Origin: a virus
Strand: one strand, 5' to 3'
Length of the DNA stretch: 64,000 bases
Virus record (IMG/VR): IMGVR_UViG_3300024999_001421
Shown: piece after piece, positions 1 through 64,000 of the stretch
How positions within the stretch are numbered: position 1 is the stretch's first letter
Layout of the letters: the number at the start of each line of letters is the position of its first letter
Position numbers and translations under genes: made by a program
The notes under the pieces: model-generated
Seen by the model: only the letters and a program-made list of their open reading frames with translations
Told to the model about the DNA's origin: nothing
The model's database searches: none

Positions 1-486
1 AAACTTCACCCCGGCAAAATGGGGTGGATGCGGGTACTAAGCAAAAACTGCCTGCACAAGAACGGCAGGTTTAAACCTTGCAGACATTTTAGGCCGAACA
101 TGGATCATCCTAAGTGGAAATATGAAGGATTTGTGGACATTGGAGGGTGTTAAATGAGCGAGTACAAAGAAGAATTATCCGCACTTGTCGAGAAGATTCG
201 GCAGGATGGGGCGAAGGAAGAACGCAGGAGAATTGCCGAGAAATTAGCTGATTGGGATTTTTGCGTATTAGATATAGATAAAAATGCTAATTGTATTAAT
301 GATTGTGTTGAGCATTTTGAAAGACTGCTTAATGAGGCAAATAATGTCTAGTCAAGAAAACGGCCAAGTGCTGGACAAACTAACCATTACTGACGTTATG
401 GACTATGTTAAGAAAAACTGCTTTCTATATAAAGAACAATGGTGGTTGGATAGAAAAACGTATGGACATTTGGAGGAAAAGAAAAA

Positions 487-1011
487 ATGAAAGTTTGCGG
501 AGTAGATGCCAGTCTTACGAGTACAGGAATAGCAATATTACATTGCGACAATGAACCGATAACTACAGCGGTAAAGAATAGTTTAACCGGGATACTAAGG
601 TTAATTTATGTGCGCGACTATGTTAAACAGGTTGTTGAGGGCGCAGACTTAGCGGTTATCGAAGGATATGCTTTCAGTAAGGGCGATTTTGCCCATGCGA
701 AGGGTGAATTGGGCGGTGTATTGCGCTTGATGATTGTTGATAGCGGAATAAAACTGTTGGAAGTTACGCCTAATCAGTTAAAAAAGTTTGCAACTGGGGA
801 GCATAACGCAAGTAAGGAAAAGGTTGCTGTTGGTGTATATAAGCGTTGGGGTAAGGAATTTAAGGAAAATGACGAAACGGATGCCTATGTTCTAGCTGAA
901 ATCGGAAGGGCATATTTAGGGTTAACAGACAAACTTACCACATATCAGCAGGAAGTAATCGACGCTCTGCATGGCAAGTCGGAGGTCAAGAAAAAGCGTA
1001 AGAAAAAATGA
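487..1011 (+). CDS. RuvC-like Holliday junction resolvase
   Basis: GVDASLTSTGIA N-terminal motif, VIEG, LKKFATG..ASKEKV, DETDAY. Confidence 0.85.
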   Translation: MKVCGVDASLTSTGIAILHCDNEPITTAVKNSLTGILRLIYVRDYVKQVVEGADLAVIEGYAFSKGDFAHAKGELGGVLRLMIVDSGIKLLEVTPNQLKKFATGEHNASKEKVAVGVYKRWGKEFKENDETDAYVLAEIGRAYLGLTDKLTTYQQEVIDALHGKSEVKKKRKKK

Positions 1012-1888
1012 GATTGACGGCAGAAATTGAACGACAACTAACTGACGAGTTTATCACGTTTTGCGAACTTAACCGGGACAAGTTGGCCGGGATGAAGGAT
1101 AATTCTACCCGGATGAATTTTATGCAGGAGAAATTGCCACACATACCGCAGTATTTAGTTTTGAGGAAGGTTAGACCTTATCTGACTAAGGGGGTTTGAT
1201 ATGTGGATTATACTAAGTAAGATTATTTTATCAGTTTTTATATTCTACCTTTTGGTTAACGTGCTTGCTTTTTTAGCTACGGTTAATCAGTTTCTAAATA
1301 TTGGAACATATGAACTAACATATCTACTTTTGTTTTGTGTGGTTATTTACGGGATATATAGAATCTTACCATTCTAAGGGGGTTTAGTTTATTTATACTT
1401 TATTCTGCATGACTTATTCTGAATTTTTACGAAGGACGAGTAAGAATATGTTTAAAGTTAACGTATTACCGCTTTGGCAGGTTAGAAGTTTTTCCGAGAA
1501 GGATAATTTCCGCAATATTGGCACCAATTTCTGCCGCAATCATTTACGCAGGGCCAGGGCAAATTTATGGTCGGGGCAGAGAAAAAGGCAGGGGGTTGAG
1601 GCATAATGTTTGGTTTAGGTTTAGCTATCGGTCTATTTGTTGGCTGCATGGTCGGGATGTTTATCATGTCTCTAATGTTCATTGCTAGAAAAGAAGATGC
1701 GGAGATTATGAGAAATGCCGAACAGTAGATTAAAGAAAGTAGTCGGACCCGATCCTCGCCTGATTAGCGAGCAGGTTCCGATAAACTTTAAGAACGTAGA
1801 CGGGGAAATGGTCTATATTCCGAATTGGTGGGTAGATATACCGGAACCGCCGAAGTTTGTGGAAGTTAAGAAAAAGAAAAAATAAGGG

Positions 1889-2755
1889 GTGGTTGGGTTA
1901 ATAAAATTTTATGTGTCAAAGACAGGAAATAAACTTAACCGTCGCCCGTGGGTTCCCGAATTTGTAACCGATAATCTGTGTCTTAACCCGATGTATAGTC
2001 GGGTAAGACTGCAGAGGGGGGGGGTAAATATCCTCCTTGACTCTGGAGCGTTTCAGGATGTGGATAAGGATAAACGGTTGACTTTTGAGGAAGCACTTAT
2101 TCGTCAGCTTAAATTTGAACAAACAGCAGGGTTTATCTCTCAAAGAATAGTCAGTTATGACAGGTTAGTTGATGAACAATTAAAGGACGGCAAGAAGGTA
2201 AAATGTCGGGTAGACGACGATAAAGGTTGGGAATATGTCAAGGACACCGTTGGAGCTGCACAATATCTAGTTAGTCAACGAGAGAAATTAGAACCTCGTC
2301 AGTTGGTTTTGTCCAATCAGGGTACTACAACAGAGCAATACTTACAGTGTTTGCGAGAGGTGTTAAGGATAGCACAACCGCAGGACTGTATTGGGATGGG
2401 TGGATTTTGTATAATCGGGAGCAGAAAAACACTACAACCGCAGTTTTTTGAGATACAAGAGAAGGCGTTTCCACTAATAAAATCTGCTGGCATAACTGAT
2501 ATACACCTGTTTGGGGTAACTACTATCCCGGTATTAACAAAGTGGTCAGAGTTGGCAAGACCATACGACTTTAACTTGTCGGTTGATAGTTCGTCAGCAG
2601 AGCGCAGATCGGTTTTTGGTAGTGTATTCAGTCCAGATACAGGTAAATGGGAATTAAAATATACAAGACAAGACAAATACATTGCCTATCACCCCAGGGA
2701 CTTAGCATTGATTAACACAATAAACTTTAAGGATTATCTGGAGGGCATAGCGTGA
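1889..2755 (+). CDS. tRNA-guanine transglycosylase-like (TGT/DpdA-related) protein
   Basis: LLDSGAFQ, IGMGG, IHLFGV and SVDSSS motifs; overlaps a VUT-family gene. Confidence 0.65.
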   Translation: MVGLIKFYVSKTGNKLNRRPWVPEFVTDNLCLNPMYSRVRLQRGGVNILLDSGAFQDVDKDKRLTFEEALIRQLKFEQTAGFISQRIVSYDRLVDEQLKDGKKVKCRVDDDKGWEYVKDTVGAAQYLVSQREKLEPRQLVLSNQGTTTEQYLQCLREVLRIAQPQDCIGMGGFCIIGSRKTLQPQFFEIQEKAFPLIKSAGITDIHLFGVTTIPVLTKWSELARPYDFNLSVDSSSAERRSVFGSVFSPDTGKWELKYTRQDKYIAYHPRDLALINTINFKDYLEGIA

Positions 2756-3270
2756 TAGTATTCCTTTATATGGCGGCAATTTTGACCGGAAATTGGTTAA
2801 GTAGTATGTTTGTACCGGTTGAAATTGGCCCATTTTTAATAAGTTTAGGAACCTTTACAGTAGGGTCAACCTTTATACTTAGGGATTTGGTGCAGAATAA
2901 ACATGGAAGATATAAGACGTATACATTTATATGCTCAGCACTTCTTTTGTCGCTGATACAGTCGGCAATAATGGGACAAGGTTTGCCTGTGGTTATTGCT
3001 TCCTCTCTGGCATTTGCGGTGAGCGAGACAACCGACACTGAAATTTATACAAGACTTAAATTGCCGGTCCATTGGCGCATCTGGTGGTCAGGTTTTGCCG
3101 GAGGTATCCTTGATAGTGCTGTGTTTATCGTACTGGGATTATCTCCGCTTGGTATGAATTTTATGCCTTGGTCGGTGGTTCCAATGGCCATAATTGGTCA
3201 ATCATTGATAAAGTTAATCATGCAGGCAATAGGGGCAGGTATAATAAAAATCATGGGAGGGCATAGATGA
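2752..3270 (+). CDS. VUT family (YhhQ-like) queuosine-precursor transporter
   Basis: Multi-TM protein with FILRDLVQ, ASSLAFAVSETTDTEIY and LDSAVF motifs. Confidence 0.8.
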   Translation: MIVFLYMAAILTGNWLSSMFVPVEIGPFLISLGTFTVGSTFILRDLVQNKHGRYKTYTFICSALLLSLIQSAIMGQGLPVVIASSLAFAVSETTDTEIYTRLKLPVHWRIWWSGFAGGILDSAVFIVLGLSPLGMNFMPWSVVPMAIIGQSLIKLIMQAIGAGIIKIMGGHR

Positions 3271-3704
3271 GAAAACCTCTCGCTGACCCATTTAAGCAGG
3301 AAAAACAAATAGTCGCTAGCTATCTAGTTAACTATTTTGAGATAAAGTTACAGTATGAGCAGGACCGGGAGAGGATACTTGAAAACTCTCCCCCGCCCGC
3401 TGACGGTATGCCTCGCGGTAGCAGTGTTGGTAATAAAACAGCTAGTGCAGGTATCGCGTTGGCATCATTGGCGGTAACAGGAACATGGCTGCGGGTAGTT
3501 AATGAACTGGTAGCAGGTTTGAACGATGATGATAAATTGTTGCTAAGATTGAAACGGACGTATGGGGAACATATTAAAGGAAATTCGGTTAAGGAAAGAA
3601 TTGCTAGAGAATTGAGGGTGAATATAAAAACGGCGTATAACCGCTGGCAGGGTATATTGGAGAAGGGACAGGAGCTGGCGGTTAAAAGGGGATTGTTGAG
3701 GTAG
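3267..3704 (+). CDS. ArpU/RinA-like late transcription regulator
   Basis: GMPRGSSVGNKTAS linker and C-terminal HTH; last gene of the rightward unit before a terminator. Confidence 0.6.
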   Translation: MRKPLADPFKQEKQIVASYLVNYFEIKLQYEQDRERILENSPPPADGMPRGSSVGNKTASAGIALASLAVTGTWLRVVNELVAGLNDDDKLLLRLKRTYGEHIKGNSVKERIARELRVNIKTAYNRWQGILEKGQELAVKRGLLR

Positions 3705-3731
3705 GCAGGGGAAAGATCCCCTGCTTTTTTA
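3705..3731 (+). terminator. Intrinsic terminator
   Basis: GCAGGGGA-AAGA-TCCCCTGC followed by a T run. Confidence 0.8.
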
Positions 3732-3799
3732 TGCAAAAAAAATTTACTATTTCCTGGTAGGCGGCTTTTAACGGGTATACCTCCATAAACCGGTGAGAG

Positions 3800-4141
3800 T
3801 TAAGCAGTAGCGTCTGTTGATTCGGCAATCGCGTCGTCAAGCCACTGAATTTCAGCTTGACGACGCTTTTTGTCTGCCTCAACATCGGCAATATACTGTT
3901 GGATGCAGAGTAATGCTTCTTTGCGCTGTATTGGATAATAATTTCTTGCCGGGTGACTGTGGCATTGGCAGGTGCCAAGACCTAGGTCGGAACTGCTGTA
4001 ACAATTGATTTCTGTAATCATCCATTCGCCGTCATGGAAATACAGGGATTTTTCGGCAATATTGTCGCCGTACTGGTTGATTCTGGTTTCCAAAACTAAA
4101 TCTTGACCTGCGCGTAAATTTTCAAGCATACCTTTTAGCAT
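3800..4141 (-). CDS. Hypothetical protein (start reassigned to MLKGML)
   Basis: GGGAGG RBS upstream of ATG at 4141. Confidence 0.6.
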   Translation of the reverse strand: MLKGMLENLRAGQDLVLETRINQYGDNIAEKSLYFHDGEWMITEINCYSSSDLGLGTCQCHSHPARNYYPIQRKEALLCIQQYIADVEADKKRRQAEIQWLDDAIAESTDATA

Positions 4142-4221
4142 TTCAATTCCTCCCTTAGTTTTTAATCTCCTACCCAACGCCTTCTTGGACGCTTGGCAGG
4201 GGATTAAACCCCTGCTAACAA

Positions 4222-4599
4222 CTATTCGACTATTTGCGGATGCGCCACTGATTCCCAACCGTCACCTGTCCAGCGATAAGATTCTCCCATTGTAGGGATA
4301 ACCATATCGCAACCATAGACAGTTTCATGCACAAACTTTCCGTCGTAGCGTATAATTTCTTCAAGGATAAAGTCTTTCTTGTGACTTAACTCACTGGTGT
4401 TTCCTGATGTGGAAAACCCTGTGCGCTGTAGTTTTTCCGATCCGCTTCCTGGCATTGTGTACCATTTCGCAACCGGAACCGGCATTGCATCAAATGGACC
4501 AACCCTAGATTCCGATCTTTTGCTTTTGGAACCACTTTCAGTTGTGTATCCTTCAGCGACCGCATACCACTTTCCGCTAGTTTGAAACATATTCATCAT
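4222..4599 (-). CDS. Hypothetical protein
   Basis: ORF with GGAGG RBS in the leftward operon. Confidence 0.6.
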   Translation of the reverse strand: MMNMFQTSGKWYAVAEGYTTESGSKSKRSESRVGPFDAMPVPVAKWYTMPGSGSEKLQRTGFSTSGNTSELSHKKDFILEEIIRYDGKFVHETVYGCDMVIPTMGESYRWTGDGWESVAHPQIVE

Positions 4600-4751
4600 T
4601 TTTCCTCCTTCGCCGGTTCTCCCGGCACTAATTTTTTAACCACAATCTCGCTAATCCCCTTCCCTTCAAATGCCGCCTGTTCGCGTAGTTTTTCAGCAAG
4701 CGACTTAGGGAAGGTTATGCTGATACGTATTTTGTCTCTCGGTATGGTCAT
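4596..4751 (-). CDS. Ribbon-helix-helix DNA-binding protein
   Basis: RISITFPKSLAEKLREQAAFEGKGISEIV, CopG/Arc-like pattern. Confidence 0.7.
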   Translation of the reverse strand: MTIPRDKIRISITFPKSLAEKLREQAAFEGKGISEIVVKKLVPGEPAKEEK

Positions 4752-4993
4752 ACTTCCCATTTCCCTTCGGTCACGCATAGTATTTGACCAACGGAATCGG
4801 AACAAAGGTGTAGAGAACGGTATAATTTAGCTGTTTCCTCGCGGTTTCTGCCGAGATAGCGCGATGCTTCAACTGCATCACGGAAACTTTTAACAACATT
4901 GTCGTTGCGCTGTGGGAGTGCTTGGAATTTTCTCTCCCAATTACAGGTATCGAAAACTTGCTCTAACGTCATGGTATGCGCCTCCTTTTGCTT

Positions 4994-5035
4994 AGGTGAT
5001 GCACTTATTATATAGCTTAGTGCATCACCTGTCAA
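4994..5035 (-). promoter_or_regulatory. Consensus sigma-A promoter overlapped by a 12-bp inverted-repeat operator
   Basis: TTGACA(5035-5030)-17 bp-TATAAT(5012-5007); AGGTGATGCACT (4994-5005) / AGTGCATCACCT (5019-5030). Confidence 0.85.
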
Positions 5036-6110
5036 GCAAAAAAAATATTAAAGTTTAGCCATAATTTCCGACATTGCATATTTGATATTGTTTAACTTAC
5101 TTTGCTCTATATCAATCAGGTTAACGAGTGCTAATGTATCCTCGCTGGACATATTATATTTACCGGACAATTCCCAGACTAACTTTTTAATCTCTCCAAG
5201 TCTGGATTGCTTTAGTTCATCGAAGCGTTGCGGTTGTGGTTTTGGTTGATTAGGATTAATCACTGTACCACCTCCACCCACTCTGCCGCTCTAAAATGCT
5301 CTGCCGTCCACTGACAGGCATCCAACGGCGAAGTTCCCCAGACTTCCTTCCGATCCACCCCAGCAGGGATAGTAGTTTTGCCTATGCGTAAGTCGGGGAA
5401 ATGGACTGACAATCGGTATTTGCTTAACCCAGGTGTATTTGTACCTGTCGGCGTTTTGCCCCGCTGTATCGGGTTGCTAGACGTGTTTATGGTCATTGTG
5501 TTGCCTCCAATGTGCTTTCCTCTAACATCTTCCTAAGTTCCCTCGCCACGTTACCCAAAGCATCCGACTTACCACGATAATAACCTTCTAGGTACTCTTG
5601 GTTATTACGTTTCATTATTTCCATTTCGGTCTTAGCATTTATAGAACTCGTGGCGTAGTTTTGGATTAAAATCTCTATGTATTCCCGCATATAACGACCT
5701 CCCTCATAGTATTGGGGTAATCCCCTCCCGAAACCCTCCTGCTAGAGAGTTTAGGCAAGGGACGTTAGTCCCTGCAATTATCCTGTAAGATGCAAATACC
5801 AAATTGATCTACCAGACTTATATCTTTTGTTTTCCTTGGTTACAAACTTAGTAACTTTAAACCTTACATAATTACTTCCATCCCTTCTAACACTGCCCGA
5901 AATGTTATTTCCTTTCATATACTTTTTTACTGCCTCGGTTGCATTTTTAGCTATTACTACCGCATCATCATTAAATAAACCTTTGTTTCCATCATAGATT
6001 AAATATGTATTAGTCATAAATCTAACCCCCTTTTAATTTTACCAAAATCCCCTCTTGTGACACTTTGGTAAAACTGCGGCGTTAAGGTGCCGCTTGCCTC
6101 ATACTTGTTG

Positions 6111-6743
6111 CTAATCCAGTAAACGTGTTAATTTATTTCCCTTGAATGGCTTTAGCGTTTCACTATCGTTCCACCAATGCCATTCTCCCCCGAAAAGTTT
6201 AGGAATGAAAATTTGCTGTTCTTTGTCTAGTGTGTACCTAAGATTATCCATATCAAGTGAAAATGTTTCCATGTCCTTCTGCATCTTTTCGCCTTGAATA
6301 ATTCGCGCCCTCTGGATTTTAACCCTGCCGGTTTTTGTGTGACTGATAACTACTACAAGTGATTCTTGTGTCGTGTAGTACCAGTCCTTAACCGCAAAAC
6401 CGTTTATTTTTAATATTTCCTGTGCCTTCTGTAAAGCTGTTTTGCCGTCCTTGTCGGTTGTCGGTTGTGCTGCGCCTATCGGTAATAGGTTGTTAATGTC
6501 TGTGGTATTACTTCCCTTTGTGCTACCGTTGCGAGCAATCTTTAAAACTCTAACTTGAGTAAATGTAGAGTAACAATAAATATGGTCAATGCGGTAAGTG
6601 CCGTTCCACTCCTTGACCTGGCACTCCTGACCAACCTTCCAACCGTCGAACTCCTGCACATATCCAGTTTTGACCTCTTGCCGTGGTGCTGTTGCTGTGA
6701 TAATCGGCATTTGAGCGTTAGAGAAATTTATTATCTTTGTCAT
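6111..6743 (-). CDS. Hypothetical protein
   Basis: 210-aa ORF with AGGAGG RBS. Confidence 0.7.
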   Translation of the reverse strand: MTKIINFSNAQMPIITATAPRQEVKTGYVQEFDGWKVGQECQVKEWNGTYRIDHIYCYSTFTQVRVLKIARNGSTKGSNTTDINNLLPIGAAQPTTDKDGKTALQKAQEILKINGFAVKDWYYTTQESLVVVISHTKTGRVKIQRARIIQGEKMQKDMETFSLDMDNLRYTLDKEQQIFIPKLFGGEWHWWNDSETLKPFKGNKLTRLLD

Positions 6744-6841
6744 GGTATGACCTCCTATGTTATAATATCGGTGGACATATATTTTCCCTGCTCCCCGGTT
6801 TTACTGCTCACAACAGCTACCGGGGAGTTTGAATTTGTATA

Positions 6842-7468
6842 TTAACAGGCGTATTTTCCCAGTACGGTTTTAGTTGTATTTTCCTTCCAGTTTGCGCTAT
6901 TTATTATCGACCAATGTTTATTATAGCCGTTAAAATGCCTCAATAAATGGAGTATTTCGCGGTTATCCTGATCTACCCATAAGGAAAAGTTAGGGTATTG
7001 CTTGCCCTCGCTTTTTTCCAAGGCGTAAAAATAGGCTTTAATTTCCTCTGCGCGGGCGGTAAGTTCTGCGTTAAATTTGAATTCATCCCCGAAGTTATGA
7101 CCCTCGCGGTCTTTAAAAACTCGATAACCGGCCAAGTCAGGAAGAATAACAACCTCGTCAAAACTGCAACCCAGAGAATTTACAATACTGAGAATTTCGG
7201 ATTTGGTGTACTTAAAAGTTTTGTGTCTCATACTGACGATGCTGTGCTTGTTACAATCGTCGTCATTATGGATATAATGGCAATGGTCAACTATCCCGGC
7301 AAAGGTAAATTGTTTAACGCTTTTGACGCTGTTTTTGGTTACTTCAAAACCAGACATTTCTAAGTAGATTGCCTCCCCTTTGTCATTGTGAAAAGCTGTT
7401 CTAATGCGGCAATTTTCAACCATTCCGCGCGGTACGCATCCGGCACCTTCAAAATATAAAGTTTTCAT
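6842..7468 (-). CDS. Hypothetical protein (start reassigned to MKTLYFEG)
   Basis: GGGAGG RBS before ATG at 7468. Confidence 0.7.
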   Translation of the reverse strand: MKTLYFEGAGCVPRGMVENCRIRTAFHNDKGEAIYLEMSGFEVTKNSVKSVKQFTFAGIVDHCHYIHNDDDCNKHSIVSMRHKTFKYTKSEILSIVNSLGCSFDEVVILPDLAGYRVFKDREGHNFGDEFKFNAELTARAEEIKAYFYALEKSEGKQYPNFSLWVDQDNREILHLLRHFNGYNKHWSIINSANWKENTTKTVLGKYAC

Positions 7469-8116
7469 AATTTTAGCCTCCCTCATAGTTTTAACTAAAC
7501 CCTCTCGCAAAAGGATTTAGGTAAAACTGCGACTTTAGGTAGTCGCGGACCTGCTACCTAGTCCAATATTTCCTTTGATTTTGCCATAAACTAAATGCCT
7601 GAGATTCGGTTGGAGCAATGTTAAGTAAGGAATTATAATTGTAGTAATTGCCCGACCTTCCTATTTTTACTTGAAGTAGGAATTTATTACCATATGAAAA
7701 TACGGTGAATATATTTTTAAAACTCTTGAACTCGTTTACTATCATAATATCCCTCCTATATTTACCTCAACAAAACCCCTCTCTAAAGGAGTTTTGGCGA
7801 AGCAGGGACCGGAGTCCCTATTCCTTGCACATCCCAGAAACTTGTCGCTTGTGTATTTGCATTTCTATAGTAGCAAGTTCCAAGTATGCTTCTACTTTTT
7901 GATCCCAATGTGCCGGGACTTGCGGATCGTTGACAATTTCCAGAATTTCAAGCGCATCCTTCTTTTCTTGCAGTATTTCTGAATCTTGAAGCGTCTCAAG
8001 GTGCTTCCAAATAGATTCCATGAATATTACTTTTTCCTCAAACATAATTATCATCCTCCTTAGATTTTACGTCCAACCCCTACAGGGACCAGAGGTAAAA
8101 CCTAGCGAGTGCTAGG

Positions 8117-8440
8117 TTAGTGCCTGCCATATTCTATGGTTAATTCTAAAGTGTCCTTTTCGACATCTCTCCTTAATTTTGCCGTACTCCTACAGTCTTT
8201 ATTTTCCTCTTTCCAATCAATACCCATTTGGCGAAAATATAATGTTACTTCGGTCAAATCACCCTTAAGCAAGTCCTTCCATGTGTAGTCAAAGAAAATT
8301 AACAAGTCTGTACAGTAGCAGTCGCATTGCTTAACCGCTTCGCGCAGTAACGCTTCTTTTATCGACTGCGTGTTTTGTTCTTCACCGTAAGAATTGCAAA
8401 CCTGAAGTTCCTTAATGTTTACTTTCGGCATAATCATCAA
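8117..8440 (-). CDS. Hypothetical protein
   Basis: ORF with AAGGAG RBS. Confidence 0.6.
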   Translation of the reverse strand: MMIMPKVNIKELQVCNSYGEEQNTQSIKEALLREAVKQCDCYCTDLLIFFDYTWKDLLKGDLTEVTLYFRQMGIDWKEENKDCRSTAKLRRDVEKDTLELTIEYGRH

Positions 8441-8659
8441 TCTCCTTTTAGTTTAAATTCACGTCAATTCCCTTGTGGGTACTCACGCAAACCTAAACTA
8501 CCATGCTTCCCCTTTTCTGCACCTCTAGCGGATATCCCTTCGGGTCCAGTGTTCGCTTGCCTTGGCTGGCCCTTTCGGATTATGCCGACTTCGCTGGTTC
8601 GCGCTGTGGGGTTTTTGTATTCTTTTCTGCGTGTGCGGTGCGCTTTGTTGCTGTGGTTT

Positions 8660-8717
8660 CCCACTATGGCCACTTTCGGCCATTTCGACTTGTTACCGTC
8701 AAGTCTCGTCAGGTGGG
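8660..8717 (-). ncRNA. Type I hammerhead ribozyme
   Basis: CCCAC CUGACGA GACUUG-ACGGUAA-CAAGUC GAAA UGGCC-GAAAGU-GGCCA UA GUGGG: complete core and three perfect stems. Confidence 0.93.
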
Positions 8718-8718
8718 T

Positions 8719-9003
8719 TTATGCTGTCCTATAGTGTTCAATCGCTCCTGTGCTAAGTTGCATTAACAGGTTTGTCATGTGACTTAACTTCCAACTTTCT
8801 ACTAGACTTGAAGTTCCGAACAATCTGTCTATTGCTACATATCTTCCGTACCAAACCATTAGTTCGATTGGGTTTTTTCTATTTTTGGTGTAGTAGTCGA
8901 AGTTTTCATTAAACTTTCTTGCCGCCAACTCCAGTTCTTCCTGTAATAATGCGTTTTCAGCTTTGTTTAGTTTTTTTATGCTGATGCTTTCGGCTGTTTT
9001 CAT
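8719..9003 (-). CDS. Hypothetical protein flanked by two hammerhead ribozymes
   Basis: 94-aa ORF with AAGGAGG RBS. Confidence 0.7.
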   Translation of the reverse strand: MKTAESISIKKLNKAENALLQEELELAARKFNENFDYYTKNRKNPIELMVWYGRYVAIDRLFGTSSLVESWKLSHMTNLLMQLSTGAIEHYRTA

Positions 9004-9055
9004 ACTGTCTGCCTCCTTCGATATTCTGTTTTCGTGTTGTGCAGCTTACTTTCAT

Positions 9056-9106
9056 CCTGCTATGGGGTTTTATCCCCATTTCGCTGTCTACAGCTCATCA
9101 GGCAGG
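9056..9106 (-). ncRNA. Type I hammerhead ribozyme
   Basis: CCUGC CUGAUGA GCUG-UAGA-CAGC GAAA UGGGG-AUAAAA-CCCCA UA GCAGG: complete core and three perfect stems. Confidence 0.93.
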
Positions 9107-9238
9107 CTAGAATTTAATGCTGTGAAATACGCAGAAGTTGCAAAAGTCGATTAACTTAGTTCTGTTTAGGTTTACCGCTTTTTCTAGTCCTACCGATTTG
9201 GTGTACTGCTTGATTTTGCGCTTTAGCTGTTTGGTCAT
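9107..9238 (-). CDS. Small hypothetical protein (43 aa, MTKQLKRK...), not in ORF track
   Basis: AAGGGGG RBS; stop codon abuts hammerhead stem I. Confidence 0.5.
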   Translation of the reverse strand: MTKQLKRKIKQYTKSVGLEKAVNLNRTKLIDFCNFCVFHSIKF

Positions 9239-9430
9239 TTTGTTTCCCCCTTATTTAATTTGTAGCTAATAAGTAACCCATGTATCCGATTCCTACCAGG
9301 AGAGCGATTCCCATTCCTACCGGGTGAAACATTGTAGTTACTGCTAATGCTGTGGCGGTGTATTTAAGAAGTTTTTTCATGTCTGCGCCTCCCGTTCGTG
9401 TGTTGCTGTGTTCCATGTGCTTATACTATC

Positions 9431-9495
9431 ATCTGGATACCCATGCCGTAAAGCCTCAAATAACCTTATATTCAGCCATTTATGGGTATCCAGAT
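9431..9495. promoter_or_regulatory. 14-bp inverted-repeat pair, candidate operator of the leftward operon
   Basis: ATCTGGATACCCAT (9431-9444) / ATGGGTATCCAGAT (9482-9495), next to an RHH gene. Confidence 0.6.
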
Positions 9496-9506
9496 TATCC
9501 TGCCTG

Positions 9507-9707
9507 CTAAATACTAGCTGTATCTGCCTTTTTCAGCGTTTTTTGAAGTTCCGCAAGTTCTTTTTTGATAGCATTTCTGGCTATTTCGGATGCTGGAACC
9601 CGCGTATCTGCTGATATTTCGGCTAGTTTTGCTTTATCCTCGGTTGACAGGCGCAGGTTAAAACTTTCCCAGCCATCTCTATATTTTTCTTTTCTTTTTG
9701 CCGACAT
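9507..9707 (-). CDS. Ribbon-helix-helix regulator
   Basis: SFNLRLSTEDKAKLAEISADTRVPASEIARNAI; GGAGGTGG RBS. Confidence 0.7.
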   Translation of the reverse strand: MSAKRKEKYRDGWESFNLRLSTEDKAKLAEISADTRVPASEIARNAIKKELAELQKTLKKADTASI

Positions 9708-9967
9708 TTTGACCACCTCCAAAGACAGTATACTACATGGGCTTCCATATGGCAACCCAGCCATTAGACGGATCTGCATTTGCCGGAAATGCTATATATA
9801 GAAGGAAAACGGAAAGTTTTGCTTGAAAATGGGCTTTGGCCGTGGTAAAATGGTAGTGTGGGGGTTTTATACCATGTTGTTTTTACCTACTGTATTGAGT
9901 AGGGATATATCGTTTTCGAGGCACCTGAGAGGGTGCTTTTTGCTTTACATAGAAGGAAGGTGAATTT

Positions 9968-10486
9968 GTGTCTGACAAAGATATTGTTTTACAGGAGTTC
10001 GCCAAAACGGTGAATCGTTTGAAATCAAAGGGCGTTGACTTGACAAATACCTATTATGGTTTCCGCGAGGATATTTCCGAAGAGCAGGATCGCGTTCTCT
10101 GGCAGCCTGAAAAGAAATTCGTAAAAGTTTTTCCTGACGAACTGGCTAATGTTGTAACGATGCTTGACGATGAAGGAAAACGCCTCAGCGGTGCAGAGCT
10201 GGCTATTGTCATGTTGCTCATGGGACATATCAGCTACAACAGCGGAATGTTGACAAAAGGCGGCGGTAACCCGGTTAGTCAATCAGACATTGAAAAGATT
10301 ACCGGGTTTAATAGGATTACCGTTGTTAAGAGCATGGACAGGTTAGTTCGTAAAAAAGTTTTCGCTCGTAACAAGGTAGGCAAAAGTTATCAATACTTCG
10401 CAAATCCGTACATCTTTTTCCGGGGCCGGTTTATAAACGCGACTCTGGTGGATATGTTTAAAACCTACAACGCTAATGATAGTTAG
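9968..10486 (+). CDS. RepL-like replication/maintenance wHTH protein
   Basis: wHTH (SQSDIEKITGFNRITVVKSMDRL) followed by YFANPYIFFRG. Confidence 0.65.
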   Translation: MSDKDIVLQEFAKTVNRLKSKGVDLTNTYYGFREDISEEQDRVLWQPEKKFVKVFPDELANVVTMLDDEGKRLSGAELAIVMLLMGHISYNSGMLTKGGGNPVSQSDIEKITGFNRITVVKSMDRLVRKKVFARNKVGKSYQYFANPYIFFRGRFINATLVDMFKTYNANDS

Positions 10487-10543
10487 TTTGCGGTATCTTA
10501 GAGTTAATAGAGGCATCTAAAGCCTAAAAAGTGTCGCTCATGC

Positions 10544-10629
10544 CTTGTGTTTGCTGGACTACAACCGACTTATAACATGTAGTCTGTAGTATACCTATAG
10601 TGGCATTTCATGTAGTCTGTGGACTACAT
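10544..10629. repeat. Iteron-like repeats downstream of the RepL-like gene
   Basis: CATGTAGTCTGT at 10576 and 10609; TGGACTACA at 10555 and 10620; palindrome ATGTAGTC-TGTG-GACTACAT. Confidence 0.6.
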
Positions 10630-11196
10630 ATCAAAGATACCTCTTAGGCCAATAGCGACAACGACTAGAAGGTGTTTTGAACGCAATAGACTCCTCTTAT
10701 TACTCTAAGATGTTTTGGTAACTATGTTTTAAAGTGTTGGGAGTGCTGAAAAGTGACATTATTTCAAGCCAAAGTTCATTGTGTGAAATGTAATAATGCA
10801 ATGGAAGTAACGCTAACAAAGAAAAGTTATGTAAAATTTGTTTCTAATATATTTCAGTGTTATTTTACGTGCAATGACTGTTTGAGAGAAGCAGGACATA
10901 AATTAGCAAAGAAAAATACGGCATTGATGGAAATGGAAATAGAAATGCCTGATTGATTTTGTAGGTACTAAACCACTTAAAACAATTTTAAGCGGCTGTA
11001 CGAGGCTGTGAGAGGTGAGAAAAGCATGGGATTTGGTTTTCCGACAGGCAAGGACATACTTAAAGTTGTAGTTGTACTTGTTTTTGTGTCAGCATTGGCA
11101 GGTGCAGGAGTTTTGAAGCTGATACAGATTATGTGAGAATTGACCTTTGCCGATGGTGAAGGTGAGTTTTCGTATTATAGGAAGGAAGTGAGTTGA

Positions 11197-11658
11197 ATGC
11201 CAGCAGGAAGACCGACGAAGTACAAGGAAGAATACAACGAACAGGCGTATAAATTGTGCCTGTTGGGAGCAACGGACAAAAGTTTAGCTGATTTCTTTGA
11301 GGTTGACGAAGCTACTGTAAATAGATGGAAGCTGGAATATCCATTATTTTGCGAGTCCTTAAAGAGAGGGAAGGTAATTGCTGACACGGAAATAGCGCAA
11401 AGTCTGTATCAAAGAGCGAAAGGTTACTCACATCCGGAGGACAAAATATTTGTCCATGATGGTCTGCCGGTTATTGTGCCAACAGAAAAGCACTATCCAC
11501 CAGACACGGGCGCAGCCATGGCCTGGCTAAAAAATCGGAAACCTGATTCGTGGTCTGATACACAAAAATTGGAGTTGACAGGCGCGGACGGCGGACCTGT
11601 AGATGTTCGCATAGCTGGTATGTCGGATGCGGAGTTGGAGCAGTTGTTGGAGGACTAA
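11197..11658 (+). CDS. terS: Terminase small subunit
   Basis: GRPTKY N-terminus, HTH, PPDTGAAMAWLKNR motif. Confidence 0.85.
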   Translation: MPAGRPTKYKEEYNEQAYKLCLLGATDKSLADFFEVDEATVNRWKLEYPLFCESLKRGKVIADTEIAQSLYQRAKGYSHPEDKIFVHDGLPVIVPTEKHYPPDTGAAMAWLKNRKPDSWSDTQKLELTGADGGPVDVRIAGMSDAELEQLLED

Positions 11659-12808
11659 TTACCCCGAAAGTCGTTTAGCTATGTACGCGCTGTACCTATT
11701 TACGTTCTCATAATGAGCATTATGTCAACTAGATAAGGCCAAAAGTGCCGTATTTCCTGGGTTTTTTGGATATTCGCTTGGTTGTTGGTTCCATGTCCTG
11801 CACTGGTGGACGTTTTACCGTATCTACCCACCTTCGCAGGCGCAGGGTTGCGACACTGTATTGTACGCACAGAGCGCAGCGCATACGCGAGCAGGGACGC
11901 AAGCGCACGTATTTAGATAGGATATTCGCCAAAAAGAGGGGGTGGGGGTCAAACACCCCCGGTATGGATTGGCGGGACTCCGGCGGCGGGTAACAGTACC
12001 TTATACTATCACCATCCAGACAGTTACGTATTTTACTAAACTCCGAAATGTTATGTAATTAAGTGGAAAAAGGAGATCTGATAATGGAAAGTAAAACCCT
12101 TGATATTGACTGCATCAAAACAGCAAAAGCAAATATCTCTGACATTAAAGTGTTCGGTGATAGAGATACATTTGCCCTGCTCTGTAAGGCTTCTAGCGAG
12201 TCTCAGGGATGGATGAAATCAACTAAGGTATGTAATGTATTTGGTGGTTGTATCGTGCAGGTATCTACCCAACAGAAGAATCCTGACGGAAGTTATGCGG
12301 TTGCTGAGGCACTTACCTTTATTCCCGGTGTGCATATGGACAAGAAGTCTGAACCTAGAAGATTTGTTAGTGCTAGTTTTGTGTACTTGCCACAATATGA
12401 ATAAATTTAACCGAGGACGGTGTAAATAATGACAGAACAAATCAAAGAATCATCAATTGAGGAATATGTAAACGCTTTTATGAATTTAAAGCACGAGACT
12501 CTTTCCAACGCAACCGCCGCTATCGTTAAGAAAACTCAGGAACTATTGGCGGCGGGTGAAATTGACCCCATAGATAGTGACGTTTCGAAAAATCCAGTCG
12601 AAAAAAATATTCCTTTGTGTTCATATTTTACCAGAAGTGTTCCTGCATATTCTCCATTATTGAACTGTGACGGTTCTGGTGAAATTATACTCAAAGACAC
12701 TCGCCCCATATGTCCTGACTGTAAAACCATTATGGTCAAAACTCATATCGAGTTAAGTGATGGTAGTGGTTGGTTTACTGGTTGGGCATGTGATTGTAAA
12801 TATGAGGA

Positions 12809-13228
12809 ATGTTTATGAACGAACCAATTTTAGGTAAAGCAGAACCGCATGGATATGATCATAAACCTATTACTTGGAGTGACTTTTTGAAACTGAGAGA
12901 ATTTGCTCAGAAAGCAGCGGATGATTTTGGCTATCCTGTTTATCTGGTTGGTTCAGTTCTATATAAAGAAATTCCAAGGGATATAGATATATCGGTAATA
13001 ATGCCACTTGACAAATATGAAGAAATGTTCAAAAAACTACCTATAAAGCAGGAGTATTACGGTGCTTATTTAGGCAGAGTATTTCATAGATCATATGAAA
13101 AAGTGCATAAACACTTACAGTTTTGTATTGACTACCATTTAGATATTAAAGTGTGTCCTGATACGTGGTGGTCGGAAAAGCCAAAAATGTTGTTGGCAGA
13201 ACCAAGAAGTAAATTAGATGGTGAATGA
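12809..13228 (+). CDS. Minimal nucleotidyltransferase-like protein (Pol beta fold)
   Basis: VYLVGS...RDIDI and LDIK motifs. Confidence 0.55.
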   Translation: MFMNEPILGKAEPHGYDHKPITWSDFLKLREFAQKAADDFGYPVYLVGSVLYKEIPRDIDISVIMPLDKYEEMFKKLPIKQEYYGAYLGRVFHRSYEKVHKHLQFCIDYHLDIKVCPDTWWSEKPKMLLAEPRSKLDGE

Positions 13229-13832
13229 GATGAATAATATTAAGCGCATATTTCCCGGCCCCGTCAATGGACTAATCAATTGGATGGAAGAAAACTTTGA
13301 CAGTATAGACGAGTTTATTGTTACCTTTCATCTTAAAGACGGCACTACAATGACTGTCTATGATGTTTATAGTTACTTTAATGCGCTAGCAATAACTGAG
13401 ATAAGTAAGGATACTATCCATAAATTGTCTCACGATAATGAATTGATACTGAAAACTAAATGAGAACATGGAGGAATTGAAATGAATTTTCCGCAGAATA
13501 ATGAATTAAAAAGTTATAGTAATATATCTACACCGATGAATGAACCTGTATGCGCTAGGGAGTTAACCCCACTAGAAAGCACATTGGAGGCAATAACCCA
13601 ATCTGTGTATGAAAACAGCAATGTTATCTCTATACTCGAAGGAGTTGTGCGGCAACCATATCCTGTATCATGCGAAAGTGGTTCAAAGAATAACGATGTT
13701 ACATTGTATGAAAAACTATACACTTTGGCCGGAATTATGGTAGACAATAACAAGGCATTATGGGATCTATCCGACAGACTTAAAAAAGAAATCGGCGACA
13801 TTAAACTAATCTAGTCACAATAAGGTGATCTT

Positions 13833-15431
13833 ATGACTGACCAACAGAAGGAAAAGAAAAAACTATCCGCTCAGAAGTTAAGGGAAAAAGCGGCAGCGAA
13901 AGTTGAATTAGAATATCGTAAATCCTCTAAGAGTGTAGAGTATTTCATAGATAAATACGCTTATATTGAGGATAGAGATGTTCCTGACCTAGTTGCTAAA
14001 CTTAATTTATGGGACGGTCAGAAGGAAGCGTTAAGGAAGATTATTGACAGTAAGTTGTCGATTATTCTTAAAGCTAGGCAGTTAGGTTTTACTTGGCTAT
14101 CTCTTATTTACGGATTGCACGGGGTTATATTTAGACCTGGATATTCTGTTGTTGCTCTATCTAAGAGGGAAGAAGATGCTAAGGAACTTATTAGGCGTAT
14201 ATGCTTTATTCTTAGGTACCTACCTTCATGGATGATTCGTCACGTTAAGGGTACTCCTAAGCAATACCCTAACCCTACATGGGATTCAACAGTATTGTCG
14301 GTTACTATCTACCATAAGGGCAAGGAACCTGCTGTTTTTAACGCTATGTCTGCTGGTCCTGACAGTGGACGTTCTTTCACGGCAAACCTCGTAATACTCG
14401 ACGAATGGGCGTTTCAGATGTTCGCTAGAGATATTTGGTCTGCTGCTTACCCGACTATTAATCGTCCTACTGGTGGGCAGGTTATTGGGTTGTCTACCGC
14501 TAAAAAAGGTACCTTATTTGAGGAAATATTTTGGAAGGCGTACAACGGTGAAAATACGTTTACGCCTATATTTATGCCTTGGAGTACCGACCCTAGACGT
14601 ACCCAGGAGTGGTATGAGCAGGTTAAAAAAGACTTACCTCATAGTTATATGGCAGAGTATCCAGCGACTCCAGAAGAGGCGTTTACTGCCGGTGAAGGGC
14701 AGTTCTTTAAAGAGTTTCGTCGTGATGTGCATGTCGTTAAACCGTTTAAGATACCGTCCTGGTGGAAACGGTTCTGCTCTTTAGACTATGGACTTGATAT
14801 GTGTTCTTGTCACTGGTGGGCAGTATCACCAGAAGGGATTATGTATGCTTATCGTGAGTTATATCAACCAAACTTAACACTTAGTCAGGCGGCGAAAAAG
14901 ATTATCTCCATGACACCCAAAGACGAGAAAATAAGTTATACGGTTGCTTCTCCTGACTTATGGAATAGACGGCAAGAGACAGGGACAAGCGGCAGGGAGA
15001 TAATGAACCGTGCCGGGCTAAATAACCTGAGAAAAGCAAAGCATGAGCGTAAGGCAGGGTGGAGGGCGGTAAGAGAGTATCTGTTAGCTAGGGAAGAAAA
15101 GCAGGATATTATGACAGATGAAGGTATTAAGACGGAGACTATTTTTACTGCTAAACTAAAAATATTTGATACCTGTAAAAATATGATACGTTGCTTGCCG
15201 TTACTTGAACATGATAAAAACGACTCTGAGGATGCGGCAGATACTCCACACGAGGTCACGCACAGCAACGAAAGTTTACGCTATTGCGTAATGTCAAGAC
15301 CTCCCATTTCTAAGGATGAAAAGTTTAACTTTCCCGATGATATGTCGTTATCTGAGCAGTCAGCAGTTTTAAATAACATTGCGTTTGAGAAAGAATACGA
15401 GAAGTTACAGGAACATATTGTAGGTTTTTAA
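13833..15431 (+). CDS. terL: Terminase large subunit
   Basis: KARQLG Walker A, VILDE Walker B, LDYG nuclease motif. Confidence 0.95.
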   Translation: MTDQQKEKKKLSAQKLREKAAAKVELEYRKSSKSVEYFIDKYAYIEDRDVPDLVAKLNLWDGQKEALRKIIDSKLSIILKARQLGFTWLSLIYGLHGVIFRPGYSVVALSKREEDAKELIRRICFILRYLPSWMIRHVKGTPKQYPNPTWDSTVLSVTIYHKGKEPAVFNAMSAGPDSGRSFTANLVILDEWAFQMFARDIWSAAYPTINRPTGGQVIGLSTAKKGTLFEEIFWKAYNGENTFTPIFMPWSTDPRRTQEWYEQVKKDLPHSYMAEYPATPEEAFTAGEGQFFKEFRRDVHVVKPFKIPSWWKRFCSLDYGLDMCSCHWWAVSPEGIMYAYRELYQPNLTLSQAAKKIISMTPKDEKISYTVASPDLWNRRQETGTSGREIMNRAGLNNLRKAKHERKAGWRAVREYLLAREEKQDIMTDEGIKTETIFTAKLKIFDTCKNMIRCLPLLEHDKNDSEDAADTPHEVTHSNESLRYCVMSRPPISKDEKFNFPDDMSLSEQSAVLNNIAFEKEYEKLQEHIVGF

Positions 15432-15606
15432 GGGAGGGACATATGTGTTCAGTAAATTAATGTGGTATGCAAAACAGATTTTACCTCTTAAATACAAAAC
15501 AGTATATAAAGAAAACGATGTATGGCACTTTACCGAATGGAGAATGTTTTTCGGAAGGTGCTTTTTTATTAACGATATTAAGTTAGATTTTTAAGGGTGT
15601 GAACAA

Positions 15607-17721
15607 ATGGACTGGAAAAAACCATTTCGTGCGTTAAAAAAGAAGGTGAGAGAAATAGTAGCACCTGCTGTAGAATACGATCAAGAGACCCTTGATTTGC
15701 TGAAATACTGGCAAGATCAGTTCGAGATTGACCGTCAAACGAAGAAAAAGTACGATCTTCTTATGGATTCGTGGGAAAATATGTATAACGGTAATCGCGA
15801 ATTCGAGAACGTCAACAATAGGCAAGATAAGGAAGCGAGAACAGTTGTTAACTTCCCTCGCCTAATTATAGAAGCGTTAATTGACATGACTATTCCTGAC
15901 CATGACTTTAAACCTGTTACCGCTGCCGATGAAGTGCCGGTTAATGCTTTAAAAAGTTACGTCGGTTATGTGCTGAGAAGTTCTTCACCTTCACTTGAAG
16001 AAATGAATATGTCAGACGAGCGCAGAGTAAGTAAACTTGGCGGTACATTCAAAAAGGTTCACTGGAATAACAACATTAAACGTGCTGGATATGTCGGTGA
16101 GATTGAGATTAGCAACCCTCACCCGAAGGATATTATACCTAACAAATCATCTATTAACTTCGGCGACGACATGGAGCATTATCATCATCCGGTTAACCGT
16201 ACACAAAAGTATATTCTTCGCAAATGGAAGGATATAACGAGTGACATGCTGGAAGAAAAGGCAATTCTGTATGCCGAGTATGACGAGATATTGGGCGACC
16301 AAAGAATAACTACCGTTACCGACACTACCGGAGTTTCTAAGGATACGGGACTTGGCAAGTATACAATTATTGAGACTACCTACCGCGACGATGACGGAGA
16401 TATTTGTAAGTTGTGGTGGTCCGGTGATTTACTGATTAAGCACCTGCCGAAGTTCTTTTATCGTAGGGACGAGGAAACAGGCGAACCCTATATGACTGAA
16501 ACTATTGAAGCAGGATCTATGTTGAGAAAGAGTATAGACGAGCAAGGTAATCCTATCTACTCGAAAATAGACAGCGATATTGAAGCAGAACACTACATAC
16601 CTACTTGCTGGGATATAGTCTACCAACCGTTTATTATGCGTGATAAATGTTGTTGGGGTATATCTATTATGGAAGATGTTTGGGACTTGCAGGAGAGTAT
16701 TAAGAAAGCAGTGCATATGTATGAAGAATCTTTCCTTCGTGGTAGGAAGAAGATTTTAACCGATTCTCTTGAAGTGCAAAGAAAACTTATGGACCCAACA
16801 TCAGAGATAATCCATGTTAATGATCCGAATTCTGTCAAGGAAGTTGATTTAAGTACCAATATTGACGGTATTCAATTGGTTGATAAATTCAAAGAATGGA
16901 TGCAACTTATTACCGGCGTAACCGATGCTTCATTAGGAGTTCATCAACCAGGAGTAACTTCCGGAGATCAAGCGCAGGCATATATCAGTCAGTCAAGTAA
17001 TAAATTAGCGATTAAGTCTGCCTATAAGTCAACCTCATACAAGACTCTTTACCGCACTATTGCCGAGTTTGCATTGGCGTTCTGTGATGATGATAGACCT
17101 TTTCGTATTACAGGAGAGAAGGGCGAGAATAAATACGGTCAGTTTAACCGCTTGTCTATGCTTCGTGACGTTAACGGTGACTTAATTTATCCAGACTTCG
17201 ATATTGAGATTAGTGCAGAAGTCGGATTCATGAAGAATAAGTCGGAAATGATGAATTCTATCGTGTCTCTTGCAGGGCAGGGACGTTTTGAACCTACTCC
17301 TGGAAATATGCTGATACTGAAAATTCTTGATAAAATCGGTGTTCCGCACCTTAAGGAAGTTATTGGGCAAATGGAGCAGGATATACAGCAGGCACAGGAG
17401 ATGCAGGCAAAGCAGGAAGAGCAGGCGAAGCAGATACAGGAACAGCAACTACAGCAGAGTACCGATATGATGCTTGCTAAACAGCAGCATGAGAAAGAAC
17501 TTGCTGTTACGAAACAGCAGGGAGAACTAAACCGCCAGCAGCAATCGCACGACCTTGAAAGTAGTAAAGAGGCTATGAGCGGCGAGTTGCAACAGGGCGC
17601 AGTTATGAGTTTTGTGGACAAGTTAAATCAGATTAAAGAGAACGATCCTGATACCTTTGTTCAAATCATGCAACTACCGGCAGAACAGCAGGTGCAGGCG
17701 GTAATGAGTATGGTAGGTTAG
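15607..17721 (+). CDS. Portal protein (P22-like, Q-rich C-terminal coil)
   Basis: Follows terL; 704 aa; ITGVTDASLG...TSG motif. Confidence 0.85.
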   Translation: MDWKKPFRALKKKVREIVAPAVEYDQETLDLLKYWQDQFEIDRQTKKKYDLLMDSWENMYNGNREFENVNNRQDKEARTVVNFPRLIIEALIDMTIPDHDFKPVTAADEVPVNALKSYVGYVLRSSSPSLEEMNMSDERRVSKLGGTFKKVHWNNNIKRAGYVGEIEISNPHPKDIIPNKSSINFGDDMEHYHHPVNRTQKYILRKWKDITSDMLEEKAILYAEYDEILGDQRITTVTDTTGVSKDTGLGKYTIIETTYRDDDGDICKLWWSGDLLIKHLPKFFYRRDEETGEPYMTETIEAGSMLRKSIDEQGNPIYSKIDSDIEAEHYIPTCWDIVYQPFIMRDKCCWGISIMEDVWDLQESIKKAVHMYEESFLRGRKKILTDSLEVQRKLMDPTSEIIHVNDPNSVKEVDLSTNIDGIQLVDKFKEWMQLITGVTDASLGVHQPGVTSGDQAQAYISQSSNKLAIKSAYKSTSYKTLYRTIAEFALAFCDDDRPFRITGEKGENKYGQFNRLSMLRDVNGDLIYPDFDIEISAEVGFMKNKSEMMNSIVSLAGQGRFEPTPGNMLILKILDKIGVPHLKEVIGQMEQDIQQAQEMQAKQEEQAKQIQEQQLQQSTDMMLAKQQHEKELAVTKQQGELNRQQQSHDLESSKEAMSGELQQGAVMSFVDKLNQIKENDPDTFVQIMQLPAEQQVQAVMSMVG

Positions 17722-19240
17722 TAACGGAGAACCGGGGAGGATAAGCAATGTTTTTCAAGAAAAAAGACATGGATGTTGTTAAGTGCAGTAATTGTGACCA
17801 GAAAATAGGTAATGGAGGTAATGGAAAAGAGTTTATTGTCGGAGGTTATGGTAAAATATCTTCTAAATTTCCGATAAAACTTGAAATGTGCTACCGCGTT
17901 TTCTGTAAAAAATGTTGGTCACATAACATCGTGCCTGTCTATGCTATTGAGGTAAAGAACGGTTCCGAAATGACCACAATTAAAGAGGCATTGCATATTT
18001 GCGGACTTCCCTTAAATTATCAAAGTTTGAGGAATTTAAGATATTCCATAAGTCCAGCAATTGAAGTAGTTGAAATGAAACTAATTAAAGATATTACTGT
18101 TTATTTCAGCAATAAATACTACATGGAAGGGGACGGAAATGCAGTTATCTTAAATGTTGTTATTGATGATAGCAAGGATATGTTTTTTAGTGACAGGATA
18201 GTTATACCGCAGGACAATGTTATATGCTCTTATGTAATACCTGATTTTATAACAAATAACGGATAACCGGAGGTAAGCAATGCTAACTAACAAAGAAAAG
18301 AAAGTAATCGACAAAATGAAGTCTACTCCTTGGGGAACTATCATCGTCAAGATGAAGGGCGGTAAACCTGTTATGCTGAGTGTGACTGAGGATATTAAAC
18401 TTGATTAGGAGGCGACAACTATGGCAGGTTGTAAGGTCAAGGGCAAAGGTATGAAGGGTATGCCTAAGTCCGACAAGAAAGAAATGGGCATGGGTAAGGG
18501 TTACGGTAAAAAGATGAAATAATAGCCGAGGACGGTGAGATATATTGAATGATAATGCTAATTGGGATAATAATACTGTTGCTAAGCTAAATCCTGATAA
18601 TCTAAAAAGTTTTTTAGATAGTGTGATTGATGGTTCTAGTTTTAGAAAATACGAAGAAGAAACAAGGGAAAGAATAAATAAGTCCTTTGATTTTTACAAT
18701 TGGTTGAAGGATAACTGTAATGACGAAATAATTGTCTCGATAGGAGGAAGTAGTATTGGTGTTCCAATGCTTCCTCCGTTTATGTATGACAAAATAAAAC
18801 CTTGGATTGACAGGTACGAGCAGGAAAAAGTAACTAAATAACCAATCCTTAGTAGGAAAACCACAGGGATAGTGTACGAGAGAGTGCTTAACCGCATTGT
18901 CTCATGCACTATCCCTATTTTTATTGCCTAAATTCAGGAAAGGAGGTGTTAGACGTGGCTAAAAATCTCGACAAAGCTATGCCTTGTAGCGGTACTTTTA
19001 CTTATGGAAATACTGGCAGTCGGCAAGCAGATGTTACCCGTGTCATAAAAGGCGGCGATCTGCGTTCACGCCCCGGCAAAAACAACGGTGCTGTTAAATA
19101 GTTAAGGCAGGGTAAAACCTGCTTTTTCTATTATCCTACATAACATTGTTCCGCTTTAGGGTGGCAGTTGGGAATAGACAACAGACACGCCGGAAAGACG
19201 GTGAATATATCGCTGACGAGCGTAAACGTGGGGTGTAAAT

Positions 19241-20071
19241 ATGGAAGATCAAGTATTAGAAACAGGAACAGAGGAAGTCGTTTCACCTCAAACAGACATT
19301 GACACTAACGATCAAACCGATACCGGGGACGTAACCGGCACTCAACAAATGAGTGATGCTGAAGTCGTTGAACAGCAGAAGCAGAAACAAACACAGGAAC
19401 AAAACAGGGCATTTGCTCAAATGCGCAGAGAAGCACAAGAGGCTAAGCGCAAGGCAGATGAACTTGAACAGTGGAAACGTGACTTTGAGCAGAAGAATAA
19501 CGCACAGCAACAGAGACAGTTGCAGGCAGATATGGATGCTCAGAGGGAAAAACTTGCCGCAGAGTTAGAAGAACAGGGATTTCCTGTTAGTCAAATTAAC
19601 AAATATCTGAAAATGGACCCTGCTTTTCAGCAGATGCAGGCAGAGCTAAACGCCAATAAGCAGCAGTTAGAGCAAGAAAGACACCTGAGAAATAGGCAGG
19701 AGGCAGAACAGCAGATTGTGAAGGACCATGCCTATTTAAAGGGTAAGTACGGTGACATTGTTCCCGACTTGAATAATCTTGACCAAGCAACCGTTGATAT
19801 GCTGTATAGCGGTATGCCGCTTAAATCAGCATGGTTGACTGCTAACGAGGATGCTATTGCCGAGGCGTTGCAGAAAAAAGCGGCGCATAAGGCGATTAAG
19901 CAGGTGGGCAGTAAGGCGCACTTGGGTACTGAGAAATCTAATGATAGTACGGATTTGGGTACTCAAGTTAGTTTGAGCGCGGAGCAGATGAAAACCTGGA
20001 AGTCAATGTTTCCTGGCGAAACAGAGGCACAACTTAAAAAACGTGCCGCAAAATACGTTAAGAAGAAATAG
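19241..20071 (+). CDS. Capsid scaffolding protein
   Basis: Acidic N-terminus and coiled coil; lies between portal and capsid. Confidence 0.7.
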   Translation: MEDQVLETGTEEVVSPQTDIDTNDQTDTGDVTGTQQMSDAEVVEQQKQKQTQEQNRAFAQMRREAQEAKRKADELEQWKRDFEQKNNAQQQRQLQADMDAQREKLAAELEEQGFPVSQINKYLKMDPAFQQMQAELNANKQQLEQERHLRNRQEAEQQIVKDHAYLKGKYGDIVPDLNNLDQATVDMLYSGMPLKSAWLTANEDAIAEALQKKAAHKAIKQVGSKAHLGTEKSNDSTDLGTQVSLSAEQMKTWKSMFPGETEAQLKKRAAKYVKKK

Positions 20072-20081
20072 GGGGTTTATC

Positions 20082-20507
20082 ATGGCATTAAGAATTATTG
20101 GGAGCATTTTGACTGGTGCTTCGAGGGATAAGTTTATTGATAACATCTATATGACCGATTCGGAGGCGGCAGTAGCGGGGCGTGGTTATTATCTTGCCTC
20201 AGGTAGATGGACTAAATCCGCAACAACCGCAGCAATTGAGGCAATTTGCGTTAAGGCGGCAGATGCCGGTACCGATGTATTGCCGATTATGGCGGTCGTT
20301 AAGACTGGTGACATTATTGAGGCAGATTACACAGGAACCGCAGATGCAGCATTTTTGCCAGGTCTTACTGTAGCAATTTTGGATTCTAATGGAGACAATG
20401 TGGATGCCGCAACCGTTACTGGTGGTCATGCGGTCATCTTGGAAAAGGATACCGTTGGACTGAAAGTAAAGATGATTGTCAAAAAGAATTTCACTGAGGC
20501 CAGCTAA
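20082..20507 (+). CDS. Putative capsid decoration/cement protein
   Basis: Small Ala/Gly/Thr-rich protein directly before the capsid gene. Confidence 0.5.
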   Translation: MALRIIGSILTGASRDKFIDNIYMTDSEAAVAGRGYYLASGRWTKSATTAAIEAICVKAADAGTDVLPIMAVVKTGDIIEADYTGTADAAFLPGLTVAILDSNGDNVDAATVTGGHAVILEKDTVGLKVKMIVKKNFTEAS

Positions 20508-20549
20508 TTAGTTGGTCTTTTTATTTTGTAAATTGAGAGGAGATATGAA

Positions 20550-21521
20550 ATGGCAGTTTTAATTCAAGAAAGCGGAGATTTTGAACAGTTAGTTGGGAAA
20601 TATGAACATGCGCTCTTGGAATTTTGGCAGGACGGTTTTACCGATGCTATTCAAGATAGTATGATTGACGAGTTGTATACTCCTGAGCAATCAGATAACC
20701 CCACTGAGGCAATCGGTGAGATGGTTGGGGCGATTGACTACAGTAAGTGGAACGGTGAATTCACTTATGGCACCATGAAACAAGGCGATACGAAGATCTG
20801 GACCCCAATCGTGTGGCAGGCGGGCATGGAGTATGACAGATTCTTACTGTCTAATGCTAAACTTATTAATTTAAAGGATGATTTTTCCGGTTTCTCTATT
20901 GGCGCAGCAAGACACCGCGAAGCGTGCGCATCCGGTTTACTTACTTATGCCGACCAGACAAGTTTTATGGTTAACGGAACTCCTGTTAACTGGACTTTGA
21001 CAGCCAATGGGTTGCCGCTTGCTTCAAACGCTCAGACTTCTGCTAACTATGGAAGCACTCAGGATAACTTAGAGGCCCTAGAACTCAACGACGAGAATCT
21101 CGAAATTTTATGTCAAAAAATGTTTGATGTTAAGGACAGTTCGGGCAAGGACGCAAATCTTCAACCTGATACTTTAATTGTGCCTACAGCCCTTCGCAAG
21201 AAAGGTTTGGAATTAATCGGCGGTGAAGGTAAAGTAGATTCTTCCGACAACAACCCGAACATTTACAACGGTTCGATGAAATTGATTGTCTATAAGCAAT
21301 TCCGTCGTCAAGCAGGAAAGACCGGTCAACCATGGTGTGTTATGGACTCTAAGATGGCTAAAAAATCCATGAAGTGGATTAATCGCCTAGAATCTGGGGA
21401 TAAATACGATATTATCTCTTGGAAGAATATGGAGAATCAGGTCTGGAAAGTAGGTTCCATAATGTGGTATTCTTGTGGCAGTAAGTCGTGGAGGCCTTTC
21501 CAATTCAGTATTCCTGTGTAA
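20550..21521 (+). CDS. Major capsid protein
   Basis: 323 aa; PDTLIVPTAL motif; position after scaffold. Confidence 0.85.
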   Translation: MAVLIQESGDFEQLVGKYEHALLEFWQDGFTDAIQDSMIDELYTPEQSDNPTEAIGEMVGAIDYSKWNGEFTYGTMKQGDTKIWTPIVWQAGMEYDRFLLSNAKLINLKDDFSGFSIGAARHREACASGLLTYADQTSFMVNGTPVNWTLTANGLPLASNAQTSANYGSTQDNLEALELNDENLEILCQKMFDVKDSSGKDANLQPDTLIVPTALRKKGLELIGGEGKVDSSDNNPNIYNGSMKLIVYKQFRRQAGKTGQPWCVMDSKMAKKSMKWINRLESGDKYDIISWKNMENQVWKVGSIMWYSCGSKSWRPFQFSIPV

Positions 21522-21585
21522 TGTGAAATATTTATATTGAAATGTACTCCGATATGTGATATAATAAATAAAACACATATCGGAG

Positions 21586-22419
21586 GTGTATATTTTGATA
21601 GAGAAATGCCCAAGATGCGGCAAGGAATTTAATGCAACCAGATCGCAGAAGTATTGTAGTTCTGAGTGCAGGGAAAATTCAAGGAAAGAAAGGCATTTAA
21701 GACCACCCCTAACTGAAAGAAAGTGTAAATATTGTGGTGTAGTTTTTATGCCTTCGTCTGGTAAGCAAAAATATTGCTGCAAAGAGCATACGTTTAAGGG
21801 AATATACCTTGAAAATGCCGAAGAAAAGAAAGAGAAGTCTCGTGAATATAGACTTAAAAATATTGATGCTATTCGCCTAAAAGATAGGGAGCGTAACGCT
21901 AAAAGAATGGATTATAAAAGGGCGAGTGATGCAAAAAATCACGACAAAACAAGATTCTCAGGAAATAGGGAATTGGTTTTGGAGCGTGATGGATATAAAT
22001 GTGTTGAATGTGGTGCAGTAGAAAAACTTGCTGTCCACCACAAGGACCATACCGGACAAACAGAAAACCGCAACGATGATCCTAGCAACCTAATTACCCT
22101 ATGTTCATCTTGTCACGGCAAACAGCACGGCAAACCAATTAATCAAGAAATACATATAATTGCGGTATGCGGTGTTTGTGGTAAGGAGTTTAATACAACA
22201 ACCTACCTCATAGAGGGTGGCAGGGGTAAGTATTGTAGTGCGGAGTGTCAAAAGAAACGTAACTCAAAAACCAATACAGTAACTTTAAACTGCGAATATT
22301 GCGGTAAGGAATTTACAGTACCACTATCGAGATATAAAAGGGGTAAGGTAAAATACGATAGCATGGAATGTCGCAGAGCAGCAGGTTACGCTTGGACAAA
22401 TAAGCAATCAACAAACTAG
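21586..22419 (+). CDS. HNH endonuclease with multiple Zn-ribbon repeats (homing-type)
   Basis: RDGYKCVECG..LAVHHKD..NDDPSNLITLCSSCH; repeated CxxCGKEF...YCS. Confidence 0.85.
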   Translation: MYILIEKCPRCGKEFNATRSQKYCSSECRENSRKERHLRPPLTERKCKYCGVVFMPSSGKQKYCCKEHTFKGIYLENAEEKKEKSREYRLKNIDAIRLKDRERNAKRMDYKRASDAKNHDKTRFSGNRELVLERDGYKCVECGAVEKLAVHHKDHTGQTENRNDDPSNLITLCSSCHGKQHGKPINQEIHIIAVCGVCGKEFNTTTYLIEGGRGKYCSAECQKKRNSKTNTVTLNCEYCGKEFTVPLSRYKRGKVKYDSMECRRAAGYAWTNKQSTN

Positions 22420-22462
22420 ACACCTAACGGTGTCTTTTAATTTTCCCACAAGGAGGTACAAA

Positions 22463-23416
22463 ATGGCAACATATTCACACAACAAAAAGGTATGCGGTAT
22501 TGAAGGTTTATACGTCGGTGCCGTAGGTTCTGAGAAAGCAGTAGTTGACGCACTCGGAAGAATGTATCTTAACTTTGAACCCGGCAGCCAATTCTTCGTT
22601 GACTCTGCCACAGGCAGCGCAACCAATGATGGATTAACATGGGCAACAGCACTGGCAAGTATCGACTCAGCAGTAGGAAAATGTACTGCCAGCAAGGGAG
22701 ACGTTATTTGGGTAGCACCAGGTCATAACGAGGGCATAACTACTGCCGCCAACATCGACCTTGATGTAGCAGGAATAACCGTTATTGGCTTAGGTAGCGG
22801 TTCCCTAAAACCCACAATCGACTTCGACAATACCGCAGCTAGTGTAGCGATAGGGGCCAACGATGTAACTATCAGCAATATTAGGTTCAGAACTTCAGCT
22901 AATGCGGTGGTTGTTGGACTTGACATTGAAGCAGGAAAAGACTATGCAAAAGTCTTAGACTGTGAGTTTGGATTTGCCGAAACAGCAACGGACGAGTTTG
23001 CAATTGCCCTGAGAAATAACGCAGGTTGTGACGGTACAGTAATTGACGGTTGTTTCTTCGGGGCAGGGGCACAGGCAGCAGTAACAGCAATAAGCATTAC
23101 TGGTGCTTCTGACGATGTAACCATTAAAAATTGTCGCTTTACCGGCGCACATTCTACCGCCTGCATTAACGGCATAACCACACTTAGCACTAATCTACTC
23201 ATAAAAGATAACATTATGCAGCAAGGAGCAACAGAACCAGGGATTGAATTGCTTACTGGTACAACTGGTATTATAGCGAATAACTATATTGCAACAAACT
23301 TAACTACTATTGCCGCATCCATTGTTGCTGATGGTTGTTGGTTGTTTGAGAACTACTACAGTGAGGTTGCCCCTGAGACTGGTGCGCTGATTGGTACTGC
23401 TTCGGTTAACGACTAA
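22463..23416 (+). CDS. Pectin-lyase-like beta-helix virion protein
   Basis: NDGLTWATALASI, GDVIWVAPG and parallel beta-helix repeats. Confidence 0.65.
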   Translation: MATYSHNKKVCGIEGLYVGAVGSEKAVVDALGRMYLNFEPGSQFFVDSATGSATNDGLTWATALASIDSAVGKCTASKGDVIWVAPGHNEGITTAANIDLDVAGITVIGLGSGSLKPTIDFDNTAASVAIGANDVTISNIRFRTSANAVVVGLDIEAGKDYAKVLDCEFGFAETATDEFAIALRNNAGCDGTVIDGCFFGAGAQAAVTAISITGASDDVTIKNCRFTGAHSTACINGITTLSTNLLIKDNIMQQGATEPGIELLTGTTGIIANNYIATNLTTIAASIVADGCWLFENYYSEVAPETGALIGTASVND

Positions 23417-23659
23417 AAGTAGGGGTAAATACCCCTACTTTATTTTTGAGGTGCTTTATGCAATACACCAAAAAACCGGAAAATTTTACCGATACAGAGA
23501 GATTGCTTTTAGGCATATTGGAGGAATTGCGTAAAATATCCTCACTTTTACATACACCAAAAGCAGTTGAAACGCCCAAGAAAGATATTGTGCGTACTGT
23601 ATCGGTAAAGAAACCTAAGTCAACAAAAAAGTATTCGTGTAGAAAGTGCGGCAGGGAGT

Positions 23660-25741
23660 TTGATAATGCCCGTGTCCGCACTAACCACGAAAAGAACTGT
23701 AAGGGTGGTGTTAAAGATAGCAACTAACATTCAAGGGAAAAACCCTGTTGGCGTAACTGCGGCTAATACTAACCCCGTCACTATTGGCGGAGTTGATGGT
23801 GACAATGATATAGTCTGTCTAGTCCTAAATTCAGACGGTTCAGTAACTGCAAAATTGGGTGCAGGTACGTCGATAGTAGGTAAGTTTATTCCTGTAGATG
23901 CGGACGGTACAGAGAAGTTTACTACTACTAATCCGGCAATAGTTGACAGTAATTTCGACGGCGGCATAGCGACTGGTGGAAGTAAAACTACCATTGCCGA
24001 TACATCGAAAAACTTTGAAACTAATATGTTCGCCGGGAATGTGGCGAGAGTTACCATTAGCGGAGTTGACTATTACCGCACAGTAGCGAGTAATACAGCA
24101 ACAATTTTGACAATTGCTACTCTCCCTGGTGCGGCGGCAAGTGCTATTGTTGGCACTCTCGACACAGCAGAAGTTACGGTAGTTTATGTAAATGAGGGAG
24201 TTGCAGGTAACTCGATAACTGCTGAAGTAGTGGCAGCACCAGGGGATAATGACAACCTGTCGGCATCTTTTACCGATAATGTTCTTACTGTTTATCTTGG
24301 TAAAACTGCCGGAGAATTAGACGATACCAAAAATACTGCCACTCTCGTTGCAGTTAAGATTGATGAATTAGCAGAATTTACCGCAACCATGACTGGTTCT
24401 GATGGGGTTGTACCTGTTACCGTTACTCCCGTTGAATTTTCTGGTGGTGTTGCAGTTGTAAGCGCCTCCTCCGGTTCTGTATATCAGATTATGCGGAAGA
24501 ATGTTATTGCTGATGGTGGCGGTAGTATTACTGTTGATCAGTCTATACACGACAACTTTAACGCCAACGCCAATCTGCAAGTAGGTAATGCTGACGTTGC
24601 AGCGGGAAACCCGATACCTGCTGTATTGACTGCTTTGCCTGTTGACGCTGCAACCGAAACTACTCTTGCGGAACTCGAGGATAAAGACTTCGCAACTCAA
24701 ACAACTCTTGCAGCAGTCTTAGCTAAAATTATCGCCTCCCCGGCTACCGAGTCTAAACAGGACACGCTTATAGCAAAAGACTTCGCTACACAGACAACTT
24801 TGGCCGCTATACTGGCTAAGATTATAGCGGCACCGGCGACTGAGGCGACTTTAGCGGCTGTACAGGCCACATTAGCACAAGGCGGTATCCCGGCAACAAC
24901 TCTGGAAACCACGCACCAAAACGCAGCAACGACAGACGGCAATGGTACCGCCGCTACGGTAAGCGGGTATGGGCCGATATCTTTTCAGATTACCGGAACC
25001 CCTGATGGTGCAACAGTAACTTGGGAAGGTTCTGTTGACGGTACAAACTATACGGCTTTTAGTGCCACAAAAACAGATACGGGTGTGGAAGCGACAACGG
25101 CAACAGCGGAAGGAATTTACTCTACCAACGTATCCGGCTATAAATCCGTGAGGGCGGTAATTTCTACAGCAGGGGCAGGTACGAGTCTAACTGTTAAATC
25201 TCTTGCCGTGGGCGTTGCTAGACCGCTTACCGCTAATGTAACTACTGTAGGTAGTTCAGCCCATGATGCCGCCGCCACGGGAAATCCCGTACAGGTTGGT
25301 GGTGTGTATCGTACAACTGATCCGGTGCTTGCAGATGGTGATGCAGGTTCTATACGTGTTAACGCTAAGGGCGAGGCACTTGTCCAAGTAACTGGTAGTT
25401 TAATGCCGATAGTTGTGGAGACTTTAGCAACTAGCCTAAATGTACCAGCATCAAGTATCGTATATGTTACCAATCTATACGATTTTATATATGATTGTAG
25501 TTATACAATCTCAGTAAGAGAGATAAACTCACAAGCACATACGATGAAGGGAAATGTCGAATACAAAGATGTTGCCGGAAATACGATTCTTAGTCAGGAA
25601 TTACTTAGTAGTGCAACTGGTTCGTTTATTATGAATAGAGCTACATTGCGTAGTCGATATATAGCTTTTAGTATTAATAATACAGACGCGACAAATGCCC
25701 ACAATTATGAGGTTATTTTAACAAAATTTTATAATATTTAA
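23660..25741 (+). CDS. Virion structural/fibre protein with internal repeats
   Basis: Thr/Ala/Gly-rich; KDFATQTTLAA(V/I)LAKIIA(S/A)PATE twice. Confidence 0.55.
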   Translation: MIMPVSALTTKRTVRVVLKIATNIQGKNPVGVTAANTNPVTIGGVDGDNDIVCLVLNSDGSVTAKLGAGTSIVGKFIPVDADGTEKFTTTNPAIVDSNFDGGIATGGSKTTIADTSKNFETNMFAGNVARVTISGVDYYRTVASNTATILTIATLPGAAASAIVGTLDTAEVTVVYVNEGVAGNSITAEVVAAPGDNDNLSASFTDNVLTVYLGKTAGELDDTKNTATLVAVKIDELAEFTATMTGSDGVVPVTVTPVEFSGGVAVVSASSGSVYQIMRKNVIADGGGSITVDQSIHDNFNANANLQVGNADVAAGNPIPAVLTALPVDAATETTLAELEDKDFATQTTLAAVLAKIIASPATESKQDTLIAKDFATQTTLAAILAKIIAAPATEATLAAVQATLAQGGIPATTLETTHQNAATTDGNGTAATVSGYGPISFQITGTPDGATVTWEGSVDGTNYTAFSATKTDTGVEATTATAEGIYSTNVSGYKSVRAVISTAGAGTSLTVKSLAVGVARPLTANVTTVGSSAHDAAATGNPVQVGGVYRTTDPVLADGDAGSIRVNAKGEALVQVTGSLMPIVVETLATSLNVPASSIVYVTNLYDFIYDCSYTISVREINSQAHTMKGNVEYKDVAGNTILSQELLSSATGSFIMNRATLRSRYIAFSINNTDATNAHNYEVILTKFYNI

Positions 25742-26046
25742 TATTAAGGAGAGATAATAATGCCAATAATTACCGTTAAATTTCAAAACCAAGAACCTAA
25801 TATAACTCTTTCTCAGGATTACCAAATCTTAGATTTTTACCGTGATTATAATGCAGGGATTGACGAGGTGTTAATTGTAGGTGATGATGGCAATTTTTTA
25901 TGGACGGCAAAATCCAATGTATTGGTTCAGTCAATAACGAACTAACAAGGTGCGAGAGTTGGTTGGTTCCCATTAACCCTATAGTTAGTTACGATAACCG
26001 CAGGGAGGTCTAACCGCCTCCCATTTTACATAAAGAAGGTGATAAA

Positions 26047-26886
26047 ATGTCCTTCACACTAACAAGCTGCAAAACAATTGCAGATTCATTGCTAAACGAA
26101 ACGATAGATGATACTAACCTGCTAATATGGGGTAAGGAATGTCTGCAAGACAATATCCCTTCTCAACTATGGCAAGAGAACTCAAAAGAGTACAAATCAG
26201 TAGTCGCAAAGAGGTCGTATAACCTTCCTAGCGACTTTTTTAGTTTAGTCAGTCTATCAACTACTATTGGATCTCCGGCAGGACTAGCAGTAACACCAAC
26301 CGGAACTACCGGAGCGACTACATATAAATACCAAGTTACGGCAGTTACCGAATCGGGAGAGACTATCCCTTGTTCTGAGGTTACATCAACCTCCGGCAAC
26401 GCTACATTATCCGAAACAAACTACAACGCCCTGTCTTGGGTCGAGGTTGACGATGCCACAAGTTATAACATATACCGTACTTATGGAGGCACTACAACGG
26501 GCTTAATTGGGACAACTACAGATACTACCTTGGATGATACGGGACTTGCCGGTGACTCTGAAAATGCCCCTACCGAGGATACTACTGGCAATCAATATGA
26601 TTATTATTCTATCCGCAATAGAAAAATTTCCTTTACCGATGCTGATGATTACGCATTAACATATATAGCATATCCAACAGTTTCCAGTATATCTGTGAAT
26701 GTACCCCTGCCAGATGCCTGCGAGTACGCAATGGCTAAATTTATCGCTTCAAGATTCAGAAGTAATGATGATTCCGAGGATGCCGATTCTTCGAGATGGA
26801 TGCTAGAGTTCCAGAACTCCATCAATAAACTGATTAATGAAATGGAGATAGATAGTAATTCATTTCAGGTGAAAATGGCATGGTGA
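26047..26886 (+). CDS. Head-tail adaptor-like protein with an inserted FN3-like domain
   Basis: YNLPSDF and LPDACEYAMAKFIA adaptor-like ends around YKYQVTAV/LSW/SYNIYR. Confidence 0.55.
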   Translation: MSFTLTSCKTIADSLLNETIDDTNLLIWGKECLQDNIPSQLWQENSKEYKSVVAKRSYNLPSDFFSLVSLSTTIGSPAGLAVTPTGTTGATTYKYQVTAVTESGETIPCSEVTSTSGNATLSETNYNALSWVEVDDATSYNIYRTYGGTTTGLIGTTTDTTLDDTGLAGDSENAPTEDTTGNQYDYYSIRNRKISFTDADDYALTYIAYPTVSSISVNVPLPDACEYAMAKFIASRFRSNDDSEDADSSRWMLEFQNSINKLINEMEIDSNSFQVKMAW

Positions 26887-28313
26887 TGGCGAAGATACCT
26901 AAAAGGGGCGGCAGTAGCAATAAAATATCTATCGAAATAAAAAGTTTTGGTGGAATAAATACACTACCTTCCAGGCAGATAGGACAATCTTCCGCTGGGA
27001 AGAATTTTTATACCGTTGGAGGTGTTTTTAAAACACGTCCTGGACTGATTGCTGCTCCCGGTATAAATGCACTTACGAAAGAAATTAGATCACTTCATTT
27101 TGCAAAGACGGGAAGTTCCGATGAAAGATTTCTAGCCGAAACCGTTGATGGAATATATTACTACGACAACGGTTGGGACTTACTAGACGCTGGATATGCT
27201 AACAATTATGGGTTTTCATCTACTATATGGCGCAACGAAATCATTTTAGCAGGCGGCAATCAGATGAACCTTTTCGGCATCGAAACACCTACGCTGACAG
27301 TTGATTTTACTGCTGGCGATATAGGTGGTGGTACTTCCGGTGAAGGCGTTGCCGTATTTAAAGATAGGGCGTTTTTGTTCGGACCGAATTATACGCACTA
27401 CGAAATCCCATTCAACGGCTATAGATATGTTTGGGATGAAGAGGCAGAAGAATACACTGAGGAAATCGAGGACGTTGACATACTTGCATGGCCCGAGAAG
27501 TTTAAGTTATCTGCCAGTGATGGCGGAGATGTATTATCCGTTATTCCTGTCGGATCTAGCGTATTTATCTTGACCGACATGGGTTATTGGCATTTATACG
27601 GTAATAATGAGGATGATTTTGAAATAATCCGCGAGGGAAATGTAGGGTGCTATAACCTAAATCATGGTCAGTTAGTTGGAGATGTAATATGCTGGCTAGG
27701 TAAAGATAAAAAAGTTTATATCTATACCGGAAGTACAGCAGAGCATATTAGCTTGCCCGTAGATAAGTTTCTATCAGCGCAAACATTCAACAGTACTGTA
27801 CGTTGTTATAGTTTCGGCAATCAATTCTGGATTATTTTTAGGGGCGCAACAACCAAGGCGTATGTTTTCGATACCCACGAAAAAGAGTGGTATATTTACG
27901 AATTTCCTGTGAATATTTCTGCTGCCTGTATGCGGAATGGAATAATTCATTTTGGCACATCTACCGGGACTATTTTACAACTTAAAGACAGTGTAAACGA
28001 TGCCGGAACAGCTATAACAACTGAATCTACGATAGGCCCGATAAATATGCAGTCAAGAAAAATCAAGGTTAAAAATTTTCATATCAACGCAAAACCAGTA
28101 AACTACTTCGATCTTGATGTGTCTTCTGTCGTGGATGATTACGAGGAATCAGACTATGAGACTTGTAGTTTTAGCGAAGGATCAGAATCAACCCAGACTG
28201 TAAAAGTAAATAGTCGGAAAGGTTTTGATGTTTCTATTAAAATATCAAGTACGGATATCATTAACGAGTTAACCGGAGGAACTATTATGGTAACTGCCGG
28301 GCAATTAAAGTAA
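26880..28313 (+). CDS. Tail nozzle / DNA stabilisation protein (podovirus-like)
   Basis: FGGIN..KTRPG N-terminus, beta-rich, position after adaptor. Confidence 0.6.
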   Translation: MVMAKIPKRGGSSNKISIEIKSFGGINTLPSRQIGQSSAGKNFYTVGGVFKTRPGLIAAPGINALTKEIRSLHFAKTGSSDERFLAETVDGIYYYDNGWDLLDAGYANNYGFSSTIWRNEIILAGGNQMNLFGIETPTLTVDFTAGDIGGGTSGEGVAVFKDRAFLFGPNYTHYEIPFNGYRYVWDEEAEEYTEEIEDVDILAWPEKFKLSASDGGDVLSVIPVGSSVFILTDMGYWHLYGNNEDDFEIIREGNVGCYNLNHGQLVGDVICWLGKDKKVYIYTGSTAEHISLPVDKFLSAQTFNSTVRCYSFGNQFWIIFRGATTKAYVFDTHEKEWYIYEFPVNISAACMRNGIIHFGTSTGTILQLKDSVNDAGTAITTESTIGPINMQSRKIKVKNFHINAKPVNYFDLDVSSVVDDYEESDYETCSFSEGSESTQTVKVNSRKGFDVSIKISSTDIINELTGGTIMVTAGQLK

Positions 28314-28758
28314 AAGGAGTTGGTTTGAGTTGGCAGATATTCATATTTACAAAGGAACTGTTACTGCTGGCGGCACTAATGGAACATTGGTGTCTGAGGC
28401 AGGGGCGCAGACTTCGCCTATCGAAATAGGCCAACTGAACGCCACAAATAACGAAGTATCTACAGACCAAAAACTGGCTATTCGTTGTGATACTGGTTAT
28501 ACTACTTCCGGGGATACGACAATTACTCCTACCGGCACGACTGCCGCAAAATGGGCGTTAGCACCGGATAACGCAGGAGCAGCAGGTACTTATGGAGCAT
28601 ATGGAGCGGCACTTACCATTTCCAGCGCAATAGATGCTACAAATACGATATTTTGGGTGAAGGCTAAGGCTACAAGTGACGAGAGTCCGTCGAATGACGT
28701 ATCTGTTAGCTTGCAAGTATCTGCGACTGTCGCAGCTGCGTAGAGGCGGTGATGTGGG

Positions 28759-29991
28759 ATGGCTAATGGATTATTTGGTGGTGGTAACGGAACTGAGTTA
28801 ACGCCATACTTAATTGAGGATTTACTCGACCTAGATGCGGTAAGGAATGATCTAACCACCTATTATGAACTTATTAACAATATTGATGCAAGTGATACGG
28901 TTAACTGGAATAGCGGCGCAGGATTCATTCCTATAGGAAATTTTACGACTAAGTTTAGCGGTTCGTTTGACGGCAAGGGCTATAGAGTAACTGGGTTATA
29001 TGTCAAGAGAAGTGTCGATAATAATGGCTTATTTGGTTATGTTTCGTCTAGTGGAGTAGTGAAAAATTTAGGTATGGTTGACGGAAGAATAGAGGCAATT
29101 GGATCAACATTATTTAATCATGGGGCAATAGTTGGTAATAATTACGGAGCTATACAGAAGTGCTTTGCTGTAGGAGGCTATGTTAAAGCGTTAAATAGCG
29201 GTTATAACGCCGGAGGGATAGCTGGTAGCAATAGCGGCACAATAACAGATTGTTTTGCTGGCGTAGCTGTAAATTGTCCCAATAAAGGTGCGGGATTAAT
29301 AGGAGGACACTCAACAGGAACGATATCAAATTGCTACTCCATAGGAGTCGTTACTGGATTAGCGGCTAATTATTGCGGAGGATTGATTGGATATACGTAT
29401 AGCGGTTCAGTAATTAATTGCTTTTGGGATACGGAAACCTCCGGTCAAACTACTTCTGGTGGAGGAACCGGCAAAACTACAGCGCAAATGAAACAGCAGG
29501 CGACTTTTGCGAATTGGGATTTTAATAGCATATGGTCTATAAATGAGGGTGTGTCTTACCCGGCATTACTTGTTTTCGCTACAGGAGTTATGCAAACCAT
29601 AAATGCAGACATGTTACGCCAAACCGTTGTTACCGAGTCAGTATTAATTGACATGTTACGCCAAACCGTTGTTACCGAGTCAGTATTTTCCGATACTCTT
29701 AGGAGGATAATCGAGGGTATTGAACAAACCGCAAACATAGATACGCTACGGCAGATCATTAGGAGTGAATTAGTCTCAGTTAGTACAAAACGCACTATCT
29801 TAGTTAACGAGACTATTCTTGCCGATACTCTAAGGAATGTTTACGACGATACTTATGACATTTCATTAATAGAGATAACGCTTGATTGCACGGTAGTTAA
29901 AGAGTTTGTTTCAATCTTAAGCGTTTCTAAGAGTATTTCTCTTGACGCTAATGTTGCAGATGAAATTTCTTTTAACATGGAAGTGGGTTGA
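28759..29991 (+). CDS. GLUG-motif virion protein
   Basis: GGGNGTELTPYLI, FDGKGY, GLFG, GGIAG repeats, KTTAQMK..WDF. Confidence 0.75.
   Translation: MANGLFGGGNGTELTPYLIEDLLDLDAVRNDLTTYYELINNIDASDTVNWNSGAGFIPIGNFTTKFSGSFDGKGYRVTGLYVKRSVDNNGLFGYVSSSGVVKNLGMVDGRIEAIGSTLFNHGAIVGNNYGAIQKCFAVGGYVKALNSGYNAGGIAGSNSGTITDCFAGVAVNCPNKGAGLIGGHSTGTISNCYSIGVVTGLAANYCGGLIGYTYSGSVINCFWDTETSGQTTSGGGTGKTTAQMKQQATFANWDFNSIWSINEGVSYPALLVFATGVMQTINADMLRQTVVTESVLIDMLRQTVVTESVFSDTLRRIIEGIEQTANIDTLRQIIRSELVSVSTKRTILVNETILADTLRNVYDDTYDISLIEITLDCTVVKEFVSILSVSKSISLDANVADEISFNMEVG
29608..29687 (+). repeat. In-frame tandem duplication (38 bp identical, 42-bp period)
   Basis: GACATGTTACGCCAAACCGTTGTTACCGAGTCAGTATT twice. 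Confidence 0.9.
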
Positions 29992-29995
29992 TGTT

Positions 29996-30304
29996 ATGAC
30001 GCAGAGAATAAAGCAGAACGACAAAGGTACAAAGTTGACTTTTAACGTAAAAGATAATCAGGATTTATCCTTAAACTTAACCAATTCTACGATAACTTGT
30101 ACTATTTCAGGCGGCGACATCTATAAAAAAATAACTAAATCTTGTACCATAAAGGATGCCGAAGAAGGTATTTGTTACTGTGTACTAACTTCTTCGGATA
30201 CAGATACTCCGGGTTCCTATGCCGCGGAAGTTAAGGTTGATTTTGGTATTACCAGTTTTACTACTGTAGATGAGATAAGACTTAAATTACTAAGCGTTCT
30301 ATAG
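29996..30304 (+). CDS. BppU N-terminal-like structural protein
   Basis: IKQNDKGTKLTF...GICYCVLT..DTDTPGSYAAEV. Confidence 0.5.
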   Translation: MTQRIKQNDKGTKLTFNVKDNQDLSLNLTNSTITCTISGGDIYKKITKSCTIKDAEEGICYCVLTSSDTDTPGSYAAEVKVDFGITSFTTVDEIRLKLLSVL

Positions 30305-30316
30305 TGTGGTGATATA

Positions 30317-31660
30317 GTGGCTGTATTTTTTAAGAAACCTACTACCCTTAACGTAAAAAACATCATCGATGCCTGTAATTGCTATTACAGGATACTTGAA
30401 TCTGCATTTAATATCAGTCTAAAAAGAATAAGTTACTCAGATAATGAGCAGAGAATAGCAAATATTAATAACGATAATTTTCGGTTACTCGAAGCATTTT
30501 TCCTTAAGGCTGTGATTTTAGGAAATAGCGTATCGTCGCACGAAACAACCGTCCCTGCCGGATACGTCGGGGTTTATACTGCCCAGGACTTATATAACGT
30601 CCGAAATAACCTATCAGGCAAATATATCCAAATGGCAGATATAGACCTATCGGTTTATGCTAATTTCGCCAAGATAGGCAGTACGGCTAATAGGTTTGTT
30701 GGCGTGTATAACGGCAATAATTTTCCCATAAGCAACCTAAACATGAACGATCCTACGTTATATGTGGGACTTTTCGGCTACGTTGGTGTCGGTGGGGTAG
30801 TTAAAAAAGTTAAATTAATAGACCCGTCCGTATACGCTGGCATCGGCCCTACAACAACTTACGAAGATCAATACAAAGGCATATACACAGGTCCAATAGC
30901 TGGTTATAATGCTGGGACAATTGAGGATTGTACTGTTGAAGGGGGTGCTGTTGAGGGTTCTTATTATGTCGGGGGTATTGCTGGCATATCTTCTTCTAGT
31001 GGCAAGATAGTTAGATGCGGTTCAAATATAACCACAATTGCCAATAGTTCTGCTCAAGTATGGGTGTATTACCCCACTGATTATGTATACGATCCCGTTC
31101 TCGGCGTAACCATTATCCCCGCACATTGGGAAATGACTTCCAGATCATACGACTATGTGGGTGGTATCGCGGGTAGTTGTCATTCTGCGGAAAACTGCTA
31201 TTCGCTTGGCCCTGTACGTTCTACGCTTACTCTTGGACACGGCGTTAGATGTGGTGGTGCATTCGGTTATGTTTCTAGTTCAGCGACTAAATGTTATTCT
31301 ACTGGATTAGTATATGTTGCATATGGGGGCGGTAAGGCACTTGCCGGAAGTAAAGCAACAGTCGCTACAATAAGTGACTGTTATTACGACTCCCAAACCG
31401 CTGGGGTGTCGGACTCCTACGCAACAGCAAAAACTACGGCGCAAATGAAAACTCGGTCAACTTTTACTGACTGGGATTTTAACGAGGTATGGGGTATTAA
31501 CTCCGGGGAATATCCGCATTTGGGCGTAAATACTGCCGTAGAACCGACACCTTACGGCCCGATAAGTCTTAAAAGATGTTCCCCAAATATGCGCAGTATT
31601 ATTAATGTCTGCTGTGAAAATTTCAGAAACCTAGAATCATATCTCAATAGAAAGAGGTGA
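30317..31660 (+). CDS. Second GLUG-motif virion protein
   Basis: YIQMADIDL, VGLFG, VGGIAG repeats, KTTAQMK..WDF. Confidence 0.7.
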   Translation: MAVFFKKPTTLNVKNIIDACNCYYRILESAFNISLKRISYSDNEQRIANINNDNFRLLEAFFLKAVILGNSVSSHETTVPAGYVGVYTAQDLYNVRNNLSGKYIQMADIDLSVYANFAKIGSTANRFVGVYNGNNFPISNLNMNDPTLYVGLFGYVGVGGVVKKVKLIDPSVYAGIGPTTTYEDQYKGIYTGPIAGYNAGTIEDCTVEGGAVEGSYYVGGIAGISSSSGKIVRCGSNITTIANSSAQVWVYYPTDYVYDPVLGVTIIPAHWEMTSRSYDYVGGIAGSCHSAENCYSLGPVRSTLTLGHGVRCGGAFGYVSSSATKCYSTGLVYVAYGGGKALAGSKATVATISDCYYDSQTAGVSDSYATAKTTAQMKTRSTFTDWDFNEVWGINSGEYPHLGVNTAVEPTPYGPISLKRCSPNMRSIINVCCENFRNLESYLNRKR

Positions 31661-32592
31661 TATTATTGGCATATACTAAGCCGACAGGGGATCAAGGTAA
31701 TCTTGGTTTCCTTAAGGGTGCCTTAAATAATCCTAATTATAAGCCCAAGAATTACTACGATTGGCAATACATAGCTGATCAGCAGGTGGCAAATCCTAAT
31801 TACGGAGATGTGTATAGAGGATTAAACCAGGCAAGAAACACGGCAGGTGACAGAGAGAGGGCATCTTACCGGGATTCAAAAGGAACGCTTACGGCTAACC
31901 GGACAGGCAGTATTAACTCAGCCGTGAAACGATCTATTGCCGCAGGACTAGGCGGGGCAGGGGAAGGATCGGGCATAGGCGGGTATCGCTCACAGGAGAT
32001 AACGGACAGCTATCAGCCTTCGTTAGACAGTTTGAAGCGTAGGCACTCAGAAAATATTGCAGATATAAACACTAACTACCGCAGTGGTGTTGCAAAGATT
32101 GATGCCAAGAAAGAAGATCGCGGATTAAAAGTTGCTGCCGAGGCGACAAGGTTAATGCAAGCTGATACTAAGGGGTTTCGTGACTGGAAGAGTTCTTTAG
32201 CTGATACCCTACAGAAATACGGTTCAGAGCAGGCCGATATGTCATACAAGCAGCAGCAGGATGCTTACAAGAGACAGCAGGACGAGTTTTCCAATAACTT
32301 AGCAATGCAGAGATTTAGCTGGGATAAGGAAAGGTCTATGTTACCTTATCAATACCCCTCTGCTAATTCGTTGTTGCAGTATAATATGGGACCGACGCCA
32401 TATCAGCAAGCGCAGCTTAGTAAGAGCGGTGGCAATGACAAGTCTGCTGCATATGCCGCTGCTTATCAGGCCATATCGTCAAACCCTACCGTGATTAGCG
32501 ATCCTGAGTTTATACAGTCGTTTTTAGCTGCTGGACTGACACCGAGCGATTACCAGGCGTTGCTTGAAATGACTAAAGACGAAGATAGCTAA
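31657..32592 (+). CDS. Putative internal virion/ejection protein
   Basis: Q/A-rich helical protein before the largest ORF. Confidence 0.5.
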   Translation: MILLAYTKPTGDQGNLGFLKGALNNPNYKPKNYYDWQYIADQQVANPNYGDVYRGLNQARNTAGDRERASYRDSKGTLTANRTGSINSAVKRSIAAGLGGAGEGSGIGGYRSQEITDSYQPSLDSLKRRHSENIADINTNYRSGVAKIDAKKEDRGLKVAAEATRLMQADTKGFRDWKSSLADTLQKYGSEQADMSYKQQQDAYKRQQDEFSNNLAMQRFSWDKERSMLPYQYPSANSLLQYNMGPTPYQQAQLSKSGGNDKSAAYAAAYQAISSNPTVISDPEFIQSFLAAGLTPSDYQALLEMTKDEDS

Positions 32593-32614
32593 AAAGTGAC
32601 TAATATCAAGGCAG

Positions 32615-35600
32615 GTGATTTTATTGGCCTACGATTTATACAAAGGGCCGTATAGTAACTTTAATTCATACAGTCAAAGTAGAGATACTTCCAGGGAAGA
32701 TGCCATTAGAAGGTTGCTTAGTTTTTCGAGCAACCAACAAATAACTAACGATCCTGGCATGGCAGATGTAGATTATAGCACTACAATGCCTCCTGTACCG
32801 GAAATGAAAGTACCTATGCCACCTAAAAGAAGTCTATATGAATCTCTGGATAATAAATTTGGCGGGGTGTTGCCGGGAGGTACTATATTTAAGCCAGGAG
32901 ATTACGGAATAAGCGAAAAGTTTGCGGAAAATAACCCAACTATTAGTCGGGGATTAGCGACGATTGCTAGTCCTTTCAAGGCTATCATGGATAATCCATT
33001 TATGAATCGTTCAAGTCAAACTGCTGGGGAAATCGTTACATTAACCGACAGGCCAGAAAAGACTTCTACCGGTAATGATAACAGGGACATGATTGCCGAT
33101 TTAGTTGGTGGACTTGTTGGTTTTGGTGCTAATCCTGAGAGCGCAGGGGCAAAACTATTTGGACTTAGCGAAAAAGCTATAGCTAAAGGATTGCAGTATA
33201 TCCCCAAAGCTGAAAATTTGCCTAAAATATTGCAAACAGGTGCTAAGATTGGCGGGGCGACAGTCCCGTATGAAGCAACCGTAGCGGCACTGAACGACCG
33301 TGAATTTAAACCGGGAGAAGCGGCAGAGGCAGGCTTGTCTAATGCTGCCCTGGCTATGCTATTACATGGTGCAGGGAGTGCCTTAAGCAAACGCAATACA
33401 CCGCCCAAAACTACTGATTTTAAGATGCCTGAGTATAAAGAACCGGATATGTCAGATTTTACGCCGGAGGAACTGGCTAATTTCAGGAGTAAGTCAAGTC
33501 TTGGGGAGATGATAACTCCTGAGACAGTCACCACTAAAGAGGTAGCGGCGGCGCAGAGAACGCTTAGAAATACGCTGAATGTCGAAAAGGCCAATCAGAT
33601 ACTAAACGAATTCCCGGAACTTGAAAGCGAGTTTCCGCACTTTAGACTACAGCAAGGCGATACAGTTATTCTGCCAAATGGAAAAGAAGCAATAGTTAAA
33701 ACAGCGGACAAGATGATTATTCAAGTTGATGTTGATGGAAAGACGGTTAGTATTGGTCGTAAAGTCGTTAAGGTTCCGGAGGTTAAGACAGAAGTTCCGG
33801 AGGTTGTGAGTGAGGCAATGCCGGAAGTGCCGGAGACTACGACTCCTGAGATTAAACAGCAACCCGTTATTAGCGATGTTCCGCGACTAAATAACAGAAG
33901 TGGTGCCGAGACTTTTGCTGACGAAAATATACCTGATGTATCAGTCAAGCAGGAACCAATTGTCGCGCAGGAAATATTGCCGCAATTAACAGGCGAACCT
34001 GTTAAATTAACAGCAGAACAGCAACAGTCGATAGATAAGTTAGTCAAGGATTCTGGATTCAATTCCCTCGAGGATGCTCGAAAGGCAATAACATCATATA
34101 GAAATATGGTTAATGACGGACAGGTATTTTATCGTGGGGAAATGGTTCCAGAGGGAGCAAAAGGTAAGAAAAATAATATTATCCGTCAAAAAAGCATAGA
34201 AGATGTTCTTAATTGGACTCCTGATAATCTAATCAAGAAGCATGAAGCAAACATAGCAAGACAAGAAAATATAAAGGAAAAGGCACAGGAAATTCTTGAT
34301 ACTACTGATCCGCTTAAGGATTACGGTAAACGCGACAATGCTAAAATGGAAATAGAGAATTCTAACTATTGGATTGGTAATTATCAAAAGGAGATTGATA
34401 AACTTAGGAAGCAGATAAAAAATGACGAAGAAATAAGTAAGATAGCAGAAGAAAACAATCTCCTTTACATTACAAGTCAAAAAGAAAATGCCCTGTCTTA
34501 TGCTAAGCAACTCGAAGGTAAGTCTGAAATATTATTTGGAGAGAAGCCAGAAGGCTATAACCCAACCGTGTATGAGTTAAAAGGAAAATTTGACAATACT
34601 TTTGACTTGACTAAGTATGAGAATGGTCTAATAAGTTTAGACGAAGTAGATAACCTATTAAACGACTTAGGAATTAAGCTAGATGATAAGCAGTTTAACG
34701 AATTTATAAATAGACTTGGTATTGATGAAATGGAACAGAATAGCGGTCAAGTATTTGGTCTATTCCGTGGTGAAAACCTTCCTATCATGCTTAATGCGCT
34801 TAAAAAAGGTAAATACGATTCGGTTCATTATGCGGAAGGATTGCAAGATAACTGGATCGTCTTAGATAGAAATAAGGTTGCTATTAAGGATGATTTAGAT
34901 AAGGCAAGTAAACTTGATTCTGTAACGCAAGACAAGATACTTAGATTTAAGTCTGGGCAGGACAAACCAGCACCTCCCGAAGTATTAAAGGACTATCCTG
35001 AGTTATCCGCAGAAGTAGGAAGTAAGTCTACATCGGAAACTAAAGTCATGGCAGAGGATATCGGACTAAAACCGGAAAAAGCGGAAACTTATGACGAAGG
35101 GACGATTGGGGCGGCAAGGTTAACCGTACCGGAAAAGCAATCAACTCTCCCCGGTACTGACGAAAAAGTCAGGTCGTTTAATGTTTCCGTTGCTAATTCT
35201 GAAATAGCTTCTCCGGACGTTAAAATAGCCAATATTATGGAAATGTATCCAGGAGGACTAGGGGCATATAGCCCCATAAAACTACGTGAGGTAGACGTTG
35301 AAGCACAAAATTTAATTTCCCAGAACATAGAAAAGGCTACTCGCTTTGTTCTTGAAGGAGAAGAACCTTCTGCACTTAAAACAGCAACAGGTATTCGTTT
35401 AATTGAAAAATACCAAAACGCCGGTAATTACGAGAGGGCCATAGATGTTTCGCTAGCTATGGCAGAGAGACTAACGAAAGTTGGTCAAGAAATTAGTGCC
35501 GCTAGAATTATGGGGGCACTAAAACCTGATGGTATTTTAGTTTTTGCACAACGACAAATAAATAAACTTAACAGCGGTAAAAAATTCGGTAAGGACATTG

Positions 35601-37591
35601 AATTAACTCCCGAAATGGCTAAAATACTAAAGGAACTTGCCAATAGACTTAAAAATGCAACCGATGAAAATGCCAGATTGGAGGCAGGTCAAGAATTACA
35701 GGGAGCACTGAATTCTCTAAAACCTTCTGGGATACTTAGAAAAATAGATTCGGCGCAAACCATTTCGATGTTATTAAATCCTAAAACTTTAATTAGGAAC
35801 ACAGTTGGCAATGAAATGTTTTATCGCCTAGAAAGGTTAAATAAAATAGTTGCTACACCTATTGACTGGACAGTTAGTAAACTGACCGGAGCAGACCGCC
35901 AGGTAACATTTAGAACGGCTGGGCAAGGTGGTTACTGGCAGGGATTTTTCAAGGGCGCAAAAGCTGGTTGGAAAGGTGTTAACCCAGAAGGTATACAGAC
36001 ACAATACGACTTGGGTCGATCACCGGCATTTAATATTAATCCCGAAAGAGCTAAAAACGCAAATACGACAACTGGGAAAGTTGTTGGTGGCACATTTGAT
36101 TTTGCTGAAAAAACTATGGCTTATCTTGAAAGAACTCTAGGTGCAGCCTTGAAAGGTTTTGATTTTGCGGCATATACCAGGGCAAAAAATAACACTATTG
36201 GAGAACTAGCTACCTTAAAGGCTATAAATACTACTGGAAAAGCTGATAAGACTATAGTACAGGGGTTTATGAAAGATATTGAGGATAATGTCCTGAATAT
36301 TGCTGACCAATATGGAAAATATGTTACATTTCAAGATAACAATGTTATTTCTCGTGGACTACAAGGAGTAAAGGATGCCTTAAACATAAATCAGGATTGG
36401 GGTGTAGGGAGTGTTATTCTTAAATTCCCACGCACACCGGGGGCTTTAATAGCAAGAGGATTAGAATACTCGCCTGCTGGCTTTCTAAAGTCTGCCTACG
36501 AACTAGCAAAAGTAACAGGTATATTTAAGGGCAATCCTAGTCAAAGAGAAACAACACTTGCGTTATCAAGGGCCATAACTGGCACAGCAGGATTAACTGG
36601 ATTAGGTTATTTTCTTGCCGATCAAGGAATTATAACAGGTTCAATAGAAAAAGATAAAGACCTAAGAGATTTACAGCGACAGACAGGGCAAGGACAATAT
36701 CGTATAAATCTAAGCGCATTATCTAGGTGGGTGCAAAGCGGTTTTAATAAAGATACTGCGCAACCTATTGCTGGTGATAAAATAATTAACTATGATTGGG
36801 CGCAGCCAATTGCAATGGCACTAAGCATAGGCGCAAATATCAGCAAAAACCTTAATGATGGACAAGGCAAACTAGATAATATATCCTCAACTATTGCTGG
36901 TAGTCTTGAAGGTGCTTTAAATACAGTTGCCGAGCAACCTGTTTTGCAAGGTCTTACACGGGCAGTACAAGGATATGATATGGGAGAAAATGTAACCAAT
37001 ACAGTTAAAAATATTCCCTCTAGTTTTGCACCAACATTAGCTAATCAAGTAAGACAGTATATAGACAATACAACTCGCTCAACATATGACCCCTCATGGG
37101 TAGAGGAATCGAAAAATAAAGTTAAAGGCAAAATACCGGGAATTGCTGGCAACTTGCCTGTCGCATATGATACTTTCGGAAAACCGAAGGAAATATATCA
37201 AGATGGAGGTAATGATGCTTTCAATGTATTCTTTAATCCAGCATTTACATCGAAATACAAAGTTCCAGAAGAAGCGAAGTTGGCCATAGAAACATTTAGA
37301 AATACCGGAGAAACAAAGCAACTACCTAGAGTTGCATCTAAGTCATTTACTATTAGTGGGCAAAAAATAGAACTAACTGCCAAAGAATATAGCGATATGC
37401 AAAGGATTGTTGGAGAAAGAACACTAAAAGAATTTTCCAGAATACCGCAAAATGCTAGTGATGACAAAAAGATACGCAGGATGATCGATGCTTTAGGTAA
37501 AGCCGGACTAGAGGGCAGAAAATTTGTATTACAACAAAGGGGTATTGGCTTTAGGAATAAGGGCAATGGGATAGTGCTTAGACAACAATAA
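32615..37591 (+). CDS. Large internal virion/ejection (polyvalent-type) protein
   Basis: 1658 aa, last structural gene; central segment with an ART-like motif order. Confidence 0.65.
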   Translation: MILLAYDLYKGPYSNFNSYSQSRDTSREDAIRRLLSFSSNQQITNDPGMADVDYSTTMPPVPEMKVPMPPKRSLYESLDNKFGGVLPGGTIFKPGDYGISEKFAENNPTISRGLATIASPFKAIMDNPFMNRSSQTAGEIVTLTDRPEKTSTGNDNRDMIADLVGGLVGFGANPESAGAKLFGLSEKAIAKGLQYIPKAENLPKILQTGAKIGGATVPYEATVAALNDREFKPGEAAEAGLSNAALAMLLHGAGSALSKRNTPPKTTDFKMPEYKEPDMSDFTPEELANFRSKSSLGEMITPETVTTKEVAAAQRTLRNTLNVEKANQILNEFPELESEFPHFRLQQGDTVILPNGKEAIVKTADKMIIQVDVDGKTVSIGRKVVKVPEVKTEVPEVVSEAMPEVPETTTPEIKQQPVISDVPRLNNRSGAETFADENIPDVSVKQEPIVAQEILPQLTGEPVKLTAEQQQSIDKLVKDSGFNSLEDARKAITSYRNMVNDGQVFYRGEMVPEGAKGKKNNIIRQKSIEDVLNWTPDNLIKKHEANIARQENIKEKAQEILDTTDPLKDYGKRDNAKMEIENSNYWIGNYQKEIDKLRKQIKNDEEISKIAEENNLLYITSQKENALSYAKQLEGKSEILFGEKPEGYNPTVYELKGKFDNTFDLTKYENGLISLDEVDNLLNDLGIKLDDKQFNEFINRLGIDEMEQNSGQVFGLFRGENLPIMLNALKKGKYDSVHYAEGLQDNWIVLDRNKVAIKDDLDKASKLDSVTQDKILRFKSGQDKPAPPEVLKDYPELSAEVGSKSTSETKVMAEDIGLKPEKAETYDEGTIGAARLTVPEKQSTLPGTDEKVRSFNVSVANSEIASPDVKIANIMEMYPGGLGAYSPIKLREVDVEAQNLISQNIEKATRFVLEGEEPSALKTATGIRLIEKYQNAGNYERAIDVSLAMAERLTKVGQEISAARIMGALKPDGILVFAQRQINKLNSGKKFGKDIELTPEMAKILKELANRLKNATDENARLEAGQELQGALNSLKPSGILRKIDSAQTISMLLNPKTLIRNTVGNEMFYRLERLNKIVATPIDWTVSKLTGADRQVTFRTAGQGGYWQGFFKGAKAGWKGVNPEGIQTQYDLGRSPAFNINPERAKNANTTTGKVVGGTFDFAEKTMAYLERTLGAALKGFDFAAYTRAKNNTIGELATLKAINTTGKADKTIVQGFMKDIEDNVLNIADQYGKYVTFQDNNVISRGLQGVKDALNINQDWGVGSVILKFPRTPGALIARGLEYSPAGFLKSAYELAKVTGIFKGNPSQRETTLALSRAITGTAGLTGLGYFLADQGIITGSIEKDKDLRDLQRQTGQGQYRINLSALSRWVQSGFNKDTAQPIAGDKIINYDWAQPIAMALSIGANISKNLNDGQGKLDNISSTIAGSLEGALNTVAEQPVLQGLTRAVQGYDMGENVTNTVKNIPSSFAPTLANQVRQYIDNTTRSTYDPSWVEESKNKVKGKIPGIAGNLPVAYDTFGKPKEIYQDGGNDAFNVFFNPAFTSKYKVPEEAKLAIETFRNTGETKQLPRVASKSFTISGQKIELTAKEYSDMQRIVGERTLKEFSRIPQNASDDKKIRRMIDALGKAGLEGRKFVLQQRGIGFRNKGNGIVLRQQ

Positions 37592-37616
37592 GACCGACTT
37601 AATTAAGTCGGTCTTT
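37590..37616. terminator. Bidirectional terminator
   Basis: AAGACCGACTTAATTAAGTCGGTCTT palindrome between convergent genes. Confidence 0.75.
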
Positions 37617-37958
37617 CTCTGTGGCGTTTACTAATGTATCTACTGCGATATAGCCAATTATTAATTTAATCCCATTATACAACATTATTATTAATGTATT
37701 TCTAATAGTATCCGCTTCTGACAGCCAGTAACTACCCAGAAAAATAAGTAGAAAAGCTCTACTGTATCTAAAAGTGAGTGTGTTGTTGGTTAGAAAGTTT
37801 TTTAGTCTCTTAGTTAAAGCATTGTCTGGGAACTTAGTATGCATTAGAATAGTAAGAGTAAAAAGTACGGCAAGCACCCATATAGGTATATATAGTACCA
37901 ATAGAGAGTATAAGAAAGTAATTATAGTTATCACCCCTTTTAAAACTATATTCAACAT
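37599..37958 (-). CDS. Small membrane protein (start uncertain)
   Basis: Several hydrophobic segments. Confidence 0.5.
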   Translation of the reverse strand: MLNIVLKGVITIITFLYSLLVLYIPIWVLAVLFTLTILMHTKFPDNALTKRLKNFLTNNTLTFRYSRAFLLIFLGSYWLSEADTIRNTLIIMLYNGIKLIIGYIAVDTLVNATEKDRLN

Positions 37959-37978
37959 GGTGGATTAGTTTCCTTCTT

Positions 37979-38182
37979 TTATTTACCGTCGACATATTCA
38001 AATAGATCTCCCGGTTGACATCTAAGTGTAGCACAAAGACGATCTATAACTTCCAATGAAACATATTCGTTGGTATTTAGTTTTGCCATAGTGCCTCCAG
38101 ATATTTTGGCTTGTTTCATTAAATCTTGTTTTTTTATATTTTTATCAATCAACATTTTTTGGAATAGTTTATAGCTAATCAA
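37979..38182 (-). CDS. Cro/C1-type HTH regulator (HTH_26/YozG-like)
   Basis: ISYKLF...VSLEVIDRLCATLRCQPGDLFEY. Confidence 0.85.
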   Translation of the reverse strand: MISYKLFQKMLIDKNIKKQDLMKQAKISGGTMAKLNTNEYVSLEVIDRLCATLRCQPGDLFEYVDGK

Positions 38183-38264
38183 ATTAATTTACCTCCTGTT
38201 TACTATATCTTAAATATATATATTATTATATCAAAAAATATTCGACAAATCAAAGATAATTATA

Positions 38265-38292
38265 TTGACTTATATTTATGATATGTTATAAT
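38265..38292 (+). promoter_or_regulatory. Sigma-A promoter for the RAMP-HNH operon
   Basis: TTGACT-16 bp-TATAAT with extended TGn. Confidence 0.7.
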
Positions 38293-38351
38293 AATATTTA
38301 AGAAGTTGTAAATAATTACATACCAATAAGGTGTCTTAGGAGGAATACGGC

Positions 38352-38984
38352 ATGGGCAAAAACATTCTAACGGCAACAATCGAAATAAAAGGAATTAGAC
38401 CTCTGTTGTGGCATGTATTTGGTCCTGATTCTTTGCCACTTGAAAAACAAGAGAGGACAGGAGTTGCCGGACACGATCCGGAGGAATGGCGCAAAACATA
38501 TGTAGCAACCAAGAGTGGACAGTTATATTTACCTGGTTCTTATTTCTTCGGAACATACATTGCAGGCGCTAAGTTCATTAAGAAGGGCAAAGGCTCAATT
38601 CAAAGTTTGGTATCAGCAACATTGCAGGTACTTGATGATAAGGTATTGGTTAATCGTAATTTACCGGAAGATATTCACGAAAAACCGCATAAGTATTATA
38701 ATGCTGACGAAGAATTGGTTTATATTGACGTTCGCTCAGTACGTAATCCGTCAACCAAGTCTAGAAACATTCGTTATCGCGTTGCTACTTGCCCCGGATG
38801 GGAGTGTAAATTTTCAATAATGTTCGATAAAACGGTTGTTAGTCGCCAAGAGATGCACTCTGCTATTATTGATGCAGGTAAATTGTCCGGCATTGGCGAT
38901 GGTCGTTCTGTTGGATATGGAAGATTTGATGTATTATCTTTTGAAATACAGGAGGAAGATAATGCCGAGGAAAAGACCTCCTAA
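38352..38984 (+). CDS. Stand-alone Cas7/RAMP-like RNA-binding protein (Vipr-like)
   Basis: First strand IEIKGIRPLLWH, GQLYLPGS (cf. RAMP IPGSS), C-terminal Gly loop AGKLSGIGDGRSVGYGRF. Confidence 0.75.
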   Translation: MGKNILTATIEIKGIRPLLWHVFGPDSLPLEKQERTGVAGHDPEEWRKTYVATKSGQLYLPGSYFFGTYIAGAKFIKKGKGSIQSLVSATLQVLDDKVLVNRNLPEDIHEKPHKYYNADEELVYIDVRSVRNPSTKSRNIRYRVATCPGWECKFSIMFDKTVVSRQEMHSAIIDAGKLSGIGDGRSVGYGRFDVLSFEIQEEDNAEEKTS

Positions 38985-39252
38985 AGAAATATGGCAAAAA
39001 CTAAGAACAATAGTCTGGGAACGAGATAAGGGTAAATGTAAGCACTGTGGCAAACTAGTTGACTTAGATAAATGTCACATAGATCATATTCGTTCTGGTA
39101 AGTTAGGAACAAATAAGTTAAGCAATCTTAGAACTCTATGTCGTTGCTGTCATGTTTTGCGTGAGGATGGGCGACATAGAGGGATGATTAGCAAGGCACT
39201 TAAAGATGGTATTATTCCTCCGAATTGGCGTGAGTTGGTTTGGGGTGATTAA
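38962..39252 (+). CDS. HNH endonuclease (96 aa) overlapping the RAMP-like gene
   Basis: GGAGGA RBS at 38951; RDKGKCKHCG..HIDHI..GTNKLSNLRTLCRCCH. Confidence 0.85.
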   Translation: MPRKRPPKEIWQKLRTIVWERDKGKCKHCGKLVDLDKCHIDHIRSGKLGTNKLSNLRTLCRCCHVLREDGRHRGMISKALKDGIIPPNWRELVWGD

Positions 39253-39271
39253 TATACTGTATAATTAATCA

Positions 39272-39366
39272 GGTCGGGAACGAAGCGGAATGGTGAGTTG
39301 CGGTCCGGAGTGGTACGGAGAGCTGAGGCATGGCACGTTAAGGTGCGCAATGAAATGGTAAGGATT
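39272..39366 (+). ncRNA. Pentamer-period array 1 (19 x G[G]H-NN), candidate guide RNA
   Basis: 19/19 units start with G, 13/19 with GG, third base never G; TATAAT at 39260-39265 just upstream. Confidence 0.8.
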
Positions 39367-39370
39367 CGAA

Positions 39371-39410
39371 ACTACCCTTCGGGGTAGTCCTACAGGTTAG
39401 CCTCCTGTAG
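39371..39410 (+). other. Two hairpins between the arrays (candidate processing/handle)
   Basis: ACTACCC-TTCG-GGGTAGT (UUCG loop) and CTACAGG..CCTGTAG. Confidence 0.7.
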
Positions 39411-39430
39411 TTGACAAGATGGGCTAACAT

Positions 39431-39515
39431 GGAAAGGTCTGGACTGGAACGGAACGTAGGGGCATGGAAAGTTCCGGAGTGGTTTGGTTCGGATTGGCTA
39501 GTTAAGGCAAGGGTA
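39431..39515 (+). ncRNA. Pentamer-period array 2 (17 x G[G]H-NN), candidate guide RNA
   Basis: 17/17 units start with G, 14/17 with GG; third base is G only in the last unit. Confidence 0.8.
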
Positions 39516-39517
39516 AT

Positions 39518-39557
39518 AAGAGAAATAACCACTTCATATGAAGTGGTTATTTCTCTT
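39518..39557. terminator. Perfect 40-bp palindrome, probable bidirectional terminator closing the arrays
   Basis: AAGAGAAATAACCACTTCATATGAAGTGGTTATTTCTCTT. Confidence 0.75.
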
Positions 39558-39756
39558 CCGGCACATATTCAAATAAATCTCCTGGCTGACATTTGAGGAC
39601 TTGACACAACTTGCTGATCTGCTCTATCTCTATTCTCCTAGAAGTACCGTGCCATAACTGACTTACTGTATTTGGCCTAATTCCTGTCATAATGGATAAT
39701 TGTTTCATTGTTATTTTTCTTTTACCCATCATATCTGATACTTTTATTATCATCAT
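39547..39756 (-). CDS. Cro/C1-type HTH regulator (HTH_26/YozG-like)
   Basis: LSIMTGIRPNTVSQL...KLCQVLKCQPGDLFEY. Confidence 0.85.
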   Translation of the reverse strand: MMIIKVSDMMGKRKITMKQLSIMTGIRPNTVSQLWHGTSRRIEIEQISKLCQVLKCQPGDLFEYVPEEK

Positions 39757-40205
39757 TGCATTTTACACCTCCTACCGCATACAGTATAACACTAAGAGTT
39801 ATCGAATTGCAATATTAAATTTCAAAATAACTCCTAAAGCTATTGACATGAAATTTATAAAGATATATAATAACCTTAGAGGTTAAAGCATATATATAGA
39901 AGTTAAATACGGGGAGGTAGAAAGATGGAAAAAAGTTTCAAGGACAGTTTTGCGGAGTTATGCGCTGACCGGGCGAGTGATGCAATCGTATCGGCGCGAC
40001 AGAAGGATACTGAGTATGTCGAGGTGATGGACAAGCTAAAAATTGCAAGTAATCGGGTTAGTCAATTATTGAGTCCAGATAATCGGGGATTACTTACACA
40101 ATTACTTGATGCTTATTCCTACAGGCAGATTTGCGAAACTCGTTTAGCATATGAGCAGGGCATGAGGGATGGGTTGCGCTTGAATAAGATAGTGGGAGGT
40201 ATGGC

Positions 40206-41084
40206 ATGAACAATCAACTTATTCCGGTAGAGCAGAAACTTGTTAACTTTAATGGTGCTGAGATTATGGCGGTTAAGGCCAGTGACGATAAAGTTTACGT
40301 GGGAGTTAGTTGGGTGTGTGATGGTTTAGGCCTTAAAGAAAACCAAACCAAAGCACAGAGAGACAAAATTAATAGCGATATTGTACTTTCTAAAGGGGGG
40401 CGTAAAATCTCCACCCTTACTGCCGGGGGAAATCAAGATATTTTAGTTCTAGAGTTAGACTTTCTCCCGATATGGTTGGCTAAAATTAATGCCAATATCA
40501 TTGAGAGCGAAGAAGTGCAGAACAGACTTGTCGAATACCAATTAAAGGCGAAGGACGTTTTAGCAGAAGCATTTTTACATAAATCGAAGTCGCTTCGCCG
40601 CCGGATGCCGACATGGGATCGTGAAGCAATGGCAGAAATAAGATTCGCTAAAGAATTTGCCAAGGCAATAGGTATTAGACCGGAACGTGCGGTTGCAGTT
40701 GCCATTGCCAGAACTGAGAAGGAAACAGGCAGACAGCTAACCGACTACCGCAAACTTTTACCTGCTGTCAGCGAAGAAGATGCCGAGATTTTAACCGCTA
40801 GTCAAATAGGTGAGCAGTTAGACATGAAATCCAGCGCAGTTAATTTACTACTAGAGGAAATGGGTTTTCAATACGGCATAAGAGAAGCAGGTAAGAAACC
40901 TGGGACTGAAAGATTGGTAAAGCGAAACCCATGGAAATTGACCGAAAAGGGCAAAGAATACGGAATGATGCAGGATGCCGCTAATAATAAGTGGGAAGGA
41001 TTTCAGATACTTTGGAAACCAAAGGTCCTTAATGCGATCAATGACTTTCTTAACAGTAAGTCTGGTGCCGGTCAGGAGGTTTGA
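40206..41084 (+). CDS. Phage antirepressor (P22_AR N-terminal-like domain)
   Basis: VNFNGAEIMAV..VYVGVSWVCDGLGL..LPIWLAKIN..YQLKAKDVLAEAF. Confidence 0.8.
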   Translation: MNNQLIPVEQKLVNFNGAEIMAVKASDDKVYVGVSWVCDGLGLKENQTKAQRDKINSDIVLSKGGRKISTLTAGGNQDILVLELDFLPIWLAKINANIIESEEVQNRLVEYQLKAKDVLAEAFLHKSKSLRRRMPTWDREAMAEIRFAKEFAKAIGIRPERAVAVAIARTEKETGRQLTDYRKLLPAVSEEDAEILTASQIGEQLDMKSSAVNLLLEEMGFQYGIREAGKKPGTERLVKRNPWKLTEKGKEYGMMQDAANNKWEGFQILWKPKVLNAINDFLNSKSGAGQEV

Positions 41085-41901
41085 TGTGAGCAAGAAGCAT
41101 AACTTTATAATATGTTTAGTCGAAACATGCCTTTATAATGACGGTGAAGGTGGTTGCATATCTAGTGTTGGGAATACAATTATCTCTCCAAAAGGCGAAG
41201 AGGCGGTTTGTTGTTGCTATGAACACAAGGAAGAAAAAACTATTCGCTTGGTTGTCGATAATAAGAAATAGTTTATTTTAAGGCACCCCTCCGGGGTGAT
41301 GATTTTGTAAATAATAGAGGTGTGTTCATGGGAGATATAAAAGATCGCATATTTAATCATCTTGACGATGTTTTGCTTGGACGCAAAACATATGCTAGTG
41401 CCTGCACTAATGATAATAAAGAAAGTGCGTTTACATTAGACAGTCTTAATAAAGCTATTGAGATTGCAAACAGCGTTACCAAGAGAACCCCACTTGATGA
41501 CGTAATAGCTGATTTTATAGCTAAAAATAACTGCTCTATTAAGGACATTACTATGTATATGCAGGGCGATCCTTGCGATGCAGTTGTTCACACATTTAGT
41601 GGTAGTTTAAAGGTTAGATACAGCAAACATATTCCTGGTTCTTTTATTGCCCTGGATGCAAATGTTTTTTGGAATAACATTAATAAAAAAAGATAAGCAC
41701 CCCTCCGGGGTGTTTTATTTTACCCATTACAGAAAAATTAATCTAAATATGGTATAATTAATTAACTATTTATCGACAAAAACAAAAACGTGATGCCCGC
41801 CGACCCAGGAGGTCTTACGGCGGTGGGTGGTTACGACACCCTGCATCACGTAAACAGTATAGCATAGTCTGATTAATCTGACTACCAGGAGGTACGCTAA
41901 T

Positions 41902-42135
41902 GTGACACAGGAACAGGACGTTGTGCGATTACAGGAGCAGGTAAAGACATTATTTGCAGCTCAGAAGGATTTATCGGTAGATTTAGAGCGACATGAGCAA
42001 GAAGATAAACAAGCATTTGCGGAGGTATTGAAGCGCATGGATGAAATGTATAAAACATTCCAGAACCGTCCTCCAGTATGGGCATCAACACTCATAGCGG
42101 CACTAATGGGCATTTGTGGGTGGTTGGCTAAATGA
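41902..42135 (+). CDS. Holin-like protein (coiled coil + C-terminal TM)
   Basis: Topology and position in the lysis cluster. Confidence 0.5.
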   Translation: MTQEQDVVRLQEQVKTLFAAQKDLSVDLERHEQEDKQAFAEVLKRMDEMYKTFQNRPPVWASTLIAALMGICGWLAK

Positions 42136-42419
42136 AAATACATCGTGGACAAGTATCGGTAATCTTATTATCCATTATCTTATCTACAGCAGTATTGTTT
42201 TTCGTCTGCACTATTGGGGAGAAGCAGGACATTAACCAACTAACCGACAATCAACTAAGGTCAGAATTGGTCAGTATTAAGGGTATGGGACCAGTGCTGA
42301 CTGAGAGAGTAATTGAGTATCGACAGAAACATAAACCTATCGTATTGAAAGAGTTGGATTTGATTAGGGGCATCGGGGACAAGAGACTGGCCTTGATTAA
42401 GAAGAAGTTTAGGGAGTAG
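42132..42419 (+). CDS. Membrane-anchored helix-hairpin-helix (ComEA-like) protein
   Basis: N-terminal TM; SIKGMGP and LIRGIGDK HhH motifs. Confidence 0.75.
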   Translation: MKIHRGQVSVILLSIILSTAVLFFVCTIGEKQDINQLTDNQLRSELVSIKGMGPVLTERVIEYRQKHKPIVLKELDLIRGIGDKRLALIKKKFRE

Positions 42420-42434
42420 GGAGGATAACCCGCT

Positions 42435-43112
42435 ATGGAAATAAAACAAAAACTGAGTAAGAATTTTAGCAGCAGACAGGGCAGCAAGATTATTGCCATT
42501 GTCGATCATATCACTTCGGGGGCGTTTCCCGGGTGTCGTGACTGGCTATGCAATCCTCAGTCTCAAGCAAGCGCACATTATGTTATTACCCGTGCCGGAG
42601 AAATATATCAGTTAGTTGCTGATGAAAACAAAGCATGGCACGCCGGGGCAGTAAATAAACCTAATTGGCCAGTATACGACGGTACCAATCCCAACAACTA
42701 TACTATCGGTATTGAGCATGAAGGATATACTGGTGCCGGTGGTGATGGAAATTTGACCGAGGAACAATATCAAGCAACTCTCCGACTACATAAGCAGTTA
42801 ATCGCTAAGCATGGTATTCCCATAGATAAGGATCACATCATCGGACATTACCGCATTGACAGCGTTAACCGTCCCAATTGTCCGGGTCAGGCGTTTCCAT
42901 GGGATAGGTTATTTACTGACTTACGGACTGTTCCTGGTCCATTCCCTGACGTTGCCGGGGATAGGTGGAGTGCTGGACATATCGCTAGAGTCAAGGAACT
43001 TGGCTTGATGGTAGGCGGCGGAGATGGATACTTTAATCCGGAGGCGGCATTAACCCGTGAGCAAATGGCCGCTATTATATGCAAAATGTTGGATAAGGGG
43101 ATGATAAAATGA
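42435..43112 (+). CDS. Endolysin: N-acetylmuramoyl-L-alanine amidase (Amidase_2) + SLH domain
   Basis: SAHYVI, AWHAG, IGIEHEG, IIGH, CPG; FPDV..W...FNPEAALTREQMA. Confidence 0.92.
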   Translation: MEIKQKLSKNFSSRQGSKIIAIVDHITSGAFPGCRDWLCNPQSQASAHYVITRAGEIYQLVADENKAWHAGAVNKPNWPVYDGTNPNNYTIGIEHEGYTGAGGDGNLTEEQYQATLRLHKQLIAKHGIPIDKDHIIGHYRIDSVNRPNCPGQAFPWDRLFTDLRTVPGPFPDVAGDRWSAGHIARVKELGLMVGGGDGYFNPEAALTREQMAAIICKMLDKGMIK

Positions 43113-43333
43113 AAGAATTTACTAAGATGGACTGGTTTTTTGCTGGGTGCATGGCTATTTGCCTGACTACATATCTATATACGTGTCTAATCGGCAAACC
43201 ACTAGACAACATAAAAGAACTAATATTCATCTTCGGTACAAGCATAGGATTAGCGACTGGCGGTAGATTCTACAGCAACTTAGTCGGTGCGGAAACGAAT
43301 AAAGATACCGACAAAGCGGTTAAACTACAATAA
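43109..43333 (+). CDS. Putative holin
   Basis: Two TM segments, follows the endolysin. Confidence 0.55.
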   Translation: MKEFTKMDWFFAGCMAICLTTYLYTCLIGKPLDNIKELIFIFGTSIGLATGGRFYSNLVGAETNKDTDKAVKLQ

Positions 43334-43453
43334 CGCGAATAATTTTCTTATTACCCGGTGAACTTGTAAGCAATTCTTACAGGTTGCCGGGTTTTTATTT
43401 TTGCGCAAAAAAATACTCTCCTTAATGTAAACTAAAGAGAGTATCTTGTGTTT

Positions 43454-43529
43454 TGGCTGTGAAGGTAGGTCTCGAACCTACGACAAGTTGATTAACAGTC
43501 AACCACTCTACCAACTGAGTTACTCCACA
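43454..43529 (-). tRNA. tRNA-Asn (GTT)
   Basis: Full cloverleaf TGTGGAG..GTTGA-CTGTTAA-TCAAC..GTAGG-TTCGAGA-CCTAC-CTTCACA-G-CCA, 76 nt. Confidence 0.95.
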
Positions 43530-43565
43530 ATATGCTTATTATCCGGCAAGGGCAGGCCGGTTTAA

Positions 43566-44024
43566 TTAGTCTAGTTTCTCGGCTAAACCTTTTTCGATCA
43601 TCCATTCTGTTTCTGCCTTAAGAACGCTACTAACAGTATCAACATCTATTCCAATCTTAACTGAAACATCTGCGGCAACTTCGTCAGTATCCATGGTATG
43701 AGGTAAGCTAAGAACCTTTCTTGCTTCGTCATAATCCCTCTTAGTCTCAGCAGCATCTTCGGGAGAAACCTCTCCGCCCATTTCTACCTCTTGTTTCCAT
43801 TCCCCAAGAACATCAACAACAAGATCGGTAACGGTATTACAAATGCCATTTAAGATACTCTCAACTAACTTCTTATTTGCCCGAAGTCGCGGATCTCCTG
43901 CATCAGCATAAATGCTCTCAAGCACGTTAAAAATATGCGCTTTCCCCTTATTATAGATAGAACTTGTTACCTCAACTGCCAACCACTCAGCATCAATAGT
44001 TCCTTTTACTGTTTCTTTACTCAA
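43566..44024 (-). CDS. Hypothetical acidic protein with its own promoter
   Basis: TTGAAA-17-TATAAT at 44100-44072; GAGG RBS. Confidence 0.65.
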   Translation of the reverse strand: MSKETVKGTIDAEWLAVEVTSSIYNKGKAHIFNVLESIYADAGDPRLRANKKLVESILNGICNTVTDLVVDVLGEWKQEVEMGGEVSPEDAAETKRDYDEARKVLSLPHTMDTDEVAADVSVKIGIDVDTVSSVLKAETEWMIEKGLAEKLD

Positions 44025-44144
44025 CTTTATTACCTCGCTTTTCTTTGCTCTGCCCTTTACCTATGTAGATAATTATATCACCGCAAAGTATTATTTTCAA
44101 CTCAATACTGTAAATTTATTCTGTACTCAGTAGGGCTTTTACGC

Positions 44145-44316
44145 AAAAAAAGGAACGCCGCAGCGTCCGTACAAAAACTTAACCTTATGGATTACACTAC
44201 TAGATTCAACAACAATTACTCGCTACACGGAGGAATTCACCTACCTTTATATTATATTTGTCGGAGTGACCGCCATGTGCGCTTGTCACGCGAGACAGAG
44301 GCGTAGCGGTTCAATG
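44145..44316 (-). ncRNA. Candidate sRNA of about 170 nt
   Basis: TTGCAA-17-TATAAT (44350-44322), structured 5' end, terminator at 44168-44145, no credible ORF. Confidence 0.55.
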
Positions 44317-44433
44317 AGATTATTATATCACTCGGTTAGTTATGTTGCAACCGTTTACGGTAGAAGTGTGCTGTATAAAGTTTATGGGCAAATAAAAAAC
44401 TCCCTCGGTTAGAGAGAGTTTTGTGTGTTTAAG

Positions 44434-44919
44434 TTAGTTAACTATTTCCCAATCATCAGCAAGAAGATCGGTTATACTTGGAATCCATGTATTGTATTTG
44501 CCGTGTACGTTATACAGCACAAGGCATTTATTGTCAATTGGAACATTATCGGCAGTATATAGATTGAGTATATTAATGTGCATATTTTTCCCATTCCAGC
44601 CGACACGGGCAATTGATAAACCTTTTTCGAGTGCCTTCCACGCCTGCCCGAAGTTAAGTCCTGTCTTTTGGGTACCGTCCCTTGTCTCAATACTTAAATC
44701 ATCCAATGCCTGCAAGACAGTATTAACGGTTACGCGGTCATAGTCCTTTATGTTTTCAGCTAAATCAGCGTAAGGAATCATGTCGGTGTGGCATTTGGTA
44801 CAAGACGAACAACCGTCCCTATGATATGAAGGTGCATGAAAACCCTGTGCTGCTTTCTCCATCATCCAAGCATCATGTACTTTCTCGGATAACTTTTCAA
44901 TCAAATCTTTGGTATCCAT
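44434..44919 (-). CDS. RyR-like domain fused to a DUF2829/Tad2-like domain
   Basis: VHDAWM..PYADL....KDYDR; FGQAWKALEKG..ARVGWNGK...WIPSITDLLADDW. Confidence 0.75.
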   Translation of the reverse strand: MDTKDLIEKLSEKVHDAWMMEKAAQGFHAPSYHRDGCSSCTKCHTDMIPYADLAENIKDYDRVTVNTVLQALDDLSIETRDGTQKTGLNFGQAWKALEKGLSIARVGWNGKNMHINILNLYTADNVPIDNKCLVLYNVHGKYNTWIPSITDLLADDWEIVN

Positions 44920-45189
44920 TATTTTATCCCTCCATAGTCCTCTATTAGTCATTCAATTATACCACTCGGTAAATAAAAATTCAACCGTTTACGGTATATT
45001 CATACCGTTTGCAGGAGAAACAATGTCCGACATAGAATAATAATAGTACATTTTACCGGATTATCTTATTGGCATAAAATAATCCCAAGTATATCTATCA
45101 AAGGTCGCCTTCCACGGTCGGCCTATTTTTTTTGAGAAACTTTAAGCGGTTATCGTTTCTTAACGTCAATAACTAAGAAACACACAAAA

Positions 45190-45442
45190 CAAAACTCCCC
45201 TAAATTAATAGGAGAGTTTGCCCGGCAGTCGTTCCTCACGCGCAGAAGTAACGATTATGCCTAAATTTATGCCTGGTAGTGGTCGGGTTAGCTCCCATGC
45301 CGTATGTCGCAGAGGGGTTTTGTCCCGCGGGCGGTTATTAACCACTTTTAGCCACCAGTAACTTGTTATGTCTGACCATTGTTGTCGTTTGCCGTCCCAC
45401 CCTGGTACGCTTTTAGTGAAGGAAGCGTGGCGGGATCTGTTA
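45190..45442 (-). ncRNA. Candidate multi-domain sRNA of about 250 nt
   Basis: TTGAAA-17-TATAAT (45475-45447), three structured blocks, terminator at 45219-45190. Confidence 0.55.
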
Positions 45443-45905
45443 GAACATTATACCACCCTTCAGAATACATTTCAACTATTTTCCCTAAAATTACCTGCAA
45501 TATGGACAAATTCCCCCTGCATAACTTATAACAAAGTGGGGTGGTCAGTTGTTCGATATGCTTATGGCACATTCTCATGCTAAATCCCTTGATAACAAAG
45601 CAATGTTTGATACCTTGGATTCTATCTATCCCGAAAGAGAACTTTACAGCATGTCCTTAGATTGGCGAAAGGATAAGCAGTATATCCTTAAGGCCAAGGG
45701 TGTAAAGGGAGATGTGCTTGTAGGATGGAAAGAAGTAAAATATTCAAAGGAGTGGAAGGAAGCATGGCTTTAGTGACAATCGGCACAACATTACTAACTA
45801 TCAGCGTTTATAGTTTAATCGAAATACTTTATATGAAACGGGAGAAAATTAAGTCGGTGTGGACTGAGACAGACAATATCCCGGACAGTAAGGAGTCGTG
45901 GGGAA

Positions 45906-47141
45906 ATGAGTAACGGTTACGGTTCGGCCAATGCGTTTGACGGATTAGGTAAAGGTATTTGGATGGGCGTGGATGCTGGGGCCCGCTGTATCACCGATGT
46001 GGTGAAATATTTTGCAGATAAGTACGGTGATAATAAGCGAGATAAGGCCAAGGAGTTATTCAGAAATGTTGGCATGGTACGAAAAGACGGAGAAACCGGG
46101 AAAATCAATCAACCGGTAATTATGAAGCAGATTAAGACGGATTACGGAATTCATATGATTGTTAAACCTTACCCTGGCATATGGATAGGTGACTTTTTTA
46201 AATACCATGCGCAGTTAGAGTCTGCCTTAAATGCCGAGGTGCAGATTACGCAGGACAGTAAGGGGTATATACACCTGAGAGTGTTTACAAGGGGCATACC
46301 GAGGCGTTTTAAGTATGTAGGTAGTTTAGCTAGTAGAGCAAAGAAATACCCTTGTGCCGTGCCTGTGGGCATTGGCAGGGAGGGTTTGGTTATGCTCAAT
46401 CTATCTGACGATGAATGTTTTTCCGTGTTAGTTGCTGGGATGCCCGGGGGCGGCAAATCATCGTTTATCCGGCAGGCGTTAATGTCTCTTGTCATTAACT
46501 ATGCTTTAAATGAAGTTATTCTGTACCTGGTTGATATGAAGCAGGGCGGCGTTGAATTGTCGGGGTTCCAATTGGCTCCGCACGTTAAAGATTTTGCCTG
46601 CAATTTGGCCGGCGCTAAGAGAGTTCTTACCGCTGCATTTGCCGAATTGGATTATCGGGCTAAGTTGATCAGTAAGGCCAACGTGTCCTCTATTGCCGAC
46701 TACAATAAGGCAAGTAAGGATAAAATGTCTCATGCCGTTATTGTTATTGACGAATGGATGAGTCTTGACGAGGACGCTAAAAAGTTAGCATTAACACTTG
46801 TGCAGCAGGGTCGGTTTGCCGGGATCCACACTATTATTTGCACTCAGCACCCTTCATGTAAGGTGGTATCCGGCGAAGTTAGAAGTTTAATCCCGGCAAC
46901 GATAGCTTTTAAGGTGAGCTCGCGCCGGTATTCCAGGATGGTATTAGGCGAAGAACGTAACCAGGCCGCATATCTTGAATGTCCCGGTAGGTGTATATTC
47001 CAGGCCAAAGAGCGTATGCGAAAGGTTCAAGTTATGGATTTGCACCCCGGCATGGTTAAGAAGATGATTAAAGAGGTATACCCGTCCGATAAGGTTGTTA
47101 CTGTTTTGGCTACCGAGGAAGATAAGGTTTTAAGTTGGTGA
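45906..47141 (+). CDS. FtsK/SpoIIIE-family ATPase
   Basis: AGMPGGGKS, VDMKQGGVEL, IVIDE, GRFAGIH..TQHP. Confidence 0.9.
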   Translation: MSNGYGSANAFDGLGKGIWMGVDAGARCITDVVKYFADKYGDNKRDKAKELFRNVGMVRKDGETGKINQPVIMKQIKTDYGIHMIVKPYPGIWIGDFFKYHAQLESALNAEVQITQDSKGYIHLRVFTRGIPRRFKYVGSLASRAKKYPCAVPVGIGREGLVMLNLSDDECFSVLVAGMPGGGKSSFIRQALMSLVINYALNEVILYLVDMKQGGVELSGFQLAPHVKDFACNLAGAKRVLTAAFAELDYRAKLISKANVSSIADYNKASKDKMSHAVIVIDEWMSLDEDAKKLALTLVQQGRFAGIHTIICTQHPSCKVVSGEVRSLIPATIAFKVSSRRYSRMVLGEERNQAAYLECPGRCIFQAKERMRKVQVMDLHPGMVKKMIKEVYPSDKVVTVLATEEDKVLSW

Positions 47142-47423
47142 GGTGATTTATAATGTTTTTTGAATTTAAATTCAGTCTTGAACCAACCTTAATCGAAGGA
47201 ACAAGTTATGATTCTGCTAAGCAAGACGGTTGCTCCTTATTGGCGGATGAACTTGAATATATTTCCAGGAAACTTAAAGAGGGGAATGTTAGCGGTGATT
47301 ATCCTGCTTGGGAAATAAGTATCAATGAGACTACTGAGAGGTTTTAGGCTGGTAGATATACCGATACTTTTATTAATCAGCGTATCATAAACCACTTGTT
47401 TTAAATGTGAGGTGTTAACCTTT

Positions 47424-48053
47424 ATGTCCGTTGAAAATTTGGCGTTTGTTAGTTTTCCGATTCGTTCCACTCAAAGACGTTTTGATATTATTAACTTTCT
47501 TAAAGATTTTGGTGTTCTTTCTCGTTGGCAGATTAATCAGTTAGTGTTCGATGATTCCAATTATGGTCAGCACAAATGCAGAACGGAGCTAAAAAAACTC
47601 TTTGATGCAAAGCTGATTTACCGTGGCAGGTGTATGTCTACTAACGATTATATTTATTGGATGGGAAAGCAGCCGAAGCACGTTGAACATAGATTGGGAG
47701 TCAATCAGATATACCTTAATTTGCGGCATATTAGCACCATATTTAAGAGTGATTTTGACTTTAGTATTGGCGTAGCTGATGCGTTTATAGTGGTCGAAAA
47801 TAGGCCGTATTTTGTTGAATATCAGAGGGCGATTAATCATTCCGATATGTCGGTTAAGATTCAGCAATACGATCAATATGCTCTTAGTCGTAAATGGGAT
47901 ACCGAAGGTTGGCCGATGCCGGGTAAGTTTGCAAGAGTTGTTGTAGTTGTTGATAATCTCAAAGACAAAGCAAGGATTGAGAAGTTGGTTAAGGTTAGTA
48001 AAGTTGTGGTTCGTGTGTGTCTACTAAGTGAAGTAAAGGACGTGATTAAATGA
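47424..48053 (+). CDS. Replication-relaxation family protein
   Basis: N-terminal wHTH, EHRLGVN, ADAF..YFVEYQR; follows FtsK. Confidence 0.7.
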   Translation: MSVENLAFVSFPIRSTQRRFDIINFLKDFGVLSRWQINQLVFDDSNYGQHKCRTELKKLFDAKLIYRGRCMSTNDYIYWMGKQPKHVEHRLGVNQIYLNLRHISTIFKSDFDFSIGVADAFIVVENRPYFVEYQRAINHSDMSVKIQQYDQYALSRKWDTEGWPMPGKFARVVVVVDNLKDKARIEKLVKVSKVVVRVCLLSEVKDVIK

Positions 48054-48377
48054 GTTTAGCGGGAGCAGGTCGGGGCATTGGTTATATTCTGGGAACTCTT
48101 TATCATTTGGGCCCGCCGGACAATACTCCTGACCATGAGAAATATTACAAGAAACAGGTGCGAAAGGAAAAGATATTCAATAAGCGCATGGAGTCGTTGT
48201 ACGGCGATGCCTGGGAGAAGATACGGGATAAACGTGTTGCCGCTAATATGGATAGAATGTTAGGTCGTTAACCCGAAAGGGTTATTTTTTTCGGTAAATT
48301 TGTGCTGGATACGGTAGAAATGTATTGCATTAATAAATAAATTAATATATAATATATGTAAGGTGAGGTGAATTATT

Positions 48378-48530
48378 TTGGCTAAAAAAGCTAATGCAAC
48401 AGTTACTTTTCAGATTAGAATATCTCCTGAGTTGCACGATAAGATTATTACGGAGTCGGAAAAGAAGGGAGAAAGTAAGACTGCCGTTGCTGTGCGGATA
48501 ATGAAACAATACTTTGATGCTAAAAAATAA
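48378..48530 (+). CDS. Arc/RHH-like regulator (not in ORF track)
   Basis: TFQIRISPELHDKIITESEKKGESKTAV; GAGGTG RBS; stop overlaps the next ATG. Confidence 0.6.
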   Translation: MAKKANATVTFQIRISPELHDKIITESEKKGESKTAVAVRIMKQYFDAKK

Positions 48531-48853
48531 TGTCTAAATACAAAGAAGGTAACTATATTCAGTTGTCGCGCGAACTCTTTAATGATGATAGGTTTAAGGG
48601 GTTGTCACTTAACGCGAAATGGCTATATGTTGTTCTTAATGAATTAGAGCATAAGTTTACTGGAAGGAAGGAAAACTATTTTTTTCGCTCAAATGAGGAC
48701 TTAGCAAATGACACAGGATTAAGTATTTCATCTATTAAGAGAGCAAAAGAAGAACTTAGACCAATCGTTCAAATGTGGCAAATGCACTGGAAGGATACTG
48801 AAACAGGTAAGTTATCTAAGAAGAAAATAACCGCTTTTCGCATTAAAGAATAG
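48530..48853 (+). CDS. Short wHTH replication-initiator-like protein
   Basis: LSLNAKWLYVVL..FFRSNEDLANDTGLSISSIKRAKEEL. Confidence 0.6.
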   Translation: MSKYKEGNYIQLSRELFNDDRFKGLSLNAKWLYVVLNELEHKFTGRKENYFFRSNEDLANDTGLSISSIKRAKEELRPIVQMWQMHWKDTETGKLSKKKITAFRIKE

Positions 48854-48854
48854 G

Positions 48855-48925
48855 TCAAAGGTTCTGTGAGGACTTTTGATATCAAAGGTTCTTTAGGAAC
48901 CTATATCAAAGGTTCTGTGTGAACC
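48855..48925. repeat. Three iteron-like repeats followed by an AT-rich tract
   Basis: TCAAAGGTTCT at 48855, 48882 and 48906. Confidence 0.7.
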
Positions 48926-49626
48926 ACTATTTAAGAGTTGATGTTAATCTAACAATTGACTTTATTTATTATAATTAAGATTTAGTAAATAACATAGTCG
49001 TTTTGCTTCGCAAATTCGACGGCGTGAAATGGAGTGAGATAATGAGAGTATATAAATATATGGTTATCTATAATTACAAAGACGGAATAGGAAGAATATG
49101 TGTTACTAGAAATCAAAAAATTTCTTCTTATGATGATATAGAGGAAATAGACAAATTTATTGCTGAGAAAAAAGGTCTATATGTTGTCGTGGTAACTGAC
49201 TATAAACTTCTCAGTAGTTACAAGGATGATAGGTATAGCGACAATGCACAATTAACTTTTGATATGCCTGAATGTTGCACTGATTGTATTGTTAGTTGTG
49301 TTGATAATTCGGATCACGGCAAGAAAATTCCCCTACTCTTTTGCAATGCGATAGCTGAGTATTGTCCTGAGTCTGGAAGGCATAAAGATTGTCCAATTAT
49401 TGAACTAGGGGAGGAAAACTAACTCTTGGATGAATTAGTTTGTTATGTTGGGTGTATCGGAAGTCCTACTGGTTGGCTACTTGCTTCGGAGAGTAGACGC
49501 GAACATTTTTGGGATAATTTCAGGTCTATGGTTGAAGCAAAGATAAATTGGCATTGGGAGATATTAGATAAGCATGCTATTTACCATTTTTGTGATGCTT
49601 GGTTGTATTAAGAAGGAGGAAACCAA

Positions 49627-50010
49627 TTGACTAAAACTGAAATCCTAGCAATGAAACCTGGGCGCGAGCTAGATGCTCTAATTGCCGTTAATGTTTTTGG
49701 TTGGAAAGAAGATGTTAACGACGATGTAATTAAAATATATATTAGTCCTAGCGGAATAAGGCATAGGGCAGAATCTCTGCCCAACTATAGCACCGAAATT
49801 AAGTCAGCGTTACCGATAATGATTAGGATGCGGATAAGCGCTATCTGTTCGGAAGATGGTTGGTATGCTACCGTAACCAATGATGTTATTTATGTTTCCG
49901 ATGTAGTAAAAAGATTAAACGGCAAATATTGGGCGTTAGCTGATAATGTACCGGAGGCAGTTTGCAAGGCGGCGTTATGTGCTGTGATGGAGAAGGAGGA
50001 AGCTAATTGA
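49627..50010 (+). CDS. Phage protein with an ABA-sandwich-like motif
   Basis: GRELDALIA..FGW..PNYST..PEAVCKAAL. Confidence 0.5.
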   Translation: MTKTEILAMKPGRELDALIAVNVFGWKEDVNDDVIKIYISPSGIRHRAESLPNYSTEIKSALPIMIRMRISAICSEDGWYATVTNDVIYVSDVVKRLNGKYWALADNVPEAVCKAALCAVMEKEEAN

Positions 50011-53000
50011 GTAAATTCATATACGACATGATTCACATGACCGAGGGGGAGAAACTTATTCATTACTGGTGGTTATGGCTAGGAATGATTGTTATGAGTT
50101 TTAGTGTTATTCTATGGAAATTAATTAAGAAGAAGGAGGAAAACCATTGAAGTGGATTTACCTTATCACCATAATCACCGTTGTCTGTGTGTCTGGACTT
50201 GTGATTGGTAGATATTTTAGCGGCAGGAGGGATGGGAAGTGATGATACCACACGACGAATATTGCAGTATGTGCGGTGGTCTTATGGATGGTTCAGAATA
50301 TTACGATGATATTTGCGACGAGTGCGCTATTAAGGAAGAATTATTAGAGGTAGAAGGTGATTGATTATGGAAGTAGGTCAGAAGGTTTACCTTAAAGATC
50401 TGTATAGTAATAAGGAACCGCAAGAATACGAGATAGTAAGAGTCGGCAGAGTTTATTTTTATGCAAGTAGGGGGCCAACTTCTAGGGAGTATAAAATAAA
50501 AATAGATAACCTTGTATGTGTCGATTATCGGAGTTTTAAGGTTTATCTATTAATACAGGATTACCTTGATGAGCAGGAGTTTTACTCCTTGCACCTGGAA
50601 ATAGAAAATGCTTTTAGGTACGGAAACAAGAAGCAGTTTACTCTCGATCAACTCAGGCAGATTAAACGGATTATTGACGGAGGGGAGGAAGTAGAGTGAA
50701 ACAACGTATTGAACCGGCAGACTTAGAGGGACTTACCGATGTTCAGAAGCAGAAACTTCGGGAGTTGCGGAAACCACAGGACGGCGATGCTATATTTATT
50801 CCTACAGGAACAAGGTTCGGTGACGGGTATGGTAAATGGGAAGATGAATTATCGGATGAAGATAGTGTGTACTATATCGGAAATATAGAGGGAATTGATA
50901 ATGAAAGTCAAGTTAGTAAGGAACCTTGCCTACTACTACCAGAGTATGCTAATGATAATTATTTTGAGATAATGATAAAAGATTGTCTAATCCTCTTGTC
51001 TATTGGGCAGATGATTGAGGTATTAAAAGAATATGATAGATATAATAGACTACCAAGAATTACACATAATTATGATTCGGGGAATAATTATATTGACGTT
51101 GAGTTTTACGGTAAAGATAGGCTTATTTCTACTGAAAACCTAATAAATGATAATAAATGCAACGAACTCTGTGACGTTCTCTGGCAGGCAGTAAAGGAAC
51201 TACTATAATGCCCTTCGACTACACCAAAACAAACATGCGAACCGGAATACTGTCTTGGGTGCGATAGAAAGTTGACCGCTTCGGAGAGGGCAGAGGGATA
51301 TTGTGAGAGATGTGGGGAGGAAGTGGGTAATGAGTAATATATGGTGTCAGTTGTGCAAACAGAAGATGAAAAACATTACTGTAATAATTAACGGAAAGTC
51401 ATATGATATATGTAAGCATTGCGCTTCCCTTTTACCCATGCCAGAGAAAGGAAGTGCTTGCTAAAATGAAAACAACATCAATCCGTAACTGCCAGGTGTG
51501 TGGAAAACCCTTTGTTGCTGGCGACATAGTATATTTTGTACCGCTTGACAACAACATAGTTTGCCCTGTATGTGCCGCAATACACCCTGATAGAAAGAAA
51601 AGAGTTGTTGATGGTGAAAGTATCTGTAGTCCTACAACTATCCGCTACGACGTTCTTATGGAGATTCTAATGCGTGGCGGGGTTATGCCTACACCTAACG
51701 ATGAAAGTTTTTTGCGGTGGGTTAGCCAGTGGGATGATGAAACTGCGGTTGCGTTGGGTAGGTTACTGGAAAAGTGCTTGAAGGTGGGTGGTAACCATAA
51801 CTAACTTAAAAGAATTGGCTATTGCATTATTCAACGATGTGCCGCTTACAATTTTCCTTATTCTTGATGTTTTTATTATTCTCCATGAACTTGGTGTAAT
51901 ATAACTGAAGGAGGTTAACCGTTGAGCAATAAAACCATAAACAACATAACCGAAGCAGAAATAGAGGCTAATGGTAAAGCGAAGGTAGATATTTGTTGTA
52001 ATGAATGTTCCTATAATACCGGATTAATGGACTGCAAAAGTGCAGTATTCAAGGTAAATATGCAAGGTGGGTATTTTATGTATGACGGTGAAGGTGGATC
52101 GGAAAGTAAGTGTCCCGTTTGTGGTCAGGACAGTTTGACCACTAGAGACTAGGAGGTTAACCGTTGAAAATACAATTCTATTCGATACCAAAATGGGCGA
52201 AGTATATTGCCATGGATGATAACGGTAAATGGTGGGCGTTTGAGGTTGAACCGGAACTGTCTGAGGATGAAAAGGAATGGAATTCTAGTGCTGGACGATT
52301 GGAAGAAGTCTATATTGAATGCAGTAGTACACTAAGGGAGGTTAATCGTTGAGTAATAAAGATTTATGCCATCATTGCACTAGGTTTAGCAATGCAATAC
52401 ATAGTGAACCTTGCCATAGGTGTAGCGCACTGAACGGTGATGGATATAAAAGTTACTGGGTTGATAGAAGGAGTTTTAAAGGCAGGTTATTTTTAAGGTT
52501 ATCGTCTATGTTTAAATAACTTCCACCACGGAAACTTCTTAACCGGTTGATAAGTAAATTGTAGGGGTGAGAGAATGAAGATAAAATTAGTAATACTAAT
52601 AATAACGCTTCTTATTTGGGTTGGTTTTGTCGGAAAACATGTTGCTACTGATAAAATAAATCCTGTTTCCGCAGAGCAGTCAGAAGTTGAATTAACTAAA
52701 ATATTTACTATCGAACAATTAAACGACATGGATTATGGTCTTTATAAGTTCAACACTGATTTTTACTCTGGTGCTATATTGAAGTTTAGTGACGGTTACG
52801 GTATTAAGTATTCTATCGGTTGGACTTATCGCGGTTAAATAACTTTTTCTATCGCGGCAACTTCTTTTCTGACCTCCGCCACGACTCTATAAATTCATCA
52901 ACACGATGAACACGACTAATAAGATGCTCAACTTTTTATGGAGTTAGGCATTTAGAAAGGAGTTTTCATGGATCCTGAAAAAATACATGAATCAAAAGCA

Positions 53001-53221
53001 CGTTGCCCGAAATGTAAATCTAAAAATTTAATTTTAACCGAAATAGCAGAAACTAGAATAGTATGGAATCAGGTTAATGGTTACATAGATAGAAATGACG
53101 GAATCCAGGAATCAGGAAACATAACAGGGATTCATGGTCAATGTGATGAATGTAATCATAAATGGAAATTTAGATGTTTGCAAATAACTGATTTAACAGA
53201 AGAATAACCGCTTCGGCGGTT

Positions 53222-54109
53222 TTATTTTTTCCAAAACTTCCACCATGACCGCTTACTTTGTGCCGCTAAAATATCCTCGTTCTGCTTCTTTATCCACTCG
53301 TATTCCTTTAGTATATTTTCAGCATTACTATAACTATCATTCTTAACATTTTCTATGGCGGCTAATATTTCTTTATTCTCATTATTCTTCTCTCTCTTTA
53401 ATTCCTCAAACATGGAAACTGCTAACTCCTGTTGTTGGGCCAACATAATCTCGAAGTATTCTCTCTGCTTATCTAGTTCGTGCCTACTTTTCTGCTTAAT
53501 GTCGGCCAGAGCAATAGTAAAGTTATTTATAGCGGCGGTGTATGCGTTTAATTGATCTTGGGTGACAAAATTTTCTACAACGGAAGGAATGTACTCTGAC
53601 ACTTCTGAGTTTTCCACCGTTTCTACTTCTTGCTTTATATCCTGCTCCAATTCTTCCACTTCTTCTACTAATGGAATTTTAACCCCATCCGGTTTTCCAT
53701 GCCGCCACTTTTCCAGGTTTTCTATGCTAATCATCTTCTTATTTCTATCCCACAGATAAGGCATACCGTCTTTGTTTATGCGGTTTCTAATAGTTTTCGT
53801 GGTGCAATCAAGATACTTTGCCGCCTCTTCTACGCTGAGATATTCATTTTCTGCTTTTCCCACTAATCTGATTGTCACTTTTCCCACTTCCTCCGTGTTT
53901 TCTATCTTGTTTCTATCTAAATTTCTAGCTAAATACATCTTAAGTGCATTACTTTTAGCTATTAAAACCTTATAATCATAATCATCATTATCAAGATTAT
54001 TATATATGTGCGAATTTTCTATGAATTTTCTATGCAATTTCTCACTAAATCCGTTCCTACTTCCTGCTTTCTCATAGAAACTCTCCAACTTCCTAACTGC
54101 CTGTCCCAT
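53222..54109 (-). CDS. HTH + coiled-coil + amphipathic-tail protein (Par/RacA/TubY-like)
   Basis: YLSVEEAAKYLDCTTKTIRNRI, long coil, KRSWWKFWKK end; GGAGG RBS before ATG at 54109. Confidence 0.6.
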   Translation of the reverse strand: MGQAVRKLESFYEKAGSRNGFSEKLHRKFIENSHIYNNLDNDDYDYKVLIAKSNALKMYLARNLDRNKIENTEEVGKVTIRLVGKAENEYLSVEEAAKYLDCTTKTIRNRINKDGMPYLWDRNKKMISIENLEKWRHGKPDGVKIPLVEEVEELEQDIKQEVETVENSEVSEYIPSVVENFVTQDQLNAYTAAINNFTIALADIKQKSRHELDKQREYFEIMLAQQQELAVSMFEELKREKNNENKEILAAIENVKNDSYSNAENILKEYEWIKKQNEDILAAQSKRSWWKFWKK

Positions 54110-54149
54110 CAATTTTCCCTCCACTCTAAAATTTCCATAGCGGAGAGTC

Positions 54150-54265
54150 TTGACATTTTGACCGCATTTGCTTAAAATAACAATAGCAAAGCGAGCAGAG
54201 AACGCCTCCGCTTTTGGATAAAGACACCCATTCCGGCCAAGGTTGAGGGTGTCTTTCGGCATTTA
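54150..54265 (+). ncRNA. Candidate antisense countertranscript (promoter included)
   Basis: TTGACA-17-TAAAAT (54150-54178), then AAAGACACCC..GGGTGTCTTT hairpin; antisense to the leader of the 53222-54109 gene. Confidence 0.6.
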
Positions 54266-54686
54266 TTTGACAATTATCTTACCATTACCCGATAAATATT
54301 TCAATGTAATTATTTAAACCCGTCGAATTCGACGGGTTTTTGTTTTATCCAAAGGAGCAACAGCCGGAACTACCACGGAAAGCATTATAACACTCAACAC
54401 TATCCACCAATACCTGCTTACCGTTATTCACCCTGTTTTTGTTTGCAGATTTTAGGGCGGTATCGTTGAGTATCTTGATGCCATCCTCGCTTATATTTCT
54501 ATTAATCGTGCAAACGCCGTTGTCCACCACGAGTTCGATGTAATCTCCATAATTTTTAAAGTCAATCTCCAAACATAACCCCCCTTTATCTTTTGCGAAC
54601 ACTTGTTTTATGTTATCTTATATAATATACGAAAATACACATAACTTTCAATACCTAAGTTACCGTTATTTTCCGACAAAATACTA

Positions 54687-55067
54687 TTACGAATTTCTTG
54701 CTTTTGTAATAGTGCTTAATAATTCCTCGATAATTGTCGAAGGTATGCGTTCATCATACGCCCTTTTAGCAAGGATCATATACGGCATAGTCTTTTTGTC
54801 AATTAATAATTGCTTTAATTCATCAGTCATGGCCTCGTTAATCTCCGTAATGTCAAAAAATGTACGGGCAGAGTCATGAAAGAAATACAGGGGACTTACG
54901 TTTAGCGCATCCGCTAACTTTTCAACGGTAGTGATGCCGGGATTTTTACGCTCACCCCTTTCAATTTGACCAATCGTGTTTAGGGCCACTTTAGCTATTT
55001 CAGCCAACTTCTCCATTGAATAACCACGCCTCATTCTTAGGTTGTGCAGTTTATCCTTTAATTCCAT
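54687..55067 (-). CDS. CI-like XRE repressor
   Basis: LRMRRGYSMEKLAEIAKVALNTIGQIERG..NPG; divergent from Cro. Confidence 0.85.
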   Translation of the reverse strand: MELKDKLHNLRMRRGYSMEKLAEIAKVALNTIGQIERGERKNPGITTVEKLADALNVSPLYFFHDSARTFFDITEINEAMTDELKQLLIDKKTMPYMILAKRAYDERIPSTIIEELLSTITKARNS

Positions 55068-55273
55068 TTTAATATTCCCCCATTTTCATTATCTCATAAT
55101 ACCTAATACAGCATACAAACTTTTCTATTTAACCACAATTAGGGACAATGTTTTACCTAAAACGGTTGACAATATACCTTAAAAGGTATATACTGTACTT
55201 AATGGACAAACAATATTTTTTTAAACAACTCCTACCTAAATGGGTAGGGCTTTACCGAAAGGAGGCTTTAAGT

Positions 55274-55513
55274 TTGAATCTAAAGTTAGTCGGGCAGAAC
55301 ATTTGCCGACTGAGAAAAAAGCAGGGTATCTTACAACAAGACTTATCTGAGTTGACCGGATTAACTCAAAGCAATATATCAAATATCGAAAACGGTAATA
55401 CGGGTGACATTTACTTAGGCACCATAGCCAAAATTGCTATCGCCTTAGAGTGCAAAATATCTGATTTAACTTGGGAGTCTGGTTCTGAATCAGATGTGTC
55501 AGAAATAGTATAG
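55274..55513 (+). CDS. Cro-like XRE regulator
   Basis: LRKKQGILQQDLSELTGLTQSNISNIENG; GGAGG RBS before TTG. Confidence 0.8.
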   Translation: MNLKLVGQNICRLRKKQGILQQDLSELTGLTQSNISNIENGNTGDIYLGTIAKIAIALECKISDLTWESGSESDVSEIV

Positions 55514-55583
55514 CACACTTTTACTTTCAAATGTGCAATTATAGGCATTTGTAAAAGTTTTTTATAACCGGGTGGGTGCCCGG

Positions 55584-55754
55584 TTATTCCTTAACTAACT
55601 CTCTAACTTTCTTAATATTACTATCGACATATTTTCTAATTGCATTTTCTAATTCCTCAGTAACAGATTTATTATTCACCGTAGCAATCATCTTTAACTT
55701 TTGCATCAATTCAGCATCTAAATTTAAACTGGTTTTTAGTTTGTCGGCCATCAT
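55584..55754 (-). CDS. RHH-like regulator (not in ORF track)
   Basis: KTSLNLDAELMQKLKMIATVNNKSVTEELENAIRKY. Confidence 0.55.
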   Translation of the reverse strand: MMADKLKTSLNLDAELMQKLKMIATVNNKSVTEELENAIRKYVDSNIKKVRELVKE

Positions 55755-55809
55755 ATCACGCCCCTATAAAATTATTCTAATATTTTTATTATATACTGAA
55801 AAAAAGCTA

Positions 55810-55838
55810 TTGACAAGGTGAGGATATACGGTTATACT
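55810..55838 (+). promoter_or_regulatory. Near-consensus sigma-A promoter
   Basis: TTGACA-17-TATACT. Confidence 0.75.
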
Positions 55839-56102
55839 TCAAATATGGATTGGCAAAGATTGCACATTGAAGAAACATACATATAAAATTCTATGGAGGT
55901 ATACAGAATGGCAAAATGTAGAAGCGACTGAAACCTGCCGGTTAGTTAGAAAAAATAACCGGGGGTGCAGGGATGATTAAATGTAGGAGCGATTGAGCAA
56001 CCAAAGACCACACACGAACCAAATTTTATAAAGGGGGAGAATGTAGCATGGTGATACGGAGCGCATATATTACAACAACTAAATTGAAAGGTTGACGAGC
56101 CT

Positions 56103-56276
56103 ATGAGACATAGGGAAGCACGTTGCAGCAAATGCAAAAAACTCCTTGGGAGATACAGTATAGCGCAGGATTTAGAGATTCAATGTCCGCGCTGTAAAAC
56201 CTTAAACGTATATAACGGTAGTCTACAATTGAATATAAATTTAAACCCAGAGAACCTTAGAGTACCAGCGGTTTAA
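56103..56276 (+). CDS. Mu Com-like zinc-ribbon regulator (not in ORF track)
   Basis: RCSKCKKLL..EIQCPRCKTLN. Confidence 0.7.
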   Translation: MRHREARCSKCKKLLGRYSIAQDLEIQCPRCKTLNVYNGSLQLNINLNPENLRVPAV

Positions 56277-56335
56277 ACTTCGAGAGAGCCTTTGAGCACC
56301 AGTGAAGTTTAACTACTGGTACTCTTTTTGTCGTT

Positions 56336-56872
56336 TTGTATGATAATGGAGGTTTTGTGATTAAAAATAAATATGTTATTAATGGAAATTTAGCAATAAT
56401 TTATGTTGAGCGTAATAACGGTGATACCTTAGAGGTTTTAATCGATGCTGTAAATTTAGAAAAACTATTTTCTGCTATTTCTTTGTCTGTTTATAAAACA
56501 AACTCAAGCGGTCATTATATTGCTGCCCGATATAAAAATAGAGTAAGAATTGCATTACACAGACTTTTAGTAAACGCCCCAGACGGATATTGCGTTGACC
56601 ACATCAACCATAACACATTAGATAATAGGATGGAAAATCTAAGAATTGCAACAACATCGGAAAACGCACAAAACCGCAAGGGCGCGCAGAGAAATAGTAA
56701 ATCTGGTATTCGTGGAGTTTGCCTTCATAAAAATGGGTGGTTGGCGTACTGTAGGATCCAGGGGAGGTTAATATATCTTGGACTGTTTAGTACGGCAGAA
56801 AAAGCAGATGAAGTAGTCAAGGATTATAGACGTAAGCACATGCCATACTCCTATAAGGATATAGCTAATTAA
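56336..56872 (+). CDS. HNH endonuclease with an AP2-like C-terminus
   Basis: LHRL..VDHINHNTLDNRMENLR..SGIRGV..YLGLF. Confidence 0.88.
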   Translation: MYDNGGFVIKNKYVINGNLAIIYVERNNGDTLEVLIDAVNLEKLFSAISLSVYKTNSSGHYIAARYKNRVRIALHRLLVNAPDGYCVDHINHNTLDNRMENLRIATTSENAQNRKGAQRNSKSGIRGVCLHKNGWLAYCRIQGRLIYLGLFSTAEKADEVVKDYRRKHMPYSYKDIAN

Positions 56873-56879
56873 TGCGGAG

Positions 56880-57125
56880 GTGATAAGAATTAGCGGATCT
56901 ATAAGAAAGATAGACCCGACAGGGCGTGTTGTTATGCCGATTGATTTCCGGGAACAACTTAACTTAAAAATCGGTGACGATGTAGAAATTGAGATGATGG
57001 GTGGCGGCATATTCGTCAAGGCATATCGGCCAAATTGCTGTATGTGCGGATCTCAGACCGATTTAAGACCGTACAGAGGATATCTAATATGCCAAGGTTG
57101 CCGGGGCGGTATAGGGGCGTTGTAA
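56880..57125 (+). CDS. AbrB/SpoVT-family regulator
   Basis: RKIDPTGRVVMP..REQL and a C-terminal Cys cluster. Confidence 0.85.
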   Translation: MIRISGSIRKIDPTGRVVMPIDFREQLNLKIGDDVEIEMMGGGIFVKAYRPNCCMCGSQTDLRPYRGYLICQGCRGGIGAL

Positions 57126-58089
57126 GGAGCAATGCCGATGCCCTTAACTGTGATTAATTTTTTTAGCGAGGTGAAAAATGTGTGGACAGGCAAGGGAACG
57201 TGTTGCAAGAGGTGTATTGAATATGGTGCTGAGTATAAGGGATTTTATCACATAAAATCATGCGGAACTGAGCAATGTGATTTTCACAATAAAGATTGTA
57301 TTAAGTGCAGTAAAGGTAAATGCATTGCCTTTCAACCAGAATCACAGACAGATTAAAGGTGGGTGCATCGGTGAAAATACCAATAATTGAAACCTGCGCT
57401 AACTACAAGTTTTGGGAACTAGTAGAAGGTAAAGTACCGTTTAAATGCACCAAACACGGCATAAAGTTTTTAACGCCGGGGTGCAATCCGTGTTATTCAT
57501 TTGAGGCGAAGGAGGACAAGCAGGATGAAGTTTAAGGAGTGGGATCGGGTTATCTATAACTGTCCAGAAGAAGGACTTGTTAATGAAAAAGCAACCGTAC
57601 TAGATTCTAAAGGTATCTATAGATTAAGAATGGATAGCATGAAAGACTGTTTCCATAATTGCTTTGGTAAGTGTAAAGAAGGTCACGGTAAATATGCTAT
57701 AGAGTCAGAACTAACCCTAATCACCAACAAAGAAGCATGAACACACAAGAATACTCAGAACTATCAAGAATAACTGCATCATGGGCGCAGGGTATTCGCA
57801 ATGGACAAGCAGTATTAGTCGCAGAAGCACTTGAAAGAGTGTCGGCGTACTGCCTGGAGCAGTCGAGTGTGCCGGATGAATATATGAGGGAGTCGTTCAA
57901 ATGTCCGTGTGTCCATTCTGTGGAAGTGAATTGGTGGAAGTTACTGTCCCCAGCACCGATACGGAAGTTGTTGCAGGGTATCTTATCGAGAGGGAAACGC
58001 AAGACTACCACCTGATGTGTCCGAATGTGGATTGTTTTGAGGCGGTGGAGAGTGAACCAGACATAATACCATTTTAAGGAGGATTAACT

Positions 58090-58689
58090 TTGAACGAAAA
58101 ATTCCACAATTTATTTACCGAGATTAAAAGACTTGGTGCTTTAGAATTATTTGATTACATGATTAATAACGGTTACTTTACTGCACCGGCAAGTAGTGCA
58201 GGTTCTAAGCATGGTGCAGTAGAGGGCGGTTTAGTTCTACACTCGCTCAGCGTTACCGACATTATGCTTAAACTAAGGGATACACTAGCACCGCAGATTA
58301 GTCGTGAAAGTTGTATTATCGTGGGATTAACTCACGATATAGGCAAAACCGCATATTACGGCAAGGACTTGTATGTGCCAAACATGATACAGGGCAAGAA
58401 GAAGGGTGAGGGCATAATCCAGAGTGCCGCCAAACCCTTTGAGCATAACAAGGACAGACTAGAAATTGCTCACGAATACGCCTCCCTGCATATCGTAAGC
58501 AAATTTATTCCTTTACTCGAAGAAGAAGCGCAGGCAATTTTATACCATAATTTGTTATATGTGCCAAGTGGTAGGGACGTAAAAAACCGTGAGCATCCAT
58601 TGACGCTGTTGTTACATTGGGCTGATTACTGGGAGGCGTTTGTGGTGAGTAAGGATATTATACCAGTGAGTAGCGAGGTGATGTTTTAA
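58090..58689 (+). CDS. HD-domain phosphohydrolase
   Basis: APAS..HGAVEGGLVLHS..HDIGK..LHWAD. Confidence 0.85.
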   Translation: MNEKFHNLFTEIKRLGALELFDYMINNGYFTAPASSAGSKHGAVEGGLVLHSLSVTDIMLKLRDTLAPQISRESCIIVGLTHDIGKTAYYGKDLYVPNMIQGKKKGEGIIQSAAKPFEHNKDRLEIAHEYASLHIVSKFIPLLEEEAQAILYHNLLYVPSGRDVKNREHPLTLLLHWADYWEAFVVSKDIIPVSSEVMF

Positions 58690-59652
58690 ATGGCATTAAT
58701 GAGAAAAGCGCAGCGCAAAAAGGCGAAACTAAGACTAGGCATAAGTGGTCCAGCTGGTGGAGGCAAGACATTGGGCGCACTCCTATTTGCCTATGGAATA
58801 ACTGGTGATTGGAATGACATCTGCATTATTGACAGCGAAAACTATTCCGGCGACCTGTATGCCAATAGCACCAAGGCAGGCGTTGAAATAAAAGAATATA
58901 ACATCATATCCCTCGCTGCCCCATACACACCAGAAAAATATGTTTCAGCCATTAAGGAGTGTGAGAGTGCAGGAATAAAAGTTGTGATAATTGATTCTCT
59001 AACTCATGCTTGGGCCGGTGTTGGTGGATTGCTTGATAAAAAAGGTCAGATAGAAAAAAGTAATAAACCAGGAGTAAATTCATGGACAGCATGGAGAGAT
59101 ATTACGCCAATGCACAATAACCTTGTAGACACTATTTTATCTAGTAAATGTCATATAGTTGCCACGCTTCGCGCAAAGATGGAGCATGTTCAAGAAAAAG
59201 ACCCATCCAGCGGTAGAGTTGTGGTACGTAAAATAGGTATGAACCCAGTCCAAAGGGACGGCATGGAATACGAATTTACGACTTTCGTAGACGTAGATCA
59301 AGACCATCAATGCACATCAAGCAAAGATAGAACATCTATTGTAGATGGCAGGGTATTTCAGTTGTTGCCGGAACTAGGAAAGCAATTTTTGGAATGGCTT
59401 GAAAGTGGTATAGATGAAATACCTCAGTCAGTCAATTGGCCAGCATTTTGGGCAGGAGTTAAATCAAAACTTGGTTACAGCGAAGATGATGTTCATGGTA
59501 TTGCCAGTGCTATGCGCAAAAAGAGGATTACCAGTCTTTCGGATTGGTCGCGCGAAGAAGTGTCTGAGTTAATGGAAAAACTTAAACAGGTATATGCAGA
59601 GGATCAGGCAAAACTTAAAGAAATGGAAGGACAAGCACCATCCGGTGAATAA
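58690..59652 (+). CDS. AAA ATPase, Sak4-like recombination protein
   Basis: GPAGGGKT, IIDSLTHAW, QRDGMEYEF. Confidence 0.8.
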   Translation: MALMRKAQRKKAKLRLGISGPAGGGKTLGALLFAYGITGDWNDICIIDSENYSGDLYANSTKAGVEIKEYNIISLAAPYTPEKYVSAIKECESAGIKVVIIDSLTHAWAGVGGLLDKKGQIEKSNKPGVNSWTAWRDITPMHNNLVDTILSSKCHIVATLRAKMEHVQEKDPSSGRVVVRKIGMNPVQRDGMEYEFTTFVDVDQDHQCTSSKDRTSIVDGRVFQLLPELGKQFLEWLESGIDEIPQSVNWPAFWAGVKSKLGYSEDDVHGIASAMRKKRITSLSDWSREEVSELMEKLKQVYAEDQAKLKEMEGQAPSGE

Positions 59653-61350
59653 GGAGTTGGAATTAACCGTAACATCTGCCGACATTGCGGAAATAGAAAG
59701 ACTCATTATTACGGTAAATAGACACAACGAGGAAATGGAAAAATGGATTAAGGAAGGTTAGGAGGTAAGACATGATACAAGTCAAGGAGTTTCTTAATTA
59801 TCAAGAAGCGCAGGAAAAAGTGATTAATGATTGGTTAGAGGAAATGGAAGGCAAAATTGTCGTTAACAATATTCTATATAGTGTTTCCGCTTTTCAGTCT
59901 AGCAATTTTACTGGTTGCACTGGCGACGCATTTTCTGGAGTTTTGATTATCTACAGAGAAAAATAGTTACACGAACATAAAATATACTGCACCGGATACA
60001 GTGATGGGCGTATATCGGCAAGGAGAAATGCCGTGGTTGCCCGGTGGGTACAGGGTGCGGTTAGAGGGAGAGCGATATAATGAGTATATCATGTAACTGT
60101 AGCGTCGAAATAGACGAAGTGCCAGAATTATGTGAAGAATCTTACCCAAAAGCACGAAAGGAACATATCTGCTGTGAGTGCAGAGAGATTATTAAAAAGG
60201 GACAGAACTATCAGTTATTTACCGGGAAATGGGAAGGTGAATTTGGTACATTCAAAACCTGTATGGCGTGCGCAGCAATTAGAAAACACTACTGCCCTAA
60301 TGGTTCTGTTTTTGAAGAATTGAGAAATCATCTTACCGACTGTCTTGGGTTTGATTATACCGAAGTTCCAGAGGAGGACGATTGAATGCCATACGTAACG
60401 GTAGAAGTAGAAAGCGGCAGGTTAACCCTGCTCGGAGGCGACGAGGCAATGAGGGATGTTATCGAACAATACAGTCCTATCGAGCGAGCGTTTAGGCTGG
60501 TATTTGAGGACTTATACCGCTATCCCGATGGAACGCATTTAAATGTGTACGGTAGCGTTCGCGGCAGGGGATTGGACGAGCATATGCTTTGGAGTGACGT
60601 GGAGGTAGCTAACTAATCACAGAATGACCGGAAACAGCACTCAGAGCGTTGTATGGACGAGTAAATGTATCTTAGGTATAAACGGAGGTTAGACAATGCA
60701 AGTAGAGATTAACGACAACTACAGAATATCAACTGATCCGCATAATTATATTTTAGAAACGAAACGCATTGCCGGCGAAAAATCAGCAGAACCGGGCAGG
60801 GTTATGTGGGATGCGGTTGGGTTTTATTCCTCATTGGGCGGGGCGATAAACGGTTGCCTGTCCTGGAGCATTAAAACGGAGGATTTAAGGGACGTACAGG
60901 AGATTAAAAGTTATTTAGATACTTTAGGCGGCGAAATCCTGAAAAGCCTTCAAAAACACTTTGAGGGGGTTAATTAGTGGAGAGTTTGGAGCGAGCAATT
61001 GCGGCAGAGACAGAGGTTAGAAAGTTAAAAAACGATATGGTTGAAATTCGGCAAAGATTAGATAAACTCCGTAAATTGCGGGAATTAAAGAAGGATTACG
61101 ATGAATACAAACTTCAGTCAGAGGTTGAGAAGTTGCGGAAGTTGCTATCGAAATTAGAATTTTGTGTATATGAAGGAGGATCTGCTTATGGCGGTTGTCA
61201 GGGTATTTATAATTGTCCATATTGCCATATGTCTAAGCAGGATGGTCATTCTAGCGACTGCGAGATTGCTCAGGTTTTATCGAAAGCACTTTAGTTTTAC
61301 CCTAACCTACTGCATCCGGTAGGCAGAAACTTTGAACGGGAGGTAGTTAA

Positions 61351-61506
61351 ATGTCCGATACGGAAAGACAAGCGTTATCAGCACAAATTAAAGCAGCTCA
61401 ACAGAAAATGTATGATGCCGTGACTAATTTCAACCTAACCGCTACCGATGTGGTGAGAGCGTCGCAGGAGTTGGACAAGTTGATTGTGCAATATATGAGG
61501 GGGTAG
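61351..61506 (+). CDS. Spo0E-like aspartyl-phosphate phosphatase (not in ORF track)
   Basis: 51 aa with the SQELD signature; GGGAGG RBS. Confidence 0.8.
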   Translation: MSDTERQALSAQIKAAQQKMYDAVTNFNLTATDVVRASQELDKLIVQYMRG

Positions 61507-62145
61507 GGTAATGGAAATAGAAGGAGTTATAAATTTACCGAGGTTTGATTTAAACCATTTTACTATTGGTTGTGCGGTTGCGTTTACTCTTGTCGGAGAT
61601 ATCGACTATAGATACGGACTTATAATTGATATTTCTGAATCTAGGATAGTAATAAACTATATTAACTCTAATTTGATAATTGATAGCTGTTTTGTTTTAG
61701 CTAAAAATGTAGTTAGCGGCGATCAGAAAATAAAAAAGTTGGTTGCCGAATGGGAGTAAGTATGAAAATAACGAACCCCAATAAGACACTGGGAATGGCA
61801 GATTTAGACAACTTCATTGATTGGCCTAATCATGTCGTTTATGTTGATAACTTACAGAAGTTGGCTGAGTATTGCGGTATGAATTGGTCGCCGTTGGCCA
61901 ATGAGGTTGAATGGCGAGGGTGGATTTGGAGGAATTTGAGGTAGGAAAAATAAAACTTAGGAGGTAATAAAATGTATAAATATAAAATTTCTAAGGATCA
62001 ACTTGCTATTCGTAATGAAAAAGATAAAATCGTAGGTTATCGCTCAGAGAAGGAAATGATTAGTATTATCAACTCTACTTTTGGCCTTAACCGTGTTGTT
62101 ACCGGACTGGTTATTAGCTAGTTAACGGCAAAGGAGCAACCGCCG

Positions 62146-62310
62146 TTAATTTCGGGGTTGCTCTTTGTGAGATATTCCGTACTTAAGAAGTATTCCTTTG
62201 ATTGCTTCTTCCATGAGGACATTATATTGTTTACCTTGGTCTATGGCTAGTTTCTTAAATTTCTTGATTAGTTCATTATCCAGCGTGGTACTCATATTAG
62301 TTTTCTTCAT
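62146..62310 (-). CDS. RHH-like regulator (not in ORF track)
   Basis: STTLDNELIKKFKKLAIDQGKQYNVLMEEAI; AAGGAG RBS. Confidence 0.55.
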   Translation of the reverse strand: MKKTNMSTTLDNELIKKFKKLAIDQGKQYNVLMEEAIKGILLKYGISHKEQPRN

Positions 62311-62463
62311 ATTGGTAACTCCTTTAGTTTTTTGCCGATATTATACCATAAATAAATCAGTAAATACAACAATCATTATTTACATATATCTGTATTTCAT
62401 GGTATAATATACTCGTAATAAGGTTTAATTTGTCGGAGATAATTAACTAATTGGAGGAAAAGA

Positions 62464-62742
62464 ATGGTTTATTTTATACAGCAAGGCGAATGTGGTCCAA
62501 TAAAGATAGGTCAATCACATACTCCAAATGATAGATTAAAAAGACTACGTAAGACTATAAAGGAGAAGTTAAGTATTGTTCTGGTAGTGGATGGTCACTT
62601 TACATCAGAATATGCGCTACATGAGTACCTTAAAGAATATTGCATTGGTGGAGAATGGTTTAAACCTACCAAGGAAGTATATTTAACGATGGTAAAAGTG
62701 GCGACTGATAGAAAGTTTAGGGAATCATTAAGATGTTATTAG
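62464..62742 (+). CDS. GIY-YIG / T5orf172-like protein
   Basis: VYFIQ..IKIG..RL..GEWF. Confidence 0.75.
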   Translation: MVYFIQQGECGPIKIGQSHTPNDRLKRLRKTIKEKLSIVLVVDGHFTSEYALHEYLKEYCIGGEWFKPTKEVYLTMVKVATDRKFRESLRCY

Positions 62743-62755
62743 TTGGAGGCAGTAT

Positions 62756-63631
62756 ATGGAAGAACAGAAACTAAGCAGAGTTGTAATAAAAGAGGAATTG
62801 GTTGAATTAACAGGTGATTTTATTAAGGCCGTATTATTAAACCAATTTATCTATTGGAGTGAAAGGGTTAGAGACTTCGATAAATTTATCCAGGAAGAAC
62901 GCAGTAGGGTAGAGAGTGACGGAAAAGAATTAAACATTGACCTACAAAACGGATGGATTTATAAGAAGTCAGAGGAATTATCTAAGGAAACAATGCTTAA
63001 TATGACCGCTAAATCAATAAGAAACCATGTTAAGGAATTAGTTAGTAGGGGTTTCTTGTCTGAGAGAACTAATCCTAAATTCAAATGGGATAAGACGATG
63101 CAATATAGGGTTAATCTAACAAAGATACAGGATGAATTGTATAAGATAAACTATCATCTCGAAGGATATAAGGTAAGTATTTCTCGAAGCGAAAATATTT
63201 CCGTTCAAGAAGAAAAAAATACGCTTCAAGAAGTGGAAAATTACGCAGCAATACCAGAGACTACAACAGAGACTAAAACAGATATTAATATATATACTGT
63301 TTTTGATTTTTGGAACTCTAAGAAAATAATATCTCATTCAGAATTAACGGATAAGCGGAAAGGTCATATCAACGCCAAACTAAAGAAATTTCCCGTAGAA
63401 GAAATTATTCAGACCATAGATAACTATGATGCCGTATTAAGAAGTCCAGACTGTTATTGGTCACATAAATATAAGTTAGAGGACTTCTTGACTCGTGGAT
63501 TTGATAATTTCAGAACGGTAAACGAACCATTTGAAAATTATAAGGTTAGTAATAGCGGAAATAAAAATACTGCTTCGGCAAAGCAAAATATCGATGACAA
63601 ACTTAGGATGTTGGAGGGTATGATGGAATGA
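62756..63631 (+). CDS. Phage replication initiator (replisome organiser)
   Basis: AVLLNQFIYW, GWIYK, wHTH, PETT linker, C-terminal domain. Confidence 0.8.
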   Translation: MEEQKLSRVVIKEELVELTGDFIKAVLLNQFIYWSERVRDFDKFIQEERSRVESDGKELNIDLQNGWIYKKSEELSKETMLNMTAKSIRNHVKELVSRGFLSERTNPKFKWDKTMQYRVNLTKIQDELYKINYHLEGYKVSISRSENISVQEEKNTLQEVENYAAIPETTTETKTDINIYTVFDFWNSKKIISHSELTDKRKGHINAKLKKFPVEEIIQTIDNYDAVLRSPDCYWSHKYKLEDFLTRGFDNFRTVNEPFENYKVSNSGNKNTASAKQNIDDKLRMLEGMME

Positions 63632-63873
63632 CAAAAAACGAAACTATTGAATTGATGAAAATGATCCTTTGGTCATATCCGAACTTTGAGGTTGAACCGG
63701 GTAAAATTAATTGGTGGCATGAGAATTTAGAAGAAATGTCATTTGATGACATTAAGACTAATCTCAAAAAACACATTTCAAGAAGCAACTATCAACCTAC
63801 TATCCATGATATTAAGGGAGAACAATTATCTGCAAAAGAAAGGTTGTTAGGCGGCAGAAAATTTGTTGTATGA
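63628..63873 (+). CDS. Helicase loader/inhibitor (G39P-like)
   Basis: MTKNE..L..I..SYP..W...L...Y.PTIHDI; follows the initiator. Confidence 0.7.
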   Translation: MTKNETIELMKMILWSYPNFEVEPGKINWWHENLEEMSFDDIKTNLKKHISRSNYQPTIHDIKGEQLSAKERLLGGRKFVV

Positions 63874-64000
63874 AAATGACACCTACTGATTTTGCGGAAA
63901 AATATTTTAGGGATTACCGGATAAAGGGAAATGAGATAGTACCAACATATTGCCCATTTTGTCAAGGCGGAAAAAGTCACGATAAGCATACATTTGCCAT

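Follow-up and report, generated by a model that had tools for sequence, protein, structure and literature searches.

The early polycistronic mRNA of phage T7 is processed by RNase III into single-gene mRNAs. Self-cleaving RNAs have also been described at phage genes. Perreault et al. (2011, PLoS Comput Biol; PMC3088659) reported clustered hammerheads flanking genes in prophages and phages, demonstrated that three clustered phage arrangements cleave in vitro and that one does so in E. coli, described pseudoknot-stabilised forms of the ribozyme, and proposed that long phage transcripts are cut into single-gene mRNAs, with circular or spliced products also possible. In the work of Weinberg et al. 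(2015), as summarized in PMC4604425 and PMC6765202, ribozyme-associated neighbourhoods were used to discover pistol, hatchet and twister-sister, and pistol is given as common in Firmicutes and environmental DNA. Hammerheads also occur in retrozymes and viroid-like circular RNAs (Cervera and de la Pena, 2020; PMC7229834). According to a 2019 review, the role of bacterial and phage self-cleaving ribozymes is largely elusive (PMC6765202).

We analyzed a 64,000-nt stretch of viral DNA (IMG/VR record IMGVR_UViG_3300024999_001421; hereafter the window), in which two hammerheads on the coding strand, spaced by 396 nt, enclose one ORF, as in the phage clusters reported by Perreault et al. The earlier note on this DNA, made from the letters alone, had claimed two complete hammerheads with different stems, the same AUA triplet and the same orientation, and both direct reading and a descriptor of our own bore this out: minus-strand positions 9106–9056 (HH-A) and 8717–8660 (HH-B) each form a complete type I hammerhead. 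HH-A comprises a 5-bp stem I (CCUGC/GCAGG), the core CUGAUGA followed by GAA, a 4-bp stem II (GCUG/CAGC) with the loop UAGA, a 6-bp stem III (AUGGGG/CCCCAU) and A17 at the cut site, with cleavage predicted between 9061 and 9060. The corresponding parts of HH-B are CCCAC/GUGGG (stem I, 5 bp), CUGACGA and then GAA (core), GACUUG/CAAGUC with the loop ACGGUAA (stem II, 6 bp), AUGGCC(G)/(U)GGCCAU (stem III, 6–7 bp) and again A17, and its cut is predicted between 8665 and 8664. In both RNAs, three helices surround the conserved core (C3-U4-G5-A6-N7-G8-A9, G12-A13-A14 and H17, not G), the core-adjacent pairs are free of mismatches, and G10.1-C11.1, A15.1-U16.1 and the AUA triplet are present. The order of elements is that of type I (stem I 5' strand, core, hairpin II, GAA, hairpin III, H17, stem I 3' strand), with stem I open and stems II and III capped. 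HH-A begins 0 nt past the TAG of a 43-aa ORF (ORF43, 9238–9107, minus strand), and HH-B begins 1 nt past the TAA of a 94-aa ORF (ORF94, 9003–8719, minus strand), matching the spacing of 0–1 nt given before; the predicted cuts, and the release of a 396-nt RNA with the RBS and the whole 94-aa ORF, were likewise reproduced.

The full-motif descriptor, which demands the core, GAA, A15.1-U16.1, H17 and all three helices, matched HH-A and HH-B as the sole sites on both strands of the 64-kb window, for which a mean of 0.007 matches is expected by chance (300 Markov shuffles). A looser scan for the three hammerhead topologies revealed no further sites in the window (null expectation, 0.14). Folded alone, each RNA adopted the hammerhead as its MFE structure (−19.3 kcal/mol, z −3.1, for HH-A and −21.8 kcal/mol, z −3.3, for HH-B). 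Rfam scans of the whole window, at gathering thresholds and at E ≤ 1, returned no hammerhead and only a tRNA and weak chance matches, and pistol, twister, hatchet and HDV-like ribozymes were absent from these scans as well. The curated hammerhead thresholds were not reached in a 641-nt scan, in which the best scores were 16.8 bits with HH9 (cut-off 52) and 18.5 bits with RAGATH-1-hammerhead (cut-off 56.3). We count this miss against the curated models and not against the motif, because covariation in a subfamily and a covariance model of our own, described below, support the hammerheads.

We searched viral contigs with a pattern that took its fixed positions from the HH-B stem I, core and 3' tail alone and left stems II and III free. 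The search returned ∼20 copies on 18 contigs from many environments. In these copies 94.3% of the cells of stems II and III are paired and 11 pairs carry double changes; the 59 double-changed cells compare with 18 in shuffles and at most 22 with slid partners, and none of 500 shuffles scored as high. HH-B thus belongs to a common phage type I subfamily whose stems covary strongly. Loop II of the subfamily (YGGU) is able to pair with the tail (ACCA), and in contig L034 this loop II/3'-tail pseudoknot covaries, with both sides changed to AACAGU/ACUGUU. In HH-B itself the tail AAACCAC (8659–8653) is able to pair with loop II, the pseudoknot joining GGU of the loop to ACC of the tail by just 3 bp within a subfamily range of 3–6 bp.

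A covariance model built from 20 phage type I hammerheads (model R1), with HH-B in the training set and HH-A left out of it, was run over 338 kb comprising the window and its relatives. The training members HH-B and the homolog in relative L004 scored 78 and 82 bits, respectively; HH-A, absent from the model, was recovered at 27 bits (E 3e-5), and so were type I variants in relatives L051 and L054.

Two side observations concern the HH-B type. L025, an unrelated viral contig, carries three such hammerheads in tandem (10167–12017, minus strand), 733 and 1055 nt apart, with stem I and tail identical among the three, partly since the search pattern fixed both; fragments excised there would have ends fitting one hammerhead, unlike those of the window. 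Subfamily members at L051:6125–6189 (+) and L124:9935–9995 (+) have U15.1-A16.1 in place of A15.1-U16.1, a flip common to two phages whose ribozymes differ at other positions; it may represent either a natural variant that is active or a defect that both share.

A pattern search with HH-A returned nine hammerheads that resemble it solely in the stem I and core fixed by the pattern, so these matches are no evidence of homology. No true HH-A homologs were found; the other contigs with HH-A have it in identical form, and the other contigs carrying ORF94 belong to the same phage with both ribozymes identical, so no covariation is to be had from them. HH-A lacks the usual loop II/3'-tail pseudoknot, and its lone candidate tertiary contact is a 4-bp pairing of UAGA in loop II with UCUA just 5' of stem I, which could be due to chance. 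Because this is the only candidate contact, HH-A may be slow at cellular Mg2+ and the slower of the two. HH-A, identified by reading, descriptor, MFE fold and model R1, and HH-B, identified by reading, descriptor, MFE fold and subfamily covariation, are in our judgment genuine type I hammerhead ribozymes and probably active.

From the two cut sites follows a predicted excised RNA of 396 nt (8665–9060, minus strand), with a 5'-OH at 9060 and a 2',3'-cyclic phosphate at 8665. It includes the RBS GAAGGAGG (9019–9012) and the entire ORF94. The self-pairing of this RNA is not unusual (z −1.74; 8 of 100 shuffles fold as well). The ORF94 product matched neither Pfam nor PHROG, and a word-indexed protein search returned only ORF94 itself; back-translation searches of viral contigs with ORF94 and with a 210-aa ORF returned nothing. 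Three remote homologs share 42–54% identity with ORF94. Its AlphaFold model (pLDDT 80) has three helices and matched nothing in the PDB at E ≤ 0.001. The closest homolog, in L060 (54% identity), is equipped with a promoter and an intrinsic terminator of its own and lacks ribozymes, and in that phage the ORF94-type gene appears to be made monocistronic by ordinary signals.

The window belongs to a tailed phage known from groundwater metagenomes. Structural genes lie on the plus strand, with the large terminase at 13833–15431, the portal at 15607–17721 and the major head protein at 20550–21521, and exact ORF94 copies occur on groundwater metagenome contigs (ENA PRJNA268031, JGI 3300001041), the longest of 142 kb. 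A DNA search of the deposited phage collection with positions 7500–10500 gave no match. The ribozymes lie within a leftward run from ∼9780 to 4200 of small, mostly ORFan genes with strong RBSs, and every RBS-bearing ORF in this run is on the ribozyme strand. Reading of the sequence placed the likely promoter of the ribozyme transcript at 9423–9452 on the minus strand (TTTACG, 18 nt, TG-n-TAGTAT); it aligns with a perfect TTGACA-17-TATACT in relative L007, and a consensus promoter scan did not list it. The ribozyme strand has no terminator-like site from 9420 to 8400. With a likely promoter upstream and no terminator-like site down to 8400, it is plausible that ORF41, ORF43, HH-A, ORF94, HH-B and the following genes are co-transcribed.

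At most gene junctions of the leftward operon the RBS is immediately preceded by a long imperfect hairpin, which in some cases follows a short GC hairpin. Such hairpins lie on the minus strand at 8451–8498, directly 5' of the RBS of the gene that follows HH-B (start near 8437–8431), and at 8055–8116, 7746–7817, 7511–7556 and 6018–6110. They often read GCAGUUUUACC...GGUAAAA..., their stems stay paired despite sequence change, and among relatives the junction sequences are better conserved than the ORFs. In appearance they resemble sites of RNase III-type processing or stems that control translation. On the minus strand, a CA-rich stretch, ACAGCAACA..., lies behind the predicted transcription start (9385–9420) and again behind the HH-B cut (8626–8655). 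It recurs behind promoters and ribozymes of relatives and may be a shared 5'-proximal leader motif.

We fetched 20 loci from relatives whose terminases are 82–98% identical. Their early operon is mosaic, with variable ORFs and retained short junction sequences. HH-A and HH-B themselves are in none of these relatives, which bear other self-cleaving classes on the same strand and at the same gene junctions. Pistol ribozymes (46–67 bits) were found in L004, L005, L012, L016, L023, L053 and L056, and type II hammerheads in L005 and L023 (both identified by hand), L007, L016, L051, L054, L055 and L059. The type II hammerheads scored 36–47 bits with Rfam where scanned, the remainder being read by hand, and their loop I/tail pseudoknot covaries. 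The strict descriptor had missed hammerheads in the relatives, namely type II variants and forms with a bulged stem II, and these false negatives were recovered with Rfam and model R1.

In L016 the ORF43 ortholog is 87.5% identical in nucleotides up to the stop codon and a pistol starts at that stop, the place held by HH-A in the window. Pairs of ribozymes around one small ORF also recur. The order in both L005 and L016 is pistol, 68-aa ORF, type II hammerhead; in L004 it is type I hammerhead, ORF, truncated pistol; in L051, type I, ORF, type II, ORF, element X, a further RNA described below; and in L124, type I, ORF, element X. Because ORF43 has a hammerhead behind it in one phage and a pistol in another, and the nearest ORF94 homolog has no ribozymes, ORFs and ribozymes appear to assort independently.

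Several copies in the relatives are decayed. A pistol at L004:1603–1650 (−) is shortened by a promoter-like repeat, the type II hammerhead at L016:6570–6625 (−) has a mismatched stem I, a hybrid between two variants, and the core of a type I hammerhead at L054:7734–7805 (+) is degenerate. We read these as signs of recombination and turnover at the junctions, and they imply that not every ribozyme copy is under selection. In the structural-gene region of the related phage L008, a RAGATH-18 RNA at 11078–11141 (+) scored 62 bits (cut-off 44.9), which we take to be another ribozyme-associated motif in this phage group.

Comparison and covariation also identified a conserved structured leader RNA directly behind HH-B (∼8657–8441, minus strand). 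This leader starts just 3' of the HH-B cut and fills the ∼215 nt up to the next RBS. Using an invariant 19-mer, we gathered ∼22 distinct versions from viral and metagenome contigs. Across relatives the leader is 83–88% identical, and the ORFs on both sides of it vary. Its core of ∼103 nt (8611–8509) forms a multi-helix fold of 26 pairs, in which 97.3% of cells are paired across 20 distinct sequences; 42 cells are double-changed, compared with 14 in shuffles and at most 8 when slid. Rfam gave no match to the leader at E ≤ 10, and the leader was found only within this group of groundwater phages. A host search of reference genomes with the leader 19-mer gave 8 matches in unrelated phyla, which is chance level.

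Immediately 5' of the leader, ∼21 of the 22 variants have a known self-cleaver. Pistols fill the slot in 9 cases and type II hammerheads in 11; a type I hammerhead (the window) and element X take it once each. That three unrelated catalytic designs occupy one slot argues, from sequence comparison, that the cut at the 5' side of the leader is the selected feature, which in the window phage HH-B would supply. The leader could act as a 5' UTR that must have a free 5' end in order to fold, or as a small RNA set free between the ribozyme and the long hairpin at 8498–8451.

Element X is an 80-nt sequence in the slot just 5' of the leader, where the ∼21 other variants have a pistol or a hammerhead. 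It was found at L051:6604–6683 (+), the same as in L096, with a second copy at L124:10167–10246 (+). A three-way junction is predicted (AACCC/GGGUU, CUCCG/CGGAG and CAGGAGG/CCUCCUG), with a possible GUCUA/UAGAC pseudoknot. Rfam returned nothing for it at E ≤ 10, and blastn found no diverged copies. A pattern search gave 40 matches, about chance level for an 18-base pattern, among which only L124 is real. With only two identical copies there is no covariation to draw on, and we propose tentatively, as a possibility with the odds against it, that element X is a candidate for an undescribed self-cleaving RNA.

From these comparisons we consider it probable that the two hammerheads split a polycistronic early transcript into single-gene RNAs by co-transcriptional self-cleavage. 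The leftward early-type transcript would start near 9420 and carry both hammerheads, and during transcription each ribozyme would cut just after the stop codon of the preceding gene. The resulting pieces would be ORF41 with ORF43, ORF94 alone (396 nt), and the structured leader with the downstream genes, with HH-B also defining the 5' end of the leader. At each cut the upstream piece would retain, at its 3' end, the compact hairpins of the ribozyme together with a 2',3'-cyclic phosphate; the downstream piece would begin with a 5'-OH, and stability and translation could then vary from piece to piece. The freed stem I strand can pair downstream, as GUGG-GAAA-CCAC after HH-B and GCAG...CUGC after HH-A, and hairpins formed in this way at the 5' end might shield it or prevent re-ligation. 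The analysis shows the motifs, how rarely chance would produce them, the covariation in the family and the presence of other ribozyme classes at the same junctions; co-transcription, in vivo cleavage and an effect on expression are parts of the proposal that we infer. Self-processing of a polycistronic mRNA, as the earlier note had suggested, appears well supported by the comparison, since pistols and type II hammerheads take the same junctions in relatives and ribozyme pairs bracket single small ORFs there too.

The circular mRNA that the earlier note had added as a possibility fared otherwise and is unsupported. The 396-nt RNA would have to be joined end to end, by RtcB or by reversal of the hammerhead reaction, into a circular translatable ORF94 mRNA, which we consider very unlikely. 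Hammerhead products do bear the 5'-OH and 2',3'-cyclic phosphate ends used by RtcB, animal retrozyme RNAs of 170–400 nt that are flanked by ribozymes are circularized by RtcB (PMC7229834), and one predicted fold draws the ends together by pairing the 5' CAGG to the CCUG with which HH-B begins; that pairing, however, occupies core nucleotides. The 5' end reads GCAGG where GUGGG is required, and it pairs with CCCAC of HH-B at 3 of 5 positions. With such different stem I sequences a ligation-competent hammerhead cannot re-form, and hammerhead-catalyzed circularization appears unlikely. Joining by RtcB needs no stem I, but a Pfam check of the eight large ORFs of the window revealed no RtcB, and the RNA is mRNA-like in its folding (z −1.74) and not a self-paired rod. 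Moreover, relatives flank their ORFs with mixed classes (pistol and type II hammerhead), so compatibility of the ends is not conserved, and Perreault et al. (2011), who looked for circular or spliced products, detected none (PMC3088659). That a host RtcB-type ligase joins the RNA into a circle that evades exonucleases and is translated from the RBS within it strikes us as very improbable; we retain it at that level because RtcB-made circles from ribozyme-flanked RNAs are real in animals. If true, it would be the first natural circular protein-coding mRNA of a DNA phage.

The ribozyme boundaries (the ORF43 stop codon and the start of the leader) are precisely where homology with relatives breaks off, and the slot is filled by different ribozyme-plus-ORF modules in different phages, as expected if ribozyme-ORF-ribozyme were a mobile or selfish cassette, possibly moving via an RNA intermediate, whose ribozymes serve the cassette and not the phage. 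Against this, ORF43 precedes a hammerhead in one phage and a pistol in another and the nearest ORF94 homolog is free of ribozymes, so that ORFs and ribozymes are not co-inherited; no reverse transcriptase, integrase or target duplication was found at the cassette; and the entire operon is mosaic with conserved junction hairpins, so ordinary phage recombination explains the breakpoints. We judge a cassette very improbable. It is likewise very unlikely that HH-A and HH-B are inactive relics or chance look-alikes without a role. The subthreshold Rfam scores of both, the decayed ribozymes of relatives and the want of a clear tertiary contact in HH-A would fit such relics, but both RNAs have perfect cores and three uninterrupted helices, both lie on one strand and abut stop codons, 0.007 matches per window are expected by chance, and other ribozyme classes take the same junctions in relatives.

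The window case alone is one further example of the arrangement and interpretation published in 2011. As in the cases of Perreault et al., hammerheads of the same orientation lie close together and flank single genes or short blocks of varying identity, and the loop II/tail pseudoknot of the HH-B subfamily is of the type described there. Those cases were prophages of cultured bacteria (Clostridium scindens, Agrobacterium and Azorhizobium), whereas the window belongs to an uncultured groundwater phage, its bracketed gene is an ORFan, and its relatives show other ribozyme classes at the same junctions. The added interest lies in element X and in the interchange of ribozyme classes in a slot before an undescribed structured RNA. 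Closely related groundwater phages fill the same junctions with a type I hammerhead, a type II hammerhead or a pistol, and this interchange, above all before the leader, is unusually direct genomic evidence that selection keeps the cut. The phage group also offers a compact test system for the role of a ribozyme-made 5'-OH end on the downstream RNA.

Retrozymes share with the window two type I hammerheads that release an RNA of a few hundred nt with RtcB-joinable ends. The repeats of retrozymes, however, carry identical hammerheads whose ends fit, and their RNAs are highly self-paired and non-coding, whereas the window hammerheads differ, the predicted RNA is an mRNA equipped with an RBS, and the element occurs as a single copy within the operon of a DNA phage; the 396-nt RNA has neither compatible stem I ends nor the fold of a highly self-paired non-coding monomer. 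Hammerhead and pistol near each other and near phage genes are common to the window phages and to the neighborhoods of Weinberg et al. (2015); there the relation is one of neighborhood association, whereas in the window group the classes share one orthologous slot before one conserved leader. As in T7, an early phage transcript would be cut between genes, and the operon has long junction hairpins of RNase III look. Unlike T7, two junctions of the window would use self-cleaving RNA in place of a host nuclease, which would make the cutting there independent of a host enzyme.

What the first reader, a model, noticed from the sequence alone, without database searches (positions are those of the whole stretch)
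38265..39557. Candidate RNA-guided system: stand-alone Cas7/RAMP-like gene + HNH nuclease + two 5-nt-period G[G]H-NN arrays
Seen: one promoter-to-terminator unit holds a 210-aa protein with RAMP hallmarks (LYLPGS; terminal GIGDGRSVGYGRF loop), an overlapping HNH gene, and two non-coding tracts in which all 36 pentamers start with G and 27 with GG while the last two bases vary. I see no cas1/2/5/6 and no repeat-spacer array. Known: Cas7-type RAMPs polymerise on guide RNA with a fixed step. Inference: one subunit binds each constant triplet and displays the variable dinucleotide, giving a non-CRISPR programmable complex, plausibly used against rival phages. From memory this resembles the recently reported VIPR (GGY/NN) architecture, which should be verified. 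Here the triplet is looser (GGA frequent; also GTT, GAA, GCT).
Basis: partly seen in the sequence, partly recalled or inferred. Interest (0 to 1): 0.97.

Follow-up and report, generated by a model that had tools for sequence, protein, structure and literature searches.

The report
Phage VIPR system with HNH nuclease
This groundwater phage carries a VIPR system, a CRISPR-like RNA-guided system first described in 2026, made of a Cas7-like protein, an HNH nuclease and two pentamer-repeat guide RNAs whose code matches genes of rival phages, so it is a clear new example of a known kind.

Summary
Window 38265-39557 is one operon: promoter, a 210-aa Vipr (RAMP) gene, an overlapping 96-aa HNH gene, two 19-unit pentamer arrays and a terminator.

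- **Protein:** a profile of the family matches the solved SUSP1 Vipr protein (E 6e-9). The model has a Csm3/Cas7 fold.
- **Family:** in 68 related loci the HNH gene is adjacent in 63. In the 42 viral loci, 38 have G-phased arrays. The pooled repeat is GGY-NN.
- **Linker:** the spacer between the arrays is a type II hammerhead with a U3-A8 core.
- **Targets:** under the published "read two, skip one" rule, array 1 matches 29 of 30 guide positions in the giant virion-protein gene of two related rival phages. The phage's own allele matches 11 of 38. Array 2 matches 28 of 30 in a large polyvalent protein gene of another phage.
- **Handle:** the last four units of each array never match and are conserved.
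- **HNH docking:** a complex prediction supports HNH docking on Vipr (0.72; best control 0.22).

VIPR, HNH accessory genes and hammerhead-split arrays are all published (bioRxiv 10.64898/2026.04.26.720920). This scan has also met VIPR loci on other DNA. This is a new member of a known kind. No expression data exist.

The parts
38265..38292 (+). Sigma-70-type promoter of the operon
   Evidence: TTGACT, 16-nt spacer, TATAAT with an upstream TG; 11 of 12 consensus matches. Consensus match only; no transcript data.
38352..38984 (+). vipr: 210-aa RAMP protein (RRM core, thumb hairpin about residues 123-146, glycine-rich loop 180-192)
   Evidence: The family profile hits PDB 36pp 'SUSP1 Vipr protein' at E 6.3e-9, residues 9-192 against 6-190. 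AF2 model: pLDDT 80.8. The top Foldseek hits listed are all type III/VII CRISPR effector complexes, matching Csm3/Cas7-size chains, at E about 1e-8. At least 1293 homologues.
38962..39252 (+). vap: 96-aa HNH nuclease accessory gene, overlapping vipr by 23 nt
   Evidence: PF01844, E 1.8e-6. A homologue lies next to vipr in 63 of 68 related loci. Invariant C26, D41, H42, N51, N55, C60, H64, plus a conserved C-terminal tail G74, W89, R90, W94. Predicted to dock on Vipr.
39272..39346 (+). vrRNA1, guide part: pentamer units 1-15
   Evidence: 29 of 30 variable positions match L069:11397 (+) and L071:7433 (-) under the two-read, one-skipped rule, with the skipped base at the codon wobble position.
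39347..39366 (+). vrRNA1, four terminal non-targeting units (3' handle)
   Evidence: Only 2 of 8 positions match the target. Arrays across the family end in a conserved GGYAA-GGCAA-GGRTT-like motif.
39364..39429 (+). Type II hammerhead-like ribozyme between the two guide RNAs; predicted cleavage between 39389 and 39390
   Evidence: Stem III is 39372-39377 with 39382-39387. Stem I is 39390-39396 with 39404-39410. Loop I (39397-39403) pairs with 39421-39427 as a pseudoknot. The core is UUGACAA at 39411-39417. A covariance model built without the window scores it 50.1 bits, E 2e-11. 13 of 17 pairs covary. The orthologous elements in L001 and L020 score 36.3 and 35.8 bits on Rfam Hammerhead_II; the window itself gets no Rfam hit.
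39421..39495 (+). vrRNA2, guide part: units 1-15; the first two units double as the hammerhead pseudoknot partner
   Evidence: 28 of 30 variable positions match L084 starting at 1584 (+), inside a large polyvalent protein gene.
39496..39515 (+). vrRNA2, four terminal non-targeting units (3' handle)
   Evidence: 3 of 8 positions match the target. The conserved GGCAA-GGGTA ending is shared with L020.
39518..39557 (.). Terminator hairpin, shared with the convergent HTH gene (39547-39756, minus strand)
   Evidence: 18-bp stem, -27.4 kcal/mol, z -7.8. The same hairpin follows the HTH gene in phage L071, which lacks VIPR, so it belongs to the phage backbone.
35183..35238 (+). The phage's own allele of the vrRNA1 target site, inside its 1658-aa virion protein gene (32615-37591): not targeted
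   Evidence: 11 of 38 positions match the guide, which is chance level. The protein is 44-54% identical in blocks to the targeted L071 protein.

Best explanation
This is a phage-borne VIPR (Viral Interference Programmable Repeat) system of the nuclease-associated kind.

**Proposed mechanism**
1. One transcript starts at the promoter at 38265 and encodes Vipr, the HNH accessory protein and two guide RNAs.
2. A type II hammerhead between the arrays cuts the transcript after position 39389. vrRNA1 keeps a 3' hairpin. vrRNA2 starts with a hairpin and pseudoknot and ends at the terminator.
3. One Vipr protomer binds each pentamer, hides the G-G-H bases and displays the two variable bases. This follows the solved SUSP1 complex.
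4. The first 15 units read double-stranded DNA as 'two bases read, one skipped'. The last four conserved units act as a handle.
5. vrRNA1 recognises the giant virion-protein gene of closely related rival phages, at a spot where this phage's own allele differs. vrRNA2 recognises a large polyvalent protein gene of another phage group.
6. The small HNH nuclease docks on Vipr through its conserved C-terminal tail and cuts or nicks the bound rival DNA. The phage thereby excludes competitors during co-infection or superinfection.

**Shown here:** family membership, anatomy, conservation, and the guide-target matches.

**Inferred:** transcription, ribozyme cleavage, filament formation, DNA cutting and the ecological role.
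For: **Vipr identity**
- The family profile matches PDB 36pp 'SUSP1 Vipr protein' at E 6.3e-9.
- In that alignment, SUSP1 RNA-contact residues H17, R138, D177 and R179 align with H21, R143, D183 and R185 of this protein. H21 is nearly invariant and R143 and R185 are invariant in the family.
- The fold is Csm3/Cas7-like.

**Family**
- 38 of 42 viral loci have G-phased arrays just downstream.
- HNH is adjacent in 63 of 68 loci.
- The pooled repeat over 1214 units is G 98%, G 76%, Y 79%, then two near-uniform positions.
- The closest relative (L020, Vipr 96% identical) has completely different variable bases in the same scaffold.

**Hammerhead:**

**Targets**
- vrRNA1 matches 29 of 30 guide positions in two contigs that differ from each other only at skipped bases.
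- The reversed-pattern control gave one hit, with 8 of its 20 unforced positions matching.
- The sibling phage L020's vrRNA1 matches 27 of 30 positions in the same gene, starting exactly 45 nt downstream. Nothing forced this match; shuffled guides reached at most 22 of 30.
- vrRNA2 matches 28 of 30 in L084.
- Both guides have the sense of the target mRNA, so they can pair only with template-strand DNA.
- There is no self-target in the window.

**HNH docking:** ipSAE 0.72 against a best control of 0.22. That mark was reached by 58 of 80 solved complexes and 2 of 110 mismatched pairs. The three runs agree in 100% of contacts, and the partner pLDDT is at least 86.

**Published mechanism:**
Against: - No transcript, RNP or cleavage data exist for this locus.
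- The window's hammerhead core is UUGACAA, not CUGAUGA. Rfam Hammerhead_II gives no hit even at E 10, so self-cleavage may be weak or lost.
- The third repeat base is A in 16 of 38 units, whereas SUSP1 Vipr sterically excludes purines there. The stacking residue W178 of SUSP1 is glycine here.
- The vrRNA2 match is imperfect. It lies in a conserved peptide motif that also brought in unrelated chance hits at 19-24 of 30.
- Nuclease activity of any HNH accessory protein is only predicted in the literature.
- The complex prediction used my own alignments and shows support, not binding.
Confidence: 0.85

Rival explanations
1. The system only silences transcription, as shown for the type II SUSP1 system. 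On this reading the HNH gene is an unrelated selfish homing endonuclease of the kind common in phage genomes, not a working partner of Vipr.
For: Only repression has been shown experimentally for VIPR. Free-standing HNH genes are frequent in phages (established knowledge).
Against: - The HNH gene is adjacent to vipr in 63 of 68 loci spanning many phyla, at 54-91% identity among the aligned viral loci, often overlapping vipr.
- Its invariant C-terminal tail is predicted to contact an invariant Vipr loop.
- The published classification lists HNH among the vipr-accessory proteins.
Confidence: 0.07
2. The locus is a decaying or partly inactive copy. The hammerhead is dead, so vrRNA2 is not released, and the loosened repeats are no longer bound properly.
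For: - The core has two substitutions and gets no Rfam hit.
- There are many non-GG units: 11 of 38 across the two 19-unit arrays.
- A occupies the pyrimidine position in 16 of 38 units.
Against: - The two core changes are the compensatory U3-A8 pair, which is known in natural hammerheads (PMC4209133).
- All stems and the 7-bp pseudoknot are intact, and the family model scores 50.1 bits.
- Both ORFs are intact with all invariant residues present.
- Both guides still match natural targets at 93-97% of guide positions.
Confidence: 0.06
3. It is a remnant of a CRISPR-Cas type III or type I system: a solo Cas7 that has lost its array and its partner genes.
For: Fold similarity to Csm3/Cas7. A weak Cas6_C Pfam hit at E 0.033.
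Against: - No CRISPR repeats were found in 64 kb, and none of the ORFs I annotated is a cas gene.
- The only solved protein matched by sequence is SUSP1 Vipr.
- The two-gene module with pentamer arrays is conserved as such in dozens of loci.
Confidence: 0.01

Closest known systems
VIPR systems with nuclease accessory genes and hammerhead-interspersed arrays (types III and V of bioRxiv 10.64898/2026.04.26.720920)
   Same: - A Vipr RAMP plus one accessory gene, with HNH named among the accessory proteins.
- GGY-NN-type pentamer guide RNAs.
- Hammerhead ribozymes between the guide RNAs.
- Guides that match viral sequences at 80% or more of the variable positions, with no self-targets.
   Different: - The paper describes the nuclease-bearing types as enriched in host defence islands. 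This copy sits in a phage genome with terminase, portal, head and tail genes, and one of its guides is aimed at a sibling phage.
- I could not assign type III or V, because the figures and tables are not held.
- The third repeat base is looser here, and the hammerhead core carries U3-A8.
Type II VIPR of Escherichia phage SUSP1 (PDB 36pp; bioRxiv 10.64898/2026.04.26.720927)
   Same: - Homologous Vipr (profile E 6.3e-9), with the G1 and G2 contact residues conserved.
- Phage-encoded.
- The 1-nt skip code, with skipped bases at codon wobble positions.
- Targets in the structural genes of a competing element.
   Different: - SUSP1 has a DNA-binding accessory protein (vap1), 9-16 repeats and a 3' pseudoknot tail, and acts by repression.
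- This locus has an HNH accessory protein, 19 repeats of which about 15 guide, a conserved terminal-repeat handle and hammerhead processing.
- SUSP1 W178 is glycine here.
Type II hammerhead ribozymes (Rfam RF02276; Perreault et al. 2011, PMC3088659)
   Same: - Open stem II of 2-3 bp.
- Hairpin-closed stems I and III.
- A pseudoknot between loop I and the 3' tail.
- Frequent occurrence in phage intergenic regions.
- Relatives in L046 score 45-55 bits.
   Different: The window's copy has the U3-A8 covariant core and falls below Rfam detection.
Class 1 CRISPR-Cas Cas7/Csm3 backbone filaments
   Same: RAMP fold, one protomer per fixed step of guide RNA, and thumb-mediated periodic base flipping.
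   Different: There is no CRISPR array and no cas1, 2, 5, 6 or 10. The step is 5 nt, with only 2 of the 5 bases read.

Membership tests
VIPR system | A Vipr protein homologous to the described Vipr family | tested here: met
   The profile of 31 family members hits PDB 36pp_D 'SUSP1 Vipr protein' at E 6.3e-9, positions 9-192 against 6-190. It is the only PDB sequence matched at E up to 10.
VIPR system | A minimal RAMP fold: single RRM core, thumb and glycine-rich loop | tested here: met
   AF2 pLDDT 80.8. The top Foldseek hits listed are all type III/VII CRISPR effector complexes, matching Csm3/Cas7-size chains, at E about 1e-8 and probability 1.00. The G-loop at 180-192 is invariant at G180, R185, G188, G190, R191 and F192.
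VIPR system | Residues that hold the GG of each repeat (SUSP1 H17, R138, D177, W178, R179) | tested here: inconclusive
   In the HMMER alignment they align with H21, R143, D183, G184 and R185. Four of the five are kept; the stacking tryptophan is glycine. This may relate to the looser repeat here.
VIPR system | Tandem GGY-NN (or related) pentamer arrays beside vipr, constant GG and hypervariable NN | tested here: met
   Two 19-unit arrays in the window. Arrays in 38 of 42 viral loci. Pooled logo G98, G76, Y79, N, N. The NN positions differ completely from the 96%-identical relative L020.
VIPR system | A minimal locus with one accessory (vap) gene, no CRISPR array and no other cas genes | tested here: met
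   HNH is adjacent in 63 of 68 loci. No repeat-spacer array was found in the window, and the ORFs I annotated include no cas gene.
VIPR system | Natural targets that obey the 1-nt skip rule at 80% or more NN match, with no self-target | tested here: met
   vrRNA1: 31 of 38 positions, 29 of 30 in units 1-15. vrRNA2: 31 of 38, 28 of 30 in units 1-15. Best match inside the window itself is 25 of 38, and the homologous own site is 11 of 38.
VIPR system | vrRNAs are expressed and co-purify with Vipr; the RNP binds double-stranded DNA | not testable with these tools
   Only groundwater DNA runs hold the sequence; no RNA run is listed.
Hammerhead ribozyme, type II (RF02276) | Reaches the Rfam gathering score with the conserved CUGANGA and GAAA core | tested here: not met
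   The window gets no hit at E up to 10; its core is UUGACAA. Relatives: L046 has seven hits at 45-55 bits against a gathering score of 37; L001 scores 36.3 and L020 35.8.
Hammerhead ribozyme, type II (RF02276) | A three-helix junction with covarying stems and a loop I pseudoknot | tested here: met
   A family model built without the window scores it 50.1 bits, E 2e-11. On an alignment fitted to that model, 97% of cells pair, 13 of 17 pairs covary and 0 of 500 shuffles reach this. The 7-bp pseudoknot is 39397-39403 with 39421-39427, read directly from the sequence.
Hammerhead ribozyme, type II (RF02276) | Self-cleavage | not testable with these tools
   The U3-A8 core variant occurs in natural hammerheads (PMC4209133), but its activity here is unknown.
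CRISPR-Cas class 1 | A CRISPR repeat-spacer array and adaptation or other effector cas genes | tested here: not met
   No array was found, and none of the ORFs I annotated is a cas gene.

The most novel reading that the evidence does not exclude
The HNH-type VIPR may act as an RNA-guided homing or marker-exclusion device rather than a plain defence. Its first guide cuts the rival allele of the gene that lies about 3 kb upstream of the cassette. The cut would fall just where homology between the two phages breaks off. Repair from the VIPR-bearing genome would then copy this phage's allele, and the cassette, into the rival.

A linked reading concerns how guides arise. The guides of two sibling phages cover exactly adjacent 45-nt (15-codon) segments of the same rival gene. 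That hints at a ruler-like, templated way of making new guides without Cas1 or Cas2.
Probability: 0.1. Interest if true: 0.85.

Novelty: new member of a known kind. Interest (0 to 1): 0.42.

Why it matters
The locus adds a well-resolved natural example to a system known only since April 2026.

- It is a nuclease-type VIPR inside a real phage genome. Both of its guides can be assigned to natural targets, and self versus non-self discrimination is visible at the allele level.
- Four guide-target pairs confirm the published gapped code independently in a distant branch of the family.
- About 15 units guide, and the last four form a conserved handle.
- There is a concrete predicted Vipr-HNH interface to test.

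None of this changes the picture given by the 2026 preprints. The HNH step, cutting versus silencing, is the open question this locus could help answer.

Tried and rejected
- **Exact IMG/VR scans that found nothing:** 10-unit patterns of vrRNA2 units 3-12 and vrRNA1 units 1-10.
- **vrRNA2 units 9-17:** gave only AT-rich chance hits, 21-27 of 38. This pattern included handle units.
- **Metagenome scans:** units 4-13 of vrRNA2 found nothing. Units 5-13 found no better target than L084.
- **Alternative codes inside the window:** 0, 2 or 3 skipped bases, or three read bases per unit, gave only background or the arrays themselves.
- **Cross-scan of 75 family guides against the first 42 loci:** nothing above shuffled controls.
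- **Homology of the two target proteins:** I had guessed that the window's 1658-aa protein and the L084 polyvalent protein were related. BLASTP does not support this.
- **Flanking HTH genes:** the two Cro/C1-type genes are not part of VIPR. Relatives occur in only 6 of 68 loci.
- **Cultured phages:** no match to the region.
- **Whole genome:** none is held for this window.
- **Sequencing runs:** no RNA holder is listed; only groundwater DNA runs hold the sequence.
- **Paper supplements:** not held, so the VIPR type number could not be fixed.
- **Third repeat base against the skipped target base:** hand comparison gave 4 of 14 agreements, which is chance.
Full report
**Observation.**
- A near-consensus promoter lies at 38265-38292.
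- It precedes a 210-aa ORF (38352-38984) and an overlapping 96-aa HNH ORF (38962-39252; PF01844, E 1.8e-6).
- Two non-coding tracts with strict 5-nt phasing follow. Array 1 (39272-39366) has 19 of 19 pentamers starting with G. Array 2 (39421-39515) has 18 of 19.
- Nothing else in the 64 kb, on either strand, reaches 14 of 19.
- The arrays fold no better than shuffled sequence (z 0.30 and -1.31). The 18-bp hairpin at 39518-39557 is a strong terminator-like structure (z -7.8).
- No CRISPR-like repeats were found.

**The protein is a Vipr.**
- Pfam gives only a weak Cas6_C hit, and the only PHROG match is a family of unknown function.
- The protein has at least 1293 homologues of 45-96% identity.
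- A profile of 31 of them matches one solved protein only: PDB 36pp 'SUSP1 Vipr protein', E 6.3e-9, over almost the whole length.
- The AlphaFold model (pLDDT 80.8) finds type III/VII CRISPR effector complexes as its best structural neighbours, matching Csm3/Cas7-size chains (E about 1e-8).
- In the HMMER alignment, SUSP1 residues that hold the two guanines (H17, R138, D177, R179) align with H21, R143, D183 and R185. H21 is nearly invariant and R143 and R185 are invariant in the family.
- The stacking tryptophan W178 of SUSP1 is glycine here.

**The family keeps the same three parts.**
- Of 42 IMG/VR loci encoding a homologue, 38 carry G-phased pentamer arrays on the same strand just downstream.
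- Over all 68 viral and genomic loci, an HNH homologue is adjacent in 63. The exceptions are four loci where the contig or match is cut short (L041, L053, L057, L068) and L039.
- The pooled repeat over 75 distinct arrays and 1214 units is G 98%, G 76%, pyrimidine 79%, then two near-uniform positions. This is the published GGY-NN.
- The window's clade is looser at the third base.
- The closest relative (L020; Vipr 96% and HNH 91% identical) has the same scaffold but entirely different variable dinucleotides.
- Hosts span Bacillota, Chloroflexota, Cyanobacteria, Acidobacteriota, Armatimonadota and others.

**The linker is a hammerhead.**
- The 54 nt between the arrays have the order GAAA, stem III, GUC, stem I, seven-base core. 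This is a type II hammerhead.
- A descriptor search found 13 such elements. All lie on the coding strand inside VIPR arrays, and none lies elsewhere in about 0.5 Mb.
- Rfam Hammerhead_II scores seven copies in Marinithermofilum abyssi (L046) at 45-55 bits against a gathering score of 37. The orthologous elements of L001 and L020 score 36.3 and 35.8 bits.
- The window's copy gets no Rfam hit, because its core reads UUGACAA rather than CUGAUGA.
- A covariance model built from nine relatives, without the window, scores the window's copy at 50.1 bits, E 2e-11.
- On an alignment fitted to that model, 13 of 17 pairs covary and 97% of cells pair.
- The two core changes form the U3-A8 pair that replaces C3-G8 in some natural hammerheads (PMC4209133).
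- Loop I pairs over 7 bp with 39421-39427. It is the pseudoknot typical of type II hammerheads with very short stem II (PMC3088659).
- Predicted cleavage lies between 39389 and 39390.

**Targets.** I decoded the arrays with the published rule: read the last two bases of each unit and skip one target base.
- There is no self-match in the window.
- An exact scan of IMG/VR with units 7-15 of vrRNA1 gave three hits.
- Two of them, L069 and L071, extend to 29 of 30 positions over units 1-15. They match only 2 of 8 positions in units 16-19. The third hit is chance (21 of 38).
- The probability of 11 or more matches among the 12 unforced positions of units 1-6 is about 2e-6.
- A reversed-pattern control gave one hit, with 8 of its 20 unforced positions matching.
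- The site is in frame in a 1936+/2029-aa gene, with every skipped base at a codon wobble position.
- The two target alleles differ at four bases within the site, all of them skipped bases.
- That gene is the homologue of the window's own 1658-aa gene, 32615-37591 (44-54% identity in blocks).
- The window's allele diverges exactly at this site and matches the guide at 11 of 38 positions.
- L071 comes from the same sample as L020. It is a mosaic relative of this phage (71-88% nucleotide identity in blocks).
- L071 has other genes in the slot where the VIPR cassette sits here.
- Without any forcing, the first guide of sibling phage L020 matches the same gene at 27 of 30 positions, starting exactly 45 nt downstream. 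Shuffled guides reach at most 22 of 30.
- vrRNA2 matches L084 at 28 of 30 positions over units 1-15. The site lies in a gene for a large polyvalent protein (Pfam LPD38, E 4.8e-43; PBECR3).
- Homologous genes score 25-27 of 30, and unrelated chance hits 19-24 of 30.
- A further family pair, L014 on L024, gives 26 of 28.
- In all four pairs the last three to five units (about four) do not match. Arrays across the family end in a conserved GGYAA-GGCAA-GGRTT-like motif. So about 15 units guide and the rest form a handle.
- Both window guides have the sense of the target mRNA, so they can pair only with template-strand DNA.

**HNH.**
- The catalytic and zinc residues (C26, D41, H42, N51, N55, C60, H64) are invariant. 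So is a C-terminal tail (G74, W89, R90, W94) that nuclease chemistry does not explain.
- A complex prediction places that tail (residues 73-90) on the invariant Vipr loop 76-83 and helix 164-177.
- The score is 0.72 against a best control of 0.22. That mark was reached by 58 of 80 solved complexes and 2 of 110 mismatched pairs. The three runs agree in 100% of contacts, and the partner pLDDT is at least 86.
- This supports binding but does not show it.

**Context.**
- The window is a tailed-phage genome, with terminase, portal, major head protein and an anti-repressor. It comes from groundwater metagenomes.
- The cassette lies between the structural module and the regulatory genes.
- The flanking Cro/C1-type genes belong to the phage backbone, not to VIPR.

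**Comparison and verdict.**
- VIPR, its seven types, HNH and other nuclease accessory genes, hammerhead-interspersed arrays, relaxed repeat consensus and phage-directed guides are all described in bioRxiv 10.64898/2026.04.26.720920. The structural mechanism is in 10.64898/2026.04.26.720927.
- This scan has already met VIPR loci on other DNA, including an HNH-bearing phage copy.
- The locus meets every defining feature I could test. Expression and biochemistry could not be tested.
- It is a new member of a known kind.
- Small additions to the published picture:
  - a phage setting for a nuclease-type system, a type the paper links mainly to host defence islands;
  - allele-level self versus non-self discrimination;
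  - the 15-plus-4 unit anatomy;
  - the U3-A8 hammerhead;
  - a testable Vipr-HNH interface.
- The type number (III or V) could not be fixed, because the figures and tables are not held.

Noticed in passing
L020:3911-3985 against L071:7345-7388 (minus strand): The first guide of the sibling phage L020 targets the same rival gene as the window's vrRNA1. Its site starts exactly 45 nt (15 codons) downstream, so the two guides tile adjacent segments without gap or overlap. This could reflect a shared ancestral array or a ruler-like way of making guides.
   Followed up: partly
window 37979-38182 and 39547-39756 (both minus strand): Two paralogous Cro/C1-type HTH_26 genes with similar C-termini flank the VIPR cassette. 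The rival phage L071 has only the right-hand one (70% identical) and a different 1.35-kb insert in the slot. The cassette therefore occupies a variable cargo slot.
   Followed up: partly
L014:3616-3705 against L024 at 1135 (minus strand); L024:2511-2580 against L014 at 4942 (minus strand): Two VIPR-bearing contigs appear to target each other. L014 on L024 gives 26 of 28 guide positions. The reverse match (19 of 20 in the first ten units, 20 of 28 overall) is short and less certain.
   Followed up: partly
L046:4866-5723: Marinithermofilum abyssi carries an array in which seven type II hammerheads (Rfam, 45-55 bits) alternate with guide RNAs. It is a textbook case of the ribozyme-interspersed architecture, in a cultured strain.
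   Followed up: partly
L025 and L040, 5913-6608: A second, very divergent vipr (27% identical) with its own pentamer array lies about 2.3 kb downstream of the first VIPR locus. That makes two VIPR systems in tandem.
   Followed up: no
L061:2095-2355: Metabacillus fastidiosus has two longer, weaker hammerhead-like elements (36.9 and 19.1 bits with the family model) next to its vipr.
   Followed up: no
window 29608-29687: A perfect 42-nt tandem duplication (1.9 copies) lies inside the structural gene region.
   Followed up: no
window 38352-38984, residues 27-39: The stretch with invariant P29, L30, E31, E34, G37, V38, A39 and G40 is the least confident part of the model (pLDDT below 50) although it is among the most conserved. 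It is probably ordered only in the filament or on nucleic acid.
   Followed up: no

What the first reader, a model, noticed from the sequence alone, without database searches (positions are those of the whole stretch)
38951..39252. HNH nuclease wedged between the RAMP-like gene and its arrays
Seen: the HNH RBS and start lie inside the 3' end of the RAMP-like gene (23-nt overlap), and its stop is 20 nt before array 1. It is minimal and lacks the extra DNA-binding modules of the two homing-type HNHs at 21586 and 56336. Inference: a dedicated effector recruited by the RNP, analogous to HNH-bearing class 1 CRISPR variants, which would make the system cutting rather than only repressing.
Basis: partly seen in the sequence, partly recalled or inferred. 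Interest (0 to 1): 0.75.

Follow-up and report, generated by a model that had tools for sequence, protein, structure and literature searches.

The report
HNH nuclease partner of phage VIPR
The small HNH nuclease is real and is the constant partner of a Cas7-like protein and its five-base-repeat guide RNAs, a phage system described in 2026 preprints as VIPR; whether the nuclease cuts the DNA that the guides find is still untested.

Summary
Observation confirmed. A 96-aa HNH gene (38962-39252) starts 23 nt inside the upstream RAMP-like gene (38352-38984), and its stop lies 20 nt before the first GG of the first pentamer array.

The locus is a VIPR system, described in three bioRxiv preprints of 2026.
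- The profile of the RAMP family hits the solved SUSP1 Vipr protein (E 3.5e-9), and its model resembles Csm3/Cas7.
- The arrays are HNNG(G) pentamers split by a type II hammerhead.

The HNH is an obligate partner.
- 34 of 36 genomic vipr loci carry it just downstream.
- 76 of 80 metagenomic and 9 of 10 viral HNH-clade loci have vipr just upstream; four of the five without it are cut off by a contig end.
- Gene order and spacing vary, and the two protein families co-diverge.

Under the published 1-nt-skip rule, both guides find in-frame targets in other phages (31/32 and 27/28 bases). One target is a VIPR-less relative from a metagenome that also holds a VIPR+ phage whose Vipr is 96% identical.

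The preprints list HNH among the accessory proteins and predict nucleases for some VIPR types, but none tests one. So "dedicated effector" is well supported by comparative genomics, while recruitment and guide-dependent cutting remain inference. It is a new member of a known, very recent kind. Earlier notes of this scan cover this same stretch only, not other DNA.

The parts
38265..38292 (+). promoter-like site (TTGACT-16-TATAAT, with TG) upstream of vipr
   Evidence: Consensus scan, 11 of 12 matches. A consensus match only.
38352..38984 (+). vipr: 210-aa Cas7-like RAMP protein
   Evidence: Family profile hits PDB 36pp_D 'SUSP1 Vipr protein', E 3.5e-9, over the full length. Model pLDDT 82, top Foldseek hits Csm3/Cas7 at E 3e-9. 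Conserved G-loop G.GDGR..G.GRF. phrog_4652.
38950..38955 (+). AGGAGG ribosome-binding site of the HNH gene, inside the 3' end of vipr
   Evidence: Read directly from the sequence.
38962..39252 (+). HNH accessory (vap-type) nuclease, 96 aa, overlapping vipr by 23 nt
   Evidence: Pfam HNH above its cut-off. Catalytic D-H, N, H and the zinc cysteines are conserved, and there is a clade-specific C-terminal tail RHRGM..AL.DGIIPPNWRELVW. Linked to vipr in 34/36, 76/80 and 9/10 loci.
39269..39363 (+). vrRNA1 array: 19 HNNG(G) pentamers; units 1-16 (39269-39348) act as the guide
   Evidence: Pentamer register. 31/32 match to L137/L138 under the 1-nt-skip rule.
39364..39432 (+). type II hammerhead ribozyme between the arrays; core UUGACAAG (U3/A8 instead of C3/G8); predicted cut after GUC at 39389
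   Evidence: A model built from 25 canonical hammerheads of other VIPR loci gives one hit in the window: 54 bits, E 7e-13. Not reported by Rfam at E<=1.
39428..39512 (+). vrRNA2 array: 17 pentamers; units 1-14 act as the guide; conserved end GTTAAGGCAAGG
   Evidence: Register. 27/28 match to L133 and 10-unit exact matches in five more contigs.
39518..39557 (.). perfect 20+20 nt palindrome, a likely bidirectional terminator that closes the operon
   Evidence: Inverted repeat I1. Inferred function.
37979..38182 (-). HTH_26 regulator gene flanking the module (context)
   Evidence: Pfam HTH_26, E 1e-20.
39547..39756 (-). second HTH_26 regulator gene, convergent with the module (context)
   Evidence: Pfam HTH_26, E 1.7e-21. 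A homologue sits at the same place in the VIPR-less relative L138.
35170..35230 (+). the phage's own allele of the vrRNA1 target region, inside the 1658-aa gene 32615-37591; diverged, so not a target
   Evidence: DNA homology to L137 ends at window 35169, about 10 nt before the target. The proteins read ..KVRSF|NVSVANSEI.. here against ..KVRSF|QRTAIDAPV.. in the target. No self-match above the shuffled background.

Best explanation
The 96-aa HNH is the dedicated accessory ('Vap') nuclease of a phage-borne VIPR system.

Shown or well supported:
- One promoter-to-terminator unit encodes Vipr (a Cas7-like RAMP), the HNH (whose start overlaps the vipr stop, suggesting coupled translation) and two guide RNAs.
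- The guides are made of HNNG(G) pentamers and are separated by a type II hammerhead.
- The variable NN dinucleotides, read with one skipped base per pair, match coding DNA of other phages.

Taken from the preprints on other VIPR types: Vipr polymerises one protomer per pentamer, hides the GG(Y) bases, presents the NN bases and binds double-stranded DNA as an R-loop triplex.

Inferred here: the HNH, a single-active-site beta-beta-alpha-metal nuclease, acts on the DNA held by that filament. It may dock through its clade-specific C-terminal tail or sense the distorted DNA. It would nick or cut, turning silencing of a rival phage into destruction of its genome. The array DNA itself escapes because its NN pairs are 3 nt apart, not 1.
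For: - Membership in VIPR: profile hit to the solved SUSP1 Vipr, a Csm3/Cas7-like model, and pentamer arrays in the loci that were inspected.
- Hammerhead-split arrays, as the preprint describes: seven Rfam Hammerhead_II hits in L018 and the window element.
- Obligate linkage, vipr to HNH: 34/36 genome loci. The two exceptions are a contig end and a vipr fragment.
- Obligate linkage, HNH to vipr: 76/80 metagenome loci. Three exceptions are cut by contig ends, and one (L067) is a vipr deletion that keeps the array. In viral contigs it is 9 of 10, the tenth being cut by a contig end.
- The gene order changes (vipr-HNH-array, or vipr-array-HNH as in L003) while the link persists.
- The distance matrices of the two families correlate: r 0.42, against a maximum of 0.26 in 500 permutations.
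- The catalytic residues are invariant.
- Loci whose arrays are split by ribozymes still keep the HNH, so it is not there merely to process RNA.
- Targets: vrRNA1 matches 31/32 bases and vrRNA2 27/28, both in frame with the skipped base at wobble positions. Reversed-order control patterns gave 0 hits.
- Both guides have the sense of the coding strand, so they could pair with the template DNA strand but not with the mRNA.
- The preprints state that some VIPR types carry predicted nucleases and list HNH among accessory-protein domains.
Against: - No experiment on any HNH accessory protein exists in the three preprints.
- No natural Vipr-HNH fusion was found that would prove contact.
- The characterised VIPR (type II) works by repression alone, with a non-catalytic accessory protein, so cutting is not required for function.
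- A nuclease in a phage-borne system fits poorly with the preprint's statement that the nuclease types sit mainly in host defence islands. Here the window is a phage genome.
- A 96-aa HNH with one active site would nick rather than make a double-strand break, unless it dimerises or acts twice.
Confidence: 0.6

Rival explanations
1. The HNH is a collateral or signal-type nuclease. Target binding by the Vipr filament switches it on, and it then degrades DNA without regard to the guide, for example the rival's or the host's DNA at large, rather than cutting at the bound site.
For: Small stand-alone HNH effectors that are activated in trans exist: CBASS Cap5 is among the structural neighbours. No docking interface could be demonstrated. 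Several related loci sit beside CBASS or restriction genes.
Against: The system is carried by a phage, whose own DNA would be exposed to indiscriminate cutting. The protein has no sensor domain (96 aa).
Confidence: 0.12
2. The HNH matures or trims the guide RNAs, or sets filament length, and so acts on RNA rather than on the target DNA.
For: Most loci lack ribozymes between arrays: the strict motif scan found hammerheads in only 18 of 131 sequences (130 loci plus the window). Something must therefore process those transcripts, and no Cas6-like enzyme is encoded.
Against: Loci with a hammerhead at every junction keep the HNH: L018 has seven. HNH enzymes are DNases as a rule (established knowledge of PF01844). 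Type II VIPR makes mature vrRNAs in E. coli without any nuclease accessory protein.
Confidence: 0.08
3. The HNH is an ordinary protein-guided homing endonuclease that mobilises the vipr cassette. Its link to vipr would then be hitch-hiking rather than shared function.
For: Free-standing HNH homing genes are common in phages; the window has two others. The cassette is present or absent at the same slot in related phages.
Against: It has no DNA-binding module. The neighbours of the cassette differ widely between loci and phyla, so no conserved homing site exists. It is conserved at 60-90% identity with invariant clade-specific residues, and it co-diverges with vipr.
Confidence: 0.06
4. The HNH fold serves only as a DNA-binding or clamp subunit that strengthens silencing, as Vap1 does in type II, without catalysis.
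For: Vap1 of SUSP1 enhances protection and is required in vivo without being an enzyme.
Against: The general-base D-H pair, both Asn residues and the metal-binding His are invariant in 25 diverse homologues. That is not expected for a purely structural role.
Confidence: 0.08

Closest known systems
VIPR systems (Viral Interference Programmable Repeat; bioRxiv 10.64898/2026.04.26.720920, 10.64898/2026.04.26.720927, 10.64898/2026.10.15.759431), in particular the types said to carry predicted nuclease accessory (vap) genes (III-V)
   Same: - A Vipr RAMP homologous to the SUSP1 Vipr.
- A two-gene vipr+vap operon.
- Guide RNAs of GG-anchored pentamers with hypervariable NN, and hammerhead-interspersed arrays.
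- Targets found in IMG/VR by the 1-nt-skip rule, aligned to the wobble position.
- No self-target.
   Different: - Only about 20% identical to the characterised type II Vipr.
- Position 1 of the pentamer is A/T/C rather than a pyrimidine, and the second G is often degenerate.
- The arrays hold 17-19 units.
- The accessory protein is a 96-aa HNH, whereas the SUSP1 (type II) Vap1 is a predicted DNA-binding protein.
- The carrier is a phage, whereas the preprint places the nuclease types mainly in host defence islands.
- I could not assign the type (III or V), because the preprint's data tables are not held.
HNH-bearing class 1 CRISPR effectors (type I-E Cas5-HNH Cascade, PDB 8yha/8zlu; type I-F Cas8-HNH)
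   Same: A RAMP backbone polymerised on a guide RNA, together with an HNH nuclease. These HNH domains are among the structural neighbours.
   Different: There the HNH is fused to a Cascade subunit. The guide is a contiguous spacer with a 6-nt period from a CRISPR array, and cas1/cas2 adaptation genes exist. Here the HNH is a separate 96-aa protein, the guide is gapped with a 5-nt period, and there is no CRISPR array.
TIGR-Tas (TasH), a phage-associated tandem-spacer guide system with an HNH (from my own knowledge of Faure et al. 2025, not re-read here)
   Same: Phage-borne, with compact arrays of short guide units, a split (non-contiguous) guide and an HNH nuclease option.
   Different: Tas proteins have a Nop domain, not a RAMP fold, and the HNH is fused. 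The unit is a 36-nt tigRNA with two spacers, not pentamers.
Free-standing phage HNH homing endonucleases (such as the window's own 21586 and 56336 genes)
   Same: The HNH catalytic fold and phage residence. The cassette-carrying genome has a resistant allele at a site cut in relatives.
   Different: Those enzymes carry their own DNA-binding modules and recognise the target by protein. This one has none and is tied to an RNA-guided partner.

Membership tests
VIPR system | A Vipr protein: a single-RRM RAMP with G-loop and thumb, homologous to the described Vipr proteins | tested here: met
   The profile of 24 family members hits PDB 36pp_D 'SUSP1 Vipr protein' at E 3.5e-9 over residues 9-193. 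Model pLDDT is 82, and 195 PDB chains match at E<=1e-3, led by Csm3/Cas7. The G-loop is conserved.
VIPR system | vrRNAs of tandem pentamers in which conserved GG(Y) alternates with hypervariable NN, followed by a conserved 3' end | tested here: met
   There are 19 and 17 units. G occupies position 4 in all of them, GG is present in 13/19 and 14/17, and position 1 is never G. The NN strings differ between phages with near-identical Vipr proteins. The same kind of arrays occurs in the related loci inspected. One deviation: position 1 is A/T/C, not only a pyrimidine.
VIPR system | A minimal vipr + vap operon | tested here: met
   vipr and the HNH lie adjacent on one strand in the window and in 119 related loci. 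The module holds only vipr, the HNH and the arrays. Absence of cas genes or CRISPR arrays was not searched for.
VIPR system | Guides specify DNA targets by the 1-nt-skip (NNx) rule, targets lie in mobile elements, and there is no self-targeting | tested here: met
   vrRNA1 matches 31/32 bases in L137/L138, and vrRNA2 27/28 in L133 plus five partial targets. Reversed-order controls gave 0 hits. The best self-match lies within the shuffled background. This is computational only.
VIPR system | Vipr-vrRNA filament formation and binding of double-stranded DNA | not testable with these tools
   Needs biochemistry. No RNA run holds the locus.
VIPR type III or V (nuclease-bearing types) | Position in the Vipr phylogeny and the vap cluster as defined in the preprint's data S4 | not testable with these tools
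   No supplementary files are held. The text names HNH only in the legend of fig. S21.
HNH endonuclease (Pfam PF01844) | A beta-beta-alpha-metal core with the His general base, Asn, the metal-binding His and a Cys4 zinc site | tested here: met
   28.4 bits against a cut-off of 21.4. D41-H42, N51, N55, H64, C26 and C60 are invariant, and C29 and C63 nearly so. The model's neighbours are all HNH nucleases, although weakly (E 3e-3 and worse).
HNH-Cascade (class 1 CRISPR with fused HNH) | The HNH is fused to a Cascade subunit, and the system has a CRISPR repeat-spacer array | tested here: not met
   The HNH stands alone in all loci. The only 'fusion' (P0394) looks like a frameshift read-through, and the other long forms are ORFs that run through arrays. 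The arrays are pentamers, not repeat-spacer units.
Free-standing homing HNH endonuclease | Its own DNA-binding module and a conserved insertion or target context | tested here: not met
   No extra domain. The flanking genes differ widely between loci.

The most novel reading that the evidence does not exclude
The HNH-armed VIPR may act as an RNA-guided homing or marker-exclusion device, a natural gene drive among phages.

vrRNA1 targets the large gene that lies about 3 kb upstream of the cassette. The target is in a closely related phage that lacks the cassette, and that phage comes from a metagenome that also holds a near-identical VIPR+ phage. The carrier's own allele diverges starting at the target site.

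A cut there during co-infection would be repaired from the carrier genome. Repair would copy the resistant allele and, with it, the neighbouring vipr-HNH-array cassette into the rival. This mirrors what protein-guided free-standing homing endonucleases do.
Probability: 0.12. Interest if true: 0.85.

Novelty: new member of a known kind. Interest (0 to 1): 0.45.

Why it matters
VIPR is a months-old discovery: an RNA-guided DNA-recognition system with a gapped code, proposed as a forerunner of CRISPR. Only its repressing form (type II) has been studied. The nuclease-bearing forms are merely listed as predicted.

This locus gives a compact test case, about 1.3 kb with two small proteins. The HNH is shown by comparative genomics to be an obligate partner. 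Concrete natural target sites are now known, and a resistant self allele and a VIPR-less sister phage are at hand.

If the HNH cuts at guide-bound sites, the system would be a very small programmable nuclease with no PAM-like requirement reported so far. It would also show that phages use destructive as well as silencing RNA-guided weapons against each other, which qualifies the preprint's view that the nuclease types serve mainly as host defence.

Tried and rejected
- **Complex prediction of Vipr with the HNH** (both as alignments): no verdict, score 0.29 against a mark of 0.32. It is not evidence either way.
- **Sequencing runs**: no RNA holder is listed. The only holders are DNA runs from groundwater metagenomes, so nothing can be said on expression, and I did not lay reads.
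- **Own genome:** none is held, so host and self-target scans were limited to the 64-kb window.
- **Rfam on the window at E<=1**: only terminator look-alikes. The hammerhead was missed because of its U3/A8 core and was recovered with a purpose-built model.
- **Cultured phage genomes:** tblastn of Vipr against 50,697 records gave no match. The HNH found only relatives below 40% identity there. The clade is therefore absent from cultured phage genomes, which also means no annotated reference exists.
- **vrRNA1 units 1-10 as an exact pattern:** 0 hits, explained later by the single mismatch at unit 2.
- **My first impression that the LPD38 target protein of vrRNA2 is homologous to the window's 1658-aa protein:** rejected by BLASTP.
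- **Ideas considered before the literature search and dropped:** CsrA-type GGA sponge RNA, G-quadruplex repeats, iterons or a packaging site, TRAP-like binding. All were superseded by the match to VIPR.
- **Search for fused Vipr-HNH proteins**: only gene-calling artefacts and one probable frameshift.
- **Context tally of neighbours**: mixed phage and defence genes, not decisive for 'phage' against 'defence island' across the whole clade.

Full report
**1.

The + strand carries a 210-aa ORF at 38352-38984. A 96-aa ORF follows, with its ATG at 38962, preceded by AGGAGG at 38950-38955. The two overlap by 23 nt, and the second ORF ends at 39252. All 24 aligned homologues begin MP(K/R)..RPP at this ATG, so the longer TTG ORF that the ORF lister gives is not the gene.

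The protein passes Pfam's HNH threshold. It keeps the D-H, Asn and His catalytic residues and the four zinc cysteines, which are invariant or nearly so across 25 homologues. It folds confidently (pLDDT 90). Its structural neighbours are all HNH nucleases, though the matches are weak (best E 3e-3): T4 endonuclease VII, Cas9 HNH domains, Cap5, a 97-aa nicking HNH and HNH-Cascade.

**2. What lies around the HNH**

Downstream of the HNH are two runs of pentamers, 19 units from 39269 and 17 units from 39428. Position 4 is always G, position 5 is mostly G, and position 1 is never G.

Between the runs lies a structured element. A covariance model built from 25 canonical hammerheads found in other loci of this family identifies it as a type II hammerhead: one hit in 64 kb, at 39364-39432, 54 bits, E 7e-13. 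Its core reads UUGACAAG instead of CUGAUGAG, so both partners of the C3-G8 pair have changed, to U3-A8. This is why Rfam missed it.

The unit starts at a promoter-like site (38265-38292) and ends at a perfect 20+20 palindrome. The whole window is a phage genome, with small and large terminase, portal, endolysin and anti-repressor.

**3. What the system is**

The upstream protein belongs to a large family of unnamed proteins of about 200 aa: 1293 hits and 436 cluster representatives. They share a glycine-rich loop.

A literature search found three bioRxiv preprints of 2026 describing VIPR systems. A VIPR system has three parts:
- a Vipr RAMP protein;
- vrRNAs made of YNNGG pentamers, whose NN dinucleotides read double-stranded DNA while skipping every third base;
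- an accessory vap gene.

The preprints describe seven types, some with hammerhead-interspersed arrays, and some (III-V) with predicted nucleases or helicases. HNH is listed among the accessory-protein domains.

The family profile hits the solved SUSP1 Vipr protein over its full length (E 3.5e-9). The AlphaFold model resembles Csm3/Cas7 (E 3e-9). The locus is therefore a VIPR system, distant from the characterised type II. I could not assign the type, because the supplementary tables are not held.

**4. The link between the HNH and vipr**

*From vipr to the HNH.* Of 36 loci in species-representative genomes from Bacillota, Chloroflexota, Acidobacteriota, Armatimonadota, Cyanobacteria, Chlamydiota, Actinomycetota and Parcubacteria, 34 have the HNH next downstream on the same strand. 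One exception ends 292 nt after vipr, and the other is a vipr fragment.

*From the HNH to vipr.* All 9 viral contigs with upstream DNA have vipr. Of the 80 best metagenomic loci, 76 have it. Three of the rest are cut by contig ends. The fourth, L067, has lost vipr and the HNH start but keeps an array, so it is a deletion derivative.

*Other evidence for the link.*
- The spacing runs from the 23-nt overlap seen in the window (about 30 of the 76 loci overlap) to about 470 nt, and larger gaps are often filled by an array, as in L003. The order vipr-array-HNH occurs as well as vipr-HNH-array.
- The pairwise distances of the two families correlate: r 0.42, against a maximum of 0.26 in 500 permutations, for 98 pairs.
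- Neither this Vipr clade nor a close HNH occurs in 50,697 cultured phage records.
- Loci whose arrays are split by hammerheads (seven in L018) keep the HNH.

**5. The guides have real targets**

I decoded the NN dinucleotides, joined them with one wildcard base between pairs, and scanned IMG/VR with 10-unit exact patterns.

*vrRNA1.* Units 4-13 hit two contigs. The match extends to 31 of 32 bases over units 1-16, in frame, spelling QRTAIDAPVTDDMTKA. The site lies in a protein of more than 1936 aa whose N-terminus matches the window's own 1658-aa protein.

These two phages share 71-88% DNA identity with the window in the flanking genes, but they lack vipr and the HNH. One of them comes from the same metagenome as a phage whose Vipr is 96% identical to the window's (contig names).

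The window's own allele loses homology about 10 nt before the target and reads differently there.

*vrRNA2.* This guide matches 27 of 28 bases over units 1-14 in an LPD38 large polyvalent protein gene, and it has 10-unit exact matches in five more contigs.

A sister phage (L053) carries the same guide with AT instead of GT at unit 11. This fits the Ile/Met alleles of L131/L132, whereas the window's GT fits the Val alleles of L133-L136.

*Controls.*
- Reversed-order control patterns gave no hit.
- The window has no 1-nt-skip self-match above the shuffled background.
- The array DNA matches its own guide only at a 3-nt skip.
- Both guides have the sense of the coding strand, so they cannot pair with the mRNA.

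Phages with near-identical Vipr proteins carry quite different guides.

**6. How the HNH most likely works**

Shown: the HNH is a conserved, catalytically intact, obligate member of a DNA-targeting VIPR module carried by a phage and aimed at other phages.

Taken from the preprints: Vipr coats the vrRNA one protomer per pentamer and holds the target as an R-loop triplex. The authors leave open whether accessory nucleases sense this geometry or the filament.

Inferred: the HNH nicks or cuts the bound DNA. Its invariant C-terminal tail, which is specific to this clade, is a candidate docking element. I put this at about 0.6.

The rivals are collateral cutting, RNA maturation, protein-guided homing and a non-catalytic clamp. 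Each has specific evidence against it, listed in the Rival explanations section.

**7. Novelty**

The system and the existence of nuclease accessory proteins are already described, though only in preprints. This is therefore a new member of a known kind.

The report adds:
- quantified, bidirectional linkage of this HNH clade with vipr;
- concrete natural targets, a resistant self allele and guide-target co-variation;
- a phage carrier for a nuclease-bearing type, where the preprint stresses host defence islands;
- a hammerhead with a compensated core pair.

The most novel reading still open is RNA-guided homing of the cassette. It is suggested by the target lying in the syntenic neighbour gene of a cassette-less relative.

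Noticed in passing
window 39364-39432; L053 about 1197-1265: The hammerhead between the arrays has core U3/A8 (UUGACAAG; UUGAUAAG in L053) where 42 other VIPR-linked hammerheads have C3/G8. Both partners of the core pair changed together. The phage with the 96%-identical Vipr (L004) has the canonical core at the same place.
   Followed up: partly
L053 1106-1440 against window 39428-39512: The sister phage L053 has the same vrRNA2 except for unit 11 (AT against GT). The two versions fit two natural alleles (Ile/Met against Val) of the LPD38 target gene. vrRNA1 of L053, and both guides of L004, are unrelated to the window's. Guides therefore turn over quickly between phages with near-identical Vipr proteins.
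   Followed up: partly
L067 2950-3420: An HNH gene with a damaged start and an intact downstream pentamer array but no vipr within 3 kb. This is a vipr-deleted derivative, reminiscent of the 'solo vrRNA' phages in the October 2026 preprint.
   Followed up: partly
P0365 (336 aa): A protein made of two Vipr-like RAMP domains in tandem, each with its own G-loop. It is a fused double Vipr.
   Followed up: no
P0392, P0393, P0395, P0391: Public gene calls extend the HNH ORF through the pentamer arrays, giving spurious G/R/W-rich extensions. P0394 joins vipr and the HNH through what looks like a frameshift.
   Followed up: yes
window 37979-38182 and 39547-39756 (minus strand); other loci: Two paralogous HTH_26 regulator genes bracket the module on the opposite strand. 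HTH regulators and repressors are also the most recurrent neighbours of the module in other genomes. They may control the module.
   Followed up: no
L138 2266-3615: In the VIPR-less relative, the slot between the large gene and the HTH gene holds other small genes (a 180-aa protein with a copper amine oxidase N-terminal-like domain, a 126-aa ORF and a 60-aa ORF). This slot is an accessory-gene hot spot.
   Followed up: partly
L137 11397-11399 and the matching codon in L138: The single mismatch to vrRNA1 is at unit 2. The target uses an AGA arginine codon where the guide expects CGN. The change is synonymous at the protein level and could be an escape change.
   Followed up: no
L039 5553-5658: An Rfam EGFOA RNA (80 bits) lies about 3.5 kb downstream of the module in Metabacillus fastidiosus.
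   Followed up: no
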